Below, in pieces: positions 1 through 64,000 of a DNA stretch of 64,000 bases (within the stretch, counting starts at the first letter, position 1; the number at the start of each line of letters is the position of its first letter). The position numbers and the translations under genes are program-made. Under the pieces are notes generated by a model, which was not told where the DNA came from, did no database searches, and saw only the letters and a program-made list of their open reading frames with translations. Location of the stretch: NCBI GenBank assembly GCA_963764715.1, contig CAVXTP010000001.1:37532-101531 (forward strand). The letters run 5' to 3'. The DNA comes from an uncultured Acidobacteriota bacterium. GTDB taxonomy: Bacteria > Acidobacteriota > Thermoanaerobaculia > UBA5066 > Gp7-AA6.

Positions 1-1911
1 CGCTCCCCCGCCCTCGCCCGACTCGACGAACGCGAACCACGAGCCGTCGGCGGCGATGTCGCGCACGCCGGACCAGTCGAGCCACGAGAGATCCTTTTCG
101 CCCCTGTCGCCCGGGGCGTAACCGAGGATGCCCGACCGCAGTGTGTCGTGCGCGACGAGAACGCGCCCGTCCCGGGCCACGTCGTGGAGAGTCAGGTTGC
201 CGGTCACGCGGGCGAGCACCCGCGTCCGACCCGAGAGGCTCGCGGCGTAGATGCTGCGATTCCCGCCGACCTCGGCGGCCGTAAACCACACCTCGCGGCC
301 GCCCGGGGGCCACGCGAGGCCGCCCGCCGTGGAGAACTCGCGCGCCAGCGTCGTCATCTTCCCGGCCCGGTCGATCACGGCCACCGATCCCCCGTCGTCG
401 CCGATGGAAGGATGGTTGATGAAGGCCACGGAATCGCCGCCCGGCGAAACGCGCAGGTTGGTGATCCAGCCGTCGGTCTCGTAGAGCGTCTTGCCGATCG
501 GATATTCGACTCGGGTCTTGGATCCGACGGTGCGCACGATCGCGAGCGTCTGGCCGTCGGGAGCCCAGTCGGCGAACTGGACCTCCTCCTGGATCTCCCG
601 GGGCGTTCCCCCGCCCGTGATCCCGATGCGGGCGAGCGTGCCGGCCCGCTCGAACGGTCCGACGAAGTGTCGATTCAGGCCGACGGCCATCTCGCCGGAC
701 GACGAGATCGACAGGACGTCGGCTCCCACGAGCCCGAACGGCCGGGCCTCGGGGCTCTCCAACCGGCTCACGTAGATTTCGACCGGCCTCCCCTCCCAGG
801 CCGCGGAGTAGATGATGGTCTGGCCGTCGGGCGCGAAGCGCGCCGTGAAGATCTCGCCGCGCTGGAAGGTCAGCTCCCGGAAGGACGGCGGGGTCGTCGC
901 GCCCGCCTTCTTCCCGCCGGCGAACGCGGCGGCGCCGACGATCGCGGCGAGGGCCAGGGCGGCGAGGATCCACGGCCAGGCCCGCCGGCCCGATCGGACC
1001 GCCGCCGTTGCCGCGGCCGTCTGATCGGTCGACGTCGAGAACGACGCTTCCGAGAGATGGTCGCGCACGTCCGCGAGATCGCGCGCGAGGTCCTTCGTCG
1101 TGCCGAACCGGTCCTCCGGGTCCTTCGCGAGGCAGCGCTCGACGAGCCAGCGCACGGGCGAGGGCACCTTCGGGTTGAGCTGCCCGAGAGGCGCCGGCTC
1201 CTCGCGGATGATCGCCGTCATCGTCTCCGCCGTCGTCGCCCGCTCGAAGGCGCGCTTGCCCGTCGCGAGCTCGTAGACCATCGATCCGAAGGAGAACTGG
1301 TCGGAGCGAAAGTCGACCATCCGTCCGGACGCCTGCTCCGGCGACATGTAGCCGACCGTCCCCATGACCATGCCCGGCCGCGTCGGCTCTCCGACCGCCG
1401 TCTTCAGGGCCGAGACCTCCTGGTCCTCGGGCGTGATGAGCTTGGCGAGGCCGAAGTCCAGGATCTTCGCGAACCCGTGCTTGGAGACCATGACGTTCTG
1501 CGGCTTCAGGTCGCGATGAACGATTCCGGCGGCGTGGGCCGCGGCGAGCCCGTCGGCGATCTGCACCGAAATCTCGAGGAGCTTCTTGACCGGCACGGGG
1601 CCGGCCGCCGAGAGGTCCTTCAGCGTCCCGCCCTCGACGAGCTCCATCGCGATGTAGACGTTCGACTCGTGGGTGCCGATGTCGTAGATCGTCAGGATGT
1701 TCGGGTGCGAGAGCGCCGAGGCCGCCCGGGCCTCCCGCTCGAAGCGGGACCGGCGCTCCGGGTCCGAGGCGAGCTCGGGAGGCAGCACCTTGACGGCGAC
1801 GTCGCGTTTCAAACGCTCGTCGCGCGCGCGGTAGACCTCCCCCATCCCGCCGGCCCCGATGGGCGCGACGATTTCGTAGGGTCCGAGCTTCGTTCCGGCG
1901 GCGAGGGTCAT
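1..1911 (-). CDS. Ser/Thr protein kinase with TM helix and TolB/PD40-like beta-propeller (3' part runs off window)
   Basis: Manual translation from ATG at 1911 gives [27 protein letters not shown]...HRDLKPQN...DFG...GTVGYMSPEQ, then a hydrophobic helix and FRELTFQRGEIFTARFAPDG, as in the neighbouring paralogs. Confidence 0.92.
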   Translation of the reverse strand, partial: MTLAAGTKLGPYEIVAPIGAGGMGEVYRARDERLKRDVAVKVLPPELASDPERRSRFEREARAASALSHPNILTIYDIGTHESNVYIAMELVEGGTLKDLSAAGPVPVKKLLEISVQIADGLAAAHAAGIVHRDLKPQNVMVSKHGFAKILDFGLAKLITPEDQEVSALKTAVGEPTRPGMVMGTVGYMSPEQASGRMVDFRSDQFSFGSMVYELATGKRAFERATTAETMTAIIREEPAPLGQLNPKVPSPVRWLVERCLAKDPEDRFGTTKDLARDLADVRDHLSEASFSTSTDQTAAATAAVRSGRRAWPWILAALALAAIVGAAAFAGGKKAGATTPPSFRELTFQRGEIFTARFAPDGQTIIYSAAWEGRPVEIYVSRLESPEARPFGLVGADVLSISSSGEMAVGLNRHFVGPFERAGTLARIGITGGGTPREIQEEVQFADWAPDGQTLAIVRTVGSKTRVEYPIGKTLYETDGWITNLRVSPGGDSVAFINHPSIGDDGGSVAVIDRAGKMTTLAREFSTAGGLAWPPGGREVWFTAAEVGGNRSIYAASLSGRTRVLARVTGNLTLHDVARDGRVLVAHDTLRSGILGYAPGDRGEKDLSWLDWSGVRDIAADGSWFAFVESGEGGGA

Positions 1912-1938
1912 GGAGAGCGGGGGGATTCTACCGGAGGC

Positions 1939-4518
1939 CTATTTCAGGCCTTCGACGAGCTGGAGATAGGACAGAACCCGCAAATAGCTGTACGCGTAGA
2001 AGCTGCCGTCGGGAGTGCACACGAAACGGCTGGCGCCCGCGAGGCCCGCGGCGTCGGCGGGCGAAACTTCCTTCCAGAGGTCGAGCCGGCCCGTGACCGG
2101 GTCATACCGCCAGACCTGCATCGGAAGTCGGTTGGCGTCCTGCACGAAGAGGCTCCGCCCGTCCGGCGCCCAGCGGATGGGGCGATGGTTGGAGGTCAGG
2201 CCCGGGAGCGCGGTGGGCTCGCCGCCCCCGACGGCGTAAAGATAGATCCGCTGGTCCGGGCCGCTCACGACGACGGACTTTCCGTCGGGCGTCACGGTTC
2301 CCCGGAAAAGCGAATAGCCTTCCGGCGAAATGGCGCGCGCTTTCGCTCCCGCGATGTCCCGCACGTACAGCCGCGTTCCCCGGCCGGCCTCGGACGCGGT
2401 AAAGATCAGCGTCTTCCCGTCGGGAAGAAAGTCGGCGTTGAACACGTCGAGCCCGTCGTGCGAAAGAGCCCGGGGCTCGCCCACGCTCGTGGGAAGCAGG
2501 TGAATCTGCGGGGTGGCCGTGTGCGTGATTGCGATCGCCCAAGCGCCGTCGGGCGAGAACGCCTCGGTGGAGCCGTCGCCGATTCGCACCGCCGGAGTGC
2601 CGTCGAAGCCCCGAAGGTATGAGGAGTAGGCGGGACCGCCGCCCTCTCCCGACTCCGTAATGAGGATCTTGCTCCCGTCGGAGCGAATGTCGGTCACGAG
2701 GGAGTAGTCGAGCCACGAAAGCTCCCGCTCCTTGGCATCGCTCGGCCCCCGCGCCAGAATCCCGAGCCGGGCGCTCTCGTTGGTCATCAACACCCGCCCC
2801 TGCTGAGAAATGTCGCGGATCGTGCTGATGCCCGGCACGCGCCCGACCAGGCGCACCTTCCCGGACAGCGTCACGCCGTGGACGGCCCGGTTGAAGCCGC
2901 CCACGGCCGCCGTGTACCAGATCTCGCTGCCGTCCGGCCTCCAGACGAGGCCCTGGGCCGTCGCATAGAGAGGCGACACGTCCCGCTTCTTCCCGGCCCG
3001 ATCCACGACGGAGACGACCCCCCCGTCGTCGTTGGGGACCTGATGGTCGAGGAAGGCGACGAGCCCCCCATCCGGAGAGATCCGAGGGTGGCTGATCCAG
3101 CCCGAGGTTTCGTAGAGCACCTTCCCGATCGGATACTCCACGCGACACTTCGCGCCGACGTCCCGCACGATCGCCAGGTCCTTCCCGTCGGGAGACCAGT
3201 CCGCGAACTGGACGTCGTCGAGGATGTCGCGCGGAGCGCCCCCGGCGATCGATATCCGGGCGAGCCGGCCCGTCGTCACGAAAGCTTTCGAGCGACGGGG
3301 AGCGAGCTTGATCGCCATCTCGCCGGCCTTCGAGATGGCGAGCACCTCGGCGGGGGGCAGGCCGAAGGGCCGCGATTCCGGGCTTTCCGGTCGGTTGATG
3401 AAGATCTCGAAGGGCGCCCCTTCCCAGGCGGCGGAATAGACGACCGTCTGGCCGTCCGGGGCGAAGAGCGAGCCCGCGACCTCGCCGCGCGAGAACGTGA
3501 TCTGGTGAAACTCGGGCGGTTCGACGACGCCGGCCTTCTTGCCGGCGGAGTAGAGGAACGGCGCGGCGATGGCCGCGCCGAGGACCGCCGCGAGGATCAG
3601 CGCCGGCCAGGGCCGCTTCTTCCCGGCCGACGGCAGGGCGCGCACGCCGGTCGTCGTCCCGGAGACGCCGGAGAGCGCCTCGAGGTCGAACGCGACGTCG
3701 CGCGCCGACTCGAACCGCTCCTCCGGGTTCTTCTCCAGGCAGTGCCGCACGATCCGGTCGAGGCCCGGATGCACCTCCTTGTTCGTCGCGGACAGGTCGG
3801 GCGGCTCCTTGGTCAGGATCGCCGTGATCGTATCGGCCGCCGTGTCCCCGCGGAATGCGCGCTGGCCCGAGAGCATCTCGTACAGGATCGTCCCGAACGC
3901 GAAGATGTCGGACCGGCGGTCGGCGGCCTTCCCGCGCACCTGCTCGGGCGCCATGTAGCCCATCGTGCCGAGGACGACGCCGGGCTCGGTGCCGCCCGAG
4001 ACGGTGTTCATGTCCGTCTGGCCGTGCTCGTCCCGCTCGGTCTTCAGCTTCGCCAGTCCGAAGTCGAGGATCTTCACCCGCCCGTCCTTCGTCAGGAAGA
4101 GGTTCTCGGGCTTGAGGTCCCGATGCACGATCCCCTTCTCGTGCGCGGCCGCGAGACCCCGCGCCATCTGGACGGCGTACTCGATGGCCTTCCGCACCGG
4201 GAGCGAGCCCGTCAGCAGCCGCGCCCGCAGCGTTTCGCCTTCGAGGAGCTCCGTCACGATGTAGGGCGCGCCCGCGTGCATTCCGAAGTCGTAGACCGCG
4301 GTGATGCCCGGATGGTTCAGCACGCCCGCCGCCCGCGCCTCCTGCTCGAAGCGCTTGAGGCGGTCGGGGTCCTGCGAGAAGGTCGCGGGCAGCACCTTGA
4401 TCGCCACGTCGCGCCCCAGCCGCGGATCCTTCGCCCGGTAGACCTCGCCCATGCCGCCCGCGCCGATCGGCGCGAGGATCTCGTAGGGACCGAGCTTCGA
4501 TCCGGCGGAAAGCGTCAC
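1939..4518 (-). CDS. Ser/Thr protein kinase-TM-beta-propeller (PD40/TolB-like)
   Basis: [29 protein letters not shown] motifs; TM segment; repeated WSPDG/SPDG blades. Confidence 0.95.
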   Translation of the reverse strand: MTLSAGSKLGPYEILAPIGAGGMGEVYRAKDPRLGRDVAIKVLPATFSQDPDRLKRFEQEARAAGVLNHPGITAVYDFGMHAGAPYIVTELLEGETLRARLLTGSLPVRKAIEYAVQMARGLAAAHEKGIVHRDLKPENLFLTKDGRVKILDFGLAKLKTERDEHGQTDMNTVSGGTEPGVVLGTMGYMAPEQVRGKAADRRSDIFAFGTILYEMLSGQRAFRGDTAADTITAILTKEPPDLSATNKEVHPGLDRIVRHCLEKNPEERFESARDVAFDLEALSGVSGTTTGVRALPSAGKKRPWPALILAAVLGAAIAAPFLYSAGKKAGVVEPPEFHQITFSRGEVAGSLFAPDGQTVVYSAAWEGAPFEIFINRPESPESRPFGLPPAEVLAISKAGEMAIKLAPRRSKAFVTTGRLARISIAGGAPRDILDDVQFADWSPDGKDLAIVRDVGAKCRVEYPIGKVLYETSGWISHPRISPDGGLVAFLDHQVPNDDGGVVSVVDRAGKKRDVSPLYATAQGLVWRPDGSEIWYTAAVGGFNRAVHGVTLSGKVRLVGRVPGISTIRDISQQGRVLMTNESARLGILARGPSDAKERELSWLDYSLVTDIRSDGSKILITESGEGGGPAYSSYLRGFDGTPAVRIGDGSTEAFSPDGAWAIAITHTATPQIHLLPTSVGEPRALSHDGLDVFNADFLPDGKTLIFTASEAGRGTRLYVRDIAGAKARAISPEGYSLFRGTVTPDGKSVVVSGPDQRIYLYAVGGGEPTALPGLTSNHRPIRWAPDGRSLFVQDANRLPMQVWRYDPVTGRLDLWKEVSPADAAGLAGASRFVCTPDGSFYAYSYLRVLSYLQLVEGLK

Positions 4519-7100
4519 TTCAAGCCCTCGACGAGATACAGGTCCGACAGCGTGCGCTGAAAGCTGTAGACGTAACCTGTGCCGTCCGGAGTGATGATGA
4601 TCGGCGCGATGTCGACGATCCCCGAACCGTCGGCCGGCATGACCTCGCGCACGAAGTCCTTCTTTCCGGTGCCGAGGTCCAGTCGAAACACGCGCCCGGG
4701 CAGATCGCGTCTTCGGAAGACGTAGAGGGATTTGCCGCCGGCTCCCCAGCCTGCAGGCGACTCGTCATCGGCGAGTCCCGGGACCGGAACGGGCTCGCCA
4801 CCGGCCATGGGATAGAAGTAGCGCTTCCGGTCGGGCCCGACGACCAGGACCCGGGTGCCGTCCGGCGTGACGCCTCGGGAGAACGACCGATACCCCTCCG
4901 GCGTCAGCGCCCGCGGTTTGCCGGCTTCGATCGGGATGACCCAGATCCGCGGGCCGTGCCCCGGCTCGTTCGCCGTGAAAACGATGCTCTTTCCGTCGGG
5001 GGTGAACGAGCTTCCGCCCTGGGTCTCGAGATCACCCGTCGCAAGGACCTTTTTCTCGCCGGCCCCCGTCGGGTAGAGGGTGATGGTGCGTTTCTCCCGA
5101 CCGACCTGGACCGCGGCCCATTGCCCGTCGGGGGAAAGCGCCTGGCCGCCACCCTCGCCGAGACGGACCGGGGGCGCGCCATCGGTGCTCCGAACGAAGG
5201 TCGAGTACGCCGGACCCGAGCCTTCGCCGGTTTCCGAAAAGAGAATCGTTTTCCCGTCGTCGGAAAGGTCGAAGAGCGAGGACCAGTCGAGCCACGTGAG
5301 CTCCTTCTCCCTGGCCTGGCCTTCCCTCCCCCCGAGGATCCCGATGCGGATCGAGTCGTGCGCGACGAGGACGCGCCCGTCCCGCGAAACGTCCTGGAGC
5401 GTGAGGCTCTGCGTCACCCGGGCGAGCAGGCGTTCGCCGCCGCTCAGCAGAAAGGCGTGAATCGCGCGATTGCCCCCCACCTTGGCTCCGGTGACCCAGA
5501 TCTCCTTCCCGTTCGGCGACCACGCGAGGCCGTATTCCGACGAGAACGCCCCGGCGAGCGACGTCTTTTTCCCGGCCCGGTCGACGATCGCGACCGACCC
5601 TCCGTCGTCGCCGCGCTGCGGATGGTCGAGAAAGGCGACGATTTTGCCGTCGGGAGAAACGCGCGCATGGCTGATCCAGCCGGCCGTCTGGTAGAGGACC
5701 TTCCCCGCGGGAAACTCGAGCTGGTTGCGCAGGTTCACGTCCCGAACGAGCGCCAGATCTTTCCCGCCCGGCCCCCAGTCCGCCCATTGCACTTCTTTGT
5801 GGATCTCGCGGGGAGCGACTCCGCCGCTCACGCCCACCTCGGCGAGCGTGCCGCTCCGGGTGAAGGGCCCGTCGTTGTGGCGGTCGAGCGAGACCGCCAT
5901 TTCGCCGGTCTCGGAGATCGCGAGAAGGTCCGCGCCGACGAGGCCGAACACGCGGGACTCGGGGCGGTCCGTGCGGGTCGAGAAGAGCTCGACCGGCCTT
6001 CCGTCCCACGCCGCCGCGTAGACCACGGTCTGGCCGTCGGGCGCGAACCTCGCGGAGTAGACCTCGCCCCGCCGGAACGTGAGCTGCTGGTAGTTCGGCG
6101 GCGGAACGTAACCCGCCTTCTTGCCGTACCGGTATCCGGCCGCGACGCCGGCCGCGAGGGCGAGCAGGGCGGCGAGAAGCGCCGGCCCGATCCAACGCGA
6201 GCGCTTCGCCACGACCGGGGTGAGGACGGCGCCCGTCTGCGAGGAGACGCTCGAAAGGGATTCCAGGTCGAACGCGACGTCCCGCGCCGACTCGAAACGC
6301 TCCTCCGGGTTCTTCTCGAGGCAGTGCCGCACGATCCGGTCGAGGCCGGGATGGATTTCCTTGTTGGTCTGCGAGAGGTCCGGCGGCTCCTTGGTCAGGA
6401 TCGCCGTGATCGTGTCCGCCGCCGTGTCCCCGCGGAACGCGCGCTGACCCGACAGCATCTCGTAGAGGATCGTTCCGAACGCGAAGATGTCCGACCGCCG
6501 GTCGGCCGTCTTGCCCCGCACCTGCTCCGGCGCCATGTAGCCCATCGTCCCCAGCACGACGCCCGGTGTCGTCCCGCCCGAGACGGTCTGCATGTCGGTC
6601 TGGCTGCCGTCGCCCTTCTCGGTCTTCAGCTTCGCGAGGCCGAAGTCGAGAATCTTCACCCGTCCGTCCTTCGTGAGGAAGACGTTCTCGGGCTTCAGGT
6701 CCCGGTGGATGATCCCCTTCTCGTGCGCCGCCGCGAGACCCTTCGCGAGCTGCACGGCATAGTCGACGGCCTTGCGGACCGGCAGCGAACCGGAGAGAAG
6801 GCGCGCCCGGAGCGTCTCGCCCTCGAGAAGCTCGGTCACGATGTACGGCGCATCGTCGTGCGTCCCGAAATCGTAGACCGCCGTGATGTTCGGGTGGTTC
6901 AGAAGGCCCGCGGCGCGCGCCTCCTGCTCGAAGCGCTTGAGGCGGTCCGGGTCCTGCGAAAACGACGCCGGGAGCACCTTGATCGCGACGTCGCGCGAAA
7001 GGCGCGGGTCCTTCGCCCGGTAGACCTCGCCCATCCCTCCCGCGCCGAGCGGCGAGAGGATCTCGTAGGGACCGAGCTTGTTTCCGGCGGAGAGCGTCAT
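4515..7100 (-). CDS. Ser/Thr protein kinase-TM-beta-propeller
   Basis: Same motifs; kinase domain nearly identical to 1939..4518; GTGA overlap with the next gene. Confidence 0.95.
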
Positions 7101-7126
7101 TAAGGCGGCAGGATTCTAACCGCGAA

Positions 7127-9697
7127 TCACTTGACGCCGTCGACGAGGTAGAGGTCCGACAGCAGCCGGAAGTAGCCGTAGACGTAGGACTGGCCGTCGC
7201 TCGCCGGCCCAGGATTGATGTTCGAGACGCCTGCGGCGTCGGCCGGCATCAGCGTTCGCCAGAGCTCCTTCTTCCCCGTGGCGAGCTCCAGGCGGTAGGC
7301 CTTCGCCGGCACTTCGCTGCGTCGGTGAACATAGAGAAAGCGGCCGTCGGCGCTGCGCTGGTCGACCGAGTCGTCGTCGTCGAGCCCCGTTATGGGAGAA
7401 GGTTCTCCGCCAGCGAGCGGATAGAGGTAACGCCGTCGATCCGGGCCGCCGACGACGGTCCACTTTCCGTCGGGAGCGGTGACTCCGGCCAGCGAGTAGC
7501 CCTCCGGAGTCAGGGCCTTGGGCTTGCCGCCCGCCACGTCGAGCCGGAAGACCCGCGAGCCGCGGCCCGGTTCGGCCGCCTCGATGAGAACGCTCTTTCC
7601 GTCGGGGACCCACGCGGCTCCGAAAACCCTGAGGCCGTCGGTCTTGAAGACCTTCATCTCTCCCGCCCGGGTCGGATACGCAACGAGGCGGGGATCGGAG
7701 GACGTGCGCTGGATCGCCAGTGCCCACTCTCCGTCCAGCGACAGGTCCCGGGCTCCGCCCTCGCCCAGCCTCACGGCCGGAGAGCCGTCCGTCTTCCGTA
7801 TGTAGACGGAGTACCCGGCGCCTCCTCCCTCCCCTGTCTCGGAGAAGAGGATCGTCCGGCCGTCGGCGGCGATGGCGGCGCCGAGCGTCCAGTCGAGCCA
7901 GGTCATGTCGCGCTCCTTCGTCTCGCCCGGAGCCAGGCCGACCATCTCGGAACGAAGCGTGTCGCGCGTGACCAGCATGCGGCCTTCCCGCGAGATGTCC
8001 TGCAGCGTGAGGCATCCCGGCACCCCGGCGCGAAGCGCCGCCTTCCCCGAAAGGGTGGTCACGTAAAGAGCGCGGTTGCCCCCGACCTCCGTCGCCGTGA
8101 ACCAGATCCGCCCGTCGGCGCTCCATGCGAGACCCTGCGCCGACGCAAACGACTGCGAGGCTGTCCGCTTCTTCCCGGAGCGGTCGACCACCGCGATCGA
8201 CCCGCCGTCGTCCCCGGGCGTGGGATGGTCGTCGAAGGCCACGAGCTCTCCGTCGGGCGAAACGCGCAGGTGACTGACCCATCCGCTCGTCTCGTAGACG
8301 GTCTTGCCGACCGGGTACTCGATTCGGCTCTTTCCAGCTCCTCGGAGAGAGACGGCAAGGGCCTTGCCGTCGGGCGCCCAGTCCGCCCATTCCACCCCTT
8401 CGAGGATCTCGCGTGGCGCCGCGCCCCCCGCGACGGAGATCTGCGCGAGCGTTCCCTGGCGCCGGAACCCACTCACGGATCTCCGGTTGAGCGAAACGGC
8501 CATGTCCCCCGTTCGCGAGATCGCGAGGAGCTCCGCGCCGACGAGGCCGAACGGCCGCGATTCCGGGCTCTCGGGACGCCCCACGAAGATCTCCATGGGG
8601 CCGCCGTCCCAGGCGGAGGAGTACACGACCGTCTGGCCGTCGGGTGCGAAGCGCGCGGCGTAGATCGTGCCGCGGCGGAAGGTGAGCTGACGAAACGACG
8701 GCGTGTCGAACTTCACCGTGCCGCGGCCGAGGAAGAACGTCGCCGCCATACCCGCGACTGCGAGCGCGCCGACGAGGAGAAGCGCCCGGCGCGGCCGCGA
8801 CATCACGACCCCCTTCGCCGCCGCGGCGACCGCCGCCGGGGTCGACCCGGACAGCGCCTGGAGGTCGAACGCCAGATCGTGCGCCGAGTGGAAACGTTCC
8901 TCGGGGTTCTTCTCGAGGCAGTGGCGCACCACGCGCTCGAGGCCCGGCGCCACGTTCTTGTTCGTCGCGGAAAGGTCCGGCGGCTCCTCGCGCAGGATCG
9001 CCGACATCGTCTCGGCCGCGGTGTCGCGGTGGAAGGCGCGCGATCCCGAGAGCATCTCGTAGAGCACTGCCCCGAACGCGAAGATGTCCGAGCGAGCGTC
9101 CGCCGGCTTTCCCTTGACCTGCTCGGGCGCCATGTAGCCGAGCGTCCCGAGGACGACGCCGGGCTCCGTCCCGTCCGCCGTCGGAAGGTTGGTCTGGGGA
9201 TTCGTTTGATTTTCGGGCTGGGTCAGCTTCGCCAGGCCGAAGTCGAGGATCTTGACCCGCCCGTCCTTCGTCAGGAACAGGTTCTCGGGCTTCAGGTCGC
9301 GGTGGACGATGCCCTTCTCGTGCGCCGCCGCGAGACCGCGCGCGATCTGCGTCGCGTAGTCGGTGGCCTTGCGGACCGGCAGCGCTCCGCCCGAGAGGCG
9401 CGCGCGCAGCGTCTCCCCTTCGAGGAGCTCCGTGACGATGTACGGCGCGCCGTCGTGGGTGCCGAGGTCGTGGACGGCGGTGATGTTCGGGTGGTTGAGC
9501 CCGCCGGCCGTCTGGGCCTCCTGCTCGAAGCGCCGCAGCCGTTCCGGGTCGCCCGAGTACGACGCCGGCAGGACCTTGACGGCGACCTCGCGCTTCAAGC
9601 GCTCGTCGCGCGCCCGGTAGACCTCCCCCATCCCTCCGGCGCCGATCGGCGCGAGGACCTCGTAGGGCCCGAGCTTCGTTCCGGCGGCGAGGCTCAT
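7127..9697 (-). CDS. Ser/Thr protein kinase-TM-beta-propeller
   Basis: True start MSLAAGTKLGPYE at 9697 (ATGA overlap with upstream gene); full Hanks motifs; SPDG repeats. Confidence 0.95.
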   Translation of the reverse strand: MSLAAGTKLGPYEVLAPIGAGGMGEVYRARDERLKREVAVKVLPASYSGDPERLRRFEQEAQTAGGLNHPNITAVHDLGTHDGAPYIVTELLEGETLRARLSGGALPVRKATDYATQIARGLAAAHEKGIVHRDLKPENLFLTKDGRVKILDFGLAKLTQPENQTNPQTNLPTADGTEPGVVLGTLGYMAPEQVKGKPADARSDIFAFGAVLYEMLSGSRAFHRDTAAETMSAILREEPPDLSATNKNVAPGLERVVRHCLEKNPEERFHSAHDLAFDLQALSGSTPAAVAAAAKGVVMSRPRRALLLVGALAVAGMAATFFLGRGTVKFDTPSFRQLTFRRGTIYAARFAPDGQTVVYSSAWDGGPMEIFVGRPESPESRPFGLVGAELLAISRTGDMAVSLNRRSVSGFRRQGTLAQISVAGGAAPREILEGVEWADWAPDGKALAVSLRGAGKSRIEYPVGKTVYETSGWVSHLRVSPDGELVAFDDHPTPGDDGGSIAVVDRSGKKRTASQSFASAQGLAWSADGRIWFTATEVGGNRALYVTTLSGKAALRAGVPGCLTLQDISREGRMLVTRDTLRSEMVGLAPGETKERDMTWLDWTLGAAIAADGRTILFSETGEGGGAGYSVYIRKTDGSPAVRLGEGGARDLSLDGEWALAIQRTSSDPRLVAYPTRAGEMKVFKTDGLRVFGAAWVPDGKSVLIEAAEPGRGSRVFRLDVAGGKPKALTPEGYSLAGVTAPDGKWTVVGGPDRRRYLYPLAGGEPSPITGLDDDDSVDQRSADGRFLYVHRRSEVPAKAYRLELATGKKELWRTLMPADAAGVSNINPGPASDGQSYVYGYFRLLSDLYLVDGVK

Positions 9698-12264
9698 TTC
9701 AATCCCTCGACGAGGTAGAGATTCGACAGGTTGCGGAAGTAGCTGTAGGCGTAGGCACCGTTCGGCGCATTTCGGAACGCGACCAGACCGTTCACGCCGG
9801 TCGCGTCGGCCGGAAAGAACTCGCGCCAGAGCTCCTCGCGTCCGGTCTCCGGGTCGAGCGCGTAGATCCGCATCGGAATCTCGGTCGAGGTCCCCTTGCG
9901 CACGAGAAGGCGGCCGTCGGGCGCCCAACCGGCCAGCGATGATGATGCCTCGAATCCGGGAACCGCCTTCGGTTCTCCGCCGTCGACCGACACGATGAAC
10001 GCTTCGCCCTTCGGTCCCCTGGCCGCGAAACGCTTTCCGTCCGGGGACACCGTGGCCCCGCTGACGCCCTCCGCGGTCAGCGGCCGCGGAGCGCCACCCT
10101 CGACGTCGAAGACGTACGTCCGCGCGGCGCGTCCCTTCTCGACGGCGACGCCTAGAAAGTGCCGTCCGTCGGGCAGCCACCGGGCAGCCCGAACCGCGAG
10201 GCCCCCGTTCGGCACCTTCTTCGCTTCGCCGGCGCCCGTCGGGTACACGACGAGCTCGGGCGCGTCGGGCGGGCCCACGAACGCCAGCACGCTCTTCCCG
10301 TCGGCGGAAATGGACTGCGCGTTGCCTTCTCCCAGCCGCACCGCCGGCGAACCGTCGATCGCGCGCACGTAGACCGAATAGCCCTTTCCACCGCCCTCGC
10401 CCGCTTCGCTGAACAGGACGGTCCGACCGTCCTGGGAGATGTCCGACATCAGGCTCCAGTCGAGCCAGCTCAGGTCGACTTCCTTCGCGTCGCCGGCGCC
10501 GCGGGCGAGAACCCCGATCTGCGCGGTGTCGTGCGAGATGAGGACCCGGCCGTCCCGCGAGACGTCCTCGAGCGTCAGCGACCCCGCGACGCGGGCGAGC
10601 GTCCGAATCCGGCCCGACAGCGTGGCGGAGCGGAGAACGCGGTTGCTGCCGACCTCCGCCGCCGTGAACCAGACTTCCGAGCCCCCGGGCGACCAGGCGA
10701 GCCCGCTCGACGACGCGTAGACGGGCGAGATCGTGGTCTTCTTCCCGGCGCGGTCGACCACGGCCACGGATCCTCCGTCGTCGTTGACCGCCGGATGATC
10801 CAGGAACGCGATCCGGGCGCCGTCGGGCGAGATACGGGGATTGCCGATCCATCCCGCGGTCTCGAACAGGACCTTTCCGGTCGGGAACTCGAGCCGGCAC
10901 TTGCGGTTCAGGACCCGCACGATCGCGAGGTCCTTGCCGTCGGGAGACCAGTCGGCGTAGTCCACGTTCTCGAGGAGCTCGCGCGGCGCGCCGCCGGTCG
11001 CGCTCACGCGCGCGAGAGTGCCGGCGCGCGTGAAGGCGGTGTCGAAGTCGGCCTTGAGGATGACGGCGACTTCGCCCGAAGCCGACACGGCCGCGACGTC
11101 GGCGCCGGGAAGGCCGAACGGCCGCGACTCCGGGCTGTCGGGACGGCTGACGTAGATCTCGGCGGGCTTGCCGTCCCAGGCCGCCGTCGTCAGGATCGTC
11201 TTCCCGTCGGACCCGAAGCGGGCGCCCCAGATGGCGCCCTTGCGGAACGTGAGCTGGTGGAACGTCGGGGGCTCGGTCGCTCCCTTCCCGTGGCCGAGGA
11301 AATAGCCGACCGCCACGGCGGCCGCGAGGGCCGCGGCGCCGAGCGCGTACGGAACGACGCGCATCCGCGCGGACCGCTCCGGGACGGCCGGAACCGCGGT
11401 GGAGCCGGTCGTGCCCGACAGGGCCTCGAGGTCGAACGCCAGGTCGTGCGCCGAGTGGAAGCGCTCCTCGGGATTCTTTTCGAGGCAGTGCCGCACGACG
11501 CGGTCGAGGCCGGGCGCGACGTTCTTGTTGGTCGCCGAGAGGTCCGGCGGATCCTCCCGCAGGATCGCGGACATCGTCTCGGCCGCGGAGTCGCGATGGA
11601 AGGCGCGCGAGCCCGAGATCATCTCGTAGAGGACCGCTCCGAACGAGAAGATGTCCGAGCGCGCGTCCGCCTTCTTTCCCTTGACCTGCTCGGGCGCCAT
11701 GTAGCCGAGCGTGCCCAGAACGACGCCGGGTTCGGTGCCGTCGGCGGTCGGCAGGTTCGTCTGCGGGCCCGCAGCGCCATCGGCCTGCGTGAGCTTGGCG
11801 AGCCCGAAGTCGAGGATCTTCACCCGCCCGTCGTTGGTGACGAAGAGGTTCTCAGGCTTCAGGTCCCGGTGAACGATCCCCTTCTCGTGCGCGGCCGCCA
11901 GCCCTCGGGCGACCTGGATCGCGTAATCGGTCGCCTTGCGGACCGGCAGCGCGCCGCCCGAGAGGCGCGCCCGCAGCGTCTCGCCCTCCAGAAGCTCGGT
12001 GACGATGTACGGCGACCCCTCGAACGCGCCGAGCTCGTAGACCGAGGTGATGTTGGGGTGGTTGAGCCCGCCCGCGGACTGGGCCTCCTGCTCGAACCGG
12101 CGCAGCCGCTCCGGGTCCTGCGCGAAGGACGCTGGCAGCACCTTGACCGCGACGTCGCGTTTCAACCGCTCGTCGCGCGCCCGGTAGACCTCTCCCATCC
12201 CGCCGGCGCCGAGCAGGCCGAGGACCTCGTAGGGACCGACCTTCGTACCCGCGGCAAGGCTCAC
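9694..12264 (-). CDS. Ser/Thr protein kinase-TM-beta-propeller
   Basis: Hanks motifs; kinase nearly identical to 7127..9697; C-terminus [11 protein letters not shown]. Confidence 0.95.
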   Translation of the reverse strand: MSLAAGTKVGPYEVLGLLGAGGMGEVYRARDERLKRDVAVKVLPASFAQDPERLRRFEQEAQSAGGLNHPNITSVYELGAFEGSPYIVTELLEGETLRARLSGGALPVRKATDYAIQVARGLAAAHEKGIVHRDLKPENLFVTNDGRVKILDFGLAKLTQADGAAGPQTNLPTADGTEPGVVLGTLGYMAPEQVKGKKADARSDIFSFGAVLYEMISGSRAFHRDSAAETMSAILREDPPDLSATNKNVAPGLDRVVRHCLEKNPEERFHSAHDLAFDLEALSGTTGSTAVPAVPERSARMRVVPYALGAAALAAAVAVGYFLGHGKGATEPPTFHQLTFRKGAIWGARFGSDGKTILTTAAWDGKPAEIYVSRPDSPESRPFGLPGADVAAVSASGEVAVILKADFDTAFTRAGTLARVSATGGAPRELLENVDYADWSPDGKDLAIVRVLNRKCRLEFPTGKVLFETAGWIGNPRISPDGARIAFLDHPAVNDDGGSVAVVDRAGKKTTISPVYASSSGLAWSPGGSEVWFTAAEVGSNRVLRSATLSGRIRTLARVAGSLTLEDVSRDGRVLISHDTAQIGVLARGAGDAKEVDLSWLDWSLMSDISQDGRTVLFSEAGEGGGKGYSVYVRAIDGSPAVRLGEGNAQSISADGKSVLAFVGPPDAPELVVYPTGAGEAKKVPNGGLAVRAARWLPDGRHFLGVAVEKGRAARTYVFDVEGGAPRPLTAEGVSGATVSPDGKRFAARGPKGEAFIVSVDGGEPKAVPGFEASSSLAGWAPDGRLLVRKGTSTEIPMRIYALDPETGREELWREFFPADATGVNGLVAFRNAPNGAYAYSYFRNLSNLYLVEGLK

Positions 12265-14843
12265 TTCAGGTCCCTCACGCGGTACAGGGTCGAAAGAATG
12301 CGATTGAACCCCGCCGTCATGATCCGCCCGTCGGGGATGACGCGGGCCGGGCCGAACGCCGTCACGCCGGCGCTGTCGGGACCGACGAGGTCCCGGACGT
12401 GCGTTCGGTGGCCGGAGACGATGTCGATCAAGTCGACGCGGCAGGGAATGCCCACAACCGAGACGTAGAGGCCCTTTCCGTCCGCCGACCAGCCCGCGGG
12501 ATAGTCGCCAACCTGCGAGGCGGGCAGATCCACGGGCGGTCCGCCGCCGACCGGATAGAGATGGACCTTCTGGTCGGGGCCGGTCGCCGTGACGAAGCGA
12601 CCGTCGGGGGACACAAACAGGCGGCTCGGGTTCAGACCTTCCGCGCTGATCGGGGTCGGCTTCCCTCCCGCAACGGGCTGGGCATACAGCCGCGCTCCAT
12701 GGCCCGGCGCCGCGGCTTCGAAGAAGAATTTCGACCCGTCCGGAAGGAACGCGCCGTACGTGGGCCTCCCGAGCCCGTCCGGCGGGAACTCGCGGGGCTG
12801 CCCCGCCTTGACCGGAACGAGCACGAAGTGGGACGGCTCGGTGTAGGTCCGCGTCAGGGCCCAGGCGGCGTCCGGCGAGAGCGCCAGCCCCACCCCGTCG
12901 CCGAGTCGCACGGCGGGGGATCCATCCGTTTGCCGCAGGTACACCGACCCGTTGGCGCCTCCGCCCTCGCCCGATTCGTCGAACAGAAGGAGCTTCCCGT
13001 CGCTGGACAAAGCGCGATCGCCCGACCAGTCGAACCAGCCCAGATCGCGGCCCGCCGACTGATCCGGCAGGAATGCCAGGACTCCGGAGCGATAGTCGTC
13101 CTCCGTGACGAGAGCGTTCGTGCCGGCCAGATCGAGCAGGGCCGGTGTTCCTTGCATCGTCCGAAGCAGGCGCAGCTTGCCCGAAAGCGTAACCGCCCAG
13201 ATCTCACGCTCGATGCCCTGGCTTGCGGCCGTAAACCAGATCTCGCGTCCTCCCGGCGCCCAGACGAGGCCCTGGACGGTGGACCATCCCCCGGCGAGGT
13301 CGAGCTTCTTCCCCGAACGGTCCACGACGGCGATCGTGCCGTCGTCCCCGAATCCCGGGTGATCGATGAAGCCGATCTGCGATCCGTCCGGCGAGAAGCG
13401 CGGGCCCTGGATCCAGCCGGCCGTTTCGTAGAGCACCTTGCCGATCGGGAATTCGAGGCGCTCCTTTCCCGACGTTCGCTGGACCACCGCGAGATCCGTC
13501 CCTCCCGGCGCCCAATCGGCATACGTCACGTCCTGCAGGATCTCCTTCGGCGCGCCCCCCGAGAGCGGCGCCCTCGCGAGCGTTCCGGTGTAGGCGAAGC
13601 CGGCCGGAGACGGTTTCGAGTCGAGTTGAATCGCAACCTCGCCGCCGGAGGAGATTCCGAGCAGGTTCGCCGCCGGGAGATTCAGCGCGGAGGATTCCGG
13701 ATTTCCCGGCCTCAGGGAATAGATGCGAGGAGCGGCGCCTTCCCAGGCGGCACCGTAATAGACGGTCTGGCCGTCGGGCCCGAACCGGGCCGCGAGGATC
13801 GTCCCTCGCTGAAACGTCAGGCGCTGGAAGGTGGGCTGAGCTGCCGGAGCCGCCCGACGGCCGACGAACAGGCCGACCGCCGCGCCGAGAAGGATTCCGG
13901 CCGCGACGAGCGGGATCGCCCACGACCTCCGGCGCACCGGCTCGGCGACGGCCATCCCTCCGGAGGCCGACGTCGTGACCTCCGAAATGTGCTCGCGCAC
14001 GCTCTTCAAGTCCCTCGCGAGGTCGCGCGTCGACGCATAGCGCTCGTCGGCGTCCTTGGCGAGGCAGCGTTCCACGATCCATCGGAACGGGGCGGGCGCG
14101 CGCGGGTTGACCTGCGCGACCGGCTCCGGTTCGTCCCGGATGATCGCCGTCAGCGTCTCCGCGCCCGTGTTCTTCTGAAACGCGCGCTTCGAGGTCGCCA
14201 TCTCGTACAGGATCGAGCCCAGCGCAAACTGGTCGGACCGGAAGTCGACCGGGCGGCCGCTCGCCTGCTCCGGGGACATGTACCCCACCGTTCCCATCAC
14301 CGTGCCGGGCTGTGTCTCCTGGGGGATCGCGGTCGGGGCCCCGGACTCCTTGTCGCTCGGCGCGACGAAGAGCTTCGCGAGACCGAAGTCGAGGATCTTG
14401 ACGAAGCCGTCCTTCGTGACCATCACGTTTTCGGGTTTCAGGTCGCGGTGGACGATCCCTGCGCCGTGCGCCTTGGCGAGGCCTTCCGCGATCTGGACGG
14501 CGACGTCGAGCAGCTTCTTGCCCGCGAGGGGCCCGGAGGCGAGCAGCTCGCGCAGGCTCGCGCCTTCGACCAGCTCCATCGCGAGGTAGGGGGACCCGTC
14601 CGAGGATCCGATCTCGTGGATCGTGATGATGTTGGGATGGTTGAGGGCGGACGCAGCTCGCGCCTCCTGCTCGAAGCGCTTGAGGCGGTCCGGGTCCTGC
14701 GAGAACGAGGCCGGCAGGACCTTGATGGCCAGCTCGCGCGAGAGGCGGGGATCCTTCGCGCGATAAACCTCCCCCATGCCTCCCGCCCCGAGAGGCGCAA
14801 GGATCTCGTAGGGTCCGAGCTTTGTTCCGGCGGAGAGGGTCAA
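12261..14843 (-). CDS. Ser/Thr protein kinase-TM-beta-propeller
   Basis: TTG start; Hanks motifs with the GTVGYMSPEQASGRPVDFRSDQF subtype; propeller repeats. Confidence 0.95.
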   Translation of the reverse strand: MTLSAGTKLGPYEILAPLGAGGMGEVYRAKDPRLSRELAIKVLPASFSQDPDRLKRFEQEARAASALNHPNIITIHEIGSSDGSPYLAMELVEGASLRELLASGPLAGKKLLDVAVQIAEGLAKAHGAGIVHRDLKPENVMVTKDGFVKILDFGLAKLFVAPSDKESGAPTAIPQETQPGTVMGTVGYMSPEQASGRPVDFRSDQFALGSILYEMATSKRAFQKNTGAETLTAIIRDEPEPVAQVNPRAPAPFRWIVERCLAKDADERYASTRDLARDLKSVREHISEVTTSASGGMAVAEPVRRRSWAIPLVAAGILLGAAVGLFVGRRAAPAAQPTFQRLTFQRGTILAARFGPDGQTVYYGAAWEGAAPRIYSLRPGNPESSALNLPAANLLGISSGGEVAIQLDSKPSPAGFAYTGTLARAPLSGGAPKEILQDVTYADWAPGGTDLAVVQRTSGKERLEFPIGKVLYETAGWIQGPRFSPDGSQIGFIDHPGFGDDGTIAVVDRSGKKLDLAGGWSTVQGLVWAPGGREIWFTAASQGIEREIWAVTLSGKLRLLRTMQGTPALLDLAGTNALVTEDDYRSGVLAFLPDQSAGRDLGWFDWSGDRALSSDGKLLLFDESGEGGGANGSVYLRQTDGSPAVRLGDGVGLALSPDAAWALTRTYTEPSHFVLVPVKAGQPREFPPDGLGRPTYGAFLPDGSKFFFEAAAPGHGARLYAQPVAGGKPTPISAEGLNPSRLFVSPDGRFVTATGPDQKVHLYPVGGGPPVDLPASQVGDYPAGWSADGKGLYVSVVGIPCRVDLIDIVSGHRTHVRDLVGPDSAGVTAFGPARVIPDGRIMTAGFNRILSTLYRVRDLK

Positions 14844-14875
14844 GTCGGGGCGATTCTACGACGGCCGCGCTTCGT

Positions 14876-17566
14876 CTAACCGGCGGCAGCAATGAGCTTC
14901 TGAAACCGAGGATTCCCGCGCAGCGGATCGAAGTTCGGGTCGATCTTCAGCCAGCCGGGCGAAAGGATGTAGGGGATCTTTAGAAGGGGCTCGAGCTGGT
15001 CGAGCGCTTTGTCGGGCTCCCCCGCCAGGATGTAGATCCGCGCGAGCTGGTGCTGCAGGAATGGGCCGGTGAACCCGTCCTTCGCGATCGGGAGCATCGC
15101 CACGCCCTTCTGCGCCTCGGCGATCCCCTGCGCGGTGTCGCCCGCGTAGGCGAGCGCCAGACCGAGGCCCACGCGGCGCTGCGCGTCCTCGGGGGAGGAC
15201 TGCAGCTGCTCCTCGATCGCCTTCCTTGCCGCGTCGGCGTGCGCGCGCGTCTTCGCCGCGTCGCCGCGGAGGGCCCAGGCCTGCGCGAGGCAGAGGCCCC
15301 AGGTGGCGCGATCGCCGTCGAAGGCGCTCGGCGCCAGGCTCACGAGAAGGTCTCGCTGCTTCTCGTCGAGGAGCCACACGACGTCCCAGTAGGCCGCCAC
15401 GTAGGCGACGAGCGCCGCGGGTTCGACCTCCCGGGGCGCCGCGGCGAGCACGCTCCTCGCTCCCGCCAGATCGGCCTCTCCGAGAAACGTCATGGCCTTG
15501 CCTTCGATCAGGCCGAGGTGCGTCGGCGCGATGACGAGCCCCCGGTCGAAGGCCTCCCGCGCCGGGGAAAAGCGACGAAGCCAGTAGTACGCGTCGCCCA
15601 GCCGGCGCAGCACGCTGACCGAGCGGGGGTCGAGCCGTTCCGCCTTCTGCAGCGTCTCGACGGCGGCGTCCCACCGGCCGAGCGCCACATCGGCCACGGC
15701 GATCGCCGAGAGCAGGTCGGCGTTTCCGGGCGAAAGGGCCCGCGCGCGGGCGTACTGCTCGAGGGCCCGGTCGGAGTCCTTCGTCACGAGCCGTTCGTAC
15801 TGGCCCATGGCGACGTAACCGTCCGGGCGATTCGGCGCGAGGCGGACGGCCCGCTCGGCGGCCTGCCGCGCGGCCTCGGCGAGCGCGGGCGTCGGCCCGC
15901 TGTTGCCGTAGAGCATGGAGTTCGCCCTCGAAACCCTCGCCCAGGCCTGCGCAAACCCGGCATCGAGCGCCACGGCCCGCTCGTAGAAGGAGAGGGCCTG
16001 GCGCAGGCTCGGCGGGTCCTGGACACCCATGCTCCGGGAGACCTGCTCGCCCCGGAGAAACTCGTCGTACGCGGCGAGGTCCTTCGTGGGCCTTTCGTTC
16101 AACTGCTGCTGCTCGCGCGGCTGGAGCACGACGCCGAGCTCCTGCGCCACGCGCGAGGCGATGTCCGACTGCACCTGGAACACGTTGGTCAGGGCGGCGT
16201 CGAAGGGCTGCTGCCACTTGGACGCCGGCGCCTCCGAGCCCGCCACTTCGACGAGCTCCGTCGAGACGTGCACCCGACTCTCCGCCGCGGCCTTGTCCCA
16301 GCGCACCGTCGCGGTCAGGAGGTATCGCACGCCGAGCTCCCGGGCGATCTCCTGAGGCGTCTTCGTCGTCTTGCGGTAGGGAGTCGAGCTGCCGCGCGCG
16401 ATCACCTGCAGCCCCGGCAGGAGCGTCAGCTTGCCGCGGACCTCGTCGGCGATCCCGTCGGCGAAGTACTCGTCCTCGGGCGCGCCGAGATTTTCGAACG
16501 GCAGCACGGCGAGTCGGGTCGGGGCGGCCGGAGCCGCCGCGGTGGTCTTCGCCGGCCGTTGCGGCCTCAGCAGGAGGAAGAGGCCGACGGCGGCGGCGAG
16601 CCCGATCCCGCCCCAGAGGGCGAGCCGGCCGACCGGTCTCCGGCGCCTCCGGGGCGGAGGAGGCTCGGGCGCAACGGGCCGGGGGCCGCTTCCCGCCACC
16701 GCGGCCGCCGCGGAGAGCGAGGCCTCCGAGAGCGCGAAGACGACGTCCTTGGCCGACTGAAAACGGTGGTTCGGGTTTTTCTCCAGACAGTGGCGCACGA
16801 CGTGGTCGAGAGCCGGCGCGATCCCGCGACCGGACTCGGCCGGATCGGGCGGTTCGTCGCGCAGGATCGCCGTCATGGTCTCGATCGCAGAGGTCCGCCG
16901 GAAGGCCCGCTGGCCCGACAGCATCTCGTAGAGGATCGCTCCGAACGAAAAGATGTCCGAGCGGTGATCGGTTTTCGCGGCGCGCACCTGCTCCGGTGAC
17001 ATGTAGCCGGCCGTGCCGAGCACGACGCCGGGTTCGGTCAGGCCCGGGTCGGTGAGCGCCGGCGACGCCGAGCCCGCGGGGTCGCCGCCGACGCGCTTGG
17101 CGAGCCCGAAGTCGAGGATCTTCAAATGCCCTGCGTTGGTCACGAAAATGTTCTCGGGCTTCAGGTCCCGGTGGACGACCCCCTTCTCGTGCGCCGCGGA
17201 GAGCCCACGCGCGATCTGGAGCGCGTAGTCGACGGCCGCCGCCTCGGTGAGAGGGCCCGCCTCGAGGCGTCCGCGCAGCGTGTCGCCCTCGAGCAGCTCG
17301 GTGACGGCGTACGCGACGCCCTGCGCGCTTCCGAACTCGTGGATCGCAAGGATGTTCGGATGCGACAGGGCCGCGACGGCCTTGGCCTCGCGCTCGAACC
17401 GCGCATACGCGTCCTGGTCCAGCGCGAGGTTCCCGGGCAGCACCTTGATCGCCACCTCGCGATCGAGCGTCGTGTCGCGGGCGCGGTAGACCTCCCCCAT
17501 GCCTCCGGCTCCGAGGGGCGCAAGCACCTCGTAGTGGCCGAGGAGGCTGCCCTCGGAGAGTGGCAT
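14876..17566 (-). CDS. Ser/Thr protein kinase with TM, TolB-N-like domain and TPR repeats
   Basis: Start MPLSEGSLLGHYE at 17566; Hanks motifs; LAVLPFENLG...YFADGIADE (TolB-N-like); TPR helices; C-terminal IDPNFDPLRGNPRF. Confidence 0.93.
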   Translation of the reverse strand: MPLSEGSLLGHYEVLAPLGAGGMGEVYRARDTTLDREVAIKVLPGNLALDQDAYARFEREAKAVAALSHPNILAIHEFGSAQGVAYAVTELLEGDTLRGRLEAGPLTEAAAVDYALQIARGLSAAHEKGVVHRDLKPENIFVTNAGHLKILDFGLAKRVGGDPAGSASPALTDPGLTEPGVVLGTAGYMSPEQVRAAKTDHRSDIFSFGAILYEMLSGQRAFRRTSAIETMTAILRDEPPDPAESGRGIAPALDHVVRHCLEKNPNHRFQSAKDVVFALSEASLSAAAAVAGSGPRPVAPEPPPPRRRRRPVGRLALWGGIGLAAAVGLFLLLRPQRPAKTTAAAPAAPTRLAVLPFENLGAPEDEYFADGIADEVRGKLTLLPGLQVIARGSSTPYRKTTKTPQEIARELGVRYLLTATVRWDKAAAESRVHVSTELVEVAGSEAPASKWQQPFDAALTNVFQVQSDIASRVAQELGVVLQPREQQQLNERPTKDLAAYDEFLRGEQVSRSMGVQDPPSLRQALSFYERAVALDAGFAQAWARVSRANSMLYGNSGPTPALAEAARQAAERAVRLAPNRPDGYVAMGQYERLVTKDSDRALEQYARARALSPGNADLLSAIAVADVALGRWDAAVETLQKAERLDPRSVSVLRRLGDAYYWLRRFSPAREAFDRGLVIAPTHLGLIEGKAMTFLGEADLAGARSVLAAAPREVEPAALVAYVAAYWDVVWLLDEKQRDLLVSLAPSAFDGDRATWGLCLAQAWALRGDAAKTRAHADAARKAIEEQLQSSPEDAQRRVGLGLALAYAGDTAQGIAEAQKGVAMLPIAKDGFTGPFLQHQLARIYILAGEPDKALDQLEPLLKIPYILSPGWLKIDPNFDPLRGNPRFQKLIAAAG

Positions 17567-17636
17567 CGGGCGTTGTCCGGATTCTACCCGCAGTCGTGGA
17601 ATATCCTTGCCGCGCTTACTCAATCGAAAGGCCGTC

Positions 17637-19844
17637 ATGAGACCAGCGCCGACGCGTCGCCTCGCCTCGCTCATCGCCCTTCTCGGGGCCCTTCCGCTCC
17701 TGGCCCAGACCCCGCGCGAGCTCACCGTCGACTGGATCTACGGCGAGGAAGCGACCGCGGCGGCGAGGCTTCCGAAGTTCGCCTGGACGACCGCCGACGA
17801 CGTCCTCGTCCTCGATGAGCGGGCCGCTCCGCCCCGGCGGACGATCGAGCGGATCCGGGCGAAGACCGGGCAGCGCTCCGCGGCCGTCGACGCCGCCGCC
17901 GCGCTCGCGAGCCTCCGGGCGATCTCTTCGGAGAACGCCCCGGCGTCCCTCGCCTGGCCGGAGGCGTTCGATCCCGCGGGAGCCACCGGGATCTACGTCC
18001 TGGGAGACGACCTCTACGCCCTCGACCTGGCGGCGTCGCGCTTCTCGCGCCTGACCACGACGGACGCGAAGGAGACCCTGCCTCGATTCTCGCCGGACGG
18101 CCGGAAGCTCGCGTTCGTCCGAAGCAATGACCTCTACGTGATGGACCTCGCCACGAAGCGGGAGTCGCGGCTCACCTCCGACGGAAGCGACACGATCTTG
18201 AACGGCACGCTCTCCTGGGTCTACTGGGAAGAAATCTTCGACCGCGGCGATACCGGTTACTGGTGGTCGCCCGACTCGAAGTCCATCGCCTTTCTGCGGA
18301 CCGACGAATCCGGCGTCGACGTCACGACGTTCACCGACTTCGCTCCGGCGGTGCCGCGCGAGATTCGCCAGCGCTACCCGCGAACGGGCCGGCCGAACCC
18401 GGCCGTCCGACTCGCAATCACGGACCTCGCCGGGGCGAAGACGGCCTGGATGGAGCCGTCCGGAGCCGCCTACGAGTACCTCCTCGGCGTGGACTGGCTG
18501 CCCGACAGCTCCGCCGTCGTCGTCCAGACGATGAACCGGGCCCAGACGAAGCTCGACGTCTGGCGATTCGATCGCGCCGCCGGGAGAGCGACCGTGGTCC
18601 TGAGCGACAGCGATCCCGCCCTCGTGTACCAGAAGGAGATCCAGTTCGCGGACGGCGGGAGAACGTGGATCGTCTCGTTCGAGAAGAACGGCTACACGCA
18701 CCTGTACCGCTACGGCGCCGACGGCGTTCGGAAGAACGCGATCACGCAGGGCGACTGGTCGGTCCGCGGAGGCGGCGGGTACGACGCGCCCCAGGGTTCG
18801 ACCTTCATCGACGACGTGAGCGGCGACATCTATTTCTCGTCGACCGAGAAATCGCCTCTCGAATCCCACATCTACCGGATCCGGTCCGACGGCACCGGAA
18901 AGGTCCGCATCACGAAGGACGACGGAACGCACAAGGTCACGTTCTCTCCGGACCGCCGCTACTTCGTGGATGCGTACTCGAACCGGAACACCCTGCCGTC
19001 GCTGGCGCTGTACGCCGCTTCCGGCGAGCGGCTGGCGACGATCTGGGAAACCGGGCCGGACTTCCTCGCGCCCTACGGTCTGACCGCCCGCGAGCTCCTC
19101 ACGATCCCGGCGCCCGACGGCTTCCCCATCCCGGCGAGCATCCTGAAGCCGGCGGATTTCGACCCCGCCAGGAAGTATCCCGTCCTCATCCACGTCTACG
19201 GAGGGCCGGGCTCTCCGATCGTCCTGGACCGCTGGGGCCGCGACGATCTCTTCGAGCACCTTCTCGTCCAGCAGGGCTACGTCGTGGCGTCCTTCGATCC
19301 GCGCAGCGCCGCGGGTCGGAGCAAGGCGCTGGAGGACCCCGTCGTCGGCAAGATGATGAGCGACTCCGAGCTCGCCGACCTCCAGGCCGCCGTGAAGTGG
19401 CTCAAGGCCCAGTCCTGGGCGGACCCGTCGCGTTTCGGCATCTGGGGCTGGAGCGGCGGGGGCTCCTACACGCTCCTTGCGATGACCAGGACGTCGGAGT
19501 TCAAGGCCGGCATCGCCGGCGCGCCCGTGACCGACTGGCACTTCTACGACACGAAGTTCGGCGAGGCCTACATGCAGACCGCGGAGACGAACCCGGAGGG
19601 CTACGCTTACACGTCCTTCGTGAAGCGCGCGAAGGACCTCTCGGGGCGGCTGCTCCTGGTCTTCGGGACCTACGACGACAACGTCCACCCGCAGAACGAG
19701 TGGGCCTTCGCAGACGCCCTGATCGCGGCGGGCAAGCCCTTCGACATCATGGTCTACCCGATGCGCAAGCACGGCTTCGTCGACAAGCCGGCGATCCGCC
19801 ACCGGGCCGCGAAGATGCTGGAGTTCTGGAAGCTCTACCTTTGA
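17637..19844 (+). CDS. S9 family dipeptidyl peptidase IV-like, secreted
   Basis: Signal peptide; NGTLSWVYWEEI; GWSGGG nucleophile elbow; DDNVH; C-terminal His. Confidence 0.93.
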   Translation: MRPAPTRRLASLIALLGALPLLAQTPRELTVDWIYGEEATAAARLPKFAWTTADDVLVLDERAAPPRRTIERIRAKTGQRSAAVDAAAALASLRAISSENAPASLAWPEAFDPAGATGIYVLGDDLYALDLAASRFSRLTTTDAKETLPRFSPDGRKLAFVRSNDLYVMDLATKRESRLTSDGSDTILNGTLSWVYWEEIFDRGDTGYWWSPDSKSIAFLRTDESGVDVTTFTDFAPAVPREIRQRYPRTGRPNPAVRLAITDLAGAKTAWMEPSGAAYEYLLGVDWLPDSSAVVVQTMNRAQTKLDVWRFDRAAGRATVVLSDSDPALVYQKEIQFADGGRTWIVSFEKNGYTHLYRYGADGVRKNAITQGDWSVRGGGGYDAPQGSTFIDDVSGDIYFSSTEKSPLESHIYRIRSDGTGKVRITKDDGTHKVTFSPDRRYFVDAYSNRNTLPSLALYAASGERLATIWETGPDFLAPYGLTARELLTIPAPDGFPIPASILKPADFDPARKYPVLIHVYGGPGSPIVLDRWGRDDLFEHLLVQQGYVVASFDPRSAAGRSKALEDPVVGKMMSDSELADLQAAVKWLKAQSWADPSRFGIWGWSGGGSYTLLAMTRTSEFKAGIAGAPVTDWHFYDTKFGEAYMQTAETNPEGYAYTSFVKRAKDLSGRLLLVFGTYDDNVHPQNEWAFADALIAAGKPFDIMVYPMRKHGFVDKPAIRHRAAKMLEFWKLYL

Positions 19845-19872
19845 CGCCTGAACCTCGGCGAAGCTCCCGGTC

Positions 19873-19925
19873 GTAGGGGCGGCCCTTGCGGCCGCCCTCG
19901 GACGGGGACGAGCCCCGCCCCCTGC
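19873..19925. repeat. REP/REPIN-like palindromic element (GTAG family)
   Basis: GTAGGGGCGGCCCTTGCGGCCGCCC...GGGGACGAGCCCCGCCCCCTGC between convergent genes. Confidence 0.6.
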
Positions 19926-19947
19926 CCGGAGCCGGAACGACGCTGCT

Positions 19948-20781
19948 TCAGCCCCGCATCGCCAGAAGCCGCCGGATCCGCTCTTCGAGCGGCGGGTGGG
20001 TCGAGAAGAGCGCCATGAGGCCTCCGCCCGTCAGCGGATTGACGATGCAGAGGTGGGCGTTCGTCGGCGTCGCGCCCTCGAGCGGAATGCGGCCGGACGC
20101 GGCGCCGAGCTTCTCGAGCGCGCTCGCGAGCGGGCGCGGGTCTCCCATGAGCGTCGCTCCCGAGGCGTCGGCGCCGTACTCGCGGCTCCGGCTGACGGCG
20201 AACTGGATGAGCATCGCGGCGATCGGGGCGAGGATCACGAAGAGCAGGGCGAGCGGGTTCCCGCCGCCGCGGCGGTCGTCGCCGCTCCTCGGCGTCATGT
20301 AGGCGAACCGCGTCAGGAACGTCAGCGCGCCGGCGAGCGTCGCGGCGATCGACGACGTCAGGATGTCGCGGTTCAGGACGTGGGAGATCTCGTGGGCGAG
20401 AACCCCCTCGAGCTCGGCCTCGTTCATCGCCTGGAGGATGCCCTCCGTCGCGGCGACCGCGGCGTGCTGCGGGTTGCGCCCGGTCGCGAAGGCGTTCAAG
20501 GCCGGGCTCGGGACGACGTAGAGCCGCGGCATCGGGATGCCGGCCTTGCTCGCCAGGCGCTGGACGATCGCGTGGAGCTTCGGCGACTCGGCCTCGGTGA
20601 CGGGCTGCGCCCGGTAGGCGGCGAGCGCGAGCTTGTCGCTGAAGAAGTACGAGACGAAGTTCATCACCGCCGAGAAGGCCAGGGCGAGGAGCATCCCCTG
20701 CTCGCCTCCGAGGGCGTACCCCGCGAGCAGGAAGAGTCCCGTGAGGAGCCCCAGCAGGAGCGTGGTCTTCATCATGTTCAT
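19948..20781 (-). CDS. htpX: Zinc metalloprotease HtpX
   Basis: NAFATGRNP, AHEISH (HEXXH), SRSREYGAD, FSTHPPLEERI. Confidence 0.95.
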   Translation of the reverse strand: MNMMKTTLLLGLLTGLFLLAGYALGGEQGMLLALAFSAVMNFVSYFFSDKLALAAYRAQPVTEAESPKLHAIVQRLASKAGIPMPRLYVVPSPALNAFATGRNPQHAAVAATEGILQAMNEAELEGVLAHEISHVLNRDILTSSIAATLAGALTFLTRFAYMTPRSGDDRRGGGNPLALLFVILAPIAAMLIQFAVSRSREYGADASGATLMGDPRPLASALEKLGAASGRIPLEGATPTNAHLCIVNPLTGGGLMALFSTHPPLEERIRRLLAMRG

Positions 20782-20830
20782 CGCCGCACCTCCGCCGTGG
20801 TGTCGACGATATCGCTGTAACGGCGGGACG

Positions 20831-22110
20831 CTACTCGTAACGGAGCGCTTCGATCGGATCGAGCCGCGACGCCTTCACCGCCGGGTACAGGCCGAAGAAG
20901 ATCCCGACCGACAGCGAGACGACGAGCCCGAGGACGACGGACCACAACGGCGTCTCGGCCGGCAGGGCGTCGAAGGCCGCCTTGATCGCGGCGGGCACCG
21001 CGACGCCGACGGCGACGCCGATGATGCCGCCGAGGACCGAAAGGGTCGTGGCCTCCGTCAGGAACTGCAGCACGATGTCCCGGCGAAAGGCGCCGACGGC
21101 CTTGCGCACGCCGATCTCCCGCGTCCGCTCGGTCACCGAGACGAGCATGATGTTCATCACGCCCACGCCGCCGATCACGAGCGACACGAACGCGATGAAG
21201 ATCATGGCCAGGGTGATGCCCTGGGTGATCCCGCGGAAGCTCTCGATCATCTTGTCCGGCGTGACGATCCCGAAGTCGTTCGGCTGGTCGAACCGGACGT
21301 GGCGCCGGGTCCGCAGGACCTGCTGGACCTTGTCGATGAGGGCGGGGACCTGGTCGGGCCGGTGCGGCACCATGGCGATCCGGAGCGCGTCGCCGTCGAG
21401 GCCGCCGACCTTGATCCAGGGGAAGCGCCGGTCGAAGGTCGTCAGCGGGATCGTGACGAAGTTGTCCTGCGACTCGCCGAACATCTTCCCCTTCTTCTCG
21501 AAGACCCCGATCACCGTGTAGGCGTCGTGGCCGAGCGTGATCCGCTTCTGCAGGGGGTCCTCGCCGGGGAAAGAGCTTCTCCGCGATCTCCGCTCCGAGC
21601 ACGATGACGTCGGCCGCGTGCTCCACGTCGAGCTCGTTCAGGAACCGTCCCTGCGACACGAAGCGGCTCAGGGCGACGGCGTAGGGCTCCATCACGCCGA
21701 AGACCCTCGGCGACTGGACCTCGTTGTCGCGGTACTTCAGGTGGAAGTTCGAGTTGTCCCAGAGGTAGCGCTGCGGCGAGACGGCCCGCGCCTCCGGCAC
21801 CTGCTTCCCGGATCGCTTCGGCGTCGGCGAGGGTCAGGTCCTTCCTCCGCAGCTCCCCTTCCGGGCGCGGCCCGCCGGGCCCGAAGCGCGGCTCGTACTT
21901 CTGGACCATGACGAGGCTCGCGCCGAAGCTCTGGAAGTTGCGGACCATGTTGTTGTTGAAACCGGTGACGATCGAGACCATCGCGATGACCGTCGCCACG
22001 CCGACGACGATCCCGAGAACCGTCAACCCGGCGCGCAGCTTGTGCAGGCGCACGGCGAGCATCGCGAACCGCAGGTTCTCCCCGAACCCGCGCCTCAGGT
22101 GCTGGAACAC
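20831..22110 (-). CDS. MacB/FtsX-family ABC permease (two apparent frameshifts, ~21815 and ~21570)
   Basis: Three reading segments together parallel 22171..23448; C-terminal GVMNIMLVSVTERTREIG...LDPIEALRYE. Confidence 0.85.
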
Positions 22111-22137
22111 GGGCGGACGCTATCAGCAGTCAGGCGC

Positions 22138-22163
22138 CCTGCCTCCTGCCTCCTGCCTCCTGC
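22138..22163. repeat. Heptamer tandem repeat (CCTGCCT)n
   Basis: CCTGCCTCCTGCCTCCTGCCTCCTGC in an intergenic region. Confidence 0.8.
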
Positions 22164-22170
22164 GGGCGGG

Positions 22171-23448
22171 CTACTCGTACCGCAGCGCTTCGATCGGGTC
22201 GAGCCGCGAGGCCTTCACGGCCGGGTAGAGCCCGAAGAAGATGCCGACCGACATCGACACGAGGAGGCCAACGAGGATCGCCCAGAAGGGCGTCTCCGCC
22301 GGAAGGGCCGCGAAGGCCGCCTTGATCCCTGCCGGGACGGCGACCCCGACGACGACCCCGATGACGCCGCCGAGCAGCGACAGCGTCGTGGCCTCGGTCA
22401 GGAACTGGAGGACGATGTCGCGGCGGAAAGCGCCGACGGCCTTGCGCACGCCGATCTCCCGCGTCCGCTCCGTCACCGACACGAGCATGATGTTCATCAC
22501 GCCGACGCCGCCGATCAGAAGCGAGATGAAGGCGATGAAGATCATCGCGCCCGTGACGCCGTTGGTGATGCCGCGGAACGACTCGATCATCTTGTCGGGC
22601 GTCAGGATGTAGAAGTCGTCCTCGGCGTTGAACGGAACGGCCCGGCGCGCGCGCAGCAGGGCCCGCCCCTTCTCGATCACGGCGTCGACCTGGTCCGGCC
22701 GGTACGGCACCGTCGCGATGTGGATCGTGTCGCCCCGGCTGTTCTTGATCTGCGGGAACTGGTGGTCGAAGGTCGAGAAGGGAATGAAGAACCAGTGGTT
22801 GCTCGAGCCTCCACCGAAGTCGCCCTTCTCTTCCATGATGCCGACGACGGTGTACTTCCAGCCGTTCAGCTCGACGGTCTTGTTGAGCGGGCTCTCGTTG
22901 GGAAAGAGCGCCTTCTGGACGTCGGTGCCGATGACGCAGACCTCGGACGAGTGCGCGATGTCCGTCTCCGTGAAGAAGCGGCCGTGCTCGACGAAATGGT
23001 TGTTCGCGAGCGTGTAGTCGGGATAGACGCCCGCGACGGTCGGCGAGGTCGACTCGTTGCCGCGGTACTTGACCGTGACGTTGGTGCCGTCGAACAGGTA
23101 GCGCTCGGGCGACACGCCGCGGATCTCCGGGATCTGGGCCTTGAGCGCGAGCGCGTCCTCGAGCGTCAGGTCCTTGCGGTTGCGCTCCGTGTCGGAGCGG
23201 TGGCCGGGCCCGAAGCGCATCGAGAACTTCTGGAACTGCACCAGGGTCGCGCCGAAGCTCTGGAACTGGCGCGCCATGCTGTTGTTGAAGCCGTTGACGA
23301 TCGACACCATCGCGATGACCGTCGAGACGCCCACGACGATGCCGAGCACCGTCAGCGAGGCCCGCAGCTTGTGCGCGCGGACCGCGAGCATCGCGAACCG
23401 CATGTTCTCGCCGAAACCGCGGCGCAGGTGGGAGATCAGGGAGGACAT
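22171..23448 (-). CDS. MacB/FtsX-family ABC permease
   Basis: RASLTVLGIVVGV; VTERTREIGVRKAVGA; LDPIEALRYE. Confidence 0.93.
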   Translation of the reverse strand: MSSLISHLRRGFGENMRFAMLAVRAHKLRASLTVLGIVVGVSTVIAMVSIVNGFNNSMARQFQSFGATLVQFQKFSMRFGPGHRSDTERNRKDLTLEDALALKAQIPEIRGVSPERYLFDGTNVTVKYRGNESTSPTVAGVYPDYTLANNHFVEHGRFFTETDIAHSSEVCVIGTDVQKALFPNESPLNKTVELNGWKYTVVGIMEEKGDFGGGSSNHWFFIPFSTFDHQFPQIKNSRGDTIHIATVPYRPDQVDAVIEKGRALLRARRAVPFNAEDDFYILTPDKMIESFRGITNGVTGAMIFIAFISLLIGGVGVMNIMLVSVTERTREIGVRKAVGAFRRDIVLQFLTEATTLSLLGGVIGVVVGVAVPAGIKAAFAALPAETPFWAILVGLLVSMSVGIFFGLYPAVKASRLDPIEALRYE

Positions 23449-23467
23449 GGCGACTAGCCCCCGGTCC

Positions 23468-24682
23468 TTACTCGTATCTCAGCGCTTCGACCGGCGGCAG
23501 CTTGCTCGCCTGCGACGACGGGATCCAGCCCGCCAGGATGCCGGTCACGGTGGCGACGCCGACGCCGAGCAGGATGAACGAGAGTCGGACCTGCGCCGGG
23601 AACACCTGCTTGACCGCGAGCGCGATGAGGGTGCCGAGGATCACGCCGATGACGCCGCCGATCGAGGACAGCAGGGCCGCCTCGAGAAGGAACTGCCGGC
23701 GGATGTCCCGGCGCCGCGCGCCGAGAGCCCGCCGCACGCCGATCTCCTTGGTCCGCTCGACGACCGACACGAACATGATGTTCGCGACCACGATCGCGCC
23801 GACGACGAGCGAGATGCCCGAGATCAGGACCATCAGCAGGAACATCCCCGCCGAGATGCCGCGCCACAGGGTCTGGAGCAGCTCCGCCGTGACGAGGCCG
23901 AACGGATCGTCCTTCTCGAAGCCCGTCTTCCGGAGCGCCCGGAGGATCGTCCGGACCTCGTCGGTCGCGGCCGTCACGCCCTCGACGCCGCCTTTCGGCT
24001 TCAAGAAGATGCCGATGTCCTCGCTCGGCGCGATGTGCTTGTGGAAGAGCGTCAGCGGGATGTAGATCACGTTGTCCTGGCTCTGGCCCAGGACCGAGCC
24101 CTGCTTGGCGAGCGTCCCGATGACCTTGACCGGATAGCCGTCGATCTTCATCACGCGGCCGATCGGATCGATATTCGGGAAGAGCTCGTCCTGCACGTCC
24201 CAGCCGATGACGGCGACGGGGAACGACTGGTTGTACTCGGTCTCGGTGAAGTAGCGCCCGTTGACGATGTCGAACTTCATGGCCTCGCCCATGTTCGGCG
24301 TGTGGCCCTGGATCTCGACCTGCGGGAGCTTGCGGTCCTCGTACTTGACGGGACGGTTGCGGTCGCCGCGCGCGCCGATCGACGCACAGAGCTTGCACTC
24401 GCGGCGCACGACCTCCATGTCCGTCAGCGTGAGGTCCTTGCGCTTGCGGGCCATCAGCCACTCTTCGCGGCTCGTGATGATCCCGTACTTCGTGAAGATG
24501 ACGATGTCGGGATTGAGGCCGATCACCTTGTCCTTGACGTAGGCGTTCAACCCCGAGATGACCGAGACGACGCCGACGACGGTGGCCACGCCGATGATGA
24601 CGCCGAGCAGCGTCAGGAACGCGCGGAGCTTGTGCCGCGTGAGCGCCGACCCCGAGACGCGGAAGAGCTCGGCGGTGGTCAT
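23468..24682 (-). CDS. MacB/FtsX-family ABC permease
   Basis: RAFLTLLGVIIGV; VVERTKEIGVRRALGA; PVEALRYE. Confidence 0.93.
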   Translation of the reverse strand: MTTAELFRVSGSALTRHKLRAFLTLLGVIIGVATVVGVVSVISGLNAYVKDKVIGLNPDIVIFTKYGIITSREEWLMARKRKDLTLTDMEVVRRECKLCASIGARGDRNRPVKYEDRKLPQVEIQGHTPNMGEAMKFDIVNGRYFTETEYNQSFPVAVIGWDVQDELFPNIDPIGRVMKIDGYPVKVIGTLAKQGSVLGQSQDNVIYIPLTLFHKHIAPSEDIGIFLKPKGGVEGVTAATDEVRTILRALRKTGFEKDDPFGLVTAELLQTLWRGISAGMFLLMVLISGISLVVGAIVVANIMFVSVVERTKEIGVRRALGARRRDIRRQFLLEAALLSSIGGVIGVILGTLIALAVKQVFPAQVRLSFILLGVGVATVTGILAGWIPSSQASKLPPVEALRYE

Positions 24683-24684
24683 CG

Positions 24685-25941
24685 CTAGCCCTTCTTCGGC
24701 CCGTCCTTGCCCGGCCCGCTCTCCTTCTCGATGATGACCCGGTCGCCTTCCTTGATCTGCCGCAGCACCTTGAAGGGCCCCGTGACGATCTCCTGCCCCA
24801 CGGCCGGTCCCTGCTTGACCTCGATCATGAGCTCGCCGGCGATGCCCGGCACGACCTTCGTGAAGGCGAGCTTGCCGTCCTTGATGGTGTACACGCCCTC
24901 CTCGGTCTCGGGGCGGCCGGTCGACGGCGCCTTGCCCTTCTTGTCGACGTCGCGGACGATGAGCGCCTGGATCGGGATCGTCGTCGCGCCGTCGCGGCGG
25001 CCGGTGACGATGTCGGCCGTCACCGAGAAGCCGGGGCGGATCGTGTCCGGCGGGTTGTCGATCTTGATCTTGACCTTGAAGTTGATCGCCTCCGAGTTGG
25101 CGGTCAGCGCGAGCAGGTCCGGGTCGTTCTTGGGGATCGGCGAGGAGCCGACCTCGGTGACGGTGCCGATGAACTTGGTGTTCGGGTAGGCGTCGATCGA
25201 GAGGGTGGCCTTCTGCCCGACCTTGACCTGCGGCACGGAGGTCTCATCGACCATCATGACCGCCTCGACCGTCGCCATGTCGGAAATCGTCATGAGCTGC
25301 GTGCCGGCGTTGTTCATCGTGCCGATGACCGTGACCTCGCCCTCCTTGATCGGAAGCGCGGTCACGACGCCTTCGAGGGGAGCCGTCACCGTCGTCTTCG
25401 ACAGCGAGTCGCGACTCGCCGCGAGGCTCGCCGAGGTGGAGCGCATGCGCTGCTCGGTCGCCGCGAGGTTCGCCTCCGCCGTGTCGAGGTTCGACTTGGC
25501 CTTCTGGAGGTCGGCCTCGGCGAGGATGTTCCCCTTGAAGTTCGCGGCGGCGCGCTCGTAGTCGAACTTCGCCTGCGCGGCGGTCGCCCTGGCCGCGTCG
25601 AGGTCGTGGCGCATCGCCTCGAGATTCGACTCCGCTCCCTGGGCCTGGGCGGCGAGCTGCGCGCGGTCGATCTGGAGAAGGAGCTGGCCCTTCTTGACGT
25701 GGTCGCCTTCCTTGACCGCCAGGTTCACGATCTGTCCCATGACGAGGGCGGACATGTCGACCTTGCGCTGGGCCTGGATCTTGCCGTTGGCGGTGACCTT
25801 CGAGACGAGGTCGAGCTTCTCGACCTTGGCGGTCGTCACGCGGGGCACGTCCTTGTCCCGCCCGCGGATGAAGGCGGTCAGGGCGCCGATGACGGCGACC
25901 CCCAGGATGGCCCCCCCGATGATCTTGGTCCTCTTCGACAT
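24685..25941 (-). CDS. Efflux transporter periplasmic adaptor (MacA-like MFP)
   Basis: N-terminal TM; VKEGDHVKKGQLL lipoyl-like motif; coiled coil; APLEGVV. Confidence 0.92.
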   Translation of the reverse strand: MSKRTKIIGGAILGVAVIGALTAFIRGRDKDVPRVTTAKVEKLDLVSKVTANGKIQAQRKVDMSALVMGQIVNLAVKEGDHVKKGQLLLQIDRAQLAAQAQGAESNLEAMRHDLDAARATAAQAKFDYERAAANFKGNILAEADLQKAKSNLDTAEANLAATEQRMRSTSASLAASRDSLSKTTVTAPLEGVVTALPIKEGEVTVIGTMNNAGTQLMTISDMATVEAVMMVDETSVPQVKVGQKATLSIDAYPNTKFIGTVTEVGSSPIPKNDPDLLALTANSEAINFKVKIKIDNPPDTIRPGFSVTADIVTGRRDGATTIPIQALIVRDVDKKGKAPSTGRPETEEGVYTIKDGKLAFTKVVPGIAGELMIEVKQGPAVGQEIVTGPFKVLRQIKEGDRVIIEKESGPGKDGPKKG

Positions 25942-26068
25942 GGCCCTCAATCCTCCGGTCTAACGCGGTTTTCCTGCGTATTCCTTTCTACGGAACGGCC
26001 CTCGGAAAGTTCAATTCCCCGGAGCCCATTGAAAAGACTGGGGCTTTTCGCTAGCCTTCCGCTCCCCT

Positions 26069-26145
26069 GCGCCCATAGCTCAATTGGATAGAGCGTCTGA
26101 CTACGGATCAGGAGGTTGGGGGTTCGACTCCCTCTGGGCGCACCA
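26069..26145 (+). tRNA. tRNA-Arg (ACG)
   Basis: GCGCCCATAGCTCAATTGGATAGAGCGTCTGACTACGGATCAGG...GGTTCGACTCC...GGGCGCACCA forms a cloverleaf. Confidence 0.97.
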
Positions 26146-26171
26146 CTTCCGACTGGGGTAGCCTCCCCGCG

Positions 26172-26630
26172 GTGTCTTTCACGGACCAGGACCGCCGTTT
26201 CATGGCCGAGGCCCTCGCCTTCGCGCGCATCGCCTATGCCGAGCAGGAGGTCCCCATCGGGGCGGTCGTCGTTCGGGACGGACGGATGATCGGCCGGGGG
26301 CGCAACCGCCGGGAACGGCTCGCCGACCCCACCCACCACGCCGAGATCGAGGCCATCCGGGAGGCCGCCCGCGAGGTCGGTCACTGGCGCCTCGAGGACT
26401 GCACCCTCTATGCCACGGTGGAGCCCTGCGCGATGTGCGCCGGCGCCGCGGTCAACGCCCGGATCCGACGGATCGTCTTCGGCTGCACGGACCCCAAGGC
26501 CGGCTATTGCGGCACCCTCGGAAACATCCCGGGGGACGCGCGGCTGAACCACCGGCCCCAGGTCGAAGGGGGCCTTCTGGCCGACGAGTCGGCCGAGATG
26601 CTCCGCCAGTTCTTCCAGGCGAAACGCTGA
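26172..26630 (+). CDS. tadA: tRNA-specific adenosine-34 deaminase
   Basis: EVPIGAVVV, HAEI, EPCAMCAGA motifs. Confidence 0.92.
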   Translation: MSFTDQDRRFMAEALAFARIAYAEQEVPIGAVVVRDGRMIGRGRNRRERLADPTHHAEIEAIREAAREVGHWRLEDCTLYATVEPCAMCAGAAVNARIRRIVFGCTDPKAGYCGTLGNIPGDARLNHRPQVEGGLLADESAEMLRQFFQAKR

Positions 26631-26676
26631 CGGGGTCAGGTCTTCATTTTTCGGTTCGAGGCCCGACCCGGTTCCG

Positions 26677-27063
26677 TCAGGCCACCTGGTAGATCTGGAT
26701 CAGGTTGCCGCAGGTATCGGCGAAGACCGCCATCGTGACCGGCCCGGCCGGAGTCGGCTCCATGGTGAACGCCACGCCCTTCGCCTTGAGCTTCGCGCAC
26801 TCGCCGCGGATGTCGGACGACTCGAACGCCGCGATCGGGATCCCCTGCGCGAACATCGCCTCCTGGAACTTCTTCGCCGCGGGGTTCGCATTGGGCTCCA
26901 GCGCGAGCTGCACGTCGTCGCCCGCCTCCGGCGACACGACCGTGATCCAGCGGTACTCCCCGACGGGAAAGTCGAGCTTCGTCCTGAAGCCCAGGACCTC
27001 CGTGTAGAACTTCTGCGCCCGGGCCTGGTCCTCGACCATGACGCTCGTGAGCTTGATCTTCAT
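26677..27063 (-). CDS. VOC/glyoxalase family protein
   Basis: VEDQARAQKFYTEVLGF; FADTCGNLIQI. Confidence 0.9.
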   Translation of the reverse strand: MKIKLTSVMVEDQARAQKFYTEVLGFRTKLDFPVGEYRWITVVSPEAGDDVQLALEPNANPAAKKFQEAMFAQGIPIAAFESSDIRGECAKLKAKGVAFTMEPTPAGPVTMAVFADTCGNLIQIYQVA

Positions 27064-27116
27064 TGCGTCGCTCCTTTCTCTGACGGCCGGGCGGAAGTCT
27101 GCCCGAGCGCCGGGAG

Positions 27117-27560
27117 TCAGGCTTCTCGAAAACTGCGAAACGCCGACGGCGGCAGGCGGCCCATGAGCGAAAGGCAGCCCGGGAAGAGCTCCCGCGGCAG
27201 CCCGCCCGGCACCCGGACCATCGACCGAGCGCGGCGGCGGAACCCCGACGGCGTCTCCCCGACGCGGCGCGTGAAGACATCACTGAAGCTGCCGAGGCTC
27301 GAGAAGCCGACCTCCATGCAGACCTCGGTGACGGAAAGCTCGCCTTTTGCCAGGAGCCGCCGGGCGCGGTCGAGCCGCGCCTCGATCCGGTACTGGTGCG
27401 GCGTCGCGCCGAAGACCGCATCGAATCGCCGGATGAAGTGGAATGGCGAGATACCCGCAAGCCTCGCCGCTTCCTCGACCGAAAGCGGCCGTTCCGTGAC
27501 GCTCCGGAGCGCCCGGCGAGCACGGCAGAGTCCGGAAAAGAGGCTCGGCCCGACCAGCAT
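27117..27560 (-). CDS. AraC family transcriptional regulator
   Basis: SPFHFIRRF...TPHQY; SVTEVCMEVGFSSLGSFS. Confidence 0.9.
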   Translation of the reverse strand: MLVGPSLFSGLCRARRALRSVTERPLSVEEAARLAGISPFHFIRRFDAVFGATPHQYRIEARLDRARRLLAKGELSVTEVCMEVGFSSLGSFSDVFTRRVGETPSGFRRRARSMVRVPGGLPRELFPGCLSLMGRLPPSAFRSFREA

Positions 27561-27626
27561 TCGAGCCCCAGTCTACGACTGACAGCGCCCCAAAAATCCG
27601 CTAGGATGCGCCCCTTCCACCCGCGC

Positions 27627-27716
27627 GGAGAGGTGCTGGAGTGGTTGATCAGGCCGGTCTCGAAAACCGGTAGGCCCGAAAGGGTCTCGTGGGTTCAAAT
27701 CCCACCCTCTCCGCCA
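27627..27716 (+). tRNA. tRNA-Ser (CGA)
   Basis: GGAGAGGTG...CCGGT CTCGAAA ACCGG, long variable arm, GGTTCAAATCCCACCCTCTCCGCCA. Confidence 0.96.
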
Positions 27717-28090
27717 CTACTACTGCCTCGCGACAGTCGTGGGTTCACCCGACCACCAGCGGCAGACCCCCGGCAGTAGGGAGCCGTCCACCAGAGATCG
27801 ACCCCCGATCTTAGGCAACGCTGGCCGAAGGCCAGCGGTAACCCACGCTGCGCGAAGCGCAGCGGTAAATCCCACCCTCTCCGCCACTAATGTTGCCTCG
27901 AGACAGTCGTGGGTTCGCCCGACCACCAGAGGCAGACCCCCGGCAGCAGGGAGCCGTCCACCAGAGATCGACCCCCGATCTTAGGCAACGCTGGCCGAAG
28001 GCCAGCGGTAACCCACGCTGCGCGAAGCGCAGCGGTAAATCCCACCCTCTCCGCCATTATTGCTCCTCGAGAGAGTCGTGGGGTCGGCGC
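27717..28090 (+). repeat. tRNA-Ser-linked tandem repeat: two 170-bp units plus a partial third
   Basis: Units 27717-27886 and 27887-28056 are near identical; each ends in the tRNA 3' 20 nt AAATCCCACCCTCTCCGCCA. Confidence 0.95.
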
Positions 28091-28092
28091 CC

Positions 28093-28395
28093 TCACCGGA
28101 TCGGATCGATCGGCGTGCGCCTGGGCTCCTTGCCGAAGCGGATCCGCGACTTCTCGATCATCTTGCGGATCTCGACATCGCGATCCTTTGGCGGGGCGTT
28201 GGTCACCCACCCATGGACCAGTCGCTCGGCCGCCGCGGCGACCTCGTCCACCGCGCGTTGGAACAACGCCTCATTGGCGCGCGAGGGCTTGTTGGCCCCG
28301 CTCAGCTTGCGGACGAACTGCAGCGACGAGGCCCGGATCTCGGCCGCGGTGGCCGGGGGCGCGAAGTTGGCCAGGGTACGGATGTTGCGGCACAT
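28093..28395 (-). CDS. DUF2277-like protein
   Basis: MCRNIRTLANFAPPATAAEIRASSLQFVRKLSG signature. Confidence 0.85.
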   Translation of the reverse strand: MCRNIRTLANFAPPATAAEIRASSLQFVRKLSGANKPSRANEALFQRAVDEVAAAAERLVHGWVTNAPPKDRDVEIRKMIEKSRIRFGKEPRRTPIDPIR

Positions 28396-28487
28396 GCGTT
28401 CACACTAACCCAGCCCCCCGGCGGACGGGTGGTCTCCGGTTTTTCCTAAACCCCGCCCCAAGGAATCCGTAATAATCCGCGAGCCCC

Positions 28488-29414
28488 ATGGAAAACGCGA
28501 TCGAGCTGGAGCACGTCGCCAAGAGCTTCGGCCGCTTCAAGGCGGTCGACGACCTGTCGCTGAAGGTCCCGAAGGGCTCGATGTTCGGCCTTCTCGGGCC
28601 CAACGGCGCGGGCAAGACGACGACGATCCGGATGACGATGAACATCACGGCGCCCGACTCCGGCGAGATCCGGATCCTCGGGCACCCGATGGACCGCGCC
28701 ACGCAGAACCGCATCGGCTACCTTCCCGAGGAGCGCGGGCTCTACCGGAAGATGAAGGTGATCGACCACCTCTACTTCCTGGCCGCGATCAAGGAGGTCG
28801 GCCGCGAGACCGCGAAGGAGCGCATCTCCGGCTGGATCGACAAGATGGAGCTGCGCCCCTGGCTCAACAAGAAGGTCGACGAGCTCTCCAAGGGCATGCA
28901 GCAGAAGGTCCAGTTCATCGCGACGATCGTCCACGATCCGGAGATCCTGATCCTCGACGAGCCGTTCTCGGGACTCGACCCGCTGAACGTCGCCCTGATG
29001 CGCGACTACTTTCTCGACTTCCGCGCCAAGGGCAAGACGATCATTTTCTGCACGCACGTCCTCGAGCAGGCCGAGAAGCTCTGCGACGAGATCTGCCTGA
29101 TGGCCAAGTCGAAGAAGATCCTCGAGGGCAGCCTCAGGGACTTGAAGCGCCGCAACTCGAGCGGGCTCCTGCGGCTTTCGACCAACGCCAGCCTCGCCGA
29201 CGTCTCGGCTCTCCCGGGCGTCGACTCCGCGAAAGCCGTCGACGGGTCCTTCGTCATCGCGCTCGCGCCGGGCGTCGCGCAGAAGGACTTTCTGAAGCGG
29301 GCCCTCGACACGTACACGGTCGAGGCCTTCTCGCAGAAGGAGCCCGACCTCGAGGAAATCTACATCGACGCCGTCCGGAACGCGGGCCTGGAAGAGACCC
29401 GCACGATCGAATGA
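28488..29414 (+). CDS. ABC transporter ATP-binding protein (NatA/YhaQ-like)
   Basis: GPNGAGKTT, LSKGMQQK, ILDEPFSGLDP. Confidence 0.95.
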   Translation: MENAIELEHVAKSFGRFKAVDDLSLKVPKGSMFGLLGPNGAGKTTTIRMTMNITAPDSGEIRILGHPMDRATQNRIGYLPEERGLYRKMKVIDHLYFLAAIKEVGRETAKERISGWIDKMELRPWLNKKVDELSKGMQQKVQFIATIVHDPEILILDEPFSGLDPLNVALMRDYFLDFRAKGKTIIFCTHVLEQAEKLCDEICLMAKSKKILEGSLRDLKRRNSSGLLRLSTNASLADVSALPGVDSAKAVDGSFVIALAPGVAQKDFLKRALDTYTVEAFSQKEPDLEEIYIDAVRNAGLEETRTIE

Positions 29415-29421
29415 GGCCCGC

Positions 29422-30747
29422 ATGAACTGGAAGAAGACCTTCGCGATCGTCCGGCGGGAGTACATCGAGCGCGTCCGCACGAAGTCGTTCTGGGTGGCGA
29501 CGCTCCTCATCCCGTTCCTGTTCCTCGCCTACATCGCCTTCCAGATCTCCTCGTCCCGCAAGACCGGCGGCGAGCGGACGATCGTGGTCGTCGACCAGAC
29601 CGGCACGCTGTACGCCCCGCTCGAGAAGGAGCTCGCGGCGACCGAGTCCGAGCAGAAGGCGAAGGGATCCGGGAACAAGGGGCCGCACTGGAACCTGAAG
29701 CTCGCTCCGGCCGGCGGAGATCTCGCGGCGACGAAGGAGGCCCTTCGCAAGCAGGTCCTCGCCAAGGACATCAGCGGCTACCTCGTCCTCGAGCCGCAGA
29801 AGATCAAGAACGACGAGGTCGAGTACTACTCGACGACGGTGTCGGACTTCATCGCGCTGAACCAGCTCGAACGCTCCCTCAACCGCGTGCGCATGCGGGA
29901 GAAGATGCACGACCGCGGACTGCCCACGGACCTCGCCGGCGAGCTCGAGAAGCGGATCGACTTCAAGGCCTTCAAGGTCACCGAGAAGGGAACCGCCGAG
30001 GAAAAGGGCGCCGGCATCATCGCCGCGATCATCTTCATGGTGCTCATGTACACGACCTTCTTCGTGTACGGCGGCCAGGTCATGCGCGGGGTCATCGAGG
30101 AAAAGTCGAGCCGGATCGTCGAGATCATCATCGCCTCCGTGCGGCCGACCGAGCTGATGCTGGGCAAGATCATCGGCATCGGCCTCGTCGGCCTGACGCA
30201 GTACCTGGTGTGGTCGCTCCTCGCGATGAACCTGTCGCTCCCGGGGATCGCCACCGTTCTGTCGTCGAGCGACATGGGCGTGCCCCGGATTCCGGTCGCG
30301 ATGCTCGGCTACTTCATCCTGTTCTTCGTGCTCGGCTACTTCGTCTACGCCAGCGTCTACACGACGATCGCGGCGCCGTTCAACAGCGAGCAGGAAGCCA
30401 CCCAGTTCATGATGATCCCGATCATCCTCATCCTCGCCGGCTTCATGGTTTACCCGGCCGTGATGAACAACCCCAACGGCAACGTGGCGGTCTTCTTCTC
30501 GCTCTTCCCGTTCACGTCCTCGCTCGTTATGTTCCTCCGGACGGCCGTCTCCGAGCCCCCGGCCTGGCAGGTACTTCTCTCGATCGCCCTCCTGATCGCC
30601 ACGACCGTCGGCCTCGCCTGGTTCGCGGGCCGCGTCTACCGCGTCGGCATCCTCATGTACGGCAAGAAGCCCACGATCCCCGAGATCCTGCGGTGGGTCA
30701 GCTACAAGCCTGGCAAGGCTCCCCAGCCGGCGGCGAAGGCGCCGTAG
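29422..30747 (+). CDS. ABC-2 type permease (NatB/YhaP-like)
   Basis: REYIERVRTKSF; VIEEKSSRIVE; multiple TM segments; YRVGILMYGK. Confidence 0.92.
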   Translation: MNWKKTFAIVRREYIERVRTKSFWVATLLIPFLFLAYIAFQISSSRKTGGERTIVVVDQTGTLYAPLEKELAATESEQKAKGSGNKGPHWNLKLAPAGGDLAATKEALRKQVLAKDISGYLVLEPQKIKNDEVEYYSTTVSDFIALNQLERSLNRVRMREKMHDRGLPTDLAGELEKRIDFKAFKVTEKGTAEEKGAGIIAAIIFMVLMYTTFFVYGGQVMRGVIEEKSSRIVEIIIASVRPTELMLGKIIGIGLVGLTQYLVWSLLAMNLSLPGIATVLSSSDMGVPRIPVAMLGYFILFFVLGYFVYASVYTTIAAPFNSEQEATQFMMIPIILILAGFMVYPAVMNNPNGNVAVFFSLFPFTSSLVMFLRTAVSEPPAWQVLLSIALLIATTVGLAWFAGRVYRVGILMYGKKPTIPEILRWVSYKPGKAPQPAAKAP

Positions 30748-30810
30748 GGCCTGTCCCGGCGGGCGGTTGCCCCGATCGCGACGGCTGTGCTACCTTTCGC
30801 GCCCCCGTTT

Positions 30811-30885
30811 GGCCCATTCGTCTAACGGTTAGGACGCGGCCCTCTCAAGGCCGAAATACGGGTTCGATTCCCGTATGGGCTACCA
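30811..30885 (+). tRNA. tRNA-Glu (CTC)
   Basis: GGCCCATTCGTCTAACGGTTAGGACGCGGCCCTCTCAAGGCCG...GGTTCGATTCCCGTATGGGCTACCA. Confidence 0.96.
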
Positions 30886-31055
30886 GCTCCCCGCCGCTTC
30901 GTTATTAGCCCGCCGCGTCCTCCGGACGCGACCCTCTCAAGGCGGCTTCCTTTGAGCGCGCCCTTCCGGGCGCGACACGGGTTCGATTAGCGCCGGGCGG
31001 ACCCGGCGCTTGTCGCGGCGCTTTCGCGCCGCTCGGTGCCCCGTATGGGCTACCA
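30886..31055 (+). repeat. tRNA-Glu-derived repeat copy 1 (170-bp unit)
   Basis: Contains CCCTCTCAAGGC, ACGGGTTCGATT and CCCGTATGGGCTACCA separated by hairpin insertions. Confidence 0.92.
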
Positions 31056-31154
31056 GATCTCCCCGCGCTGTCAGCTCCCGCCGACGGGGGTCAACGCTGC
31101 TTTCCTGCAGCGTCACGTCGGCACAGGATTGCAGCGTTGACCCTGTTCACCTGT

Positions 31155-31688
31155 TTACCGGTCCTGCTCCTGCGGGACGCGAACGATGCGCGAGACGTCG
31201 TAACCCTGCTCGCCGACCAGCGCGAGGAGGCGCGCGTAGTCGGCCTCTGGAATGCGCGGAGTGCGCGCCATGATCCAGACGTGATCGCGCTTGTTGCGGC
31301 TGATGATGGTGGTGGAGTAGTCCTCGTCCAGGTACGTGATCAGGTACTCCGCCTCGATCGGCCACACGAACTGCATGCCCCAGGTGGCGTTGGTGCGCTT
31401 GTCGCGCACGTACCCCCTGGGCGTGTAGCGCTTCGGTTTGCCGTCGAAGCCGCCCTTGCGGAAGGTGAAGGTCGTCTCCACGACGCCGTCCGGGCGCAGG
31501 CGGTACGACTCGATGGCGGCGTAGGCGCCCTTCTCGAGCGAGGTCGGGATGCTGGCGATGACGTACCAGTCCCCCATGAACCTCGCGAGATCCACGTGGT
31601 CCACGGTCTTCAGCGGCCGTAGCGCGGAGGTCGAGCATCCCGTCGCGGCGACGAGGAGGCCCGCCAGGAGGAAGCGGGCGCCGGCCAC
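31155..31688 (-). CDS. Lipocalin (Blc-like) lipoprotein
   Basis: Lipobox ATGC; VDLARFMGDWYVIA; WIMARTP. Confidence 0.88.
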   Translation of the reverse strand: MAGARFLLAGLLVAATGCSTSALRPLKTVDHVDLARFMGDWYVIASIPTSLEKGAYAAIESYRLRPDGVVETTFTFRKGGFDGKPKRYTPRGYVRDKRTNATWGMQFVWPIEAEYLITYLDEDYSTTIISRNKRDHVWIMARTPRIPEADYARLLALVGEQGYDVSRIVRVPQEQDR

Positions 31689-31692
31689 GATT

Positions 31693-32355
31693 TCAGAGCA
31701 GTTCGTAGAGGAGGCGGTGGCCGCCTTCGAGCTGCGACTCCAGGCCGAGCCAGCCTCCGCCGGGCGCGTACCAGAGGTCGATCGCCATGCCCGGCGCCTT
31801 CAGCCGGTATCGTTCCGCCCGGGTCACCGCGCCGCGCACCGGGAACGTCTCCTCGCCCAGCGGTTGCACCTCGACGGCCACGAGTTCGCCCGTCTGGCTG
31901 TTCAGCAGCGACGAGCGCTCGAGGAACTCCGGGTTCCAGTAGGCGAAAGAGCTGACGCAGGACGGCCCTGCTCGCCGCGCGCCCCGGCTTTCGACGAGGA
32001 ATTGATTCCCGGCCGAGGCCCCGCGCACTTCGTACGTTCTGCCGTTGTCGTCGGTGCGCGACTGGATGCTGGCCAGACAGCGATCGTCCCAGACCTCCAC
32101 GGCCTCGTGCCGGTACTCGTAGGCCGTGACGAAGAGGAGCTTGACCTTGAGCGCGGCCTCGCTCCGAAGCACTTTCCGCGAGCCCTCGGTCCGGAGAACG
32201 AAGTCGTGACGCCCCACCTCGCGCCCGTCGAGGAGAACGCGGAAGCGCCATTGCTGCGTCGGCTCCGCGTCCGCCCGGGCGGCCCGCGCCCCGTTCGGAG
32301 TGATCGCGCCGAGCACGGCCAGCGCGAGTGCGGCCAGAACGTTCCGCGACTTCAT
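31693..32355 (-). CDS. Secreted protein, DUF6134-like
   Basis: Signal peptide from MKSRNVLAAL; FRVLLDGREVGRH; YEYRHEAVEVW; LLNSQTGE. Confidence 0.7.
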   Translation of the reverse strand: MKSRNVLAALALAVLGAITPNGARAARADAEPTQQWRFRVLLDGREVGRHDFVLRTEGSRKVLRSEAALKVKLLFVTAYEYRHEAVEVWDDRCLASIQSRTDDNGRTYEVRGASAGNQFLVESRGARRAGPSCVSSFAYWNPEFLERSSLLNSQTGELVAVEVQPLGEETFPVRGAVTRAERYRLKAPGMAIDLWYAPGGGWLGLESQLEGGHRLLYELL

Positions 32356-32681
32356 GCGAGCCCCCTCCTGACTGCCAGGAGCCGGCATTCTCCTCGACCT
32401 GGGGCTCGATGCGTGCAGGTTGTCCAGGTCGGAAAGGCCGGCGCCGCCGAGCCGTGGGGCTACCCGATCTCCCGCCCTTCCCGCCGCCCGGAGCGCCGGC
32501 GCCCGGGGCCGAGAAAGCTTTCGCCCACCAGGACCGTGACGCCGTCCGAGCGGAACGAGAAGGTGTGCCCCGCCGGGTTGTCGTCTCCGGCCGGAGGACG
32601 AATGCGGACCGGGGTGCCACCTACGCCGGCCGCCGAAGGCGTTCGATTCCCGCGAAGAACGTCGAAAGGTTCCAGGTCGCG

Positions 32682-32849
32682 CCCGTATGGGCGACCAACT
32701 CCAGCCGGCTTCGCGAGGGACGGCTGCGTCCCGCCGCAGCCCTCTCAAGGCGGCTCACTCTCAGGCGTCGCTCCGCGACGCGCGCGCCCCTTCTCGCGCG
32801 ACACGGGGTCGTTTGGCGTTGCCGCCGAGCATCGGCGTCGTGAACGCGG
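32682..32849 (+). repeat. tRNA-Glu-derived repeat copy 2 (degenerate)
   Basis: CCCGTATGGGCGACCA...GCCCTCTCAAGGCGGCT...CGCGACACGGGGTCGTTT; GTTCGATTCCCG just upstream at 32641. Confidence 0.85.
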
Positions 32850-34208
32850 TCAGAACTCGCGTGGCAGGCCCATTTTTCTCAGGCGATCGTCAAAGCGCGG
32901 ATCATCGCGCAGGCCATCCCAATCCGGTGCGACCGCCAGGTGAACCAGTGCCGGGTCGCGCTGTGCGATGGCCTGATCGAGGCAGTCGAACGCTTCATCG
33001 AGCCGGCCTGCTCCCCCGTAGATTCTGGCGCGGAAGAACGGCATCTTGAGCAACACGTCGAAGTCCAGCTGCGGGTTCGAGATTTGATCCACCCAGAATT
33101 GGCTCAGTCCGGAGAGGCCGGCCGTCGCGTACGCGTGCTGCGCTTCCGCGGTGACCTGCTTCACTACCGCCAGCCACTCTTCGGGTAAGCCGAACTCGAT
33201 GGCATTGCGGACGGCCAGGGCCGCGAATCGATCGAGGTCGACGATCTTCAAATAGACGTAGCCAATGAATTGGCACGCCTGCGCATGCTTCGGGTTGACG
33301 TCAAGCGCTCGCCGGGCCCAGCCAAGCGCGTCGTCGTACTTCCGCTGGTGCCAATACGAGATGGCGATCTGCACCAGAACGCCGGGCGATCGCGGATCGC
33401 GCGCGAGCGCCTGTTGCTTGCATCGCAGCCCGTCGTCGAGCCGCCCGAGCGCTTCCTGGAGCGACCCATACTGCAGGAGCGCCTCGGTGTGATCCGGATT
33501 GATTTCGAGCGCGCGTTGCAGGCTGCGCTCCGCCGCCGTCCAGTCCCACTCGCTGAGAAAAAGGACGGTGCCAAGGGCAACCTGCGCGTCCGCCGAGGCG
33601 CTGTCCATCGCCAGCGCGCGTAAGGCAGACGCCTTCGCCTCTGCAAACGCCTCCTGGTGCGGCACCCCGTGAGACGCTGCCAGCACGCACTGTGCGCGCG
33701 CCAGGCCGGCGTGCGCCGGCGCGTAGGTCGGATCGATCTCGATCGCGGAACGAAAGGCTTCCACGGCGGCCGGCAGTTCGAAAAACGAGTCGGACAACAG
33801 GTGAGACCGGCCGCGGCCGACAAGCTCGTAAAGTTCGACGGGTCGCGCCACGGCGCTCGATACGAATGGCCTCTCGTCCTCCGAATCAACCCTGACTGCA
33901 GCGATGAAGCGGTACCCGGACCCCGCCACCGTTTCGATATAGATCGGCCGGTGGGCGTCCTCGTGAAGCGCCTTGCGCAGCGCCGACATGTGAACCGTGA
34001 GACCGCCTTCTTCGACGAATGACTCGGGCCAGATGCGCTTCAGCAATTCGTCCTTCGTGACCAGGCGGCCCCGCTGTCGTACCAACGCAACCAGCACATC
34101 GTAGGCCTTCGGTGACACGCGGACGACTTCCGCGCCGCGCAGGAGCCGCCGCTCTCGCACGTCGAGCGTGAATTCGTCGAAATGAAATACCTCACTGCTG
34201 GTGGCCAT
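32850..34208 (-). CDS. Winged-helix (OmpR/CadC-type) regulator with TPR repeats
   Basis: LVTKDELLKRIWP...LRKAL...IETVAGSGYRF, followed by TPR helices. Confidence 0.9.
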   Translation of the reverse strand: MATSSEVFHFDEFTLDVRERRLLRGAEVVRVSPKAYDVLVALVRQRGRLVTKDELLKRIWPESFVEEGGLTVHMSALRKALHEDAHRPIYIETVAGSGYRFIAAVRVDSEDERPFVSSAVARPVELYELVGRGRSHLLSDSFFELPAAVEAFRSAIEIDPTYAPAHAGLARAQCVLAASHGVPHQEAFAEAKASALRALAMDSASADAQVALGTVLFLSEWDWTAAERSLQRALEINPDHTEALLQYGSLQEALGRLDDGLRCKQQALARDPRSPGVLVQIAISYWHQRKYDDALGWARRALDVNPKHAQACQFIGYVYLKIVDLDRFAALAVRNAIEFGLPEEWLAVVKQVTAEAQHAYATAGLSGLSQFWVDQISNPQLDFDVLLKMPFFRARIYGGAGRLDEAFDCLDQAIAQRDPALVHLAVAPDWDGLRDDPRFDDRLRKMGLPREF

Positions 34209-34293
34209 CAGATTTCGGCGAATCTTAGCAAGTCCTTAAGGACGCGTCACGGCCGGGACAGCTGTCATGAACGCGCTTTCAAAGGAGAAGAGA

Positions 34294-34827
34294 ATGATCA
34301 CCCGATCGTTGGTCGCCTTCATTCTGAGCTGCGGATTCACGGCACTCTCACTCGCGCAAGCTCCACCAGAGCCCCCGAAGCCGGGCCCCGAGCAGAAGAA
34401 GTTGGAGTACTTCCTTGGCACTTGGAGGGTGGAAGGCGAGGTTAAACCGAACGACTACATGCCGGCCGGTAAGAGTGTCATCACCGCGACATATGCATTG
34501 GGTCCGGGGGGATTCTCTGTCGAGTCCCGAGGTGAAGGGGAAAATTACCCGACGACCCACGGAATCACGGCCTACGACAGCCAGGCGAAGCTCTACACGA
34601 CATTTTATGCGAGCAGTGCCGGACTCGTGGGTGGCGGCACAGCAACGGTTGACGGAAATACCTGGACGTGGATGCTTGAAGACAAGTGGCTTGGCCAAGC
34701 ATTCAGAGGAAGAACGACAGTCACCGTCAAATCGGCGTCTCAGTACACGGCCAAGTATGAATATCTCGACCCGAACGGCAGTTATGTAACGCTCGTAGAA
34801 AGCACCGCCACCAAAGTCGCGCCTTAG
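34294..34827 (+). CDS. Secreted protein, DUF1579-like
   Basis: Signal peptide; KPGPEQKKLEYFLGTW; lower GC than the flanks. Confidence 0.7.
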   Translation: MITRSLVAFILSCGFTALSLAQAPPEPPKPGPEQKKLEYFLGTWRVEGEVKPNDYMPAGKSVITATYALGPGGFSVESRGEGENYPTTHGITAYDSQAKLYTTFYASSAGLVGGGTATVDGNTWTWMLEDKWLGQAFRGRTTVTVKSASQYTAKYEYLDPNGSYVTLVESTATKVAP

Positions 34828-35080
34828 AGACGCAGACACCAGCCGTTCGAAGTGGAGCAGAACCTGGTCCTCGCCCTAGAAGCGAAGCGGGCTCGCCTCC
34901 CAGATCCGGACTTGGCGTCTTATCCGAACCAGCTTCTCGATGCCTGCAGCGAGGTCTGGCAGGGGTTCACGGCGATCCTGGAACACGGCTTTCCAGGTCA
35001 ACCTTCAGTCTTCCCAGCTGCGTGAGCCAGTCTTGGATCTGGTTTCAGCTGGGGCCAGATCAACCCCACTCCAAGTCTCA

Positions 35081-35210
35081 CGCCGCGTCCTGCGGATGCA
35101 GCCCTCTCAAGATGGCTGCCTTTGAGCGCGCCCTTTCGGGCGCGACACGGGTGAAATTGGCGCCGGGGGGTACCCGGCGCCTTGTGTCTGCTCTTCGCGC
35201 GCTCGCGCGC
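35081..35210 (+). repeat. tRNA-Glu-derived repeat copy 3
   Basis: CGCCGCGTCCTGCGGATGCAGCCCTCTCAAG...CCTTTGAGCGCGCCCTTTCGGGCGCGACACGGGT...GGCGCCGGG...ACCCGGCGCC aligns with 30911-31010. Confidence 0.9.
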
Positions 35211-35229
35211 TCTCCCCGGAGGGGGACCC

Positions 35230-35694
35230 CTACTTCACCGTGAACGTCTTCGAAGGCCCGGGTTTCCCGTCCACCGTGGTTTCGACCTTGTAGCTGCCCT
35301 TCGGCCAGCCCGACGGCTTCTGGATCGAGAACTCCGTCGTCGCCGGACCCGTGGGCGCGATGGTCCTCGAGTCTTCCTTGACCACCTGTCCATCGCCGAA
35401 GGTCCACTTCACCGCGATCACCGAAGCGGCCGCCGAGCCGTCCGTCGATACGGCGGCAAAGATCGTGTCTTTCGGCGAAAACGTGTCGGTCGGCGCCTGG
35501 ACCTTCTTGTCGGGTCCGAGGGACTTCCCGAGCGAGAGATCCGTGACGGTGACGGCGGGGGCCGGGACGGCCGTCGGCACGACCGGGACGGGGGTGGGCA
35601 TCGGGGCCGGGGCCTCTGCCTTCTTGCATGCGCTCAGAGCGACCGCCGAAGCCAGGACTGCCGCCACGAGGGCGGCGTGAGTACGTGTCGTCAT
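35230..35694 (-). CDS. Hypothetical lipoprotein
   Basis: Lipobox LSAC, Pro-rich linker, beta-rich domain. Confidence 0.8.
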   Translation of the reverse strand: MTTRTHAALVAAVLASAVALSACKKAEAPAPMPTPVPVVPTAVPAPAVTVTDLSLGKSLGPDKKVQAPTDTFSPKDTIFAAVSTDGSAAASVIAVKWTFGDGQVVKEDSRTIAPTGPATTEFSIQKPSGWPKGSYKVETTVDGKPGPSKTFTVK

Positions 35695-35728
35695 CTGCTC
35701 TCCTTCTGCCTGGGAACGGCGCTGCCGC

Positions 35729-35995
35729 TCATTCGGGAATCCGGAGCTTCCAGCCCGGCTGGATGAGGTCCGGATTTTTCACGATGTCCCTGTTCGCTTC
35801 GAAAATCCGCTTCCACGAATTCGCGTTGCCGTAGAACTTCTTGGAAATCTTCGAGAGACTGTCTCCGCTCTGGACGACGTACGTTCGGGAGGTCTCGGCG
35901 GCCACTCCCGCCTTGTTCCCCGAGGGCGATGGCGCCGTCGACGAGCTTCCGGATTCGACGTCCGAGAAGTCCGGCTTGTTGGGGTCATCCGTCAT
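35729..35995 (-). CDS. LysM domain protein
   Basis: YVVQSGDSLSKISKKFYG...IFEANRD...NPDLIQPGWKLRIP. Confidence 0.92.
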   Translation of the reverse strand: MTDDPNKPDFSDVESGSSSTAPSPSGNKAGVAAETSRTYVVQSGDSLSKISKKFYGNANSWKRIFEANRDIVKNPDLIQPGWKLRIPE

Positions 35996-36041
35996 TCCAT
36001 CCTCCTTCTCGACCCGTTTGCCGGGTCGGCAGTGTTCGTTC

Positions 36042-36290
36042 TCACGCCGGCTTGGCCGTGAACTTCCGGTAGATCCAGGTGACGGCGATCGCGCCGATGA
36101 CCGCCACGATGATCGTATAAATCAGGCCGCCTTCCGCCTTGAAGCCGAACAGGCTCATCAGGAAGCCGCCCGCCAGAGCTCCCACGAGGCCGAGGATGAT
36201 GTCCATGAGAACTCCACCCCCGCCTCCCATGATCTTGCCGGTGAGCCATCCCGCAATCAGGCCCACGATCAGCCACCAGATGATGCCCAT
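36042..36290 (-). CDS. GlsB/YeaQ/YmgE family membrane protein
   Basis: WLIVGLIAGWLTGKIM...DIILGLVGALAGG. Confidence 0.9.
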   Translation of the reverse strand: MGIIWWLIVGLIAGWLTGKIMGGGGGVLMDIILGLVGALAGGFLMSLFGFKAEGGLIYTIIVAVIGAIAVTWIYRKFTAKPA

Positions 36291-36293
36291 GGC

Positions 36294-36806
36294 TCATCTC
36301 CTCGCCTGAGAAATCTTGGACATGAGGAGCGCCAGTGCGCCGGCGCCGATCGCCTTGACGAGCGTCGGGTGTTGCGCGTAAAAGCCCGCGGCCTTGTCCA
36401 TGATTGACGGATCTCTTGTCGCCGCCTGCCGGGCGATCGTCTGGACCGCCTCGGGGCTCACATCCTGAGCCTGCTGCGGCGTCACGCTCTGGCCGGCGAC
36501 CGCCCCGGCAAGGCCTCCGAGTCCCAGGGAACCCAGGATCTGGGAGCCGGCGGGACCGAGCGATGCGAGCAGCTGGTTGAGAAGTCCCGCTTTCTGATCG
36601 GGGTTGGACTGGCCGAAGAGCCCGGACACCATCTGCTCGAACGGCGGTGTTTGATCGGACTTGAAGGCGTGACCGAGGCCGGCCGCGAGGCTCCCCTGCG
36701 GAACGGCGGAGGCCACTTGATCGTAGGCCGCGTGCACGTCGGAGTCCGATGCACTGCCACGGGTGAACTGATCGACGATGCTGCCGAGGTTATCCATAAG
36801 ACCCAT
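36294..36806 (-). CDS. Hypothetical protein
   Basis: AGGAG RBS before ATG at 36806; co-oriented with the downstream cluster. Confidence 0.75.
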   Translation of the reverse strand: MGLMDNLGSIVDQFTRGSASDSDVHAAYDQVASAVPQGSLAAGLGHAFKSDQTPPFEQMVSGLFGQSNPDQKAGLLNQLLASLGPAGSQILGSLGLGGLAGAVAGQSVTPQQAQDVSPEAVQTIARQAATRDPSIMDKAAGFYAQHPTLVKAIGAGALALLMSKISQARR

Positions 36807-37010
36807 GGCGTCCTCCTTACGATTCGATGATTCGTCGACATCGAGAAACACGCCGGCGAAACAGCGACAGTGGCGTTCGCCGTCCGCGACCTCGAGGAAC
36901 CGAGTCTATAACCGGTTCCTAACCCCACCTCGAACGTGCCGGGGGGCAGGACCGGGCCGCCGTCCGCCGCAAGATCCTTTAAGAATCTTTCGACGTGGTT
37001 CCATCTCGGG

Positions 37011-37143
37011 CCCGTATGAGCTACTTGCTCTCTGCCGCTTCGTTAGTTACCCGCCGCGTCCTGCGGTCACGACCCTCTCAAGGCGAATCCCTTTGAGCGC
37101 GCCCTTTCGGGCTCGATACGGGTTCGATTCCGGCATGTGTTCC
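37011..37143 (+). repeat. tRNA-Glu-derived repeat copy 4
   Basis: CCCGTATGAGCTAC...GCCGCTTCGTTA...CCCGCCGCGTCC...GACCCTCTCAAGGCG...CCTTTGAGCGCGCCCTTTCGGG...TACGGGTTCGATTCC aligns with 30870-30988. Confidence 0.92.
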
Positions 37144-37164
37144 GAAAGCGGCTTCAAAGAGATA

Positions 37165-37376
37165 ATGGTCGTGTGAAGCACTCGTCGCCCAACCGCCGAC
37201 CTCAGTCGGCTGCCGCAAAAGCTCGTGTCAAGGCCCTGAGTCGCGGCGAGGCGCCGGTCGTGCGCGACCCGGAGGAGGCTCGAGGGCTCCCCTTCGTATC
37301 CCCGGCCGAACGCCAGGCGGCGTTTGCCATGGCGGCCAGGAAACGGGCAGCCGAAGAGAAGCGCCGGAAGAAGTAG
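37165..37376 (+). CDS. Small basic hypothetical protein
   Basis: Short ORF after repeat copy 4; start uncertain. Confidence 0.4.
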
Positions 37377-37389
37377 TCCTTCGGGCCAG

Positions 37390-38205
37390 CTACGCGCGTC
37401 CCCTCATCAGCTCGTTGATCTTGCCGTACGGCAGCTCGCTCTCGACTGCCGCCTCGAAGGCTCCCGTCTTCAGGAATGACTCCGCCAGCGCCTCGGTCCT
37501 CGCGAGGACGGCGCCGGCGATTCCCGATCCCGCGCTCAAGCGGCGGACGCCCAGGGCCTCGAGCTCGGCCGCGCCCGGCAGTCCGGGCCAGGCCAGGACG
37601 TTGACGGGCAAGAGCGACGCCTTCGCGACGGCGCGGATCTCGGCCGCGTCGACGATGCCCGGCACGAAGATCCCGTCGGCGCCGGCGGCCCGATAGCGCT
37701 CGGCCCGCGCGAGCGTCTCGGCGACGCGGCTTTCGGGGGGCACGAGACCTCTCAGGTAGACGTCCGTCCGGGCGTTCACGAAGAGATCGACACCGCGCTG
37801 CGCCGCAACGCGCCTGACGCTTTCGAGCTTGGCGCAGAGGAGGTCGGGCGACTCGTCGCCGTCCTCGAGGTTGATCCCGACAGCGCCCGCGTCGATCACC
37901 GCGCCGACGGTCGCACCGACCTCCGCCGGGTGGCTCGAGTATCCGCCCTCCACGTCGGCCGATACGGGGACCTGGACCGCGCGAGCGACCTCCGAAACGG
38001 TCGCGAGCAGCAGGGGCACGGGAAGCGCGTGGCCGTCGGCGTGGCCGTGGGACCATGCCACGCCGGCGCTCGTCGTGGCGATCGCCTTCGCGCCGACGCT
38101 TTCGATGAGCCGGGCGCTGCCGGCGTCCCACGCGTTGGGAAGCACGAGCAGGCCGGTCTGGTGGAGTCGTCGAAAGAGATCAGCGGCGTTCTGTTGGGAC
38201 GTCAT
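37390..38205 (-). CDS. Isocitrate lyase/PEP mutase family protein
   Basis: LPNAWDAGSAR, ATTSAGVA, GINLED, VNARTD, GADGIFVPG. Confidence 0.92.
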   Translation of the reverse strand: MTSQQNAADLFRRLHQTGLLVLPNAWDAGSARLIESVGAKAIATTSAGVAWSHGHADGHALPVPLLLATVSEVARAVQVPVSADVEGGYSSHPAEVGATVGAVIDAGAVGINLEDGDESPDLLCAKLESVRRVAAQRGVDLFVNARTDVYLRGLVPPESRVAETLARAERYRAAGADGIFVPGIVDAAEIRAVAKASLLPVNVLAWPGLPGAAELEALGVRRLSAGSGIAGAVLARTEALAESFLKTGAFEAAVESELPYGKINELMRGRA

Positions 38206-38302
38206 CGTGCCTTCCTTTCCTCTGCGGGACCGAAACACTCGGGTCAACGCGAAGGATTCAAACTTTCTTTCGCGCGCAGCGTAAGCGACACCGGAGGCCC
38301 CC

Positions 38303-39466
38303 ATGAAGCACGTCCTGCGTCTCGCGCTGGCGCTCGCCTTCCCCGCCGTTCTTCTTGCGGCCGGCCAGCCCGCGAAACTTGCCGCCCCGGACGGGACCAA
38401 GCTCGCGGCGACGTTCTACCCCGCCAGCCGTCCGGGGCCCGGCATCCTGCTCCTCCACCAGTGCAATCGCGACCGGACGAGCTGGAACGGCCTCGCCGCC
38501 GAGCTCGCCGCGAAGGGGTTCCACGTCCTGTCGCTCGACTACCGGGGCTACGGAGAAAGCGGCGGCACGCCGTTCAACGACATCCCGTTCCAGGAGCGGG
38601 TCCGGATCACGACCGAGAAGTGGCCCGGGGACATCGACGTCGCCTTCGCCTACCTTCGGGCGCAGCCCGGAGTGCGGCAGGACGCGATCGGCGCCGGCGG
38701 CGCGAGCTGCGGCGTCAACAACTCGATCCAGCTCTCGCTGCGCCATCCGGAGGTCAAGTCCCTGGTCCTTCTCTCGGGGGACACCGACCGCAATGGTCGG
38801 CAGCATTTGAAGCGCGCATCCGGGCTGCCGATCCTCTTCGCGGCCGCGGACGACGACGGCGACGTCGTGTCGGTCATGACCTGGATCGACGCGACCTCGG
38901 GCAACAAGGCGAACCGGTTCCTGGAATACGCGAAGGGCGGGCACGGCACGGAGATGTTCAAGGCGCACCCGGAGCTGCCGGGCCAGATCGTGGCGTGGTT
39001 CGAGCTCACGCTCATGGGCAAGGGCCCCGGCGTCTCCGCCCCTCCCCGCCCGACGAAAGTCGACCCGCGGACGCAGCTCCGCATGATGATGGACGAGCCG
39101 GGCGGGGCGTCCCGCGTGGCCGAGAGCCTCGCCGCCGAGCGCAAGAAGGATCCGAAGTCGCCGGTGCTCGCGGCTGCCTTCGTGAACCAGCTCGGCTATG
39201 CGGCCATCCAGAGCGGGCAGCCCAAGGCGGCGATCACGATCATGCAGCTGAACGTCGACGCGCGTCCGAGCTCGTCCAACGCGTGGGACAGCCTCGGCGA
39301 CGCCTATCTCGCCGACGGCCAGCGGGAGAAGGCTCGCGAGGCGTCCGAGAAGGCCCTCGCGCTCGTCGGCTCCGACACGGCCGAGACCAAGGAGCAGCGC
39401 GAGAACATCCGCCAGAGCGCGCAGGGCCGGCTCGACCAGCTCAAGAACCCTTCCCCGCCGAAGTAG
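38303..39466 (+). CDS. Secreted alpha/beta hydrolase with C-terminal TPR
   Basis: Signal peptide; DYRGYGES; GASCG; GGHG; NAWDSLGDAY. Confidence 0.85.
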   Translation: MKHVLRLALALAFPAVLLAAGQPAKLAAPDGTKLAATFYPASRPGPGILLLHQCNRDRTSWNGLAAELAAKGFHVLSLDYRGYGESGGTPFNDIPFQERVRITTEKWPGDIDVAFAYLRAQPGVRQDAIGAGGASCGVNNSIQLSLRHPEVKSLVLLSGDTDRNGRQHLKRASGLPILFAAADDDGDVVSVMTWIDATSGNKANRFLEYAKGGHGTEMFKAHPELPGQIVAWFELTLMGKGPGVSAPPRPTKVDPRTQLRMMMDEPGGASRVAESLAAERKKDPKSPVLAAAFVNQLGYAAIQSGQPKAAITIMQLNVDARPSSSNAWDSLGDAYLADGQREKAREASEKALALVGSDTAETKEQRENIRQSAQGRLDQLKNPSPPK

Positions 39467-40040
39467 GACGACGACCGCGGTCCTTCGGGCGCCGCCCTGG
39501 CGCGGCGGAAGCCTCGTGCTCGAGCAGCCAGCGCTTGCGAGAGATCCCTCCCCCGTAGCCGGTGAGAGAGCCGTCCTTGCCGACGAGACGGTGACAGGGC
39601 ACGACCACTCCCACGGGATTGGCGCCGTTGGCGTGCCCGACGGCGCGGACCGAGGACGGCCGGCCGATCCGACGCGCCAGCTCCGAATACGACAGCGTCC
39701 TCCCGCACGGGATCGCGCGCAGCGCCTTCCAGACCCTCCTCTGGAACGGAGTGCCGGCGGCGGCGACCGGCAGCCCGTCGATGCGCCCGAGCTCCCCGTC
39801 GAAGTAGGCGGAGATCGCGGCCGTCAGACCCCCGGGGTTGCGGCGCCGCTCGAGGGTGTATCCGCCGGCGCCATACGCGATGTCGAGCGAGCGCGCGAGA
39901 CGTTCCTCGTGATCGGCCCACCCGGTGGCGCACAACCGGCCTTCTGCGTCGGCGACGAGGATCAGCCCCCCTATCGGCGTCCGCGCACGGTCCGTGAAGA
40001 GGCGGAGACGGGCTCCCGGGTTGCGGATACGCCGATCCAT
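39441..40040 (-). CDS. ogt: Methylated-DNA-protein-cysteine methyltransferase
   Basis: GTPFQRRVW, RAVGHANGANP, VPCHR, LTGYGGG. Confidence 0.92.
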   Translation of the reverse strand: MDRRIRNPGARLRLFTDRARTPIGGLILVADAEGRLCATGWADHEERLARSLDIAYGAGGYTLERRRNPGGLTAAISAYFDGELGRIDGLPVAAAGTPFQRRVWKALRAIPCGRTLSYSELARRIGRPSSVRAVGHANGANPVGVVVPCHRLVGKDGSLTGYGGGISRKRWLLEHEASAAPGRRPKDRGRRPTSAGKGS

Positions 40041-40090
40041 CGACCGACATTCTCAACCCGTTCGGCCTCGGCCGGTTTCTGAATTAGCGT

Positions 40091-41236
40091 ATGGGGACCA
40101 ACAAGGAGCCTTCCGTGAGTACTCTCGAACGCTCGACCCGGGCCGGCCTCCGCCTGGCGGCCCTCCTCGGCGTGCTCAACCTGTCGGCGACCGCCCTCGC
40201 ACAACCGGCCCCGCGCCCGCGACCGATCGAACGGGGCGAGCTCGTCGAAACGAGCTTCACCGCCACGGCGCTCGCCGGCAACCTCCTCGGTGATCCGGTC
40301 GAGCAGCCCGTCTCGATCTATCTGCCGGCGGCATACGCCTCTTCACCGAACCGGCGCTTCCCGACCGTTTACCTGCTGCATGGCTACACCGGAAAGATCG
40401 AGGAATGGACGACCGACGGGTACCAGGGCATGAACCTGCGGGACGACATGGACGAGCTCATCCGCACCGGTGTCGTTCCGCCGACGATCGTCGTCGTGCC
40501 CAACGGGAACAACGCGTTTCACGGCAGCTTCTACCTGAACTCGACGACGACGGGCCGCTGGGACGACGCGATCTCGCAGGAGCTCGTAGCGTTCGTCGAC
40601 GGACGCTACCGGACGATCCGCGGCTCCCGGAGCCGGGGCATCGCCGGCCACTCGATGGGGGGCTTCGGCGCGATCACGCTCGGCATGAATCACCCCGACG
40701 TCTTCGGATCGGTCTACGCGATGAGCCCGTGCTGCCTCGCCTTCGAGGGCGACATCGGCAGCGAAAATCCGGTGTGGAGAACGGTCCTGACGCTGAAGAG
40801 CCGCGACGAGCTGCCCGCGGACCCGCAGACGCCGGCCGAGTTCTGGACGGACGTCTTCGTGGCCGCCTCCGCCGCCTTCTCGCCCGACCCGGCGCGGCCT
40901 CCCTTCTACGCCGACTTCCCGTTCGAAGAGAAGGACGGCCGCCTCGCGCCGGCCGAGCCGGCCTACTCGCAGTGGCGGTCGAAGATGCCGCTCTATCTGG
41001 TCGAGCCCAACCGGGCGAAGCTCCTGAGCCTGCGCGGGCTGTCGATCGACGTCGGCGACCACGACGACTTCACGCACATCCGCATCGGCAGCCGCCTGTT
41101 TTCCGACGCTCTCGCCGAGCGCGACATTCCGCACATTTACGAGATCTACGCCGACGGCGATCACGGCAACCGGATCCGGGAGCGGCTGAAGCGCGCGATG
41201 CGCTTCTTCGCGGACACGCTGCAGCCGGCCCCCTGA
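40091..41236 (+). CDS. Secreted esterase (alpha/beta hydrolase)
   Basis: YLP...PTVYLLHG; GHSMGG; DVGDHD; GDH; start may be GTG ~40115. Confidence 0.88.
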   Translation: MGTNKEPSVSTLERSTRAGLRLAALLGVLNLSATALAQPAPRPRPIERGELVETSFTATALAGNLLGDPVEQPVSIYLPAAYASSPNRRFPTVYLLHGYTGKIEEWTTDGYQGMNLRDDMDELIRTGVVPPTIVVVPNGNNAFHGSFYLNSTTTGRWDDAISQELVAFVDGRYRTIRGSRSRGIAGHSMGGFGAITLGMNHPDVFGSVYAMSPCCLAFEGDIGSENPVWRTVLTLKSRDELPADPQTPAEFWTDVFVAASAAFSPDPARPPFYADFPFEEKDGRLAPAEPAYSQWRSKMPLYLVEPNRAKLLSLRGLSIDVGDHDDFTHIRIGSRLFSDALAERDIPHIYEIYADGDHGNRIRERLKRAMRFFADTLQPAP

Positions 41237-41239
41237 GGA

Positions 41240-41610
41240 GCGGAATCAGCGAACAGCCGAACCACTCGTTCATGGTCGGCCAGGCCCAGTGCACCTGGAC
41301 CAAGGTCGAAGTGGCCGGAGTGCCTTACAAGGACGGCGTCTCCACCGACCTGGACGAGATCACCGGCGACAAGACGTCCTTCACTGGCTATCACGTGGCC
41401 GCCTCGGCCGGCGGCGACATGGCGGCTTGCAAGTACCAGGGCACCGGAAAGCTCAAGGACGGAAAGCCCGTAGGCGGCGAGGGCACCTGGACCTTCACGA
41501 GCGGCACCGGGAAATACAAGGGCATCAAGGGCAAGGGCACTTTCAAGGGAACGGCCAATCCCGACGGGAGCATGACCTACCAGGTCGAAGGCGAGTACCA
41601 GCTCCCGTAG
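41240..41610 (+). pseudogene. 5'-truncated hypothetical beta-rich protein
   Basis: Coding-like frame (...GTWTFTSGTGKYKGIKGKGTF...EGEYQLP*) begins right after the esterase stop with no RBS or signal peptide. Confidence 0.55.
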
Positions 41611-41637
41611 CGACCGAAGGCTTAGCGCTCGAAAAGA

Positions 41638-41666
41638 AATCGGCCGGGGGTTCCCCCCGGCCGATT
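41638..41666. terminator. Bidirectional intrinsic terminator
   Basis: AATCGGCCGGGGG-TTC-CCCCCGGCCGATT flanked by A- and T-rich tracts between convergent genes. Confidence 0.8.
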
Positions 41667-41708
41667 GTCTTGCTGACTAGGCGGGCGGTACGTCACACCC
41701 TCTTTCGT

Positions 41709-41905
41709 TCACGGCCGCGTCACGTGGATCTTGAACCTCATGTAGAAGTCGCCCTGGTTGGACGAGTCGGCGTGCAGGAGGCTTTCCCCGGTGGTCCTCC
41801 CGCCAGTCCGATCTGTGACGGAAGCCCCATGAGGATCACGGCGAAGGCCCCCTTCAAAGGACCGATAGCCAGGTTTCTCCCAAAATGAGACCGGAGATTC
41901 TTCAT
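41709..41905 (-). pseudogene. Internally deleted paralog of the secreted protein at 41931..42716
   Basis: Signal-like N-terminus MKNLRSHFG... joined out of frame to NQGDFYMRFKIHVTRP*. Confidence 0.6.
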
Positions 41906-41930
41906 CACTTCTCCTTGAGAGCGCTTCCTG

Positions 41931-42716
41931 TCATGGCACCGAGGGCAGCGGAGCGAGCGTCTTGATCTCGACCTTGAAAGGCATCGAGTACTGCCCCTCA
42001 TTGATCGTCGAGCCTCTCTTGCCGTTGACGGAAAGGCGGGCGCGGTTGATGGCAGGATCGGCCGTCACGAGATCGCCTTCCACGAGCCACGTGTCCGGCG
42101 CGGTCCTGGTCACCTTGACCCACGCCTCTTCCTCCGGCTGATTTCGAAGAGGATCCGTTCCGTCCGGAACGGGTGCGCAGACGCCCGGGCAGCTGGCGTT
42201 GTCAGGGTAAAGCGCGAGGTGGTACGTCTGCCCATCCGGGCCAGGGAACGTGGACGAGGTCTTCGTGTAATAGGTCGTCGTCCCCGCGGGTAGCCCGTAG
42301 CCGAGGACATTATGAATGTTGAAGAATGCCTGTGACGGAAAAGCGGGGCCGCCCGCAAATGGTGCCGGACTGCCCAGCGAGCCGGGAAGCGCAGCCGGGA
42401 ACTGCATCCACAGAGTGCGGGTCGAGCCTCCCAGGCCCAGGGTTGCATCGCGCGTTCCGTCACACGACATGTTGAAGTGAATGACGGCGCCGACTCCATT
42501 CTCACCGTTCTTGTAGGGGCTCCCGATATCGTTCCAGATTGCCGCCGGAACGCTGGGGGTCATGAAATTCACGCTGATCGGAACGTCGCTACAGCGGGCG
42601 GGCTTTGCCCCGAACGCCGTCGCCAGGTTGCCCAGAAGGAGTAGCAGGACGAGAACTGCGATTCTGAATCCCGGGGTTTTCGGTGAATGAGTGACCAGCG
42701 AATTGCGGTTCGACAT
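41931..42716 (-). CDS. Secreted hypothetical protein
   Basis: Signal peptide, Cys residues, C-terminal NEGQYSMPFKVEI. Confidence 0.8.
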   Translation of the reverse strand: MSNRNSLVTHSPKTPGFRIAVLVLLLLLGNLATAFGAKPARCSDVPISVNFMTPSVPAAIWNDIGSPYKNGENGVGAVIHFNMSCDGTRDATLGLGGSTRTLWMQFPAALPGSLGSPAPFAGGPAFPSQAFFNIHNVLGYGLPAGTTTYYTKTSSTFPGPDGQTYHLALYPDNASCPGVCAPVPDGTDPLRNQPEEEAWVKVTRTAPDTWLVEGDLVTADPAINRARLSVNGKRGSTINEGQYSMPFKVEIKTLAPLPSVP

Positions 42717-42818
42717 GATTTCCCCTCAAGAAATCGGCCGGAAAGCGCCGGCCGTCGCGTTTCAGAGATCCTCCTCCTCAAGCCTCGCCGTTCGAGCGGT
42801 GCCACCTCCAGGAACGGT

Positions 42819-43031
42819 TCACGGGCGGGTCACGTGGACGTGGAACCGCATGTAGAAATCACCGTCATTGGTGACGTGTCCGGCGAATGCCGAGCGGGAG
42901 CGTGTGCGGGGAGATCGAGAGACGCTCGGCGACCTCGGCGTAAGAAAGGCCTCGGCGAGGACGATCGCGACGTGGATCTCCGCCGGCGTCAACCCGAGCC
43001 GGGTACGGAGTCGAGCCGAGAGGTTCGGCAT
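42819..43031 (-). pseudogene. Truncated LuxR-type HTH fused to the C-terminus of another paralog
   Basis: GGAGGT RBS; LTPAEIHVAIVLAE-(shift)-LSYAEVAERLSISPHT, then NDGDFYMRFHVHVTRP*. Confidence 0.6.
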
Positions 43032-43065
43032 ACCTCCCTCAGAGTCCGCGACCGCTACGATGTGA

Positions 43066-43848
43066 TTGGCGCTCAAGGAGTCTTCCCTGGTGGTAGTAAC
43101 GATCCCGCCGGCTTTTCTGGACACGAAGCCGCCGATTCGACACAGCGCCTTGCCATGCCGGCAAGCCGGATCCCCCCTGCCGCCTTTCGGTCCCTGGGCT
43201 AGAATCCTCCCCAGAACTGGCTGGAGCGCTACGCAAGAACCTCCTGACCCGGACAGCCGGCACGGCCCGCCCTCGGCGCCAGCCGACGACGCCGAATCGA
43301 CGTTCCATCTCATCCAGCGATTTCGAGCCGGAGACAAGCAGGCGCTCGAACGGCTCTTCGAGCGGCACCTTCCCCGACTGAAGCGCTGGGCCCGCGGACG
43401 CCTCCCGAGCTGGGCCCGCGACCTCGCCGACACGCAGGATCTTGTCCAGGAAACCCTTCTCCAGACGTTTAACAGAATTGATGTGTTCGAACCCGAGCGC
43501 GAGGGGGCCCTTCAGGCCTACCTCCGCCAGGCGGTGATGAACCGGATTCGCGACGAAATTCGCCGCGTCGGAAGAAGGCCCATGCACGGAGAGCTGGAGG
43601 GAACCGAGATCGACCAGGCGCGTTCACCGCTCGAGCTGGCGGTCGGGATGGAGGAAATCGAGCGTTACGAGAACGCTCTCGGGCGACTGCGCCCAGAAGA
43701 ACGCGAGGCGATCATCCTCCGCGTCGAGCTCGGATACTCCTACGAGGAGCTCGCCCATCTGCTCCGCAAGCCGACCTCGGGCGCGGCGCACAAGGCGACC
43801 AAGCGCGCGCTGGTTCGCCTGGCCGAGGAGATGACCCGTGGAACCTGA
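43066..43848 (+). CDS. ECF-type sigma-70 factor (start uncertain, probably downstream of 43200)
   Basis: GDKQALERLF; DLVQETLL; YLRQAVMNRIRD; LRPEEREAIILRVELGYSYEELA. Confidence 0.88.
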   Translation: MALKESSLVVVTIPPAFLDTKPPIRHSALPCRQAGSPLPPFGPWARILPRTGWSATQEPPDPDSRHGPPSAPADDAESTFHLIQRFRAGDKQALERLFERHLPRLKRWARGRLPSWARDLADTQDLVQETLLQTFNRIDVFEPEREGALQAYLRQAVMNRIRDEIRRVGRRPMHGELEGTEIDQARSPLELAVGMEEIERYENALGRLRPEEREAIILRVELGYSYEELAHLLRKPTSGAAHKATKRALVRLAEEMTRGT

Positions 43849-46837
43849 GGACGAACCGCTCGATGGGCTGGCGGACGCCGTTCTCGAAGGACAGCCCGTC
43901 GACTGGGCCTCTGAGGAATCGACTCCGGACGCGCCCGGTCGCGAAGTCGTTCGGCAGCTCAAGGTGCTGGCGGGCATCGCCGAGCTCCATCGCACTCTCG
44001 CCGACGAGACCCCGGTGTCGGAACGGTCCGACGTTCCGGAGGAACACCTCGAGCGTTGGGGCCGGCTCAGGATCCTGGAACGCATCGGGCACGGGTCCTT
44101 CGGCGACGTCTATCGCGCGTGGGACTCGAAGCTCGACCGCGAGGTGGCGGTCAAGCTCCTGCACGCCGGGAGAGAGCAACCCGAGGGCGCCACGGTTCTG
44201 CGGGAAGCCCGTCTGCTCGCGCGCGTTCGCCATCCGAACGTCGCCATCGTCTACGACGCCGACGAGATCGAAGGACGGGTCGGCCTCTGGATGGAGTTCA
44301 TCCACGGGCACAACCTGGAGCAGGCTCTGGGCGACCGAGGGAAACTCCCTGACCGCGAGGTGACGTGGATCGGCATCGAGCTTTGCCGGGCGCTCACGGC
44401 GGTGCATGCTGCCGGCCTGGTCCACCGCGACATAAAGGCACAGAACCTGATGCAGGCCGGCGACGGCCGCCTGGTCCTGATGGACTTCGGGACGGGCCGG
44501 GAGCTCGAAGAGACGCCGGGCTCGACGGTCGATGCGGCCGGAACGCCGCTTTATCTGGCTCCGGAAATCTTCGATGGAGCCAAGGCAACCGTGCGGTCCG
44601 ACATCTACAGCACGGGAGTCCTGCTCTTCCATCTGCTCACCGGCGCGTACCCGGTTCGCGGAGCGACCATCAAGGAAGTCGGTGAGTCGCACGCGGGCGG
44701 CCGGCGGCTCGATCTCGCCGCGGAAGCTCCGGGAGTGAACAAGGCGCTGGCGGCCGTCATCGGCCAGGCCATCGAGACCGATCCGTCGAAGCGGTTCGAA
44801 TCTGCGCGGGACATGCTCACGGCACTCGAAAGTGTCCAGCGCGGGACGGAGAAACCCCGCCGGGCCGCGCTGATTGCCGCCGGCTTCGCGCTGGCGGTCG
44901 TCCTGGTGGGCGCGGCCGCCTGGCTCTCGCGGGGCGATTTCCGACCGGCGGAAGCGCCGCTCTCGTTCAAGGCCCGGGACTGGGTCCTGGTCTCGAGCTT
45001 CGAAAACCGCAGCGGAGAGAAGCTCTTCGACGGAACGCTCGACTACGCCCTCGGCCTGGAGCTCGCCAACTCGCGCTACGTCAACGTGGTGCCGAGCGAA
45101 CGGGTCAGGGACGCTCTTCGGCTGATGAGAACGCCCCAGAACACTCCACTCGACGCCACGCTCGCGCGAGAAGTCTGCCTCCGGGACGGCGGGATACGGG
45201 CCTTGCTGACGGGGCGCGTCGAGAGGCTTGGTCCCAGCTTTCTCGTGACCGCTGAACTCGTTGATCCGAGGAAGGGCACGATCCTGGCCCGATTCCGGGA
45301 GGAAAGCGCCGGGACCGAGGGCTCCCTTGCCGCCGTCCGTCTCATCTCAGACCGCGTGAGAGCCAAGCTCGGCGAAACGCCCGCGTTCGGCGAACCGGAT
45401 GGAGCGGAGCTCGCCAGGGTCACGACCAACAGTCTCAGGGCGCTCCAACTCTATTCTCGAGCGGATCTCCTGATGAAGGAGAGTCTTGACAACACGGGTC
45501 TTGAGGACAAGCAGGCGGCCGCGGAAGTCCTGCTCCGGCAGGCCGTGGCCGAAGACCCGTCGTTCGCATCGGCCTGGATTCATCTGGCGTGGACGCTGCG
45601 CAACCAGGGCAGAACTCGCGCCGAGTTCGAGCCCCTTGCCGAAACGGCGCTGCAGCTCTCGGAAACGACGACCGAGCGCGAGCGCTACTTCATCAGGGGA
45701 AGCTACGACTTTCTCCTCGAGCGAGGAGACAAGGGCAGGGCGGCGTACGAGACGCTCATCGCTCTGTACCCCGACCACTACTGGGCGCCGTTCCCCCTGC
45801 TCGGGACCTACGACTTTTGGCACAGCGCGGATAACCTCGAGAAAGCCATTCAGGCGGAAGCCCGAATCGCCGATTTGCGGCCAACCGACTTCTTCTTCAA
45901 TTGGAATGCTCTGTCCAGCGCGGTCGTCGTCAAGCCCGACACGGTTCGAGCCGAAAGATTCCTGCGCCGAGCCACGGCGGCGATCACACCGGACGTCAGC
46001 GAACGCTGGCCTGACTTGGTCGCCTGGATGGATCTCCTGCCATTTACCCAGAACTGGCTGAAGGGAGAGATCGAAAACGCGAACGCCGAGATCGACCGCG
46101 TCGCCGGAAGGATCGACGCTCTCGGCGGGCGATCGAGGGACGGCCTCGCCATGCAAACCGCTCTCGGATACGTGACGCTTGGCCGACTCCACGCGGCCAC
46201 GCAGACGGCCAGGACAATCGCCGACCCCGGCCTTCAGAACGCCGTGCTCGCGCAGATCGCCTTCTTCAAGGAAGACGAGGCCGCGCTCCGGCACCGCCTG
46301 GAGTCCCAGCGAGACCCGGAGCCCGACAGTCCGGAGGCGTGGCAGAACACGATGGACCCGATTCACGTCCTGCAAGCCCGCAAAGGCCTGAGGCTCGAAC
46401 CAGAGACTCCGAGTCTGCCGGCTTCCTCCGGGGATTGGAGCGACTCCGTGCTCCGCGGAGAGATCGCGCTCGCCCACAGACATCGCGCGGAGGCGGTTCG
46501 AGAGCTCGAGGCCGCCTGGGAGCATGTTCAGATCGTGCTCGTTCCACCCTCCTACTATCTCGCCAGGGAATCATTGGCGGCGATCCTCGGGAGGCGGGGA
46601 GACATAGCCCGTGCCATTCAGATACTCGAGCGCCGCCCGGAGGACATCTGTCTCGCGTGGCCAGGCACGACGTACGCCTATGAGCTCAGGAATCGGTTGC
46701 AGCTCGCCCAGCTCTATCGAAGGGCCGGCCGTGTGGCGGACGCGCAGGCGGTGGAGGCGGAGCTCAAAGCGCTCCTCGCCTTCGCCGACCCCGACCATCC
46801 GATCCTGATAGCGCTCCGGCGTCTCGAGACGTCCTGA
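43838..46837 (+). CDS. Ser/Thr protein kinase with TM and TPR-like extracytoplasmic region
   Basis: GHGSFGDVY, VAVK, HRDIKAQN, DFG, GTPLYLAPE; overlaps the sigma gene end. Confidence 0.92.
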   Translation: MEPEDEPLDGLADAVLEGQPVDWASEESTPDAPGREVVRQLKVLAGIAELHRTLADETPVSERSDVPEEHLERWGRLRILERIGHGSFGDVYRAWDSKLDREVAVKLLHAGREQPEGATVLREARLLARVRHPNVAIVYDADEIEGRVGLWMEFIHGHNLEQALGDRGKLPDREVTWIGIELCRALTAVHAAGLVHRDIKAQNLMQAGDGRLVLMDFGTGRELEETPGSTVDAAGTPLYLAPEIFDGAKATVRSDIYSTGVLLFHLLTGAYPVRGATIKEVGESHAGGRRLDLAAEAPGVNKALAAVIGQAIETDPSKRFESARDMLTALESVQRGTEKPRRAALIAAGFALAVVLVGAAAWLSRGDFRPAEAPLSFKARDWVLVSSFENRSGEKLFDGTLDYALGLELANSRYVNVVPSERVRDALRLMRTPQNTPLDATLAREVCLRDGGIRALLTGRVERLGPSFLVTAELVDPRKGTILARFREESAGTEGSLAAVRLISDRVRAKLGETPAFGEPDGAELARVTTNSLRALQLYSRADLLMKESLDNTGLEDKQAAAEVLLRQAVAEDPSFASAWIHLAWTLRNQGRTRAEFEPLAETALQLSETTTERERYFIRGSYDFLLERGDKGRAAYETLIALYPDHYWAPFPLLGTYDFWHSADNLEKAIQAEARIADLRPTDFFFNWNALSSAVVVKPDTVRAERFLRRATAAITPDVSERWPDLVAWMDLLPFTQNWLKGEIENANAEIDRVAGRIDALGGRSRDGLAMQTALGYVTLGRLHAATQTARTIADPGLQNAVLAQIAFFKEDEAALRHRLESQRDPEPDSPEAWQNTMDPIHVLQARKGLRLEPETPSLPASSGDWSDSVLRGEIALAHRHRAEAVRELEAAWEHVQIVLVPPSYYLARESLAAILGRRGDIARAIQILERRPEDICLAWPGTTYAYELRNRLQLAQLYRRAGRVADAQAVEAELKALLAFADPDHPILIALRRLETS

Positions 46838-46959
46838 CAGACACTCCATCTCCTCCTGGCGCCGGTATTGCTCGGAAGACGCGGAACCCTGCAGACCGAC
46901 AAGCAGGAATTGGTCTGCTCGCGAGTGACGCTCGAAGGGTTCATCAGAGTCCTAACGCT

Positions 46960-49284
46960 CTAGGGCTCTCCCGATGAAACTCGCGGGCCGGGTAGCGGGT
47001 GTGGAGACCGCGGTCCCGGGTTCGCCGAAAGGGGCGTCGACCGGTCAGTCGTCAGTCTGAGCATGAAGACGACTCCCGTTCCGGCCGCGCCGCCCTCGGA
47101 AGCGGTGCCATAGAGGTTACCGTCCGAGTCCTGAATCAGCGCCGCCATGGGGTAGGCGCCGTCGCGACCGCTGAAGCTGTGAAGCGTCGTCAGGGTCTGC
47201 GTAGGCTCGAGCTTGAAGACCGTCCCGGCGCCTGCTGCGCCGCCTGAAGATGTCGTTCCGTAGAGGTTGCCCGAGGCGTCCCGCAGCAGCGCGGCCAGCG
47301 GGCGGGCTCCGTCGGCGCCGCTGAAGCTGTGCAGCGTCGTCAACGTCCCCGAAGGCTCGAGCTCGAAGACGGTTCCCACATCGGCAGCGCCACCCCCGGA
47401 AGTGGTCCCGTACAGGTTGCCGGAATCGTCCCGGATCAAGGCAGCGTAGGGATAGGCCCCGTCCTCCCCATCGAACGTGTGAAGTGTCGTGAACACACCC
47501 GACGCGTCGAGCTCGAAGATCGTGCCGACGCCATTTGCGCCGCCGCCCTTGGTGGTCCCATAGAGATTCCCGGCCTCGTCCAGAACGAGGCCGTCATCCG
47601 GATACAACAGGTTGTAATACGGGCCGGCGCGGTCGCTGAAAACAAAGCTGTGAAGCGTGGTCAGCATTCCCTCGCCGTCGAGCTTGAAGACCGTACCGTG
47701 GCTACTCTCGCCTCCCTGTTGGGTGGTCCCGTAGAGACTTCCGGAATGGTCCCTGACCAGGGTGGCCCCTGGGTTGGCGCCGTCGAACCAGTTGAACCGG
47801 TGGAGCGTCGTCAGCGCGCCGCCCGCGTCTACCCTGAACATCGTCCCGTTGGCATTGAGGCCGAGAGTGGTGCCGTAGAGATTGCCGGAGTCGTCCCGGG
47901 TCAGCGCCGCCCTCGGAAGGCCGTCGAGGCGGGCGAAGCTGTACAGCGTCGCCGCACTGCCCGAGTCGTCGAGCTCGAAAACCGTCCCGTAGCGTTCACG
48001 GCCCCCGAGGTAAGTCGTCCCGAAGATGCGTCCCGAGGCGTCCTGGACAAGGGCGCTGTAGGGATACGCCCCGGCGTTGGGACGATTGAAGTCGTGCAGC
48101 GTGGTCAGCGTTCCCGAGGCGTCGAGCTTGAAGACCGTACCGTCGCCGCCCGCGCCGCCACTTGAAGTCGTCCCATAGAGATCGCCCGAGGAGCCCCGAA
48201 TCAAGGGAGCATACGGCCTCGCACCATCGGACCCGTCGAAGGCGTGGAGTGTCACCAGAGTCCCCGTGGCAGAGAGCCTGAAAACCGTACCGTTGCCGCT
48301 CGCTCCGCCGCGGACGGTCGTTCCGTACAGGGCCCCTGAGTCGTCGCGGATCAGAGCCGAATCGGGCTGGTCACCGTCGGAGCCGCTGAAGCTGTAGAGG
48401 GAAGTCAGCGTACCCGAGCTATCGAGTTTGAAGACCGTCCCCTTTCCGCCACCTCCGCCGCCCGAAGTCGTCCCGTAAAGATTGCCCGAAGCATCCCGGA
48501 TCAGCGACGCATGAGGGCTTGCTCCGTCCGAACCGTTGAAACTGTGGAGCGTCGTCAGGGTCTCTGAGCTGTCGAGTTTGAAGATCGTTCCCTTGCCCGC
48601 AGCACCGCCGGCCGCGGTGGTCCCGTAGAAATTGCCCGAGGTGTCCCGGATCAGGGCGCCATAGGGGTTGGCGCCGTCGGGTCCTTTGAAGCCGTGGAGC
48701 GTCGTCAGAGTCCCCGAACTGCCGAGCTTGAAGATCGTACCGTTCGGGTAAGCAGTCTTGGGCCCACCGCTGAAGGTCGTCCCGTAGAAATTACCAGACT
48801 CGTCCCTGATCAACTCGGAGTATGGATTGGCGCCGTAGTAAGTGCTGATGGTCGTGAAGTCGGCCAAACTGGTCAGCGTCCCCGATCTGTCGAGCCTGAA
48901 AATGGTGCCGCCACCCTTAGCCCCGCCGTTTGCAGTCGTCCCGTAGAGGTTGCCGAACTCGTCCCGGATCAGAGAAGAATAGGGCGTCGAGCCGTCGTCA
49001 CCGTTGAACGTATAGAGCCGCGTCAGCACGCCAGAACCGTCGAGTCTGAACACCGTCCCGTGTCCCCACGCGCTGTCCTCCGAAGTCGTCCCGTAGAGGT
49101 TGCCGGACTCGTCGAAGATCAGCGCGCCGTGGGGATGGATCGGTTGGAGATCGAAGTTGTGGAGCACACGGTAGCTCTGGGCGGCTATGGTGGCAGCGGC
49201 AAACCACACGACCGCGACCGCGAGGACAACTGACCTCGGCGAGGGAGCGACCCGCCGGCGGCGGTGCCTGATTATCGCGCCCAT
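46960..49284 (-). CDS. Choice-of-anchor tandem repeat (GloVer-type) secreted protein, 14 repeats
   Basis: Signal peptide; 14 units of PxxxLIxDxSGNLYGTT..GG...GTVFKL. Confidence 0.9.
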   Translation of the reverse strand: MGAIIRHRRRRVAPSPRSVVLAVAVVWFAAATIAAQSYRVLHNFDLQPIHPHGALIFDESGNLYGTTSEDSAWGHGTVFRLDGSGVLTRLYTFNGDDGSTPYSSLIRDEFGNLYGTTANGGAKGGGTIFRLDRSGTLTSLADFTTISTYYGANPYSELIRDESGNFYGTTFSGGPKTAYPNGTIFKLGSSGTLTTLHGFKGPDGANPYGALIRDTSGNFYGTTAAGGAAGKGTIFKLDSSETLTTLHSFNGSDGASPHASLIRDASGNLYGTTSGGGGGGKGTVFKLDSSGTLTSLYSFSGSDGDQPDSALIRDDSGALYGTTVRGGASGNGTVFRLSATGTLVTLHAFDGSDGARPYAPLIRGSSGDLYGTTSSGGAGGDGTVFKLDASGTLTTLHDFNRPNAGAYPYSALVQDASGRIFGTTYLGGRERYGTVFELDDSGSAATLYSFARLDGLPRAALTRDDSGNLYGTTLGLNANGTMFRVDAGGALTTLHRFNWFDGANPGATLVRDHSGSLYGTTQQGGESSHGTVFKLDGEGMLTTLHSFVFSDRAGPYYNLLYPDDGLVLDEAGNLYGTTKGGGANGVGTIFELDASGVFTTLHTFDGEDGAYPYAALIRDDSGNLYGTTSGGGAADVGTVFELEPSGTLTTLHSFSGADGARPLAALLRDASGNLYGTTSSGGAAGAGTVFKLEPTQTLTTLHSFSGRDGAYPMAALIQDSDGNLYGTASEGGAAGTGVVFMLRLTTDRSTPLSANPGPRSPHPLPGPRVSSGEP

Positions 49285-49451
49285 CTCCCTTCGGAATCGG
49301 ACCCTTGCGGCTTTGCTGCGGCAAACATACTCCCGCCTGGCCGCCCTCGCACCCGCATATCCGCGCAGGCGGCGGAGTCGAGGCCGGGCTCTTTGGTGGA
49401 ATTGCCCCTCCCGCCGCCCGGTTCGGACGCGCGTAACGCGAAGGAGCCGCG

Positions 49452-50413
49452 ATGAAGCGTCCACTCCCGGTGACTGCCCTCGCCGCCGCCTTGGTTGCCG
49501 CGGTCCTCTACGCTCAGCAGCCCTCCCCGACTCCCGGACCGACCCCGCCTGCGCGCCCGGAGATGGTCGACCTCCGGTTCATCCGGATGAAGATCTCGGC
49601 CGGGGACCTGCCGAGCGCGGAGTCGATCCTGGAGGTGCACCGCGCGGAGAAGGGCGAGGACGGCGAGTACCTCCTCGGCCTCGCGTGGCTCGCGCGCGGG
49701 GCGGCGCTGGTGGAGGACTGGCCGGCGGCGTCGCGCTACGCGAAGGCGGCGCGGGAGCTCGCGGTCGCCCGCCTCGGCACGCCGCCCGACTGGGAGAACG
49801 CCGCCGGGGCGCAGTACGCCCTCGGCACGGCGATCGAGGTCGAGGCGCAGGCGCTCGTGGCCGCGGGCAAGAAGGCGCAGGCGCTCAAGTTCCTCGACGA
49901 GAGCGCGCGGGTGCAGGAGAAGGCGCCGTACAACCTGCAGGCCCGGATCCAGAAGCGCCGCAACCAGATCGAGATCGTCGGGCAGAAGGCGCCGGGCATC
50001 CGCGCCGAGGACCGCGTCGGGCCGGAGTTTGCGGGCCTCGAGGCGCTCCGCGGGAAGCCGGTTGTTCTGTTCTTCTGGTGGGAGGCGTGCGGGGACTGCA
50101 AGGCCCAGGCGGCGGCCTTCCGCCGGACCGTCGAGAAATACGCCCCGAAGGGCGTCGCCTTCGTCGCGCCGACGCGCTTCTACGACGAGAACCGGGCCGA
50201 GGAGAAAGCCAAGATCGAAAAGACCTGGACGAGCTCTATGGCCTCGCGGGCTCCGTGCCGGTTCCGATCAGCGACGAGGCCATGCGGCGCTACGGCGTCT
50301 CGGCGACCCCGACGTTCGCGTTCGTCGACCGCAACGGCGTCGTCACGCAATACCTCCCGTACCGAATGACGGATGAACGGCTTTCGGCGACGATTGATGC
50401 CCTGCTGCGTTAG
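49452..50413 (+). CDS. TlpA/thioredoxin-like protein with helical N-terminal domain (frameshift ~50235)
   Basis: LRGKPVVLFFWWEACGDC (CXXC); the other frame continues YGVSATPTFAFVDRNG. Confidence 0.8.
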
Positions 50414-50458
50414 GCCTCGTGGCACCTCATTCCTCCGGTGTCGGCGTAGACTGCCCTC

Positions 50459-50647
50459 GTGACCGAAGAGGGCGGATATCGAAGCGCGAATCAGGAGTTG
50501 CGAGATCTCCTGTCACTCCGGGAAGTGACTCCGGAAGACTTTGCGCTGATCGATGAAAGGCTTCGTTTGACGCCAGAGCAGCGCCTGGAAGCCAACGCTG
50601 CCGCTCTTCGCCTCCTCCTCGAGGAAATAGAAAAGCGAAAGCGCTAG
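50459..50647 (+). CDS. Small hypothetical protein
   Basis: 62-aa ORF, lower GC, LIDERLRLTPEQRL. Confidence 0.55.
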   Translation: MTEEGGYRSANQELRDLLSLREVTPEDFALIDERLRLTPEQRLEANAAALRLLLEEIEKRKR

Positions 50648-50660
50648 CCCCGCGGCCGCT

Positions 50661-51896
50661 TCAGTGCACGAGCAGCGTCGCCAGCCCCAGCAGCATTCCC
50701 ATGCTCACGACGTCGGTCGCCGTCGTCAGGAAGATGCTCGACGCGGTCGCGGGATCGGCGCCGAGGCGCTTCAGGGTCAGCGGAACGAGAGCGCCCGCGA
50801 TGCCGCTGATCATGCAGGCGATCGTCATCGCCATCCAGACGACGAAGCCGAGCAGCAGCGCGTGGCCCTGAGGTTGCGAGCGCGCGTAAAACCACATCCC
50901 GGCGCCGGCGACGAGGCCGACGAGCGCGCCGTTCAGCAGGCCGAGCATCGCCTCCTTGATCACCAGCCGGCGGGGCTTCATCGTCCGCAGCTCCCCCAGC
51001 GTCAGGCCGCGCAGCGTCACGGCGAGCGCCTGGCAGCCGGAGTTGCCCGACTGGCCGGCGAGGACCGGCAGGAACACGGCGAGGACGACGAGCCGGTCGA
51101 TCGTGCTCTGGAAGAACCCGACGACCGCGGCGGCCACGAACGCCGTCAGCAGGTTGAGTTGCAGCCACGGGTGCCGGAAGCGGAAGCTCCGCCACCAGTG
51201 GGTGGCGACCCGCTCCTCCTTCTCGACGCCGACCATGGCGCCGGCCTGGGCGCTGATCTCGTACGCCTGGCGCTCGAAGAGGGCCTGCCCCCGCACCATG
51301 CCGACGAGGCGGCCCCCGGCGTCGGTCACGGGGTACGCCGGGAAGTGGCGCGTCACGACGGTCCGCATCGCGTCGACCAGAGGCATGTCCGGCTGCAGCG
51401 AGAACGGGTCGCGCAGCATGATCTCGTCGAGGCGCTGGTCGCGCCCGGCGAAGAGAAGCTCGCGGAACGCGAGGACCCCGACGAGCTTCCCGTCGGAGTC
51501 GGTCACGAAGACGTAGGTGATGAAGGCCTTCTGCACGAGCTCGCGGAGGTTCTCGATCGCGTCGCCCACCTTCGTTTCGGGGCGATAGACGGCGAGGGCC
51601 CGTTCCATCAGCCGTCCGACGCTCTCCTCGGGGTAGTGGAGGTCGATCAGCCACTGCGCGCCCCGCCCGTCCGGCGCCGCGGCGGCGATCTGCTCGCGCC
51701 GCGCCGCGGGCATGCGGCCGAGGATGTCGACGGCGGCGGCGGGGTTGATCAGGGCGAGCGACCGCGCGGCGATGTCGTCGGTCTCGCTGCGGAGGCGTTC
51801 CACGGCCTCGGGGGGCGGGAGCCTCTGCAAGTCCTCGCTCAGGGCCACCAGGCGCGGGGCGTCGGTCAGAACCTGCCGGCGGTCGGCGGAATCCAT
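50661..51896 (-). CDS. mgtE: Magnesium transporter MgtE family
   Basis: YPEESVGRLM, CBS pair, RHPWLQLNL, GQSGNSGCQ, ADPATASSIFLTTATD. Confidence 0.9.
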   Translation of the reverse strand: MDSADRRQVLTDAPRLVALSEDLQRLPPPEAVERLRSETDDIAARSLALINPAAAVDILGRMPAARREQIAAAAPDGRGAQWLIDLHYPEESVGRLMERALAVYRPETKVGDAIENLRELVQKAFITYVFVTDSDGKLVGVLAFRELLFAGRDQRLDEIMLRDPFSLQPDMPLVDAMRTVVTRHFPAYPVTDAGGRLVGMVRGQALFERQAYEISAQAGAMVGVEKEERVATHWWRSFRFRHPWLQLNLLTAFVAAAVVGFFQSTIDRLVVLAVFLPVLAGQSGNSGCQALAVTLRGLTLGELRTMKPRRLVIKEAMLGLLNGALVGLVAGAGMWFYARSQPQGHALLLGFVVWMAMTIACMISGIAGALVPLTLKRLGADPATASSIFLTTATDVVSMGMLLGLATLLVH

Positions 51897-51982
51897 GCGT
51901 CCTCCTGGCGAATGCGGTGAGTGCCGCGCCATCATAGTCGGACGGGAATTTCGCCGGAGGATATCTGTTCTGCCATCGAATC

Positions 51983-52654
51983 ATGCTCAATGCCCTGTTG
52001 CTCGCGGCCGCGGCCCTGTCCGCCGCCCCCGGGACCGGTCCGTCGCGCGCCGCCCTGGAGGCCCAGGTGCCCCGCCCGTCGCACCCCGCCCTGGAGGCGG
52101 CCCTCGCGGCGTGGAGCCACGCGGTCGGCACGGGCGCGGTGGAGCGTCCCGGGATCCTGACCGTCATCGACTACTCCCGGCCTTCGACCGAGCCCCGGCT
52201 CTTCGTGATCGACGTGGCGACGAACCGCGTCCTCTTCTCGGAGCTGGTGGCGCACGGGCGGGGCAGCGGGGACAACGCCGCCGAGCGCTTCTCGAACGCG
52301 GACGGCAGCCACATGTCGAGCCTCGGCGTCTTCCGCGCGGGCGGCACCTACAACGGGCAGCACGGCCTGTCGCTCCGCCTCGACGGGCTCGAGCCGGGAT
52401 TCAACGACCGGGCGCGCGAGCGCGCGATCGTGGTGCACGCCGCCGGTTACGTCAGCCGGGCGATGATCGCGTCGCAGGGACGCCTCGGAAGAAGCTGGGG
52501 CTGCCCGGCCGTCCGCCCGGCGATCGCGAAGGAGCTCATCGAGGCGATCAAGGACGGCTCGCTCGTGGTCGCCTATTTCCCCGACGCGGACTGGCTCGCC
52601 CGCTCGGCCTTCCTCGAGACGCCTAGGACTTCACGGACGGCGGATCCGAGTTGA
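51983..52654 (+). CDS. Murein L,D-transpeptidase catalytic domain protein (YkuD_2)
   Basis: VIDYSRPS...VAHGRGSG...SSLG...IVVH...GRSWGCPAV. Confidence 0.88.
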   Translation: MLNALLLAAAALSAAPGTGPSRAALEAQVPRPSHPALEAALAAWSHAVGTGAVERPGILTVIDYSRPSTEPRLFVIDVATNRVLFSELVAHGRGSGDNAAERFSNADGSHMSSLGVFRAGGTYNGQHGLSLRLDGLEPGFNDRARERAIVVHAAGYVSRAMIASQGRLGRSWGCPAVRPAIAKELIEAIKDGSLVVAYFPDADWLARSAFLETPRTSRTADPS

Positions 52655-53694
52655 CGACGTTCAACGTCGGCCCCGTCGTCTCCTCGAGCACGGGAGAATC
52701 GGTCACGTAGAGGGTCGCCCCGGGCGTCAGGACCTTGAGGAGCTCGGCCGCGAAGGGCGCCGGCACGTCGACGCGGGAGGCATTCTCGAGGTTCATCGCG
52801 ACGCCTCCCCCCACGCGCGCGCCCGGCAGCGCGATCCCCATCCAGCGCATTCCCCCGGGCGTGTCCGGGTTCGCCGGGGAGCCCGGCTCCGACTTGAGAA
52901 TGAAGGCCTCGGTGCCGATCGGCTTTTCCGGCGAGACGATGGTGATCGCCGCGCGGCCGATCTCGACGGCCGTTGCGCATGACCAGAATCTGCCGGTCCG
53001 CGCCGCTGACGACGACCGTGATCGGGCCCGTCGCCGACTTCTCGGGCTGCCAGCGCCAGGTGTCGCCCGAGGGCAGGCGCGGCTCTACGTCGTCGGCTCC
53101 CCGCGCGTCGACCGGCGCCATGAATCCGGGATGCACGACGTCGACCGGCGCGGTCGCGTCGTTGGCGATCACGACGGTGATGCCGACGCTCGTGACGCCG
53201 AAGAGCAGCTCCGCGAACCGGGACGGCAGGTGCACGCAGCCGTGCGACTCGGGATATCCCGGCAGGCCTCCGGCATGCAGCGCGACCCCGTCCCAGGTCA
53301 GCCGCTCCGCATACGGCATCGGAGCGTTGTTGTAGGTCTTGGAGCGGTGGTCCTTGTCCTTGGCGAGGATCGTGAAGATCCCGGTCGGCGTCGCGTGGCC
53401 GGGCTTGCCCGTCGACACCCCGGCCGCCCCGATCGCGACGCCGTTGCGGTACACCTTCGCGATCTGCCGGGGGATGCTGACGACGATCACGAGCGGTCCG
53501 TCGGGCGCCGCCCCGGCGTCCCAGAGAAACTGTCCCGGCTTCAGCTTCTCGGGATCGGTGCCGACCGGCTCCGGCTCCCGGGCTCCCCAGAACGGAACCG
53601 GCGCGGCGGCGACGATCCGCGGCGCCGCGGCGAGCAGCGCCAGCGCGAAGGCCGCGCCGAGACGGACCGGGCGTCGGAATCGAGCGGGAATCAA
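52623..53694 (-). CDS. L,D-transpeptidase (frameshift ~52970)
   Basis: VSTGKPGHATPTGIF; ALHAGGLPGYPESHGCVHLP. Confidence 0.85.
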
Positions 53695-53741
53695 GCTTTC
53701 GACAGACTACGCGCTCCGGCGGTCCGCGCCAAGCGCCTCCG

Positions 53742-54203
53742 TCAGTAGTGCTTGCCCTCGATTTCGGCGGCGCGGCGGATCGCCGCCCGGATGCGCAGGT
53801 ACGTGCCGCACCGGCACAGGTTGTCGTTCATCGCGGCGACGATCTCGTCGTCGCCGGGATTGGGCGTCTTTCCGAGGAGGGCCGCGGCCTGCATGATCTG
53901 GCCGGCCTGACAGTAGCCGCACTGCGAAACGTCCTCGGCGATCCAGGCCTGCTTGAGACCCGGGGCGTCGAGCCCCTCGATCGTCGTGACGCGCTTGCCA
54001 TCCACGGCCGAGATCGGCACCTGGCACGAGCGATAGGCCTCGCCGTTGAGATGGACGGTGCAGGCGCCGCAGATTCCGGAGCCGCACCCGTACTTCGTGC
54101 CGGCCAGGCCCAGCCGGTCCCGCAGCACCCACAGCAGCTGCATGTCCCCGGGGGCTTCGACGTTCGAGGACTTGCCGTTGACGACGAGCGTGAAGCGCGG
54201 CAC
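53742..54203 (-). CDS. (2Fe-2S) subunit, isoquinoline 1-oxidoreductase alpha-like
   Basis: [16 protein letters not shown]; QCGYCQAGQ; NLCRCGTY. Confidence 0.93.
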
Positions 54204-54204
54204 G

Positions 54205-56370
54205 TCAGGCTCCTTTCAGGTCTTCGGCGCGTACCGGAAGGCTGCGGATCCGGCGGCCCGCCGCGGACGACAGGGCGTTGGCGACGGCCGCGGTGGTGAC
54301 GGGCACCGGGGGCTCGCCCATCCCTGTGGGCGGCGCGTCGCTCTCGACGATGTGGGTCTCGACCCTCGGCATGTCGCGCAAGCGAAGAATCGGGAAGTCG
54401 TTGTAGTTGCCCTGCTCGACGCGCCCGGCCTTGAGCGTGATCTCGGTCGACAGCGCCGAAAGCGCCCACGCCACCGAACCCTCGACCTGCGCGCGGATGC
54501 CCAGCGGGTTGACGGCGACGCCGCAATCCACGGCGCACACGACCCGGTCCACCCGCCACACGCCGCCCGCTTCCACCGTGACCTCGGCGACGACGGCGGC
54601 CGGCGTCCGGCCGTCGTAGGACATGCACGCCACGCCGCGGCCGCGGCCCCGCGCCAGCGGCGCCGACCACTTCGCCTTGTCCGCCGCGAGCGCGAGCGCC
54701 GCGGCCAGGCGCGCGCGATCCACGGGCTCCCCTTCGCGCCCGCCCGGAACGACCGCCTCCCGGCGCAGCAGCGCCAGTCGATAGGCCACGGGGTCCTTTC
54801 CCGCGGCGCGCGCGAGCTCGTCGAGGAAGCACTCCGCGGCAAACACGTTGTGGTTGTGCGCCACGCCGCGCCACGAGCTCACGCGGACGGGGGTCGACGC
54901 CGGGAACCCGCCGACCTCGAACGCCGGGATCGCATAGGCAAGATCGTAGGCGCCGCGCAGGAGCCCCCGGAGCTGGTCCTCGGCGACCGGACCGGACGGC
55001 GCCGGCCAGACCGCGACCGCCACGGAGTGGCGCCAGGCGGTCGGATCGCCCGCGGCGTCGATCCCCGCCGCCAGGCGGTGCAGCGATACGGGATGGAAAT
55101 CACCATTACGCATGTCGTCCGATCGCGTCCAGAGGATGCGAACCGGAGCCTTCGCCGCGCGCGAGGCCTCCACGGCGTCGAGCACGAAGTCGACGCGGCC
55201 TCGCCGACCGAAACCGCCTCCGAGCAGCGTCACGTTCACGGTGACCGCGGATTCCGGAAGGCCGAGCAGCTTCGCGGCCTCGGACTGCGCGCGGTTGGGC
55301 GCCTGCGACCCGGCCCAGATCTCGCACCGATCGGCGCGGACATCGGCCGCCGCGCTCATCGGCTCCAGGGGAGCGTGAGCCTGGTATGGATAGAAGTACT
55401 CGGCCTCGAGCTTGCGGGAGGCCGCCGCGAGCGCCGTCGCCGCGTCGCCCCCGCGCTTCAGGACGCCGCCGGGCTTCGCAAGGGCCGCACGAAGACCCGC
55501 CAGGACCTCGGCCGTGCCGACCCTCGCGTTGGGCCCTTCGTCCCACACGATCGTCGGCTCGAGCGCCTCGCGCGCCGCCAGCACCGCCGCCGTGTCGTCG
55601 GCGACGACGACGAGCCCGGCCGCGACCGGCGCGACGAGACGCACGCCCGGGACGGCGCGGGCCTTCGCGTCGTTCCACGTCTTCGCCTTGCCCCCGTCGA
55701 CCGGACAGCGGACGACGCTTCCGACTTTCATGCCGGGGCGCTGGACGTCCGACGCGAAGAGCGGCGCGCCGGCCACGATCCGCGGCGCATCGACGCGCCG
55801 GCGGTCCTTTCCGATCTGACGCCAGGCGGACCGCGGCTTCAGGGCCGGCGATGCGGGAACCGGAAGCCGGCTGGCCGCGGCCGCGAGCTCGCCGTAGCCG
55901 AGGCTGCGGCCGGACTCGCCATGGATGACGCGGCCCTTCTCGGCCCGACAGGCGGTCGCGTCCACGCCCCACTTCGCGGCGGCCGCCGCGACGAGCATCT
56001 CGCGCGCTGCCGCGCCGGCGGTGCGCATCGGCATCCAGGTCGTCCGGGTGCTGCGGCTCCCGTAGGTCCCCATGTCCTGGAAATCCGGGCCGGGCGTGGC
56101 CTGGTCGAGCGCGACCGTGTCGACGTCGACCTCGAGCTCCTCCGCGAGGATCACGGGCAGAGACGTTCGCACGCCCTGCCCCATCTCGGACTTGTCCACG
56201 GTCAGCGTGACCTTGCCCGAGGGGTCGATCCGCACCCATGCGTTGGGGCGAAATTCCGCGGCTGTCCCTTCGGCCGCCCGCGCGAACCGCACGCCGAGAC
56301 GAGCCCTCCCGCCGAGACCGGCTGAGATCCGCAGGAAGTCGCGCCGGGTCGCCTGGCGGGCCGCGCTCAC
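54205..56370 (-). CDS. Molybdopterin-binding subunit, IorB-like, with Tat signal
   Basis: TRRDFLRIS; SEMGQG; HAPLEP; GGGFGRR; GMGEPP. Confidence 0.92.
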
Positions 56371-56490
56371 TTCGCCGTTCTCTCCTGGCAATAGACGAAG
56401 CCGACGATCTGCCACTTTCCCTCCACCTTGAGAAGCGAAGCGTAGTCGATCCAGCGAGGCTCCGACAGGCCGCCGTCATAGTATTCGCGC
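56367..56490 (-). pseudogene. C-terminal fragment of an NTF2-like/lumazine-binding protein
   Basis: WIDYASLLKVEGKWQIV motif with GTGA overlap into the IorB-like gene; no N-terminus. Confidence 0.55.
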
Positions 56491-56491
56491 G

Positions 56492-57633
56492 ATGAGCTCC
56501 CGCGGTTCGGCCTCGGTCGAGCTGCGCCCGGGAGCGGGCGCGGGACGGGGCGCCGTCCTGCGCTCTCGCCGGCCCCTTCGACGTCTCGACGGCCGCCGCG
56601 GCGCGCCGGCAGATCCTCGAGGCCCTCGGCGGAGCGCGGCCCGCCGCTCTCGAGGTCGACGCGAGCGGCATCGACCGCGGCGACGTCTCGGGGATGGCCC
56701 TGCTCTACGAGCTCGCGCAGGGACGGCTGCTGCCCGGCGTGCGCGCTCCGGTCAAGGGCCTGCGCCCCGAGTTCCAGACGCTGCTGGCGGCCTTTCCGAC
56801 GCCGGAGGCTCTCGACGCGCTGGCGGCGCCGCCGGAGAAGCGAGGCTTCTTCCGCGAGGTCGGGGCCGCCACGCGGTCGATGTTCGCGGACCTCGGCGCG
56901 CAGATGTCCTTCATCGGCGGCGTCGTCCTGGGGTTCGCCGCCGTGCTGCGGCGTCCGCGCCTCATGCGCTGGCGCGAGGTCGCGGTCGTCTTCGAGAAGG
57001 CCGGCGTCAACGCCCTGCCGATCGTCTCGCTCATCAGTCTTCTCATGGGCCTCGTCATCGCGTTCGAGGCCGCGCAGCCCCTCGAGATGTTCGGCGCCCA
57101 GATCTTCATCGCCGACATGATCGGCCTCGTCATGGTCCGCGAGTTCTCGCCGATCTTCACGGCGATCATCTTCGCCGGGCGCTCGGGCTCGGCCTTCGCC
57201 GCCGAGATCGGCACCATGAAGGTCAACGAGGAGTTGAACGCCCTCGAGACGATGGGCCTCGACCCGATGCGCTTCCTCGTGATCCAGCGCGTCTTCGCCG
57301 GGACGATGCTGATGCCGGTCCTCGCGGCCTACTCGATGGTCCTCGGCGTCTTCGGCGGCGTCCTCGTCATGCTGACGATGGGCTTCCCGCTCGCCCAGAT
57401 CTGGGGCCAGCTCGAGGGCGCCCTCCACGTTCGGGACGTCGTCGTCGGGAGTCTCGAAGTCGTTCGTCTTCGGGGCGATCGTCGCCGGCCTCGGCTGCCT
57501 GCGCGGGATGCAGACGAAGGAGGGCCCCAACGCCGTCGGCGACTCGACGACCCGCGCCGTGGTGGCGGGGATCCTCATGATCATCGTCGTGGACGCCGTC
57601 TACAGCGTCATCACCTACGTGCTGCACGTATGA
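56492..57633 (+). CDS. MlaE-family ABC permease with N-terminal STAS-like domain (frameshifts)
   Basis: AGRSGSAFAAEIGTMKVNEELNALETMGLDP; AVGDSTTRAVV. Confidence 0.85.
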
Positions 57634-58432
57634 GCGCCACACCGCCGGCCCCGACCGTCATCGACGTCGACGACGTGACGATCGCGTACGGCCCGAAGGT
57701 CATCCAGAAGGACCTCACCTTCCAGGTCCGCCGCGGGGAGGTCTTCGTGATCCTCGGCGGCTCGGGGTGCGGCAAGAGCTCGCTCCTGAAGACACATGAT
57801 CGGCCTCTACCGGCCGCCGACCGGCCGCATCCTCTTCGAGGGGGACGACATCGTGACGGCCGACGGGGGACGACCGCCTCCGGCTGCTCCGGAAGTTCGG
57901 CGTGATGTACCAGAGCGGCGCGCTCTTCGGCTCGATGACCGTGCTCGAGAACGTCCGGCTGCCGCTCGACGAGTTCACCGACCTCGAGGCCGAGCAGAAG
58001 GACCTCGTCGCGATGGCGAAGCTCAACCTCGTGGGCCTGCTGCCGGCGGCCGCGCAGAAACCGTCCGCCCTCTCCGGAGGCATGCAGAAGCGCGCCGGCA
58101 TCGCCCGCGCGATGGCGCTCGACCCGGGGATCCTCTTCCTCGACGAGCCGTCGGCGGGCCTCGACCCGATCACGTCGGCCGGCCTCGACCAGACGATCCG
58201 GGAGCTGTCCCGCGGCCTCGGCATCACGTTCGTCGTCGTGACCCACGAGCTCCAGAGCATCTACGCGATCGCCGACCGCTGCGTCATGCTGGACGCGCGG
58301 ACGAAGACCATCATCGCCGAAGGAAAGCCCGCGGACCTGCGAGACCATTCCGACGACCCGTACGTCCGCCAGTTCTTTCTCCGCCAGGCCGAGCCGGCCG
58401 CGGCGGGGACGAAGGAGAGTCCGACTTCATGA
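57630..58432 (+). CDS. MlaF-like ABC ATPase (frameshifts)
   Basis: GGSGCGKS; YQSGALFGS; LSGGMQKRAG; LDEPSAGLDP. Confidence 0.88.
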
Positions 58433-59399
58433 GCGAGAAGGCCAGCCAGTTCCGGATCGGGCTCTTCGTCACCGTCGGGGTGGCGATCGTGCTCGCTGGC
58501 GCTCTTCCTCTTCGGCATCCGGGAGGCGTTCCAACCGAAGGACATGTTCGAGACCTACGTGATCGGGGACGTCGAGGGCCTCTCGGTCGGCTCCGTCGTG
58601 GAGCTGCGCGGCGTCGCCGTGGGCAAGGTCACCCAGATCGGCTTCAGCTGGAACCTCTACCAGGTCGGCCAGCCGACGTGCGTCGTGGTCCGCTGCAGCG
58701 TGAGCCAGCGAATCATCCCCCCGACCTTCCGGAAGGACTTCGGCGACCGAGATGCAACAGATCGTGGACGGGGGGCTGCGCGCCGTGATCCAGACCAACG
58801 GCATCACGGGCTCGAGCATCGTCGCGCTGCAGAAGATGGACCCGACGCTGTACCCGCCCCTCAAGGTCCCCTGGACGCCGAAGTACTTCTACGTCCCGTC
58901 GGCGCCGAGCCAGCTCGGCCGGCTGCTGGCATCCGTCGACCGGACCCTCGCGAACCTGGAGAAGCTCGACGTCGGCCGTCTCTCCAAGAGCCTCGACGCC
59001 ACGCTCGTCTCCGCCGACGCCGCCCTGCGCGGCTCTCCGAGCTCGACGTCCAGGGCATCTCGAAGAACGCGAATCAGGTGCTGGTCGACGCGTCGGCCGC
59101 GATCAACGAGGTCAAAGGGCTCGTCGCGGACGCGCGCACCGACATCGAGGGGATGAAGCTCCAGGCCCTCGGGCCAGAACACGGGCAAGCTGCTCGAAAA
59201 TGTCGACGCCCGCATGACGGTCCTGCTCGACAAGCTGTCGGGGGTCGACGTGAACGCGCTGAACGACACCCTCGCCGGCACGCGCGAGGCCGCCCGGAAT
59301 CTGAACGAGGCCATCGAGGAGCTCAAGAAGTACCCGTCGGGCTTCCTTCTCGGAGGGCCGCCTCCGCCCGCGTCGGGCCTGCAGAAGGAGAAGAAGTGA
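58429..59399 (+). CDS. MlaD/MCE family protein (frameshifts)
   Basis: FRIGLFV TM; VEGLSVGSVVELRGVAVGKV; C-terminal coiled region. Confidence 0.82.
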
Positions 59400-60023
59400 T
59401 GGCCGAGAGCGCGCGCCGGACTCGATTCCTGGCTCTCGCGATCGCACTCGGGACGGCCGCCGGGTGCGTCTCCAAGGCCGCTCTCGTCCCGCAGTCCTAC
59501 GCCATCGATCCGCCCGCCGCTCGCCTCCGTCGCGCCCCCCGAGCGCGGGACGGTGCTCGCCCTCACCCGCGTGGACGTCGCGGCGCCCTACGGCGGGCTG
59601 TCCTTCGTCTACCGCAGCGGCGACCACGGCATCGAGCGCGATCCGTACGCGAGCTTCGCGGTCTCGCCGGGCTGGATGCTGTCCACGGCCATCCGCGGCT
59701 ACCTGCGCAACGCGCCCTTCGTGCGGGACGTGGTCTCTCCCGGAACAGGCGTTCCGTTCGCGGCGTCGATCGAGGCGCACGCCACCGAGCTCTACGCCGA
59801 CCTCGGAAGCTCCCCGGTCGCGGTCCTCAGCCTCCAGTTCCGGGTCCTCAGCTCGCCGTCGTCCGGAGCGCCCCTCCGGGAGCTCCTTCTGAAGACCTAC
59901 ACGGAGCGCGTCGCCCTCGAATCCCGCACGGCGCAGGCGGCGGCGAAGGCCTGGAACGAGGCCCTGGCGTCGATCATGAAGAGCTTCGCCGCGGACCTCG
60001 AACGCGCGATCCCTCGGGGCTGA
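59399..60023 (+). CDS. ABC-type auxiliary lipoprotein (PqiC-like, frameshift)
   Basis: Lipobox AAGC; FVYR...DPYASFA; position after the MCE gene. Confidence 0.75.
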
Positions 60024-60048
60024 CGCGACGAGCGCCAGGGCATCCCTC

Positions 60049-60558
60049 ATGAAGTGGCCGTCCTTCGTCCAGCACGATCTCGTCGGCGTGCGCTTCGCCC
60101 TGAACGTCTTCATCGCGTCGGCGATTCTCTGGTTCCTGCTCCGCCGCGTCGCCGACACCAACCCCATCTGGGCGATCGCCTCGATGATCGCGGCCTCCGA
60201 CCCGCAGGTGAAGGAGGCGGCCCGCATGTTCCGCAGCCGCATGGTCAACGTGCTCGTGGGCTGCGCGGTCGGCCTCGTCTTTCTCGTCGTCGGCGGATCG
60301 AGCGACTGGAAGCTCCCCCTCGCCCTGGCGGTGACGGTCCTGATCTCGTCCTACGTCATTCACATCCCGACCATGTGGCGGCAGGCGCCGATCACCGCGG
60401 CGATCGTGATCGCGGCGGGCCTGACGCACCAGTCGAAGCTCTCCGGCATCGAGCACGGGCTCCACAAGGTCGCCGAGGTCCTGTTCGGCTGCCTCGTGGG
60501 CCTCGTCGTCAGCTTCGCGATGTCGCGGGTGTGGCCGCTCCCGGAAGCGAAGAAGTAG
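60049..60558 (+). CDS. FUSC/aromatic acid exporter family membrane protein
   Basis: PIWAIASMI...SRMVNVLVGCAVG; several TM segments. Confidence 0.75.
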   Translation: MKWPSFVQHDLVGVRFALNVFIASAILWFLLRRVADTNPIWAIASMIAASDPQVKEAARMFRSRMVNVLVGCAVGLVFLVVGGSSDWKLPLALAVTVLISSYVIHIPTMWRQAPITAAIVIAAGLTHQSKLSGIEHGLHKVAEVLFGCLVGLVVSFAMSRVWPLPEAKK

Positions 60559-61282
60559 GTCGCGCCGCGAAGAGGAAGTTGTTGCAGTAGCCGGCGGCCT
60601 CCCAGAAACGGCCGGGCCCCCGGCGCTGGTGAACCGCCGGGTCGAACTCCTCGACCGGCCGGAGCCCGTCGGGCGAGAAGAAGCCGCCGCGATAGCCGAA
60701 GCCCTCGAGAAACCGGAAGACCTCCCGGGGCGAACGGCCGGCGAGGTGTCTTGCCTCGCACTCGAAGAGCAGGGTCGGCCGGGAACCCTCGAGCGTCCGC
60801 GCCGCTCCCCGAAAGACGGCGAGCTCGTGACCCTCGACGTCGACCTTCACGAACGCGACCGGTCCCGCGCCCTCGAGCTGGTGATCGAGCGTGTCCGCCG
60901 CGACCTCGCGGACCCGCGCGCCGGGAGCGGCGGCCACGGCTTCCTCGAGCGACGCCCCGGGCGAATTCTCCCAACCCGGAACGTGAAGGGACCGCGGGCC
61001 CGCCGAATCCGAGAGCGCGCACTCCCGGACGGCGACGTTCTTCCAGCGCATCCGCGCGCTGACGGACTCGAGGTAACGGGCGAGCCCCGGCTGGGGCTCG
61101 AAGGCGAACACGGAGCCCTCGGCGCCGACCGCGCGCCGCATCCAGTAGAGGTAGGCGCCCTTGTTCGCTCCGACGTCGACGGCCACGTCTCCCGGCGACA
61201 GCTCGCGGAGGACCGCGCGGATCTCGGCGCCCTGGTCCCGATAGCGGGCCTTCATCGCGCGGTACAGGAAGCGTGCTTTCAC
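60509..61282 (-). CDS. FkbM family methyltransferase
   Basis: VDVGANKG, FAFEP, FVKVDVEGHE. Confidence 0.88.
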   Translation of the reverse strand: MKARFLYRAMKARYRDQGAEIRAVLRELSPGDVAVDVGANKGAYLYWMRRAVGAEGSVFAFEPQPGLARYLESVSARMRWKNVAVRECALSDSAGPRSLHVPGWENSPGASLEEAVAAAPGARVREVAADTLDHQLEGAGPVAFVKVDVEGHELAVFRGAARTLEGSRPTLLFECEARHLAGRSPREVFRFLEGFGYRGGFFSPDGLRPVEEFDPAVHQRRGPGRFWEAAGYCNNFLFAARPTSSLPGAATPATSRS

Positions 61283-61388
61283 TGGAGGTCGCCGCCTGGG
61301 CGGCCACGGGATCCTACCAAGCGCCCGGATCCCGGCGGCCGTGATAGAAAAGCAGCCAAGGATCCAACACGACAAGGAGAACAACGCG

Positions 61389-61754
61389 ATGAGGAAGACG
61401 TGGGTTTCCCTGCTGGCGCTCGTCTTGACGGCGGGACTCTCGGCCGGATGCAAGAAAGCGGAGACGTCCGACGCCGGCCAGGCCGCGAAGGACGCCGCCA
61501 GGGAGGCCGGCCAGGCCGCGTCCGAGGCGGCGCAGAAGGCGGGCGAGGCCGTGAAGGAAGGGGCCGAGGCGGCCAAGGAGGTCGCGACGGACGCCGCCGA
61601 CAAGGCCAAGGAGGCCGGCCAGGCGGCGGGCGACGCGGCGAAGGACGCGGCGGCGAAAACCGCCGATGCGGCCAAAGAGGCCGCCGACAAGACGGCGGAG
61701 GCCGCGAAGAAGGCGGCCGAGGACGTCCAGAAGGCGATCACGCCCAAGCCGTAG
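61389..61754 (+). CDS. Ala/Lys/Glu-rich low-complexity lipoprotein
   Basis: AAGGAG RBS; lipobox SAGC; repetitive helical AAKEAA segments. Confidence 0.85.
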   Translation: MRKTWVSLLALVLTAGLSAGCKKAETSDAGQAAKDAAREAGQAASEAAQKAGEAVKEGAEAAKEVATDAADKAKEAGQAAGDAAKDAAAKTADAAKEAADKTAEAAKKAAEDVQKAITPKP

Positions 61755-61777
61755 CGCGGTCAACCCCGGGAACCGCG

Positions 61778-61815
61778 AGCCGTCGTCCGAGCGGTCGGGC
61801 GGCGGCTTTTTCTTC
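61778..61815 (+). terminator. Intrinsic terminator
   Basis: AGCCGTCGTCCGA/TCGGGCGGCGGCT stem followed by a T tract. Confidence 0.8.
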
Positions 61816-61836
61816 TGCGCTAGATTAGGCGGCTCG

Positions 61837-63255
61837 ATGCCCCGCACGAAGATCGTCTGTACCATCGGGCCCGCGTCGCGCTCACCCGAGACCCTGCGCC
61901 GCCTGGCCGACGCGGGAATGGACGTCGCGCGCCTCAACTTCTCGCACGGGACCCACGAGGAGCACGCCGCGGTCCTCTCGACCGTCCGGCGGATCTCGGA
62001 TGAAATCGGGCGGCCGATCGCGGTCCTCCAGGACCTCGGGGGCGTCAAGATCCGGATCGGCGGCGTCGCCGGCGGCGCCGTGCGGCTCGACCCCGGCGCG
62101 GCGTTCACTCTGACGCAGCGCCCGGTCCCCGGCGACGCGCGCGAAGTCTCGCTCGGCTACCCGGACCTCGTCCGGAGCGTCCGGCCGGGCGATGCGCTGC
62201 TGCTCTCCGACGGCGACGTGGAGCTCCGGGTCGAGGCGATCGACACCGTCGACATCCGGTGCCGCGTGATCGCCGGGGGGATCATCTCTTCGCACAAGGG
62301 GATCCACCTGCCCCACCGCTCGATCGCCGCGCCGGGGCTGACGGCCAAGGACCGCGACGACCTCGCCTTCGGAATCGCCCAGGGTGTCGACTACGTGGCG
62401 CTCTCCTTCGTCCGAAGCGCCGCCGACATCCTCGAGGCGCGTCGGTTCATCGACGAGCGGCGCGCGTCGACTCCCATCATCGCCAAGATCGAGAAGCACG
62501 AGGCGCTCGCCTGCATCGACGAGATCCTCGCGGCGTCGGACGGCCTGATGGTCGCCCGCGGGGACCTCGGTGTCGAAACGCCGCTCGAGCACGTGCCCCT
62601 CCTCCAGAAGATGCTGATCGACCGGGCCAACCGCGCGGGGAAGCCCGTCATCACCGCGACCCAGATGCTGCTCTCGATGGTCGACAGCCCGCGCCCGACG
62701 CGCGCCGAGGTCGGCGACGTCGCCAACGCCATCCTCGACGGCACCGACGCCGTGATGCTTTCGGAGGAGACGGCCGCGGGCCGCTTTCCCGTGGAGTCCG
62801 TCGCCACGATGCGACGCATCGCCGAGGACACCGAGGCGGCGTTTCCGTTCGAGGCCTGGATGCGCCGGTTCGAGGACCGGAGCCTGCAGAGCCTGCCGGA
62901 GGCCGTGGCCGGCGCCGCGTGCGAGCTCGCCGAGCACATCGGCGCGGGCGTCATCGTCGCGTGGACGGAGTCGGGCGCCACGGCGCGCCTCGTGGCGCGG
63001 CACCGCCCGCGCCGGCCGATCCTCGCCCTCTCGACCCTTCCGGCGACCGCCCGGCGGCTCGCCCTGGTGTGGGGCGTCATACCGCTCGTCGCCGAAGGAG
63101 GGCCGACCACCGACGCGATGCTCGAGCGCGCCCCGGGCCTCGCCGCGGGCCGCGGACTGCTGAAGCCCGGAGAGACCGCGGTCATCACGGCCGGGGTCCC
63201 GATGGGCGTCTGCGGAAGCACGAACCTGATCAAGGCCGTGAGGGCGCCCGCGTGA
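61837..63255 (+). CDS. pyk: Pyruvate kinase
   Basis: RTKIVCTIGP, RLNFSHG, IAKIEK, MVARGDLG, ATQML, PTRAE. Confidence 0.96.
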   Translation: MPRTKIVCTIGPASRSPETLRRLADAGMDVARLNFSHGTHEEHAAVLSTVRRISDEIGRPIAVLQDLGGVKIRIGGVAGGAVRLDPGAAFTLTQRPVPGDAREVSLGYPDLVRSVRPGDALLLSDGDVELRVEAIDTVDIRCRVIAGGIISSHKGIHLPHRSIAAPGLTAKDRDDLAFGIAQGVDYVALSFVRSAADILEARRFIDERRASTPIIAKIEKHEALACIDEILAASDGLMVARGDLGVETPLEHVPLLQKMLIDRANRAGKPVITATQMLLSMVDSPRPTRAEVGDVANAILDGTDAVMLSEETAAGRFPVESVATMRRIAEDTEAAFPFEAWMRRFEDRSLQSLPEAVAGAACELAEHIGAGVIVAWTESGATARLVARHRPRRPILALSTLPATARRLALVWGVIPLVAEGGPTTDAMLERAPGLAAGRGLLKPGETAVITAGVPMGVCGSTNLIKAVRAPA

Positions 63256-63623
63256 GCCCCGAGCGCGGCCCCACGCCGATCCAGCGCCGCACGACGCGCA
63301 ACATCGTGCTCGGCATCGCCTTCTTCATTCTCGGCGTCATCGGGATTCTCGTCCCCGTCATGCCCCAGGTCGTCTTCTTCTTCCTCTCGGCGCTCTTCTT
63401 CTCCCTCGTCTCCCCGCGCCTGCGCCGCGCCCTGCGCCGTTTCCGCCAGCGCCACCCGAGCGTGGAGAAGGCCTATGCGAAGTGGCGCGAGAAAGGCCGC
63501 AAGCGCCGCCTCAAGCACATCCGGAGGCGCCGGAGAGTGCCGGAGGAGATCGAGGTCGAGGAGGCAGCAGGCGGGAAGCAGGAGGCAGGACGCCCCAAGA
63601 GACACTCTCCTCGCGACAATTAA
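63252..63623 (+). CDS. Small membrane protein (DUF454-like)
   Basis: GTG start overlapping the pyk stop; LGVIGILVPVMPQ hairpin; basic tail. Confidence 0.65.
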   Translation: MSPERGPTPIQRRTTRNIVLGIAFFILGVIGILVPVMPQVVFFFLSALFFSLVSPRLRRALRRFRQRHPSVEKAYAKWREKGRKRRLKHIRRRRRVPEEIEVEEAAGGKQEAGRPKRHSPRDN

Positions 63624-63638
63624 TTAGGAGGAGAAGTC

Positions 63639-64000
63639 TTGGCGGACGGGCACCGGGACCTGGTGGTTTTCCAAAAGGCCTACGGCCTCGCAATGCGCAT
63701 CTTCGAGGCCTCGAAGCGCTTTCCGAGGGCGGAGCAGTTCTCTCTCACAGATCAGATCCGCCGCTCTTCCCGAGGCGTAGCGGCCAATGTCGCCGAGGGC
63801 TTTCGCAAGCGGAGGTACCCGAACCTTTTAGCCAATCGACTTGCTGACGCCGATGGCGAAGTAGCCGAGACGCTGGTCTGGGTCGACTTCGCGGCCGATT
63901 GCGGCTATCTCGATGAGCCGACGAGGGAGACATTGCGACGGGGATACGAGGAAGTCGGACGAATGCTTGGCGCGATTTTGAAGAATCCGAGCAAGTATCG
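63639..64000 (+). CDS. Four-helix-bundle protein (23S rRNA IVS protein family), runs off window
   Basis: AGGAGG RBS, TTG start; DLVVFQKAY...FPRAEQFSLTDQIRRSSRGVAANVAEG...ETLVWVDFAADCGYL. Confidence 0.9.
   Translation, partial: MADGHRDLVVFQKAYGLAMRIFEASKRFPRAEQFSLTDQIRRSSRGVAANVAEGFRKRRYPNLLANRLADADGEVAETLVWVDFAADCGYLDEPTRETLRRGYEEVGRMLGAILKNPSKY

Follow-up and report, generated by a model that had tools for sequence, protein, structure and literature searches.

Tail repeats downstream of two acidobacterial tRNA genes: equal 170-bp periods with probably separate histories

Two tRNA genes of a soil acidobacterium, tRNA-Ser(CGA) and tRNA-Glu(CTC), are each followed by repeats of their own 3' end at the same spacing, which raises the question of whether one mechanism set both periods. 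Here, we report the anatomy of both arrays in a 64,000-nucleotide stretch of the genome (the window; coordinates are window positions unless a contig, C1, C6, or C17, is named), together with related repeats elsewhere in this genome and in its relatives. A first-pass annotation had placed the tRNA-Ser tails (with TCTCCGCCA) at 27716, 27886, and 28056 (+170 and +340) and the tRNA-Glu tails (with GGGCTACCA) at 30885 and 31055 (+170), hence three spacings of exactly 170 bp, and these were reproduced. The 18-nt tRNA-Ser terminus recurred with 0 mismatches at +170 and at +340, and the 18-nt tRNA-Glu terminus with 2 mismatches at +170 (16/18; final 16 nt, 16/16). TRF detected the Ser array (27697-28086; period, 170; 2.3 copies; 94% matches), and the single Glu unit was absent from its output. 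The repeats behind both tRNAs are clearly non-random. The annotation was also right that the Ser and Glu units have no common sequence (blastn-short at E ≤ 10 returned 7- to 8-nt words alone) and that hairpins split the T-arm in both, with ~110 nt from GTCGTGGGTTC to AAATCCCACC in the Ser units and 51 nt between the halves ACGGGTTCGATT and CCCGTATGG in the Glu unit. When the folds were compared, as it had proposed, topologies differed and no common fold emerged. No unit in the window was called as a tRNA by the Rfam tRNA model or ARAGORN.

At the Ser locus (features of both loci are on the forward strand, apart from one hairpin given without strand), an intact tRNA-Ser(CGA) gene with encoded CCA (27627..27716; ARAGORN; Rfam tRNA, 56.6 bits) has a candidate promoter, CTGACA-17-TAGGAT (27579..27607), 20 nt upstream. 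This was the sole promoter-like site in a consensus scan of 27400-31300 (1 found versus 0.2 expected in shuffles), and the scan returned no comparable box within the units. Unit 1 (27717..27886, 170 nt; sequence and TRF) consists of an AT-richer trailer copy, the T-stem 5' half with TTC, a composite hairpin insert, and the 3' part of the T-loop through to CCA. The insert is a REP-like element (type 1) with a second copy inside it: the head of the outer element (CGACCACCAGCGGCAGACCCCCGGCAGTAGG; 27750..27780, C1 65281-65311) begins 3 nt past the TTC of the split T-loop, a full-length copy follows (27785..27842; nhmmer, C1 65316-65373, E = 1.5e-08), and the hairpin tail of the outer element is placed 3' of this nested copy. 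Unit 2 (27887..28056, 170 nt; 98% identical to unit 1 over 163 nt) carries the same pair at 27920-27950 and 27955-28012, and a partial third repeat of trailer copy and GTCGTGGGGTC (28057..28086; sequence and TRF) stops at the T-stem 5' half. The Ser unit of two relatives (G017 and G056) lacks query positions 67-128, which constitute a full-length type 1 match by nhmmer. The Ser period is a 108-nt unit plus a nested repeat copy that adds ~62 nt.

A direct tail repeat stands behind tRNA-Ser(cga) in 8/44 genomes of the genus, and the array would be young. Its basic 108-nt unit would have comprised the trailer, the T-stem 5' half, one ~58-nt type 1 element in the T-loop, and the tRNA remainder through CCA; a second type 1 copy would have landed within the first (+62 nt) in the lineage of the subject genome and its closest relative, and the resulting 170-nt unit would subsequently have been tandem-duplicated in the subject genome.

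The type 1 element is ~58 nt long, with a 31-nt conserved head 5' of a GTAGG tag and a 7- to 9-bp GC hairpin (GAA or GCA loop) after it; 39 of the 50 full-length copies have 9 stem pairs. Its 61 nhmmer hits, these 50 included, are dispersed and extragenic, so that it combines the GC-rich palindrome, GTAG tag, and many dispersed extragenic copies by which GTAG-class REP/RAYT elements are recognized. More than half of the full-length copies (27/50) lie between the two halves of another, host REP hairpin, of which 191 copies are empty of type 1. REPs inserted within palindromes have been documented (PMC3733652). Fourteen of the 61 hits fall within 500 bp of the 49 credible tRNA/tmRNA genes versus 0.74 expected, a ~19-fold enrichment that, like the breakpoint counts below, overstates the number of events because copies and relatives are not independent; the 14 are spread over 7 loci, among them each of the four tRNA-Ser genes. 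Sampled relatives within the genus contained type 1 in 24/24 cases, and genomes of two other families in 0/16. The genome also carries a RAYT gene (173-aa Y1_Tnp; C17:16419-16937) with GTAG REPs on its flanks, which are the host REP (GTAGGGGCGGGG..., often with type 1 in its loop) and not type 1 itself. Through RAYT-type (Y1 HUH) activity, type 1 would enter hairpin loops of single-stranded DNA; its boundaries in loops are not clean cut-and-paste junctions.

The intact tRNA-Glu(CTC) gene, also with encoded CCA (30811..30885; ARAGORN; Rfam tRNA, 64.3 bits), is followed by one 170-nt unit (30886..31055) delimited by sequence, comparison with relatives, and folding. Its first part holds a variable spacer, a hairpin (CGCGTCC/GGACGCG) built on tRNA positions ~21 to 27, and a conserved anticodon-loop copy (CCCTCTCAAGG); its second part holds a partial complement (CCTTTGAG), a hairpin (GCGCGCCC/GGGCGCG), the T-stem 5' half and T-loop, an insert, and the T-stem 3' half through CCA. 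Comparison with relatives delimits the insert, 51 nt with two hairpins at the junction of T-loop and T-stem 3' half (30989..31039), by which the subject unit differs from their 119-nt units. The Glu period is this 119-nt unit plus the 51-nt insert at the T-loop. The insert is not a dispersed repeat within the subject genome, where the sole copy directly behind tRNA-Glu(CTC) is the unit that contains it, and it recurs in the last array unit of three relatives (G001, G017, and G012).

Between the Glu unit and a convergent lipocalin gene lies a long imperfect hairpin (31086..31143; stem exposed by a spurious miRNA-family match and by the sequence) that may be a terminator-like element. Three decayed Glu-type units follow 1.8 to 6.2 kb downstream with accessory genes in between: unit 2 (32705..32816; profile positions 8-104) ends at the T-loop and has a decayed ...CCCGTATGGGCGACCA tail just 5' of it, unit 3 (35067..35159; profile positions 12-103) also ends at the T-loop with a relative of the 51-nt insert directly 3', and unit 4 (37036..37138; profile search) is the final one ahead of a conserved PEP-mutase flank. 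An integron-type cassette array, with an adjacent integron integrase and co-oriented promoterless cassettes, is not indicated: no integrase was found, and the inter-unit genes, regulators among them, occupy both strands. The Glu locus would be old; its 119-nt unit is a member of a module family that accompanies tRNA-Glu(CUC) across several genera from two families.

Given such composite units, is the shared length meaningful? The annotation had suggested that a single mechanism, working at the T-loop and producing units of constant length, may have generated both, and had itself named widely varying periods elsewhere as the outcome that would make the equality a coincidence; such variation was found. 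A census from 57 ARAGORN calls in the subject genome gave 8 tRNA loci with repeats, with first units of 126, 157, 163, 167, 170, 170, 176, and 177 bp; a period of 235 bp also occurs, and island-type repeats are spaced 2.6 to 14.4 kb. The orthologous tRNA-Glu locus of 11 relatives has periods of 116 to 123, 130, 145, 166, and 172 bp, and Glu units in other genera have 96, 117, 129, and 132 bp. Behind tRNA-Ser(cga), the 8 genus genomes gave 24, 102, 107, 108, 109, 170/170, 172, and 1,044 bp; Ser(gga) periods were 41, 113, 116, 121, and 187 bp, and Ala/Pro-type arrays had 174 to 179 and 157 to 160 bp. As a point against coincidence, 6/8 first-unit lengths in the subject genome cluster within 157 to 177 bp, which separate histories explain only in part.

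A T-loop mechanism laying down 170-bp units regardless of sequence could draw on the three exact spacings behind two tRNAs, on that clustering, and on the T-loop as a real common breakpoint. We nonetheless regard it as extremely improbable: across the tRNA genes of the subject genome and of relatives, periods run from 24 to 235 bp with orthologous loci unequal, both 170s are sums of separable parts (108 + 62 and 119 + 51) with shorter forms in relatives, and equality is unremarkable because an exact tie among eight such values arises in simple simulations with a probability of 0.30 to 0.43. The equal lengths are probably a coincidence that needs no new mechanism.

The part of the proposal that stood is the site. 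At both loci a dead tRNA copy is split at the T-loop, and type 1 (~58 nt) interrupts T-arm copies of three other tRNAs as well, tRNA-Ser(gct), tRNA-Ala, and tRNA-Pro. Among truncated Glu-type units in 12 genomes, 10/17 end at profile positions 101 to 104 of 118 and 7/17 end elsewhere (counts subject to the non-independence noted above), and relatives show small T-loop indels of 1, 5, and 7 nt. The T-loop is a preferred breakpoint. A single agent was not demonstrated: the Ser and Glu inserts differ in sequence, and the evidence therefore fails to show one agent at both loci.

In the reading that we think likely, both arrays are tRNA-linked repeats whose units are non-functional partial copies of the upstream tRNA 3' part plus trailer, with the T-arm split by hairpin-forming DNA; the two have separate histories and their equal length is fortuitous. 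Concerted evolution is seen among units, which are near-identical within a genome and divergent between genomes and whose acceptor strand and T-arm follow the host tRNA. Tandem copy number would change by unequal homologous recombination between the repeated tails, and recombination may likewise have produced the first duplication. T-arm inserts could persist only in dead copies, because an insert in a working gene would be selected against. The units would be co-transcribed with the tRNA.

Alternatively, the units could derive from integrative elements, as scars or as miniature, non-autonomous versions. A tyrosine integrase whose crossover falls in the T-loop, at the T/acceptor junction, or in the anticodon loop inserts DNA that brings its own copy of the tRNA 3' part; repeated integration, interior loss, and mobilization in trans would leave tails ~100 to 180 bp apart and gene blocks between units. 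Integration into tRNA genes with a regenerated gene and a displaced fragment, and crossover subsites at these three places, are described in PMC4383910. The 3' tDNA fragments here do lie downstream in the same orientation with boundaries at a known crossover subsite, and the genome contains classical islands: tRNA-Pro(cgg) with an adjoining integrase and a repeat 14.4 kb off, three tandem 2.6- to 3.3-kb islands on C6, and two tmRNA islands with T-loop boundaries. Gene blocks of 1.1 to 2.3 kb separate Glu units; an ArsR-type block common to G017 and G023 begins right after CCA and has at its far end a degenerate T-loop fused to CCCGTA..., and G016 has an HTH_20 gene at its position. The tyrosine integrase gene expected within the interval was not found, however, with no Phage_integrase hit in or near the Ser and Glu arrays of 6 genomes and none among 18 window ORFs or 59 ORFs of the downstream regions of 12 genomes. 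No known element is nearly as small as units of 100 to 180 bp, type 1 is a simple T-loop insert without a second tail copy, and the right ends of decayed units do not share a single position, so we hold this origin to be unlikely. A 24-nt duplication in G001, and the T-loop boundaries, would also be compatible with old integrase scars.

A further possibility, which is compatible with the preferred reading of separate tRNA-linked repeats and which we rate as tentative and rather doubtful, is that the units, the Glu module above all, work as structured RNAs that share the tRNA transcript and are excised from it at the repeated tail, the Glu unit being a partial tRNA-Glu(CUC) mimic with anticodon loop, long extra arm, T-arm, and CCA. 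Family f3 and several genera of family f1 retain its architecture, and its lineage signature differs from that of the host tRNA. The anticodon-loop copy (CCTCTCAAGG) is kept in 51/59 distinct Glu units, and conservation across genera extends to parts absent from the tRNA, such as the signature AAGG|CGGC, the hairpin of the variable region, and the 5' strand of the D'-hairpin. This suggests selection or horizontal spread and is not explained by dead copies alone. Hairpin partners covary between lineages (CGCGTCC/GGACGCG versus GCTGCGTC/GACGCAGC, and likewise in the variable-region hairpin), all five whole-structure measures exceeded shuffles (four reached by 0/500, the fifth by 1/500), trailers after each CCA look A/T-richer than their surroundings by eye, and the units have no promoter-like box of their own. 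In E. coli, RrA/B/F are tRNA-linked repeats processed into Hfq- and CsrA-binding RNAs (PMC8144298).

Against an RNA role, the two strands fold equally well, non-Watson-Crick pairs in type 1 stems show no asymmetry (G-U versus A-C, 3 versus 2), most paired columns are invariant in an alignment fitted to the model, and copy number ranges from 0 to 8 between relatives, with some genus genomes having no unit directly behind the gene. Rfam searches gave nothing beyond tRNA and chance hits (E ≤ 1 over 25500-32000; E ≤ 0.1 over six other loci), the RtT family (RF00391) included; ARAGORN labeled a 126-nt unit behind tRNA-Glu(ttc) as tRNA-Arg(ccg). It is quite unlikely that the tRNA-Glu(CUC) module, rather than being debris, is a selected, order-wide partial tRNA mimic with an invariant anticodon loop, extra hairpin arm, and T-arm (either a CCA-ended RNA cleaved from the tRNA transcript or a folded recombination site), with the Ser T-loop split by the REP-like element through the same loop-directed chemistry. 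Were the recombination-site version true, the T-loop would be a docking point for DNA and the tRNA-Glu array an integrase-less, integron-like platform for small accessory gene blocks.

Under the preferred reading, these arrays are clearly a counterpart, outside the enterobacteria, to the tRNA-linked repeats (TLRs) of E. coli, whose origin and purpose have been open since 1978. They offer handles absent from the E. coli case: a module family conserved across genera, which therefore permits comparative tests of selection; a consistent T-loop breakpoint; and a dispersed REP-like element whose repeated presence in REP loops and in the T-loops of dead tRNA copies is relevant to target choice by REP-type elements. 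In these soil bacteria, the stretch behind tRNA-Glu forms a hypervariable islet that houses accessory genes.

The signature of tDNA fragments left by integrase-borne genomic islands was reportedly set out by Williams in 2002 for Islander. Like such islands, our arrays have co-oriented direct repeats of the tRNA 3' part, tandem arrangement, and boundaries at the T-loop, T/acceptor junction, or anticodon loop; unlike them, the intervals are 100 to 180 bp or 1 to 2 kb and integrase-free, and the island finder demands 2 to 200 kb. With GTAG REP/RAYT systems and BIME-like mosaics (PMC3733652), type 1 shares the GTAGG tag and GC hairpin, dozens of dispersed extragenic copies, nesting and mosaics, and a genome whose RAYT is flanked by GTAG REPs. 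Type 1 differs from those REPs in the 31-nt conserved head upstream of the tag, in its position within the loops of other hairpins (T-arms of dead tRNA copies among them), and in its enrichment near tRNA genes, and its mobilizing enzyme is only putative.

The closest comparison is with the TLRs of Escherichia coli K-12 (Egan and Landy 1978 and Rudd 1999, as cited in PMC8144298). According to that paper, one to five such units directly follow a tRNA (or rRNA) gene and share its orientation (178 bp at tyrT; 150-bp spacing at rrnB), most without known function; each unit ends in an 18- to 19-bp copy of the mature 3' end, and the copy therefore begins in or at the T-loop. The Ser and Glu units are likewise immediately downstream of the tRNA gene, in the same orientation and of similar sizes, and end as the upstream gene does (Ser, 18/18 nt twice; Glu, 16/16 and 16/18). 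They differ in phylum and have no sequence or Rfam similarity to the E. coli repeats, they retain much more of the tRNA (in the Glu unit, the complete T-arm and the anticodon loop), and hairpin inserts divide their T-arm. The Glu family, moreover, encloses small blocks of accessory genes and forms tandem arrays of up to 8 copies.

The tRNA-Ser(cga) and tRNA-Glu(ctc) genes were called at 27627-27716 and 30811-30885, respectively (ARAGORN; the Rfam tRNA model concurs). Read from the sequence, copies of the Ser tail (...TCTCCGCCA) end at 27716, 27886, and 28056 and copies of the Glu tail (...GGGCTACCA) at 30885 and 31055; these coordinates bear out the exact 170-bp spacing that a first-pass annotation had given for all three intervals, two at Ser and one at Glu. 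The Ser array was delimited with Tandem Repeats Finder at 27697-28086 (period, 170; 2.3 copies; 94% matches); it runs from within the genuine gene's T-loop to a third T-stem 5' half, after which it stops. The two units, as also annotated, have no sequence in common beyond words of 7 to 8 nt, and both have a split T-arm, with the Ser insert placed after the first three T-loop bases and a 51-nt insert in Glu.

The same annotation had proposed a single mechanism with a fixed unit length for both genes, which does not hold. In the source genome (4.36 Mb, 26 contigs, 70% G+C), the last 18 nt of each of 57 ARAGORN calls were sought in the 3 kb downstream. Nine genes had a tail copy there: Ser(cga) (170 and 340 bp), Glu(ctc) (170 bp), Pro(tgg) (157 bp), Ser(gct) (163 bp), Ala(ggc) on contig C19 (177 bp), Ala(ggc) on C20 (176, 411, and 1579 bp), Leu(cag) (167 bp), Glu(ttc) (126 bp), and Pro(cgg) on C6 (2739 bp); a tenth row of the census was the Glu(ttc) unit itself, miscalled as a tRNA by ARAGORN. 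An exact tie among the eight comparable first-unit lengths arose in 30 to 43% of trials in simple simulations. Among 11 relatives, tail copies at the orthologous tRNA-Glu locus are spaced by 116 to 123 (where as many as four or five units run in succession), 130, 145, 166, and 172. Of 44 genomes of the genus searched by pattern for the Ser tail, 8 have it directly repeated behind tRNA-Ser(cga), at spacings of 24, 102, 107, 108, 109, 170/170, 172, and 1044; those behind tRNA-Ser(gga) in genus genomes were 41, 113, 116, 121, and 187, and arrays of the Ala and Pro type had periods of 174 to 179 and 157 to 160. Surveyed behind every tRNA call of the genome and at several tRNA loci of its relatives, periods thus vary widely and do not settle on 170, and since the relatives' spacings vary at both loci, the question of a fixed length is decided against it. 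Both 170s also decompose. The Ser unit of two relatives (G017 and G056) is 107 to 108 nt long and lacks positions 67 to 128 of the 170-nt unit, which are a full-length copy of a dispersed element described below (type 1), and the Glu unit of relatives is 119 nt long, to which the 170-nt form adds its 51-nt insert between ACGGGTTCGATT and CCCGTATGG. The sums 108 + 62 and 119 + 51 are therefore equal by chance; the 170/170 match is a coincidence, and the fixed-length mechanism is rejected.

Each Ser unit has four parts, in order a trailer copy of ~20 nt, GTCGTGGGTTC (the T-stem 5' half and first three loop bases), the insert, and AAATCCCACCCTCTCCGCCA. The core of the insert is type 1, a GTAG-tagged, REP-like element of ~58 nt with the consensus CGACCACCAGAGGCAGACCCCCGGCAGTAGG(C/G)AACG, a 7- to 9-bp hairpin, and CGGTAAC. 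Profile searching detected 61 genomic copies, of which 50 are full length; 27 of these 50 are flanked by the two arms of the host REP hairpin GGGCGGSS...SSCCGCCCCTAC, which occurs in 191 copies without type 1. Three copies are nested inside other type 1 copies, and the element is also found inside T-arm copies of tRNA-Ala, tRNA-Pro, and tRNA-Ser(gct). Of the 61 copies, 14 are no more than 500 bp from one of the 49 credible tRNA/tmRNA genes, versus 0.74 expected; they form seven loci, all four tRNA-Ser genes among them, and seven is the safer count because tandem copies are not independent. All 24 sampled relatives of the genus carry type 1, as do none of 16 genomes of two other families. The tRNA variable region contains GTAGG at four of the seven type 1-associated loci; this may mark tRNAs to which the element is drawn, though GTAG is common in tRNAs anyway. 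Non-Watson-Crick pairs in type 1 stems (three G-T versus two A-C) are too few to judge strand asymmetry.

Parts of PMC3733652 put on record GTAG-tagged REPs, RAYT transposases, and REPs within other palindromes. We read type 1 as a REP-class element that enters hairpin loops, by an enzyme and a chemistry that we infer. One such loop open to type 1 would be the T-loop in dead tRNA copies, which alone could retain an insert. A 173-aa Y1 transposase encoded on C17 (16419-16937), with GTAG REPs on both sides, is a possible mobiliser. In the literature on REP/RAYT/REPIN and tRNA genes, we found no description of tRNA gene copies whose T-loops hold REP-type inserts. Three proteins of ~320 aa that begin with a Y1-transposase domain and continue into a long C-terminal extension (C6:495300-496274, C4:28500-29593, and C7:33483-34445) are, unlike the 173-aa protein, not flanked by GTAG REPs. 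Next to the Ser array, a DUF2277 gene (28093-28395, minus strand) stands before an ABC transporter in the source genome (G000) and in G017, G056, and G023; it is missing in G041 and G007, where the transporter adjoins directly. The 3' flank of tRNA-Ser(cga) is different in most relatives.

The Glu unit retains the tRNA, with changes, from about position 21 through CCA. It has an extra strand (CCGCGTCC) that pairs with GGACGCGG, an anticodon loop (CCCTCTCAAGG) together with a partial complement of that loop, and a GC hairpin in the variable region, while the T-arm and acceptor 3' strand are kept. Units are near-identical inside one genome; the spacer and hairpins vary between genomes. The 51-nt insert is not a dispersed repeat, its sole match elsewhere in the genome below an E value of 0.001 being 28 nt long. 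A covariance model built from 15 Glu units was applied to 121 genomes from the order, a tally that takes in two unpublished genomes (G030 and G060) on which alone no claim rests; one G030 locus is within the alignment behind the covariation, CCTCTCAAGG, and signature counts. Unit-length matches came from genera g1, g8, g9, g10, g11, g12, and g14 of family f1 and from family f3; family f2 gave, among the matches listed, only 54-nt matches to the tRNA itself. The largest array has eight copies (G062; period, ~129), and other periods were ~132 (G061), 117 (G097), and 96 (G026). Units bear the signature AAGG|CGGC, where host tRNAs mostly have CCGA, CTAA, CTGT, or CTGA (CGGC in one of nine distinct tRNA-length rows), and their T-arm tracks the host tRNA, e.g., ACGAG...CTCGT in g9 and g10. 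CCTCTCAAGG is kept in 51 of 59 distinct units. Covariation is modest (both partners changed in 7 of 17 pairs), and the five whole-structure measures all lay above shuffles in an alignment that is model-fitted and mostly invariant by column. In family f3 and genus g12, the working gene is preceded by a tandem series of whole pseudo-tRNA-Glu copies (locus L062 of G028, 243-552; locus L085 of G065, 1700-1900, minus strand). These retain the 5' acceptor strand and the start of the D-arm, are interrupted by inserts in the D-loop, variable region, or T-arm, and each lie behind a separate copy of a promoter-like box (TGCTATTCT...). Given its distribution across genera and its conservation, the Glu module is old and maintained, in contrast to the young, sporadic Ser units.

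Scanning the 10 kb that follow tRNA-Glu in each of 12 genomes with a unit profile returned 17 truncated Glu units. Ten end at profile positions 101 to 104 of 118, which is the T-loop, and three right after the anticodon-loop copy; the ten are partly orthologous and by our reading represent at least five separate events. Together with T-loop indels of 1, 5, and 7 nt in relatives and the inserts in the Ser and Glu units, these ends uphold the earlier suggestion of the T-loop as a common site of action and support it as a recurrent insertion site. Scars left by integrases would account for the breakpoint positions, as integrase crossover subsites fall in the anticodon loop, the T-loop, and the T/acceptor junction (according to sections of PMC4383910), but would leave the absence of integrases, the size of the units, and the simple inserts in the T-loop without explanation. 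Integrase and transposase families were found neither among the 18 ORFs of the window nor among 59 ORFs (third-position G+C pre-filter) from the 12 downstream regions, and in six genomes checked for Phage_integrase, no match lies close to the arrays. A conserved tyrosine recombinase of ~400 aa is common to G017, G056, G023, and G006.

Gene blocks lie between units downstream of tRNA-Glu. Three further, decayed Glu-type units in the window (32705-32816, 35067-35159, and 37036-37138) have genes between them for a lipocalin, a DUF6134 protein, an OmpR/TPR regulator, a DUF1579 protein, and unknowns, and a conserved PEP-mutase flank follows the last unit. An ArsR-type block common to G017 and G023 starts right after CCA and ends at a degenerate T-loop joined to CCCGTA..., and an HTH_20 gene of G016 occupies its position. 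The tests run do not support an integron-like platform for such blocks.

Elsewhere in the genome, a second unit family lies behind tRNA-Ala(ggc) (C19:17025-17201 and C20:20925-21335), tRNA-Pro(tgg) (C11:13930-14086 and 8781-8997), and tRNA-Leu(cag) (C22:603411-603577), and it forms tandem arrays in relatives. Its units have an inverted copy of the host tRNA's variable loop, T-stem 5' half, and T-loop (19 to 20 nt perfect for Pro and Ala), followed by a conserved core (TGGGGGGYTCGGGGGGC...GCCCCCCGCC...CGAGCGNAGCGAGGCG) and a direct copy from T-arm to CCA; from this layout, the family looks like a small element with terminal inverted repeats tailored to each tRNA. A guide role of the inverted T-arm copies (Ala, Pro, and Leu units), like that of bridge RNA or omega RNA, was considered, but no matching transposase adjoins them. 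At C11:8781-14161, tRNA-Pro(tgg) and its 157-nt unit are followed by a 4.9-kb block encoding a LuxR-type regulator and a 1086-aa FG-GAP/SLH-like protein, with no integrase inside; beyond this block come a partial tRNA-Pro copy that begins in the anticodon loop and then a second unit. Behind tRNA-Pro(cgg) at C6:95-8788, three tandem intervals of 2.6 to 3.3 kb each end in the same ~50-nt fragment, which starts in the anticodon loop, and the stretch has no integrase match. At C22:40744-55282, that same tRNA-Pro(cgg) repeat bounds a 14.4-kb island whose integrase adjoins the tRNA; the C6 intervals and this island would fit a pattern of islands mobilised in trans. The 3' portion of the tmRNA that begins at the T-loop recurs 5.3 and 14.9 kb downstream at C18:34171-49439 (intervals of 5.3 and 9.6 kb), and Phage_integrase was not matched on that contig. 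ARAGORN also called a 90-nt "tRNA-Arg(tcg)" at 57165-57254 of the window that has no CCA-like end, and seven more odd calls in the genome look like false positives or tRNA-like repeats. About 20 to 25 nt upstream of several tRNA 5' ends (e.g., 27596-27606 and 30787-30797 in the window) is a GCTA(T/G/C)-type box (TGCTATCTT, TGCTATTTT, CGCTATCCT, CGCTAGGAT, and TGCTACCTT), a possible -10 promoter element for tRNA genes of this group.

Rfam searches of 25500-32000 (E ≤ 1) and of six other loci (E ≤ 0.1) returned tRNAs and chance matches only, and the units are outside every curated RNA family. Folding of both units gave z-scores of -3.5 to -4.1 on all four strands; as all four fold alike, RNA and DNA hairpins are not separable by folding. 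Among sequencing runs searched with sampled words, none of RNA was listed as a match, and the best DNA runs matched just a quarter of those words.

The closest known kind is the tRNA-linked repeat (TLR) of E. coli. Portions of PMC8144298 describe 22 TLR units at ten loci, each ending in 18 to 19 bp identical to the upstream tRNA or rRNA 3' end, with a size of 178 bp at tyrT and a spacing of 150 bp at rrnB; there, RrA/B/F, which bind Hfq and CsrA, are an exception among TLRs as to function. A preprint, in part, derives rtT RNA from the tyrT operon. The acidobacterial units resemble E. coli TLRs in position, orientation, a tail copy from the T-loop on, and size scale, but have no sequence or Rfam relationship to them, keep more of the tRNA, and have the T-loop split, and the Glu units bracket gene blocks. 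The arrays are best read as a variant of TLRs combined with a REP-like element that would invade loops.

Follow-up and report, generated by a model that had tools for sequence, protein, structure and literature searches.

Integrase-less gene cassettes flanked by copies of a tRNA-Glu 3' end behind tRNA-Glu(CTC) in an uncultured Acidobacteriota bacterium

Genes for tRNAs are classic landing sites of genomic islands, and such islands normally carry their own integrase. Williams, in 2002, is said to have assigned the integration sub-sites to the anticodon loop, the T-loop and the extreme 3' end of the tRNA. The ssrA islands of Dehalococcoides reportedly stand in tandem, with short ssrA 3'-end repeats between them and integrases of their own encoded. 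As outlined in PMC3146451, these islands integrate at one small-RNA gene and are mobilised site-specifically. CIMEs, as far as the account in PMC5704250 goes, have no integration or transfer genes, keep both attL and attR and lie one behind another at the 3' terminus of their target gene; the same account treats them as decayed ICEs or IMEs, kilobases long, that rely on a related integrase-bearing neighbour. The tycheposon islands of Prochlorococcus are described in 10.1101/2020.12.28.424599 as tRNA-adjacent regions in which successive integrations push older elements inward, partial tRNAs are scattered, and gain, loss and inversion are confined to the island; tycheposons themselves bring tyrosine recombinases and replication modules and use attachment sites of about 40 nt. 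CIMEs and tRNA-seeded genomic islands are the closest known kinds to the locus described here.

The window, by which we mean the whole 64,000-nt stretch of DNA analysed, contains an intact tRNA-Glu(CTC) gene at 30811-30885 (+ strand), which is called by ARAGORN and Rfam alike (tRNA, 64.3 bits) and anchors the array. Behind it lie four direct copies of a module derived from tRNA-Glu, with three blocks of unrelated genes between them. Repeat searches and MAFFT alignment reveal that all four copies have in common an anticodon-loop box, a GC hairpin and the 5' half of the T-arm. The 5' parts of the units, here called U5, are at 30886-30988, 32698-32814, 35054-35158 and 37027-37129, all on the + strand, and the last 16 nt of the tRNA, called U3, recur from 31040, 32682 and 37011. 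The preliminary description had reported the tRNA gene with four direct copies, the tRNA 3' end in copies 1, 2 and 4, and unrelated modules in between, and all of these are borne out by the repeat searches and by Pfam; two of its four copy starts, 32682 and 37011, turn out to be the U3 copies just before units 2 and 4.

The U5 of unit 1, which covers nhmmer model positions 12-103, consists of a leader, hairpin A, the anticodon-loop box, hairpin B, the 5' half of the T-stem and the T-loop. Within this T-loop sits a 51-nt filler of two hairpins (30989-31039, +). Five relatives have the same filler in the final unit of their tandem array; metagenome contigs lack it or have 7-9 nt in its place (joints 30981->31041 and 30986->31040). 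The following U3 copy (31040-31055, +; repeat family D5) comprises the 3' half of the T-stem, the acceptor 3' strand and CCA, and forms the left direct repeat of cassette 1. Cassette 1 (31056-32681, -) encodes a lipocalin (31155-31688) and a DUF6134 protein (31693-32355), contains decayed relics of the tRNA 3' part at 32455-32475 and 32628-32652, and ends with a right-end box immediately before 32682; it is absent from one metagenome contig (joint 31017->32682). U3 copy 2 (32682-32697, +) leads into unit 2, which has one hairpin more. Cassette 2 (32815-35053, both strands) consists of a winged-helix/TPR regulator of the Trans_reg_C-TPR type (32850-34208, -), a DUF1579 secreted protein (34267-34827, +) and a right-end box at about 35010-35053; the GC content of the DUF1579 region, noted earlier as low, is 0.55 against 0.63-0.73 in the surroundings. 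The leader type of unit 2 travels together with this cassette in the relatives G023 and G006. Ahead of unit 3, whose T-loop is mutated, U3 is largely deleted in the window and intact in relatives, for example at locus L052. Cassette 3 (35159-37010, -) opens with a terminator-like GC hairpin (35159-35181), continues with genes for a PKD-like lipoprotein (35230-35694), a LysM protein (35729-35995), a Transgly_assoc protein (36042-36290) and an uncharacterised product (36294-36851), and closes with a right-end box at about 36966-37010. U3 copy 4 (37011-37026, +) is decayed, and the T-loop of unit 4 is joined to the downstream flank at a junction that is identical in G055 (L052:2084). A 79-aa ORF without family (37137-37376, +) marks the right-hand limit of the variable region in eight of the large loci of relatives.

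When the 4.36-Mb genome to which the window belongs was scanned with nhmmer and a covariance model, module units were found at the window locus only (four), and the matches outside it are two tRNA-Glu genes and one weaker unit derived from tRNA-Glu(UUC), nothing else. Therefore, the repeats are neither chance matches nor members of a dispersed family. The units are called neither by ARAGORN nor by the Rfam tRNA model RF00005, even at E up to 5, so that neither accepts them as canonical cloverleaves; Rfam recognises no family in the window except tRNA, whether its gathering score is applied or hits up to E = 5 are admitted. In IMG/VR viral contigs the exact unit pattern has 0 matches. The module is restricted to one lineage: with the covariance model, units of at least 60 bits are present in 15 of 151 sampled genomes of the class, distributed over family f1 (12/18) and family f3 (3/3), with 0/16 in f2 and 0/114 in all others. 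Two of the carriers, G030 and G095, are unpublished genomes. Units of family f3 start at the anticodon stem. Straight behind tRNA-Glu, Thermoanaerobaculia relatives have cargo-free head-to-tail arrays of 1 to at least 8 units with a period of 95-130 nt, the largest by the covariance model being that of G115 with up to 8. Annotation of such sequences has its pitfalls, as one tRNA-Glu-derived unit has been called "tRNA-Arg" and antisense frames through units have been called as proteins. Elsewhere in the window, the ARAGORN call "tRNA-Arg(tcg)" at 57165-57254 was rejected as false; it lies inside a coding region and has no Rfam support.

The cassettes turn over among related genomes. An ABC-transporter/tRNA-Glu flank is kept in 11 of 12 loci examined from genus g1, the twelfth, L024, being an ectopic array, and the 79-aa ORF follows 1.6-9.9 kb downstream in seven of these loci and, in G006, beyond an inverted block. 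Between these conserved flanks the Pfam content differs from species to species, as judged from ORFs picked by our own GC3 rule, by which genes may be missed. An ArsR/SRPBCC cassette has 96.1-98.3% identity to the G017 copy in six other genomes, one of them from another genus, and two adjoining ABC genes are only 84.9% and 88.2% identical between G017 and G023. Such near-identity of a cassette amid diverged core genes is, on these identity values, indicative of horizontal exchange. The ArsR cassette precedes the wHTH cassette in G023 and G051, and the order is reversed in G055 and G077; the wHTH cassette is inverted in G022 and adjoins the tRNA in G006, and cassette 2 is found at 87-95% identity in nine relatives at other positions and orientations. 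Metagenome contigs, which represent related strains sharing at most 21% of words and not one population, include some that lack cassette 1, some that lack the filler and some in which sequence is inverted at the units; in this material no excised or circular form from a single population was seen. The preliminary description had itself set the comparison with relatives as the test of its proposal. What the relatives hold is other genes in other order between the same flanks, with breakpoints that map to the repeats, and, both in the window's own genome and across the 151 genomes of the class, an element that stays with tRNA-Glu and is not scattered. On each of these points the outcome favours the proposal.

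The breakpoints lie at three fixed places: in the copied 3' end of the tRNA, in the T-loop and at the anticodon box. Among 29 informative 3'-truncated units, 15 end at model positions 101-104, in the T-loop, next to about ten different downstream partners, and three end directly past the anticodon box. The T-loop junctions have no duplicated overlap on their right side, whereas a classical T-loop crossover would leave one. Cassette left ends are heterogeneous, after CCA in some genomes and at the T-loop in others, even for one and the same cassette. On the right, cassettes end with a conserved box of about 45 nt and have a common short terminal motif; some 25 copies of the box abut U3 behind unrelated cargo, including copies in genus g15, where U3 is of the tRNA-Glu(UUC) type. 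Read antisense, the box gives a short conserved peptide with a stop after 17-19 codons in most copies and at 8 codons in one, whereas two copies stay open for at least 37 codons; it has matches in 44 of 105 family genomes (E up to 10). Database searches returned a single 127-aa call as a longer protein, one that only reads through antisense units, and no protein of similar length. We rejected the idea that the box is the end part of some longer protein: the extended open frames covering it run antisense to genuine genes. The right-end box may encode a micro-protein or be a binding site.

No recombinase gene was found in cis. Searches for tyrosine recombinases, serine recombinases and Y1 transposases gave 0 matches on the window's contig, in agreement with the earlier remark that the window has no integrase, and the PF00589 matches of the genome are confined to two other contigs, C22 and C17. 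The genome has five Y1_Tnp matches, all of them outside the window's contig, and the arrays examined contain no Y1 gene. No integrase or transposase domain is present in the 80 ORFs picked from ten tRNA-Glu-anchored g1 loci, and no PF00589 match lies near the arrays of G000, G016, G017, G019 and G058 or at the tRNA-Glu-anchored array of G023. A truncated integrase near the ectopic array of G023 groups with ordinary tRNA-side integrases, and as a query over 105 family genomes it had no match near a tRNA-Glu array. The only integrase adjoining tRNA-Glu, that of G028, scores as an integron integrase and has its own attC array downstream. In the genomes searched, no integrase-bearing element using the tRNA-Glu site was found.

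The preliminary description had proposed an integron-like capture platform. An attC site is a pair of inverse core and core sites around an imperfect palindrome, about 57-141 nt in length. The genome does possess a classical integron on another contig, with ten attC sites of 75-76 nt that are unrelated to the units. A relaxed attC pattern, chosen since a stricter filter gave 0 even in the true integron, has ten matches there and 0 in the window. The units have arms of the tRNA type and not the attC architecture, no intI lies on the window's contig or at the tRNA-Glu-anchored arrays of five relatives, and the cassette genes are on both strands, with a regulator of its own in cassette 2, whereas integron cassettes are co-oriented, mostly promoterless and transcribed from one shared promoter. 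The locus is not an integron, because it lacks intI and attI, has genes on both strands with their own regulators, and has units that misfit the attC pattern. A link to integrons through the G028 integrase was also rejected, as that gene has a classical attC-type array of its own and the window has no attC-pattern match. Other parts of the proposal are borne out: cargo and its order differ among relatives, breaks map to the repeats, the element keeps to tRNA-Glu, no recombinase was found in cis, and each cassette has a conserved end box, which is functionally reminiscent of attC. Action of the repeats as folded hairpin sites would be conjecture, hairpin B being the one hairpin with covariation in its favour.

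We consider the chances about even that these are integrase-less, att-flanked cassettes accreted at a tRNA-Glu hotspot and moved by a recombinase encoded elsewhere. This reading builds on features that were observed directly, namely the anatomy, the restriction to one lineage, the turnover, the near-identical cassettes in diverged genomes, the breaks at fixed positions and the lack of any recombinase in cis. The locus would be a row of small, horizontally exchanged cassettes without a recombinase gene, anchored at tRNA-Glu, each bounded by direct U3 copies, closed by a right-end box and often begun by a tRNA-Glu-like U5. An enzyme acting in trans would, we infer, site-specifically join and separate DNA at the U3, T-loop and anticodon-box positions, and cassettes would thereby be inserted, lost, inverted and reordered. 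The tRNA-like modules would pile up as cargo-free arrays and serve as extra landing pads, while the real tRNA stays intact. However, perfect cargo-free tandem units are not the product of simple integration, and the missing right-side overlap at the T-loop junctions, the heterogeneous left ends and the failure of the searches to link any recombinase to the arrays also speak against this reading. Across the genome, 11 of 56 tRNA genes are followed by additional direct copies of their own 3' end, with kilobase-spaced arrays at tRNA-Pro(CGG), tRNA-Pro(TGG) and tRNA-Ala(GGC). Tail copying is therefore a habit of this genome.

The same architecture could also arise without a dedicated recombinase, through DNA uptake and RecA homologous recombination, with units and end boxes (100-170 nt) as portable homology arms and unequal crossing-over by which tandem units expand and contract. 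Units are near-identical within a genome and differ between genomes, a sign of concerted evolution, their U3 always matches the variant of the resident tRNA, inversions and deletions are situated between repeats, and no recombinase was found, all of which fit such exchange. However, more than half of the informative breaks fall in a four-position T-loop window with unrelated partners and others past the anticodon box, and these are the sub-sites that integrases use in tRNA genes; in addition, the right-end box, itself unrelated, is conserved behind unrelated cargo. We regard RecA exchange as unlikely. A further candidate mechanism is the single-stranded movement of hairpin-ended elements, from the 51-nt filler to 2-kb cassettes, by an HUH (Y1/RAYT-type) transposase, with insertion on the 3' side of a fixed T-loop sequence and no duplication of the target. 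Insertions at one T-loop position, in a single orientation and with no duplication, a filler made of two hairpins, a cassette 3 that opens with a hairpin of the same kind, the common terminal motif of right ends, the five Y1_Tnp matches and REP-like elements observed in tRNA-Ser units all point this way. Hairpin ends at a fixed, unduplicated target are, however, seen for the filler and the left end of cassette 3, whereas most left ends have no hairpin; no Y1 gene lies in the arrays examined, U3 direct repeats bracketing the cassettes are unexpected, and the filler, at an identical place in six genomes, may represent a single old event. This mode of movement seems to us quite improbable.

It could also be argued that nothing is mobile now and that the locus holds the dead remains of integrase-carrying islands, serially integrated at tRNA-Glu, whose integrases have since been lost. 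Scattered partial tRNA copies are a known trace of old integrations in the accounts of 10.1101/2020.12.28.424599 and PMC9897764, and decay is evident in the T-loop of unit 3, in U3 copy 4 and in the relics at 32455 and 32628. We judge this very improbable in view of 80 ORFs without an integrase fragment, cassettes at 96-98% identity beside flanking genes at about 85-88%, even in another genus, cassette orders that are reversed between genomes, and clean cargo-free tandem arrays maintained across two families. A role for the units themselves, as functional tRNA-like RNAs co-transcribed with tRNA-Glu and CCA-ended, for example decoys or regulators binding a partner of tRNA-Glu, with cassettes merely accumulating between them, receives little credence from us as well. 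Across 27 diverse units there is no variation in the anticodon-loop box, the T-arm or the CCA end, and hairpin B covaries (2 pairs, 7 cells; a covariation score reached by 0 of 500 shuffles), this being the sole hairpin with such support and covariation being a signal that does not separate RNA from DNA. Two units of G028 retain a copy of the promoter and the 5' acceptor strand, together with an anticodon stem of 5 bp and a long variable arm, and a comparable unit exists for tRNA-Glu(UUC). In genus g1, however, decay has affected the 5' acceptor strand and the anticodon stem, and the tRNA models of ARAGORN and Rfam reject the units. Moreover, no such RNA can come from units whose T-loop is interrupted by kilobases of genes.

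In an abundant soil lineage of Acidobacteriota, a structured mimic of a tRNA is maintained as a site repeated behind the tRNA gene, and small accessory cassettes with regulators, a lipocalin, envelope proteins and ArsR-type modules pass there between species and between genera, with no recombinase found nearby. We speculate, as a tentative proposal that may well go too far, that two families of Thermoanaerobaculia have an undescribed gene-capture system, in which a 95-130-nt mimic of tRNA-Glu is both a multiplied landing pad and a portable recombination module, and small cassettes with a common 45-nt end box but no recombinase gene travel from species to species by means of an unlinked recombinase. 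Such a system would match the integron in function while relying on mimicry of a tRNA, and its logic may hold as well for those 11 of 56 tRNA genes with tail copies. Should an enzyme acting in trans come to light, integrons would no longer be the only way to run a chromosomal cassette platform, and part of the turnover of accessory genes in uncultured Acidobacteriota would be accounted for.

Comparison with known systems places the locus among several of them. REP, BIME and REPIN elements with their RAYT are, like the 51-nt filler and the tRNA-Ser inserts, tiny gene-less GC-rich hairpin doublets; REPINs are dispersed genome-wide, whereas the Glu unit is derived from a tRNA and found at one locus only. 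Chromosomal integrons resemble the locus in having small cassettes of unrelated genes in a row, each with a conserved recombination-type end element, and in their high turnover, and differ from it by intI, attI and attC. The Dehalococcoides ssrA islands, as outlined above, share with it islands at one small-RNA gene that are moved site-specifically. As in tRNA islands generally, the cassettes are bordered by direct repeats of the 3' part of the tRNA, at 31040, 32682 and 37011 and in all relatives, and junctions fall at the anticodon loop, the T-loop and the 3' end. Such islands have an integrase gene at the end beside the tRNA, and the 80 ORFs of the ten g1 loci include none. With the Prochlorococcus islands, in the description cited, it shares the position beside a tRNA, the partial tRNA copies and the gain, loss and inversion within the region; here, in contrast to tycheposons, no recombinase was found in cis, and the repeats are longer, hairpin-expanded and tandemly amplified. 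Like CIMEs and accretion of the ICESt1/ICESt3 type, as the source consulted portrays them, the cassettes are tandem, integrase-less and flanked by tRNA 3'-end repeats, that is, attL and attR are kept without integration or transfer genes. They differ from that portrayal in being 1-2.5 kb long, in having a dedicated common end box, in having no related integrase-bearing neighbour at the same site in the genomes searched, and in an att module that is a 95-130-nt structured tRNA mimic, present also in empty arrays. Elements without an integrase but with flanking att sites, accreting in tandem at a tRNA gene, are a closer frame for this locus than the integron.

Behind the tRNA-Glu(CTC) gene at 30811-30885, on which ARAGORN and Rfam agree, one tRNA-derived module, here called the unit, is present as four direct copies, as the preliminary description had stated and as sequence reading, the repeat finder and MAFFT alignment confirm. 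Its 5' part, U5, comprises, in this order, a leader that varies, hairpin A, whose 6-bp GC stem derives from the D-arm region, the unvarying anticodon-loop box CCCTCTCAAGGCG, hairpin B where a tRNA has its variable arm, and the 5' half of the T-stem together with the T-loop. The 3' part, U3 (CCCGTATGGGCTACCA), comprises the 3' half of the T-stem, the acceptor 3' strand and CCA. The repeat finder and MAFFT place U5 directly oriented at 30886-30988, 32698-32814, 35054-35158 and 37027-37129, and the repeat finder gives direct U3 copies at 31040, 32682 and 37011. U5 and U3 of unit 1 are kept apart by a filler of 51 nt made up of two hairpins. The gene blocks between the copies are unrelated, and Pfam assigns them the contents already described: lipocalin and DUF6134 in the first, a Trans_reg_C/TPR regulator and DUF1579 in the second, and a PKD-like lipoprotein, LysM, Transgly_assoc and an unknown gene in the third. 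The GC content of the DUF1579 gene is 0.55 against 0.63-0.73 in its surroundings. An ABC-2 transporter pair flanks the array upstream, and a 79-aa ORF and a PEP-mutase family gene flank it downstream.

The units are neither chance matches nor members of a dispersed family, and the expected tie to tRNA-Glu holds in the genome of origin. With nhmmer, the four window units are the sole matches of a four-unit query in its 4.36 Mb (26 contigs), and a covariance model trained on 27 diverse units recovers the identical four; its only other matches are the two tRNA-Glu genes, at 55 and 38 bits, and, at 33 bits, a unit derived from tRNA-Glu(UUC). Rfam has no entry for the unit. Unit 1 as a DNA query has matches in 29 of 41 related genomes. 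By record label, 32 of 33 unit loci belong to Acidobacteriota or Thermoanaerobaculia MAGs, the remaining one being a 3.8-kb contig labelled Fimbriimonadaceae. When 151 genomes of the class were sampled at a threshold of at least 60 bits under the covariance model, with which true tRNA-Glu genes reach about 50-56 bits, 15 carried units: 12 of 18 in family f1 and 3 of 3 in family f3, against 0 of 16 in family f2 and 0 of 114 in all other families. The positives include two unpublished genomes, G030 and G095.

In relatives, perfect head-to-tail arrays of units stand directly 3' of tRNA-Glu, with five tandem units of 119 nt each in G017, four of 118 nt each in G019, five in G015, four in G012 and eight in G115. 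Every such empty unit closes with a T-arm and CCA end identical to those of the resident tRNA. The unit of family f3 is 95 nt long and begins at the anticodon stem (its loci include L037, from unpublished G030), and G028 has, upstream of the tRNA, two longer units that retain a copy of its promoter region and 5' half. All units have in common derived features that are absent from the tRNA, namely GGCG after the loop and hairpin B, and are therefore homologous to one another; unlike these shared features, U3 always agrees with the resident tRNA's own variant.

Gain, loss and reordering of cassettes at tRNA-Glu, as anticipated, are seen among relatives, in which cargo, order and orientation differ between kept flanks. 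Among 12 large loci of genus g1, the ABC transporter/tRNA-Glu flank is kept in 11, the twelfth (L024) being an ectopic array. In seven relatives the 79-aa ORF recurs downstream of the tRNA at a distance of 1.6 to 9.9 kb, and in an eighth, G006, it lies past an inverted block; the cargo between tRNA-Glu and this ORF varies, including ArsR with an SRPBCC-type gene, Rce1-like, DUF1801, MarC, DUF1254/DUF1214, P450, DUF6768 and hydrolases. The wHTH/DUF1579 cassette (the second gene block) is found in nine relatives at 87-95% identity to the window copy; in G023 another cassette precedes it, in G006 it is directly 3' of the tRNA with the whole block inverted, and in G022 it is inverted. Since it carries the leader type of window unit 2 in both G023 and G006, U5 of that type travels with the cassette. 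Copies of the ArsR/SRPBCC cassette in six further genomes, one of which (G077) belongs to another genus, match that of G017 at 96.1-98.3% identity, whereas the two ABC genes adjoining the array reach only 84.9% and 88.2% between G017 and G023; the cassette has been exchanged horizontally in recent time. In G023 and G051 the ArsR cassette precedes the wHTH cassette, and in G055 and G077 it comes after it. Among related strains, metagenome contigs show a form lacking cassette 1 (joint 31017 to 32682), the filler absent or replaced by 7-9 nt, and inversions at 32534/32785.

The breakpoints fall within the repeats, as had been proposed, and at fixed positions. When they are mapped as the points where unit matches end, 15 of 29 informative 3'-truncated units break off within model positions 101-104, immediately 3' of the T-loop, and three just past the anticodon box, the remainder being scattered. 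The units truncated at the T-loop have about 10 unrelated downstream partners, one of them a filler class of six genomes. At the right end of the cassettes is a conserved box of about 45 nt, separated from U3 by a 7-8-nt spacer, with about 25 true copies behind unrelated cargo; genus g15 has two of these, with U3 there of the tRNA-Glu(UUC) type. The antisense strand of the box reads as a putative micro-ORF. A cassette can thus be described as an optional U5, cargo and the right-end box, bounded by direct repeats of U3. Fillers of 5-7 nt at the T-loop have their final bases in common with the right ends of cassettes and resemble leftovers of cassette loss.

Of the suggested integron-like platform, the integron part was not borne out. 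The genome of origin has a classical chromosomal integron on another contig, C17:1-10600 (L090), with at least ten 75-76-nt attC sites between small, co-oriented, low-GC genes that lie downstream of intI and are oriented like it; the intI matches are split over two reading frames, through either a frameshift or an assembly error. Because the window contains no attC sites of the C17 type, the tRNA-like units are something other than attC sites, and the locus is no integron. In G028, the integrase directly behind tRNA-Glu scores 472 bits on the integron-integrase model (cut-off 265) and has its own downstream array of 76-nt attC-type repeats. At L026:8050-16000 it lies 260 nt behind the tRNA; after it come an IS110 transposase (found twice within a 300-nt perfect repeat) and 5-7 repeats of attC type, and 20 kb beyond there is a unit of Glu type. 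A whole integron may here be cargo in the tRNA-Glu hotspot.

That no recombinase is encoded in cis agrees with our searches. Among 80 ORFs picked by our own GC3 rule from ten tRNA-Glu-anchored g1 loci, none has an integrase or transposase domain. In the genome of origin, PF00589 matches are confined to contigs C22 and C17 and comprise two Xer-like genes, integrases beside tRNA-Leu(CAA) and tRNA-Pro(CGG), and the integron integrase; a search for serine recombinases found none, and all five Y1_Tnp matches are on contigs other than that of the window. Nor is there a PF00589 match near the array in G016, G017, G019 or G058. A recombinase of roughly 400 aa, a candidate like the Xer pair, scores about 120-125 bits in G017, G023 and G058. 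The sole one near a Glu-type array in G023 is a truncated gene 3.2 kb from the ectopic array, in an island behind tRNA-Lys(CTT), and relatives of this integrase were never found near Glu loci. That array (L024:9430-9710), made up of a right-end box, U3 and two units, has no tRNA-Glu with it; it occupies the far end of the island, about 6 kb away from tRNA-Lys(CTT).

Downstream copies of tRNA 3' ends are a habit of the genome of origin: for 11 of its 56 tRNA genes the last 20 nt recur downstream in direct orientation. Behind tRNA-Pro(CGG) at C6:8712-8788, 47-nt direct repeats from anticodon loop to CCA stand at +2.7, +5.4 and +8.6 kb, and an arm of about 90 nt common to the first two precedes each of them; C6 has no PF00589 match, the integrase being beside another tRNA-Pro(CGG), on C22. 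Kb-spaced arrays also follow tRNA-Pro(TGG) and tRNA-Ala(GGC). Other copies are single structured modules of 157-177 nt, a type distinct from the Glu unit, behind tRNA-Pro(TGG) at C11:14087, tRNA-Ala(GGC) at C19:16948 and C20:20848, and tRNA-Leu(CAG) at C22:603578; in each, the T-arm region of the tRNA is repeated in inverted orientation, together with G-rich hairpins and a direct T-arm-to-CCA copy. In the window at 27627-28056, two 170-nt units stand behind tRNA-Ser(CGA); each combines a leader with the T-arm-to-CCA part of that tRNA and has in its T-loop a GC-rich multi-hairpin insert of about 120 nt. A REP-like element of this kind is contained in a 335-nt insertion in the right part of the G023 wHTH/DUF1579 cassette (L023:10577-10910), with a 6-nt direct repeat on either side. 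What ARAGORN calls tRNA-Arg(ccg) at C22:487007-487084, immediately 3' of tRNA-Glu(TTC), derives from tRNA-Glu(UUC): it is a unit that has a GC hairpin of its own and shares the 3' end of that tRNA, and is probably not a real tRNA-Arg. Probably false as well is the 90-nt tRNA-Arg(tcg) call at 57165-57254 of the window, inside an apparent membrane-protein coding region and without Rfam support.

We give about even chances to site-specific recombination by an unlinked enzyme, which would act on sites at U3, the T-loop and the anticodon box, while recombination between units would let empty arrays grow and shrink. Counting against it, no such enzyme was found, right junctions lack a duplicated T-loop overlap, and perfect cargo-free units are no simple integration product. 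That homologous exchange through the repeats accounts for the locus seems to us rather doubtful, and that these are dead islands very improbable.

In hairpin B of the unit, two pairs switch from C:G to G:C, in 5 and 2 of the 27 sequences; 97.4% of the cells of the three-helix structure pair and its covariation score is reached by none of 500 shuffles, with only four pairs varying on both sides. Hairpin A, the anticodon box and the T-arm are hardly variable and so uninformative on structure. The compensatory changes support hairpin B, and an RNA fold and a folded DNA strand would be alike compatible with them. Of two further explanations, a single-strand mechanism of the HUH type is unlikely in our judgement. 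We attach equally little probability to functional tRNA-like RNAs, which would be compatible with the other explanations, including recombination by an unlinked enzyme.

In the full-text literature searched, we found no description of a hairpin-expanded tRNA mimic kept across two families, of cargo-free tandem arrays of such a mimic, of a shared cassette end box, or of cassette exchange without a recombinase in cis. Several elements of this picture are familiar from known systems, as earlier reports describe: partial tRNAs inside tRNA-side islands (10.1101/2020.12.28.424599, PMC9897764), successive integrations at such islands (10.1101/2020.12.28.424599) and att-flanked elements lacking an integrase (PMC5704250), with the ssrA-specific genomic islands of Dehalococcoides as a further related case (PMC3146451).
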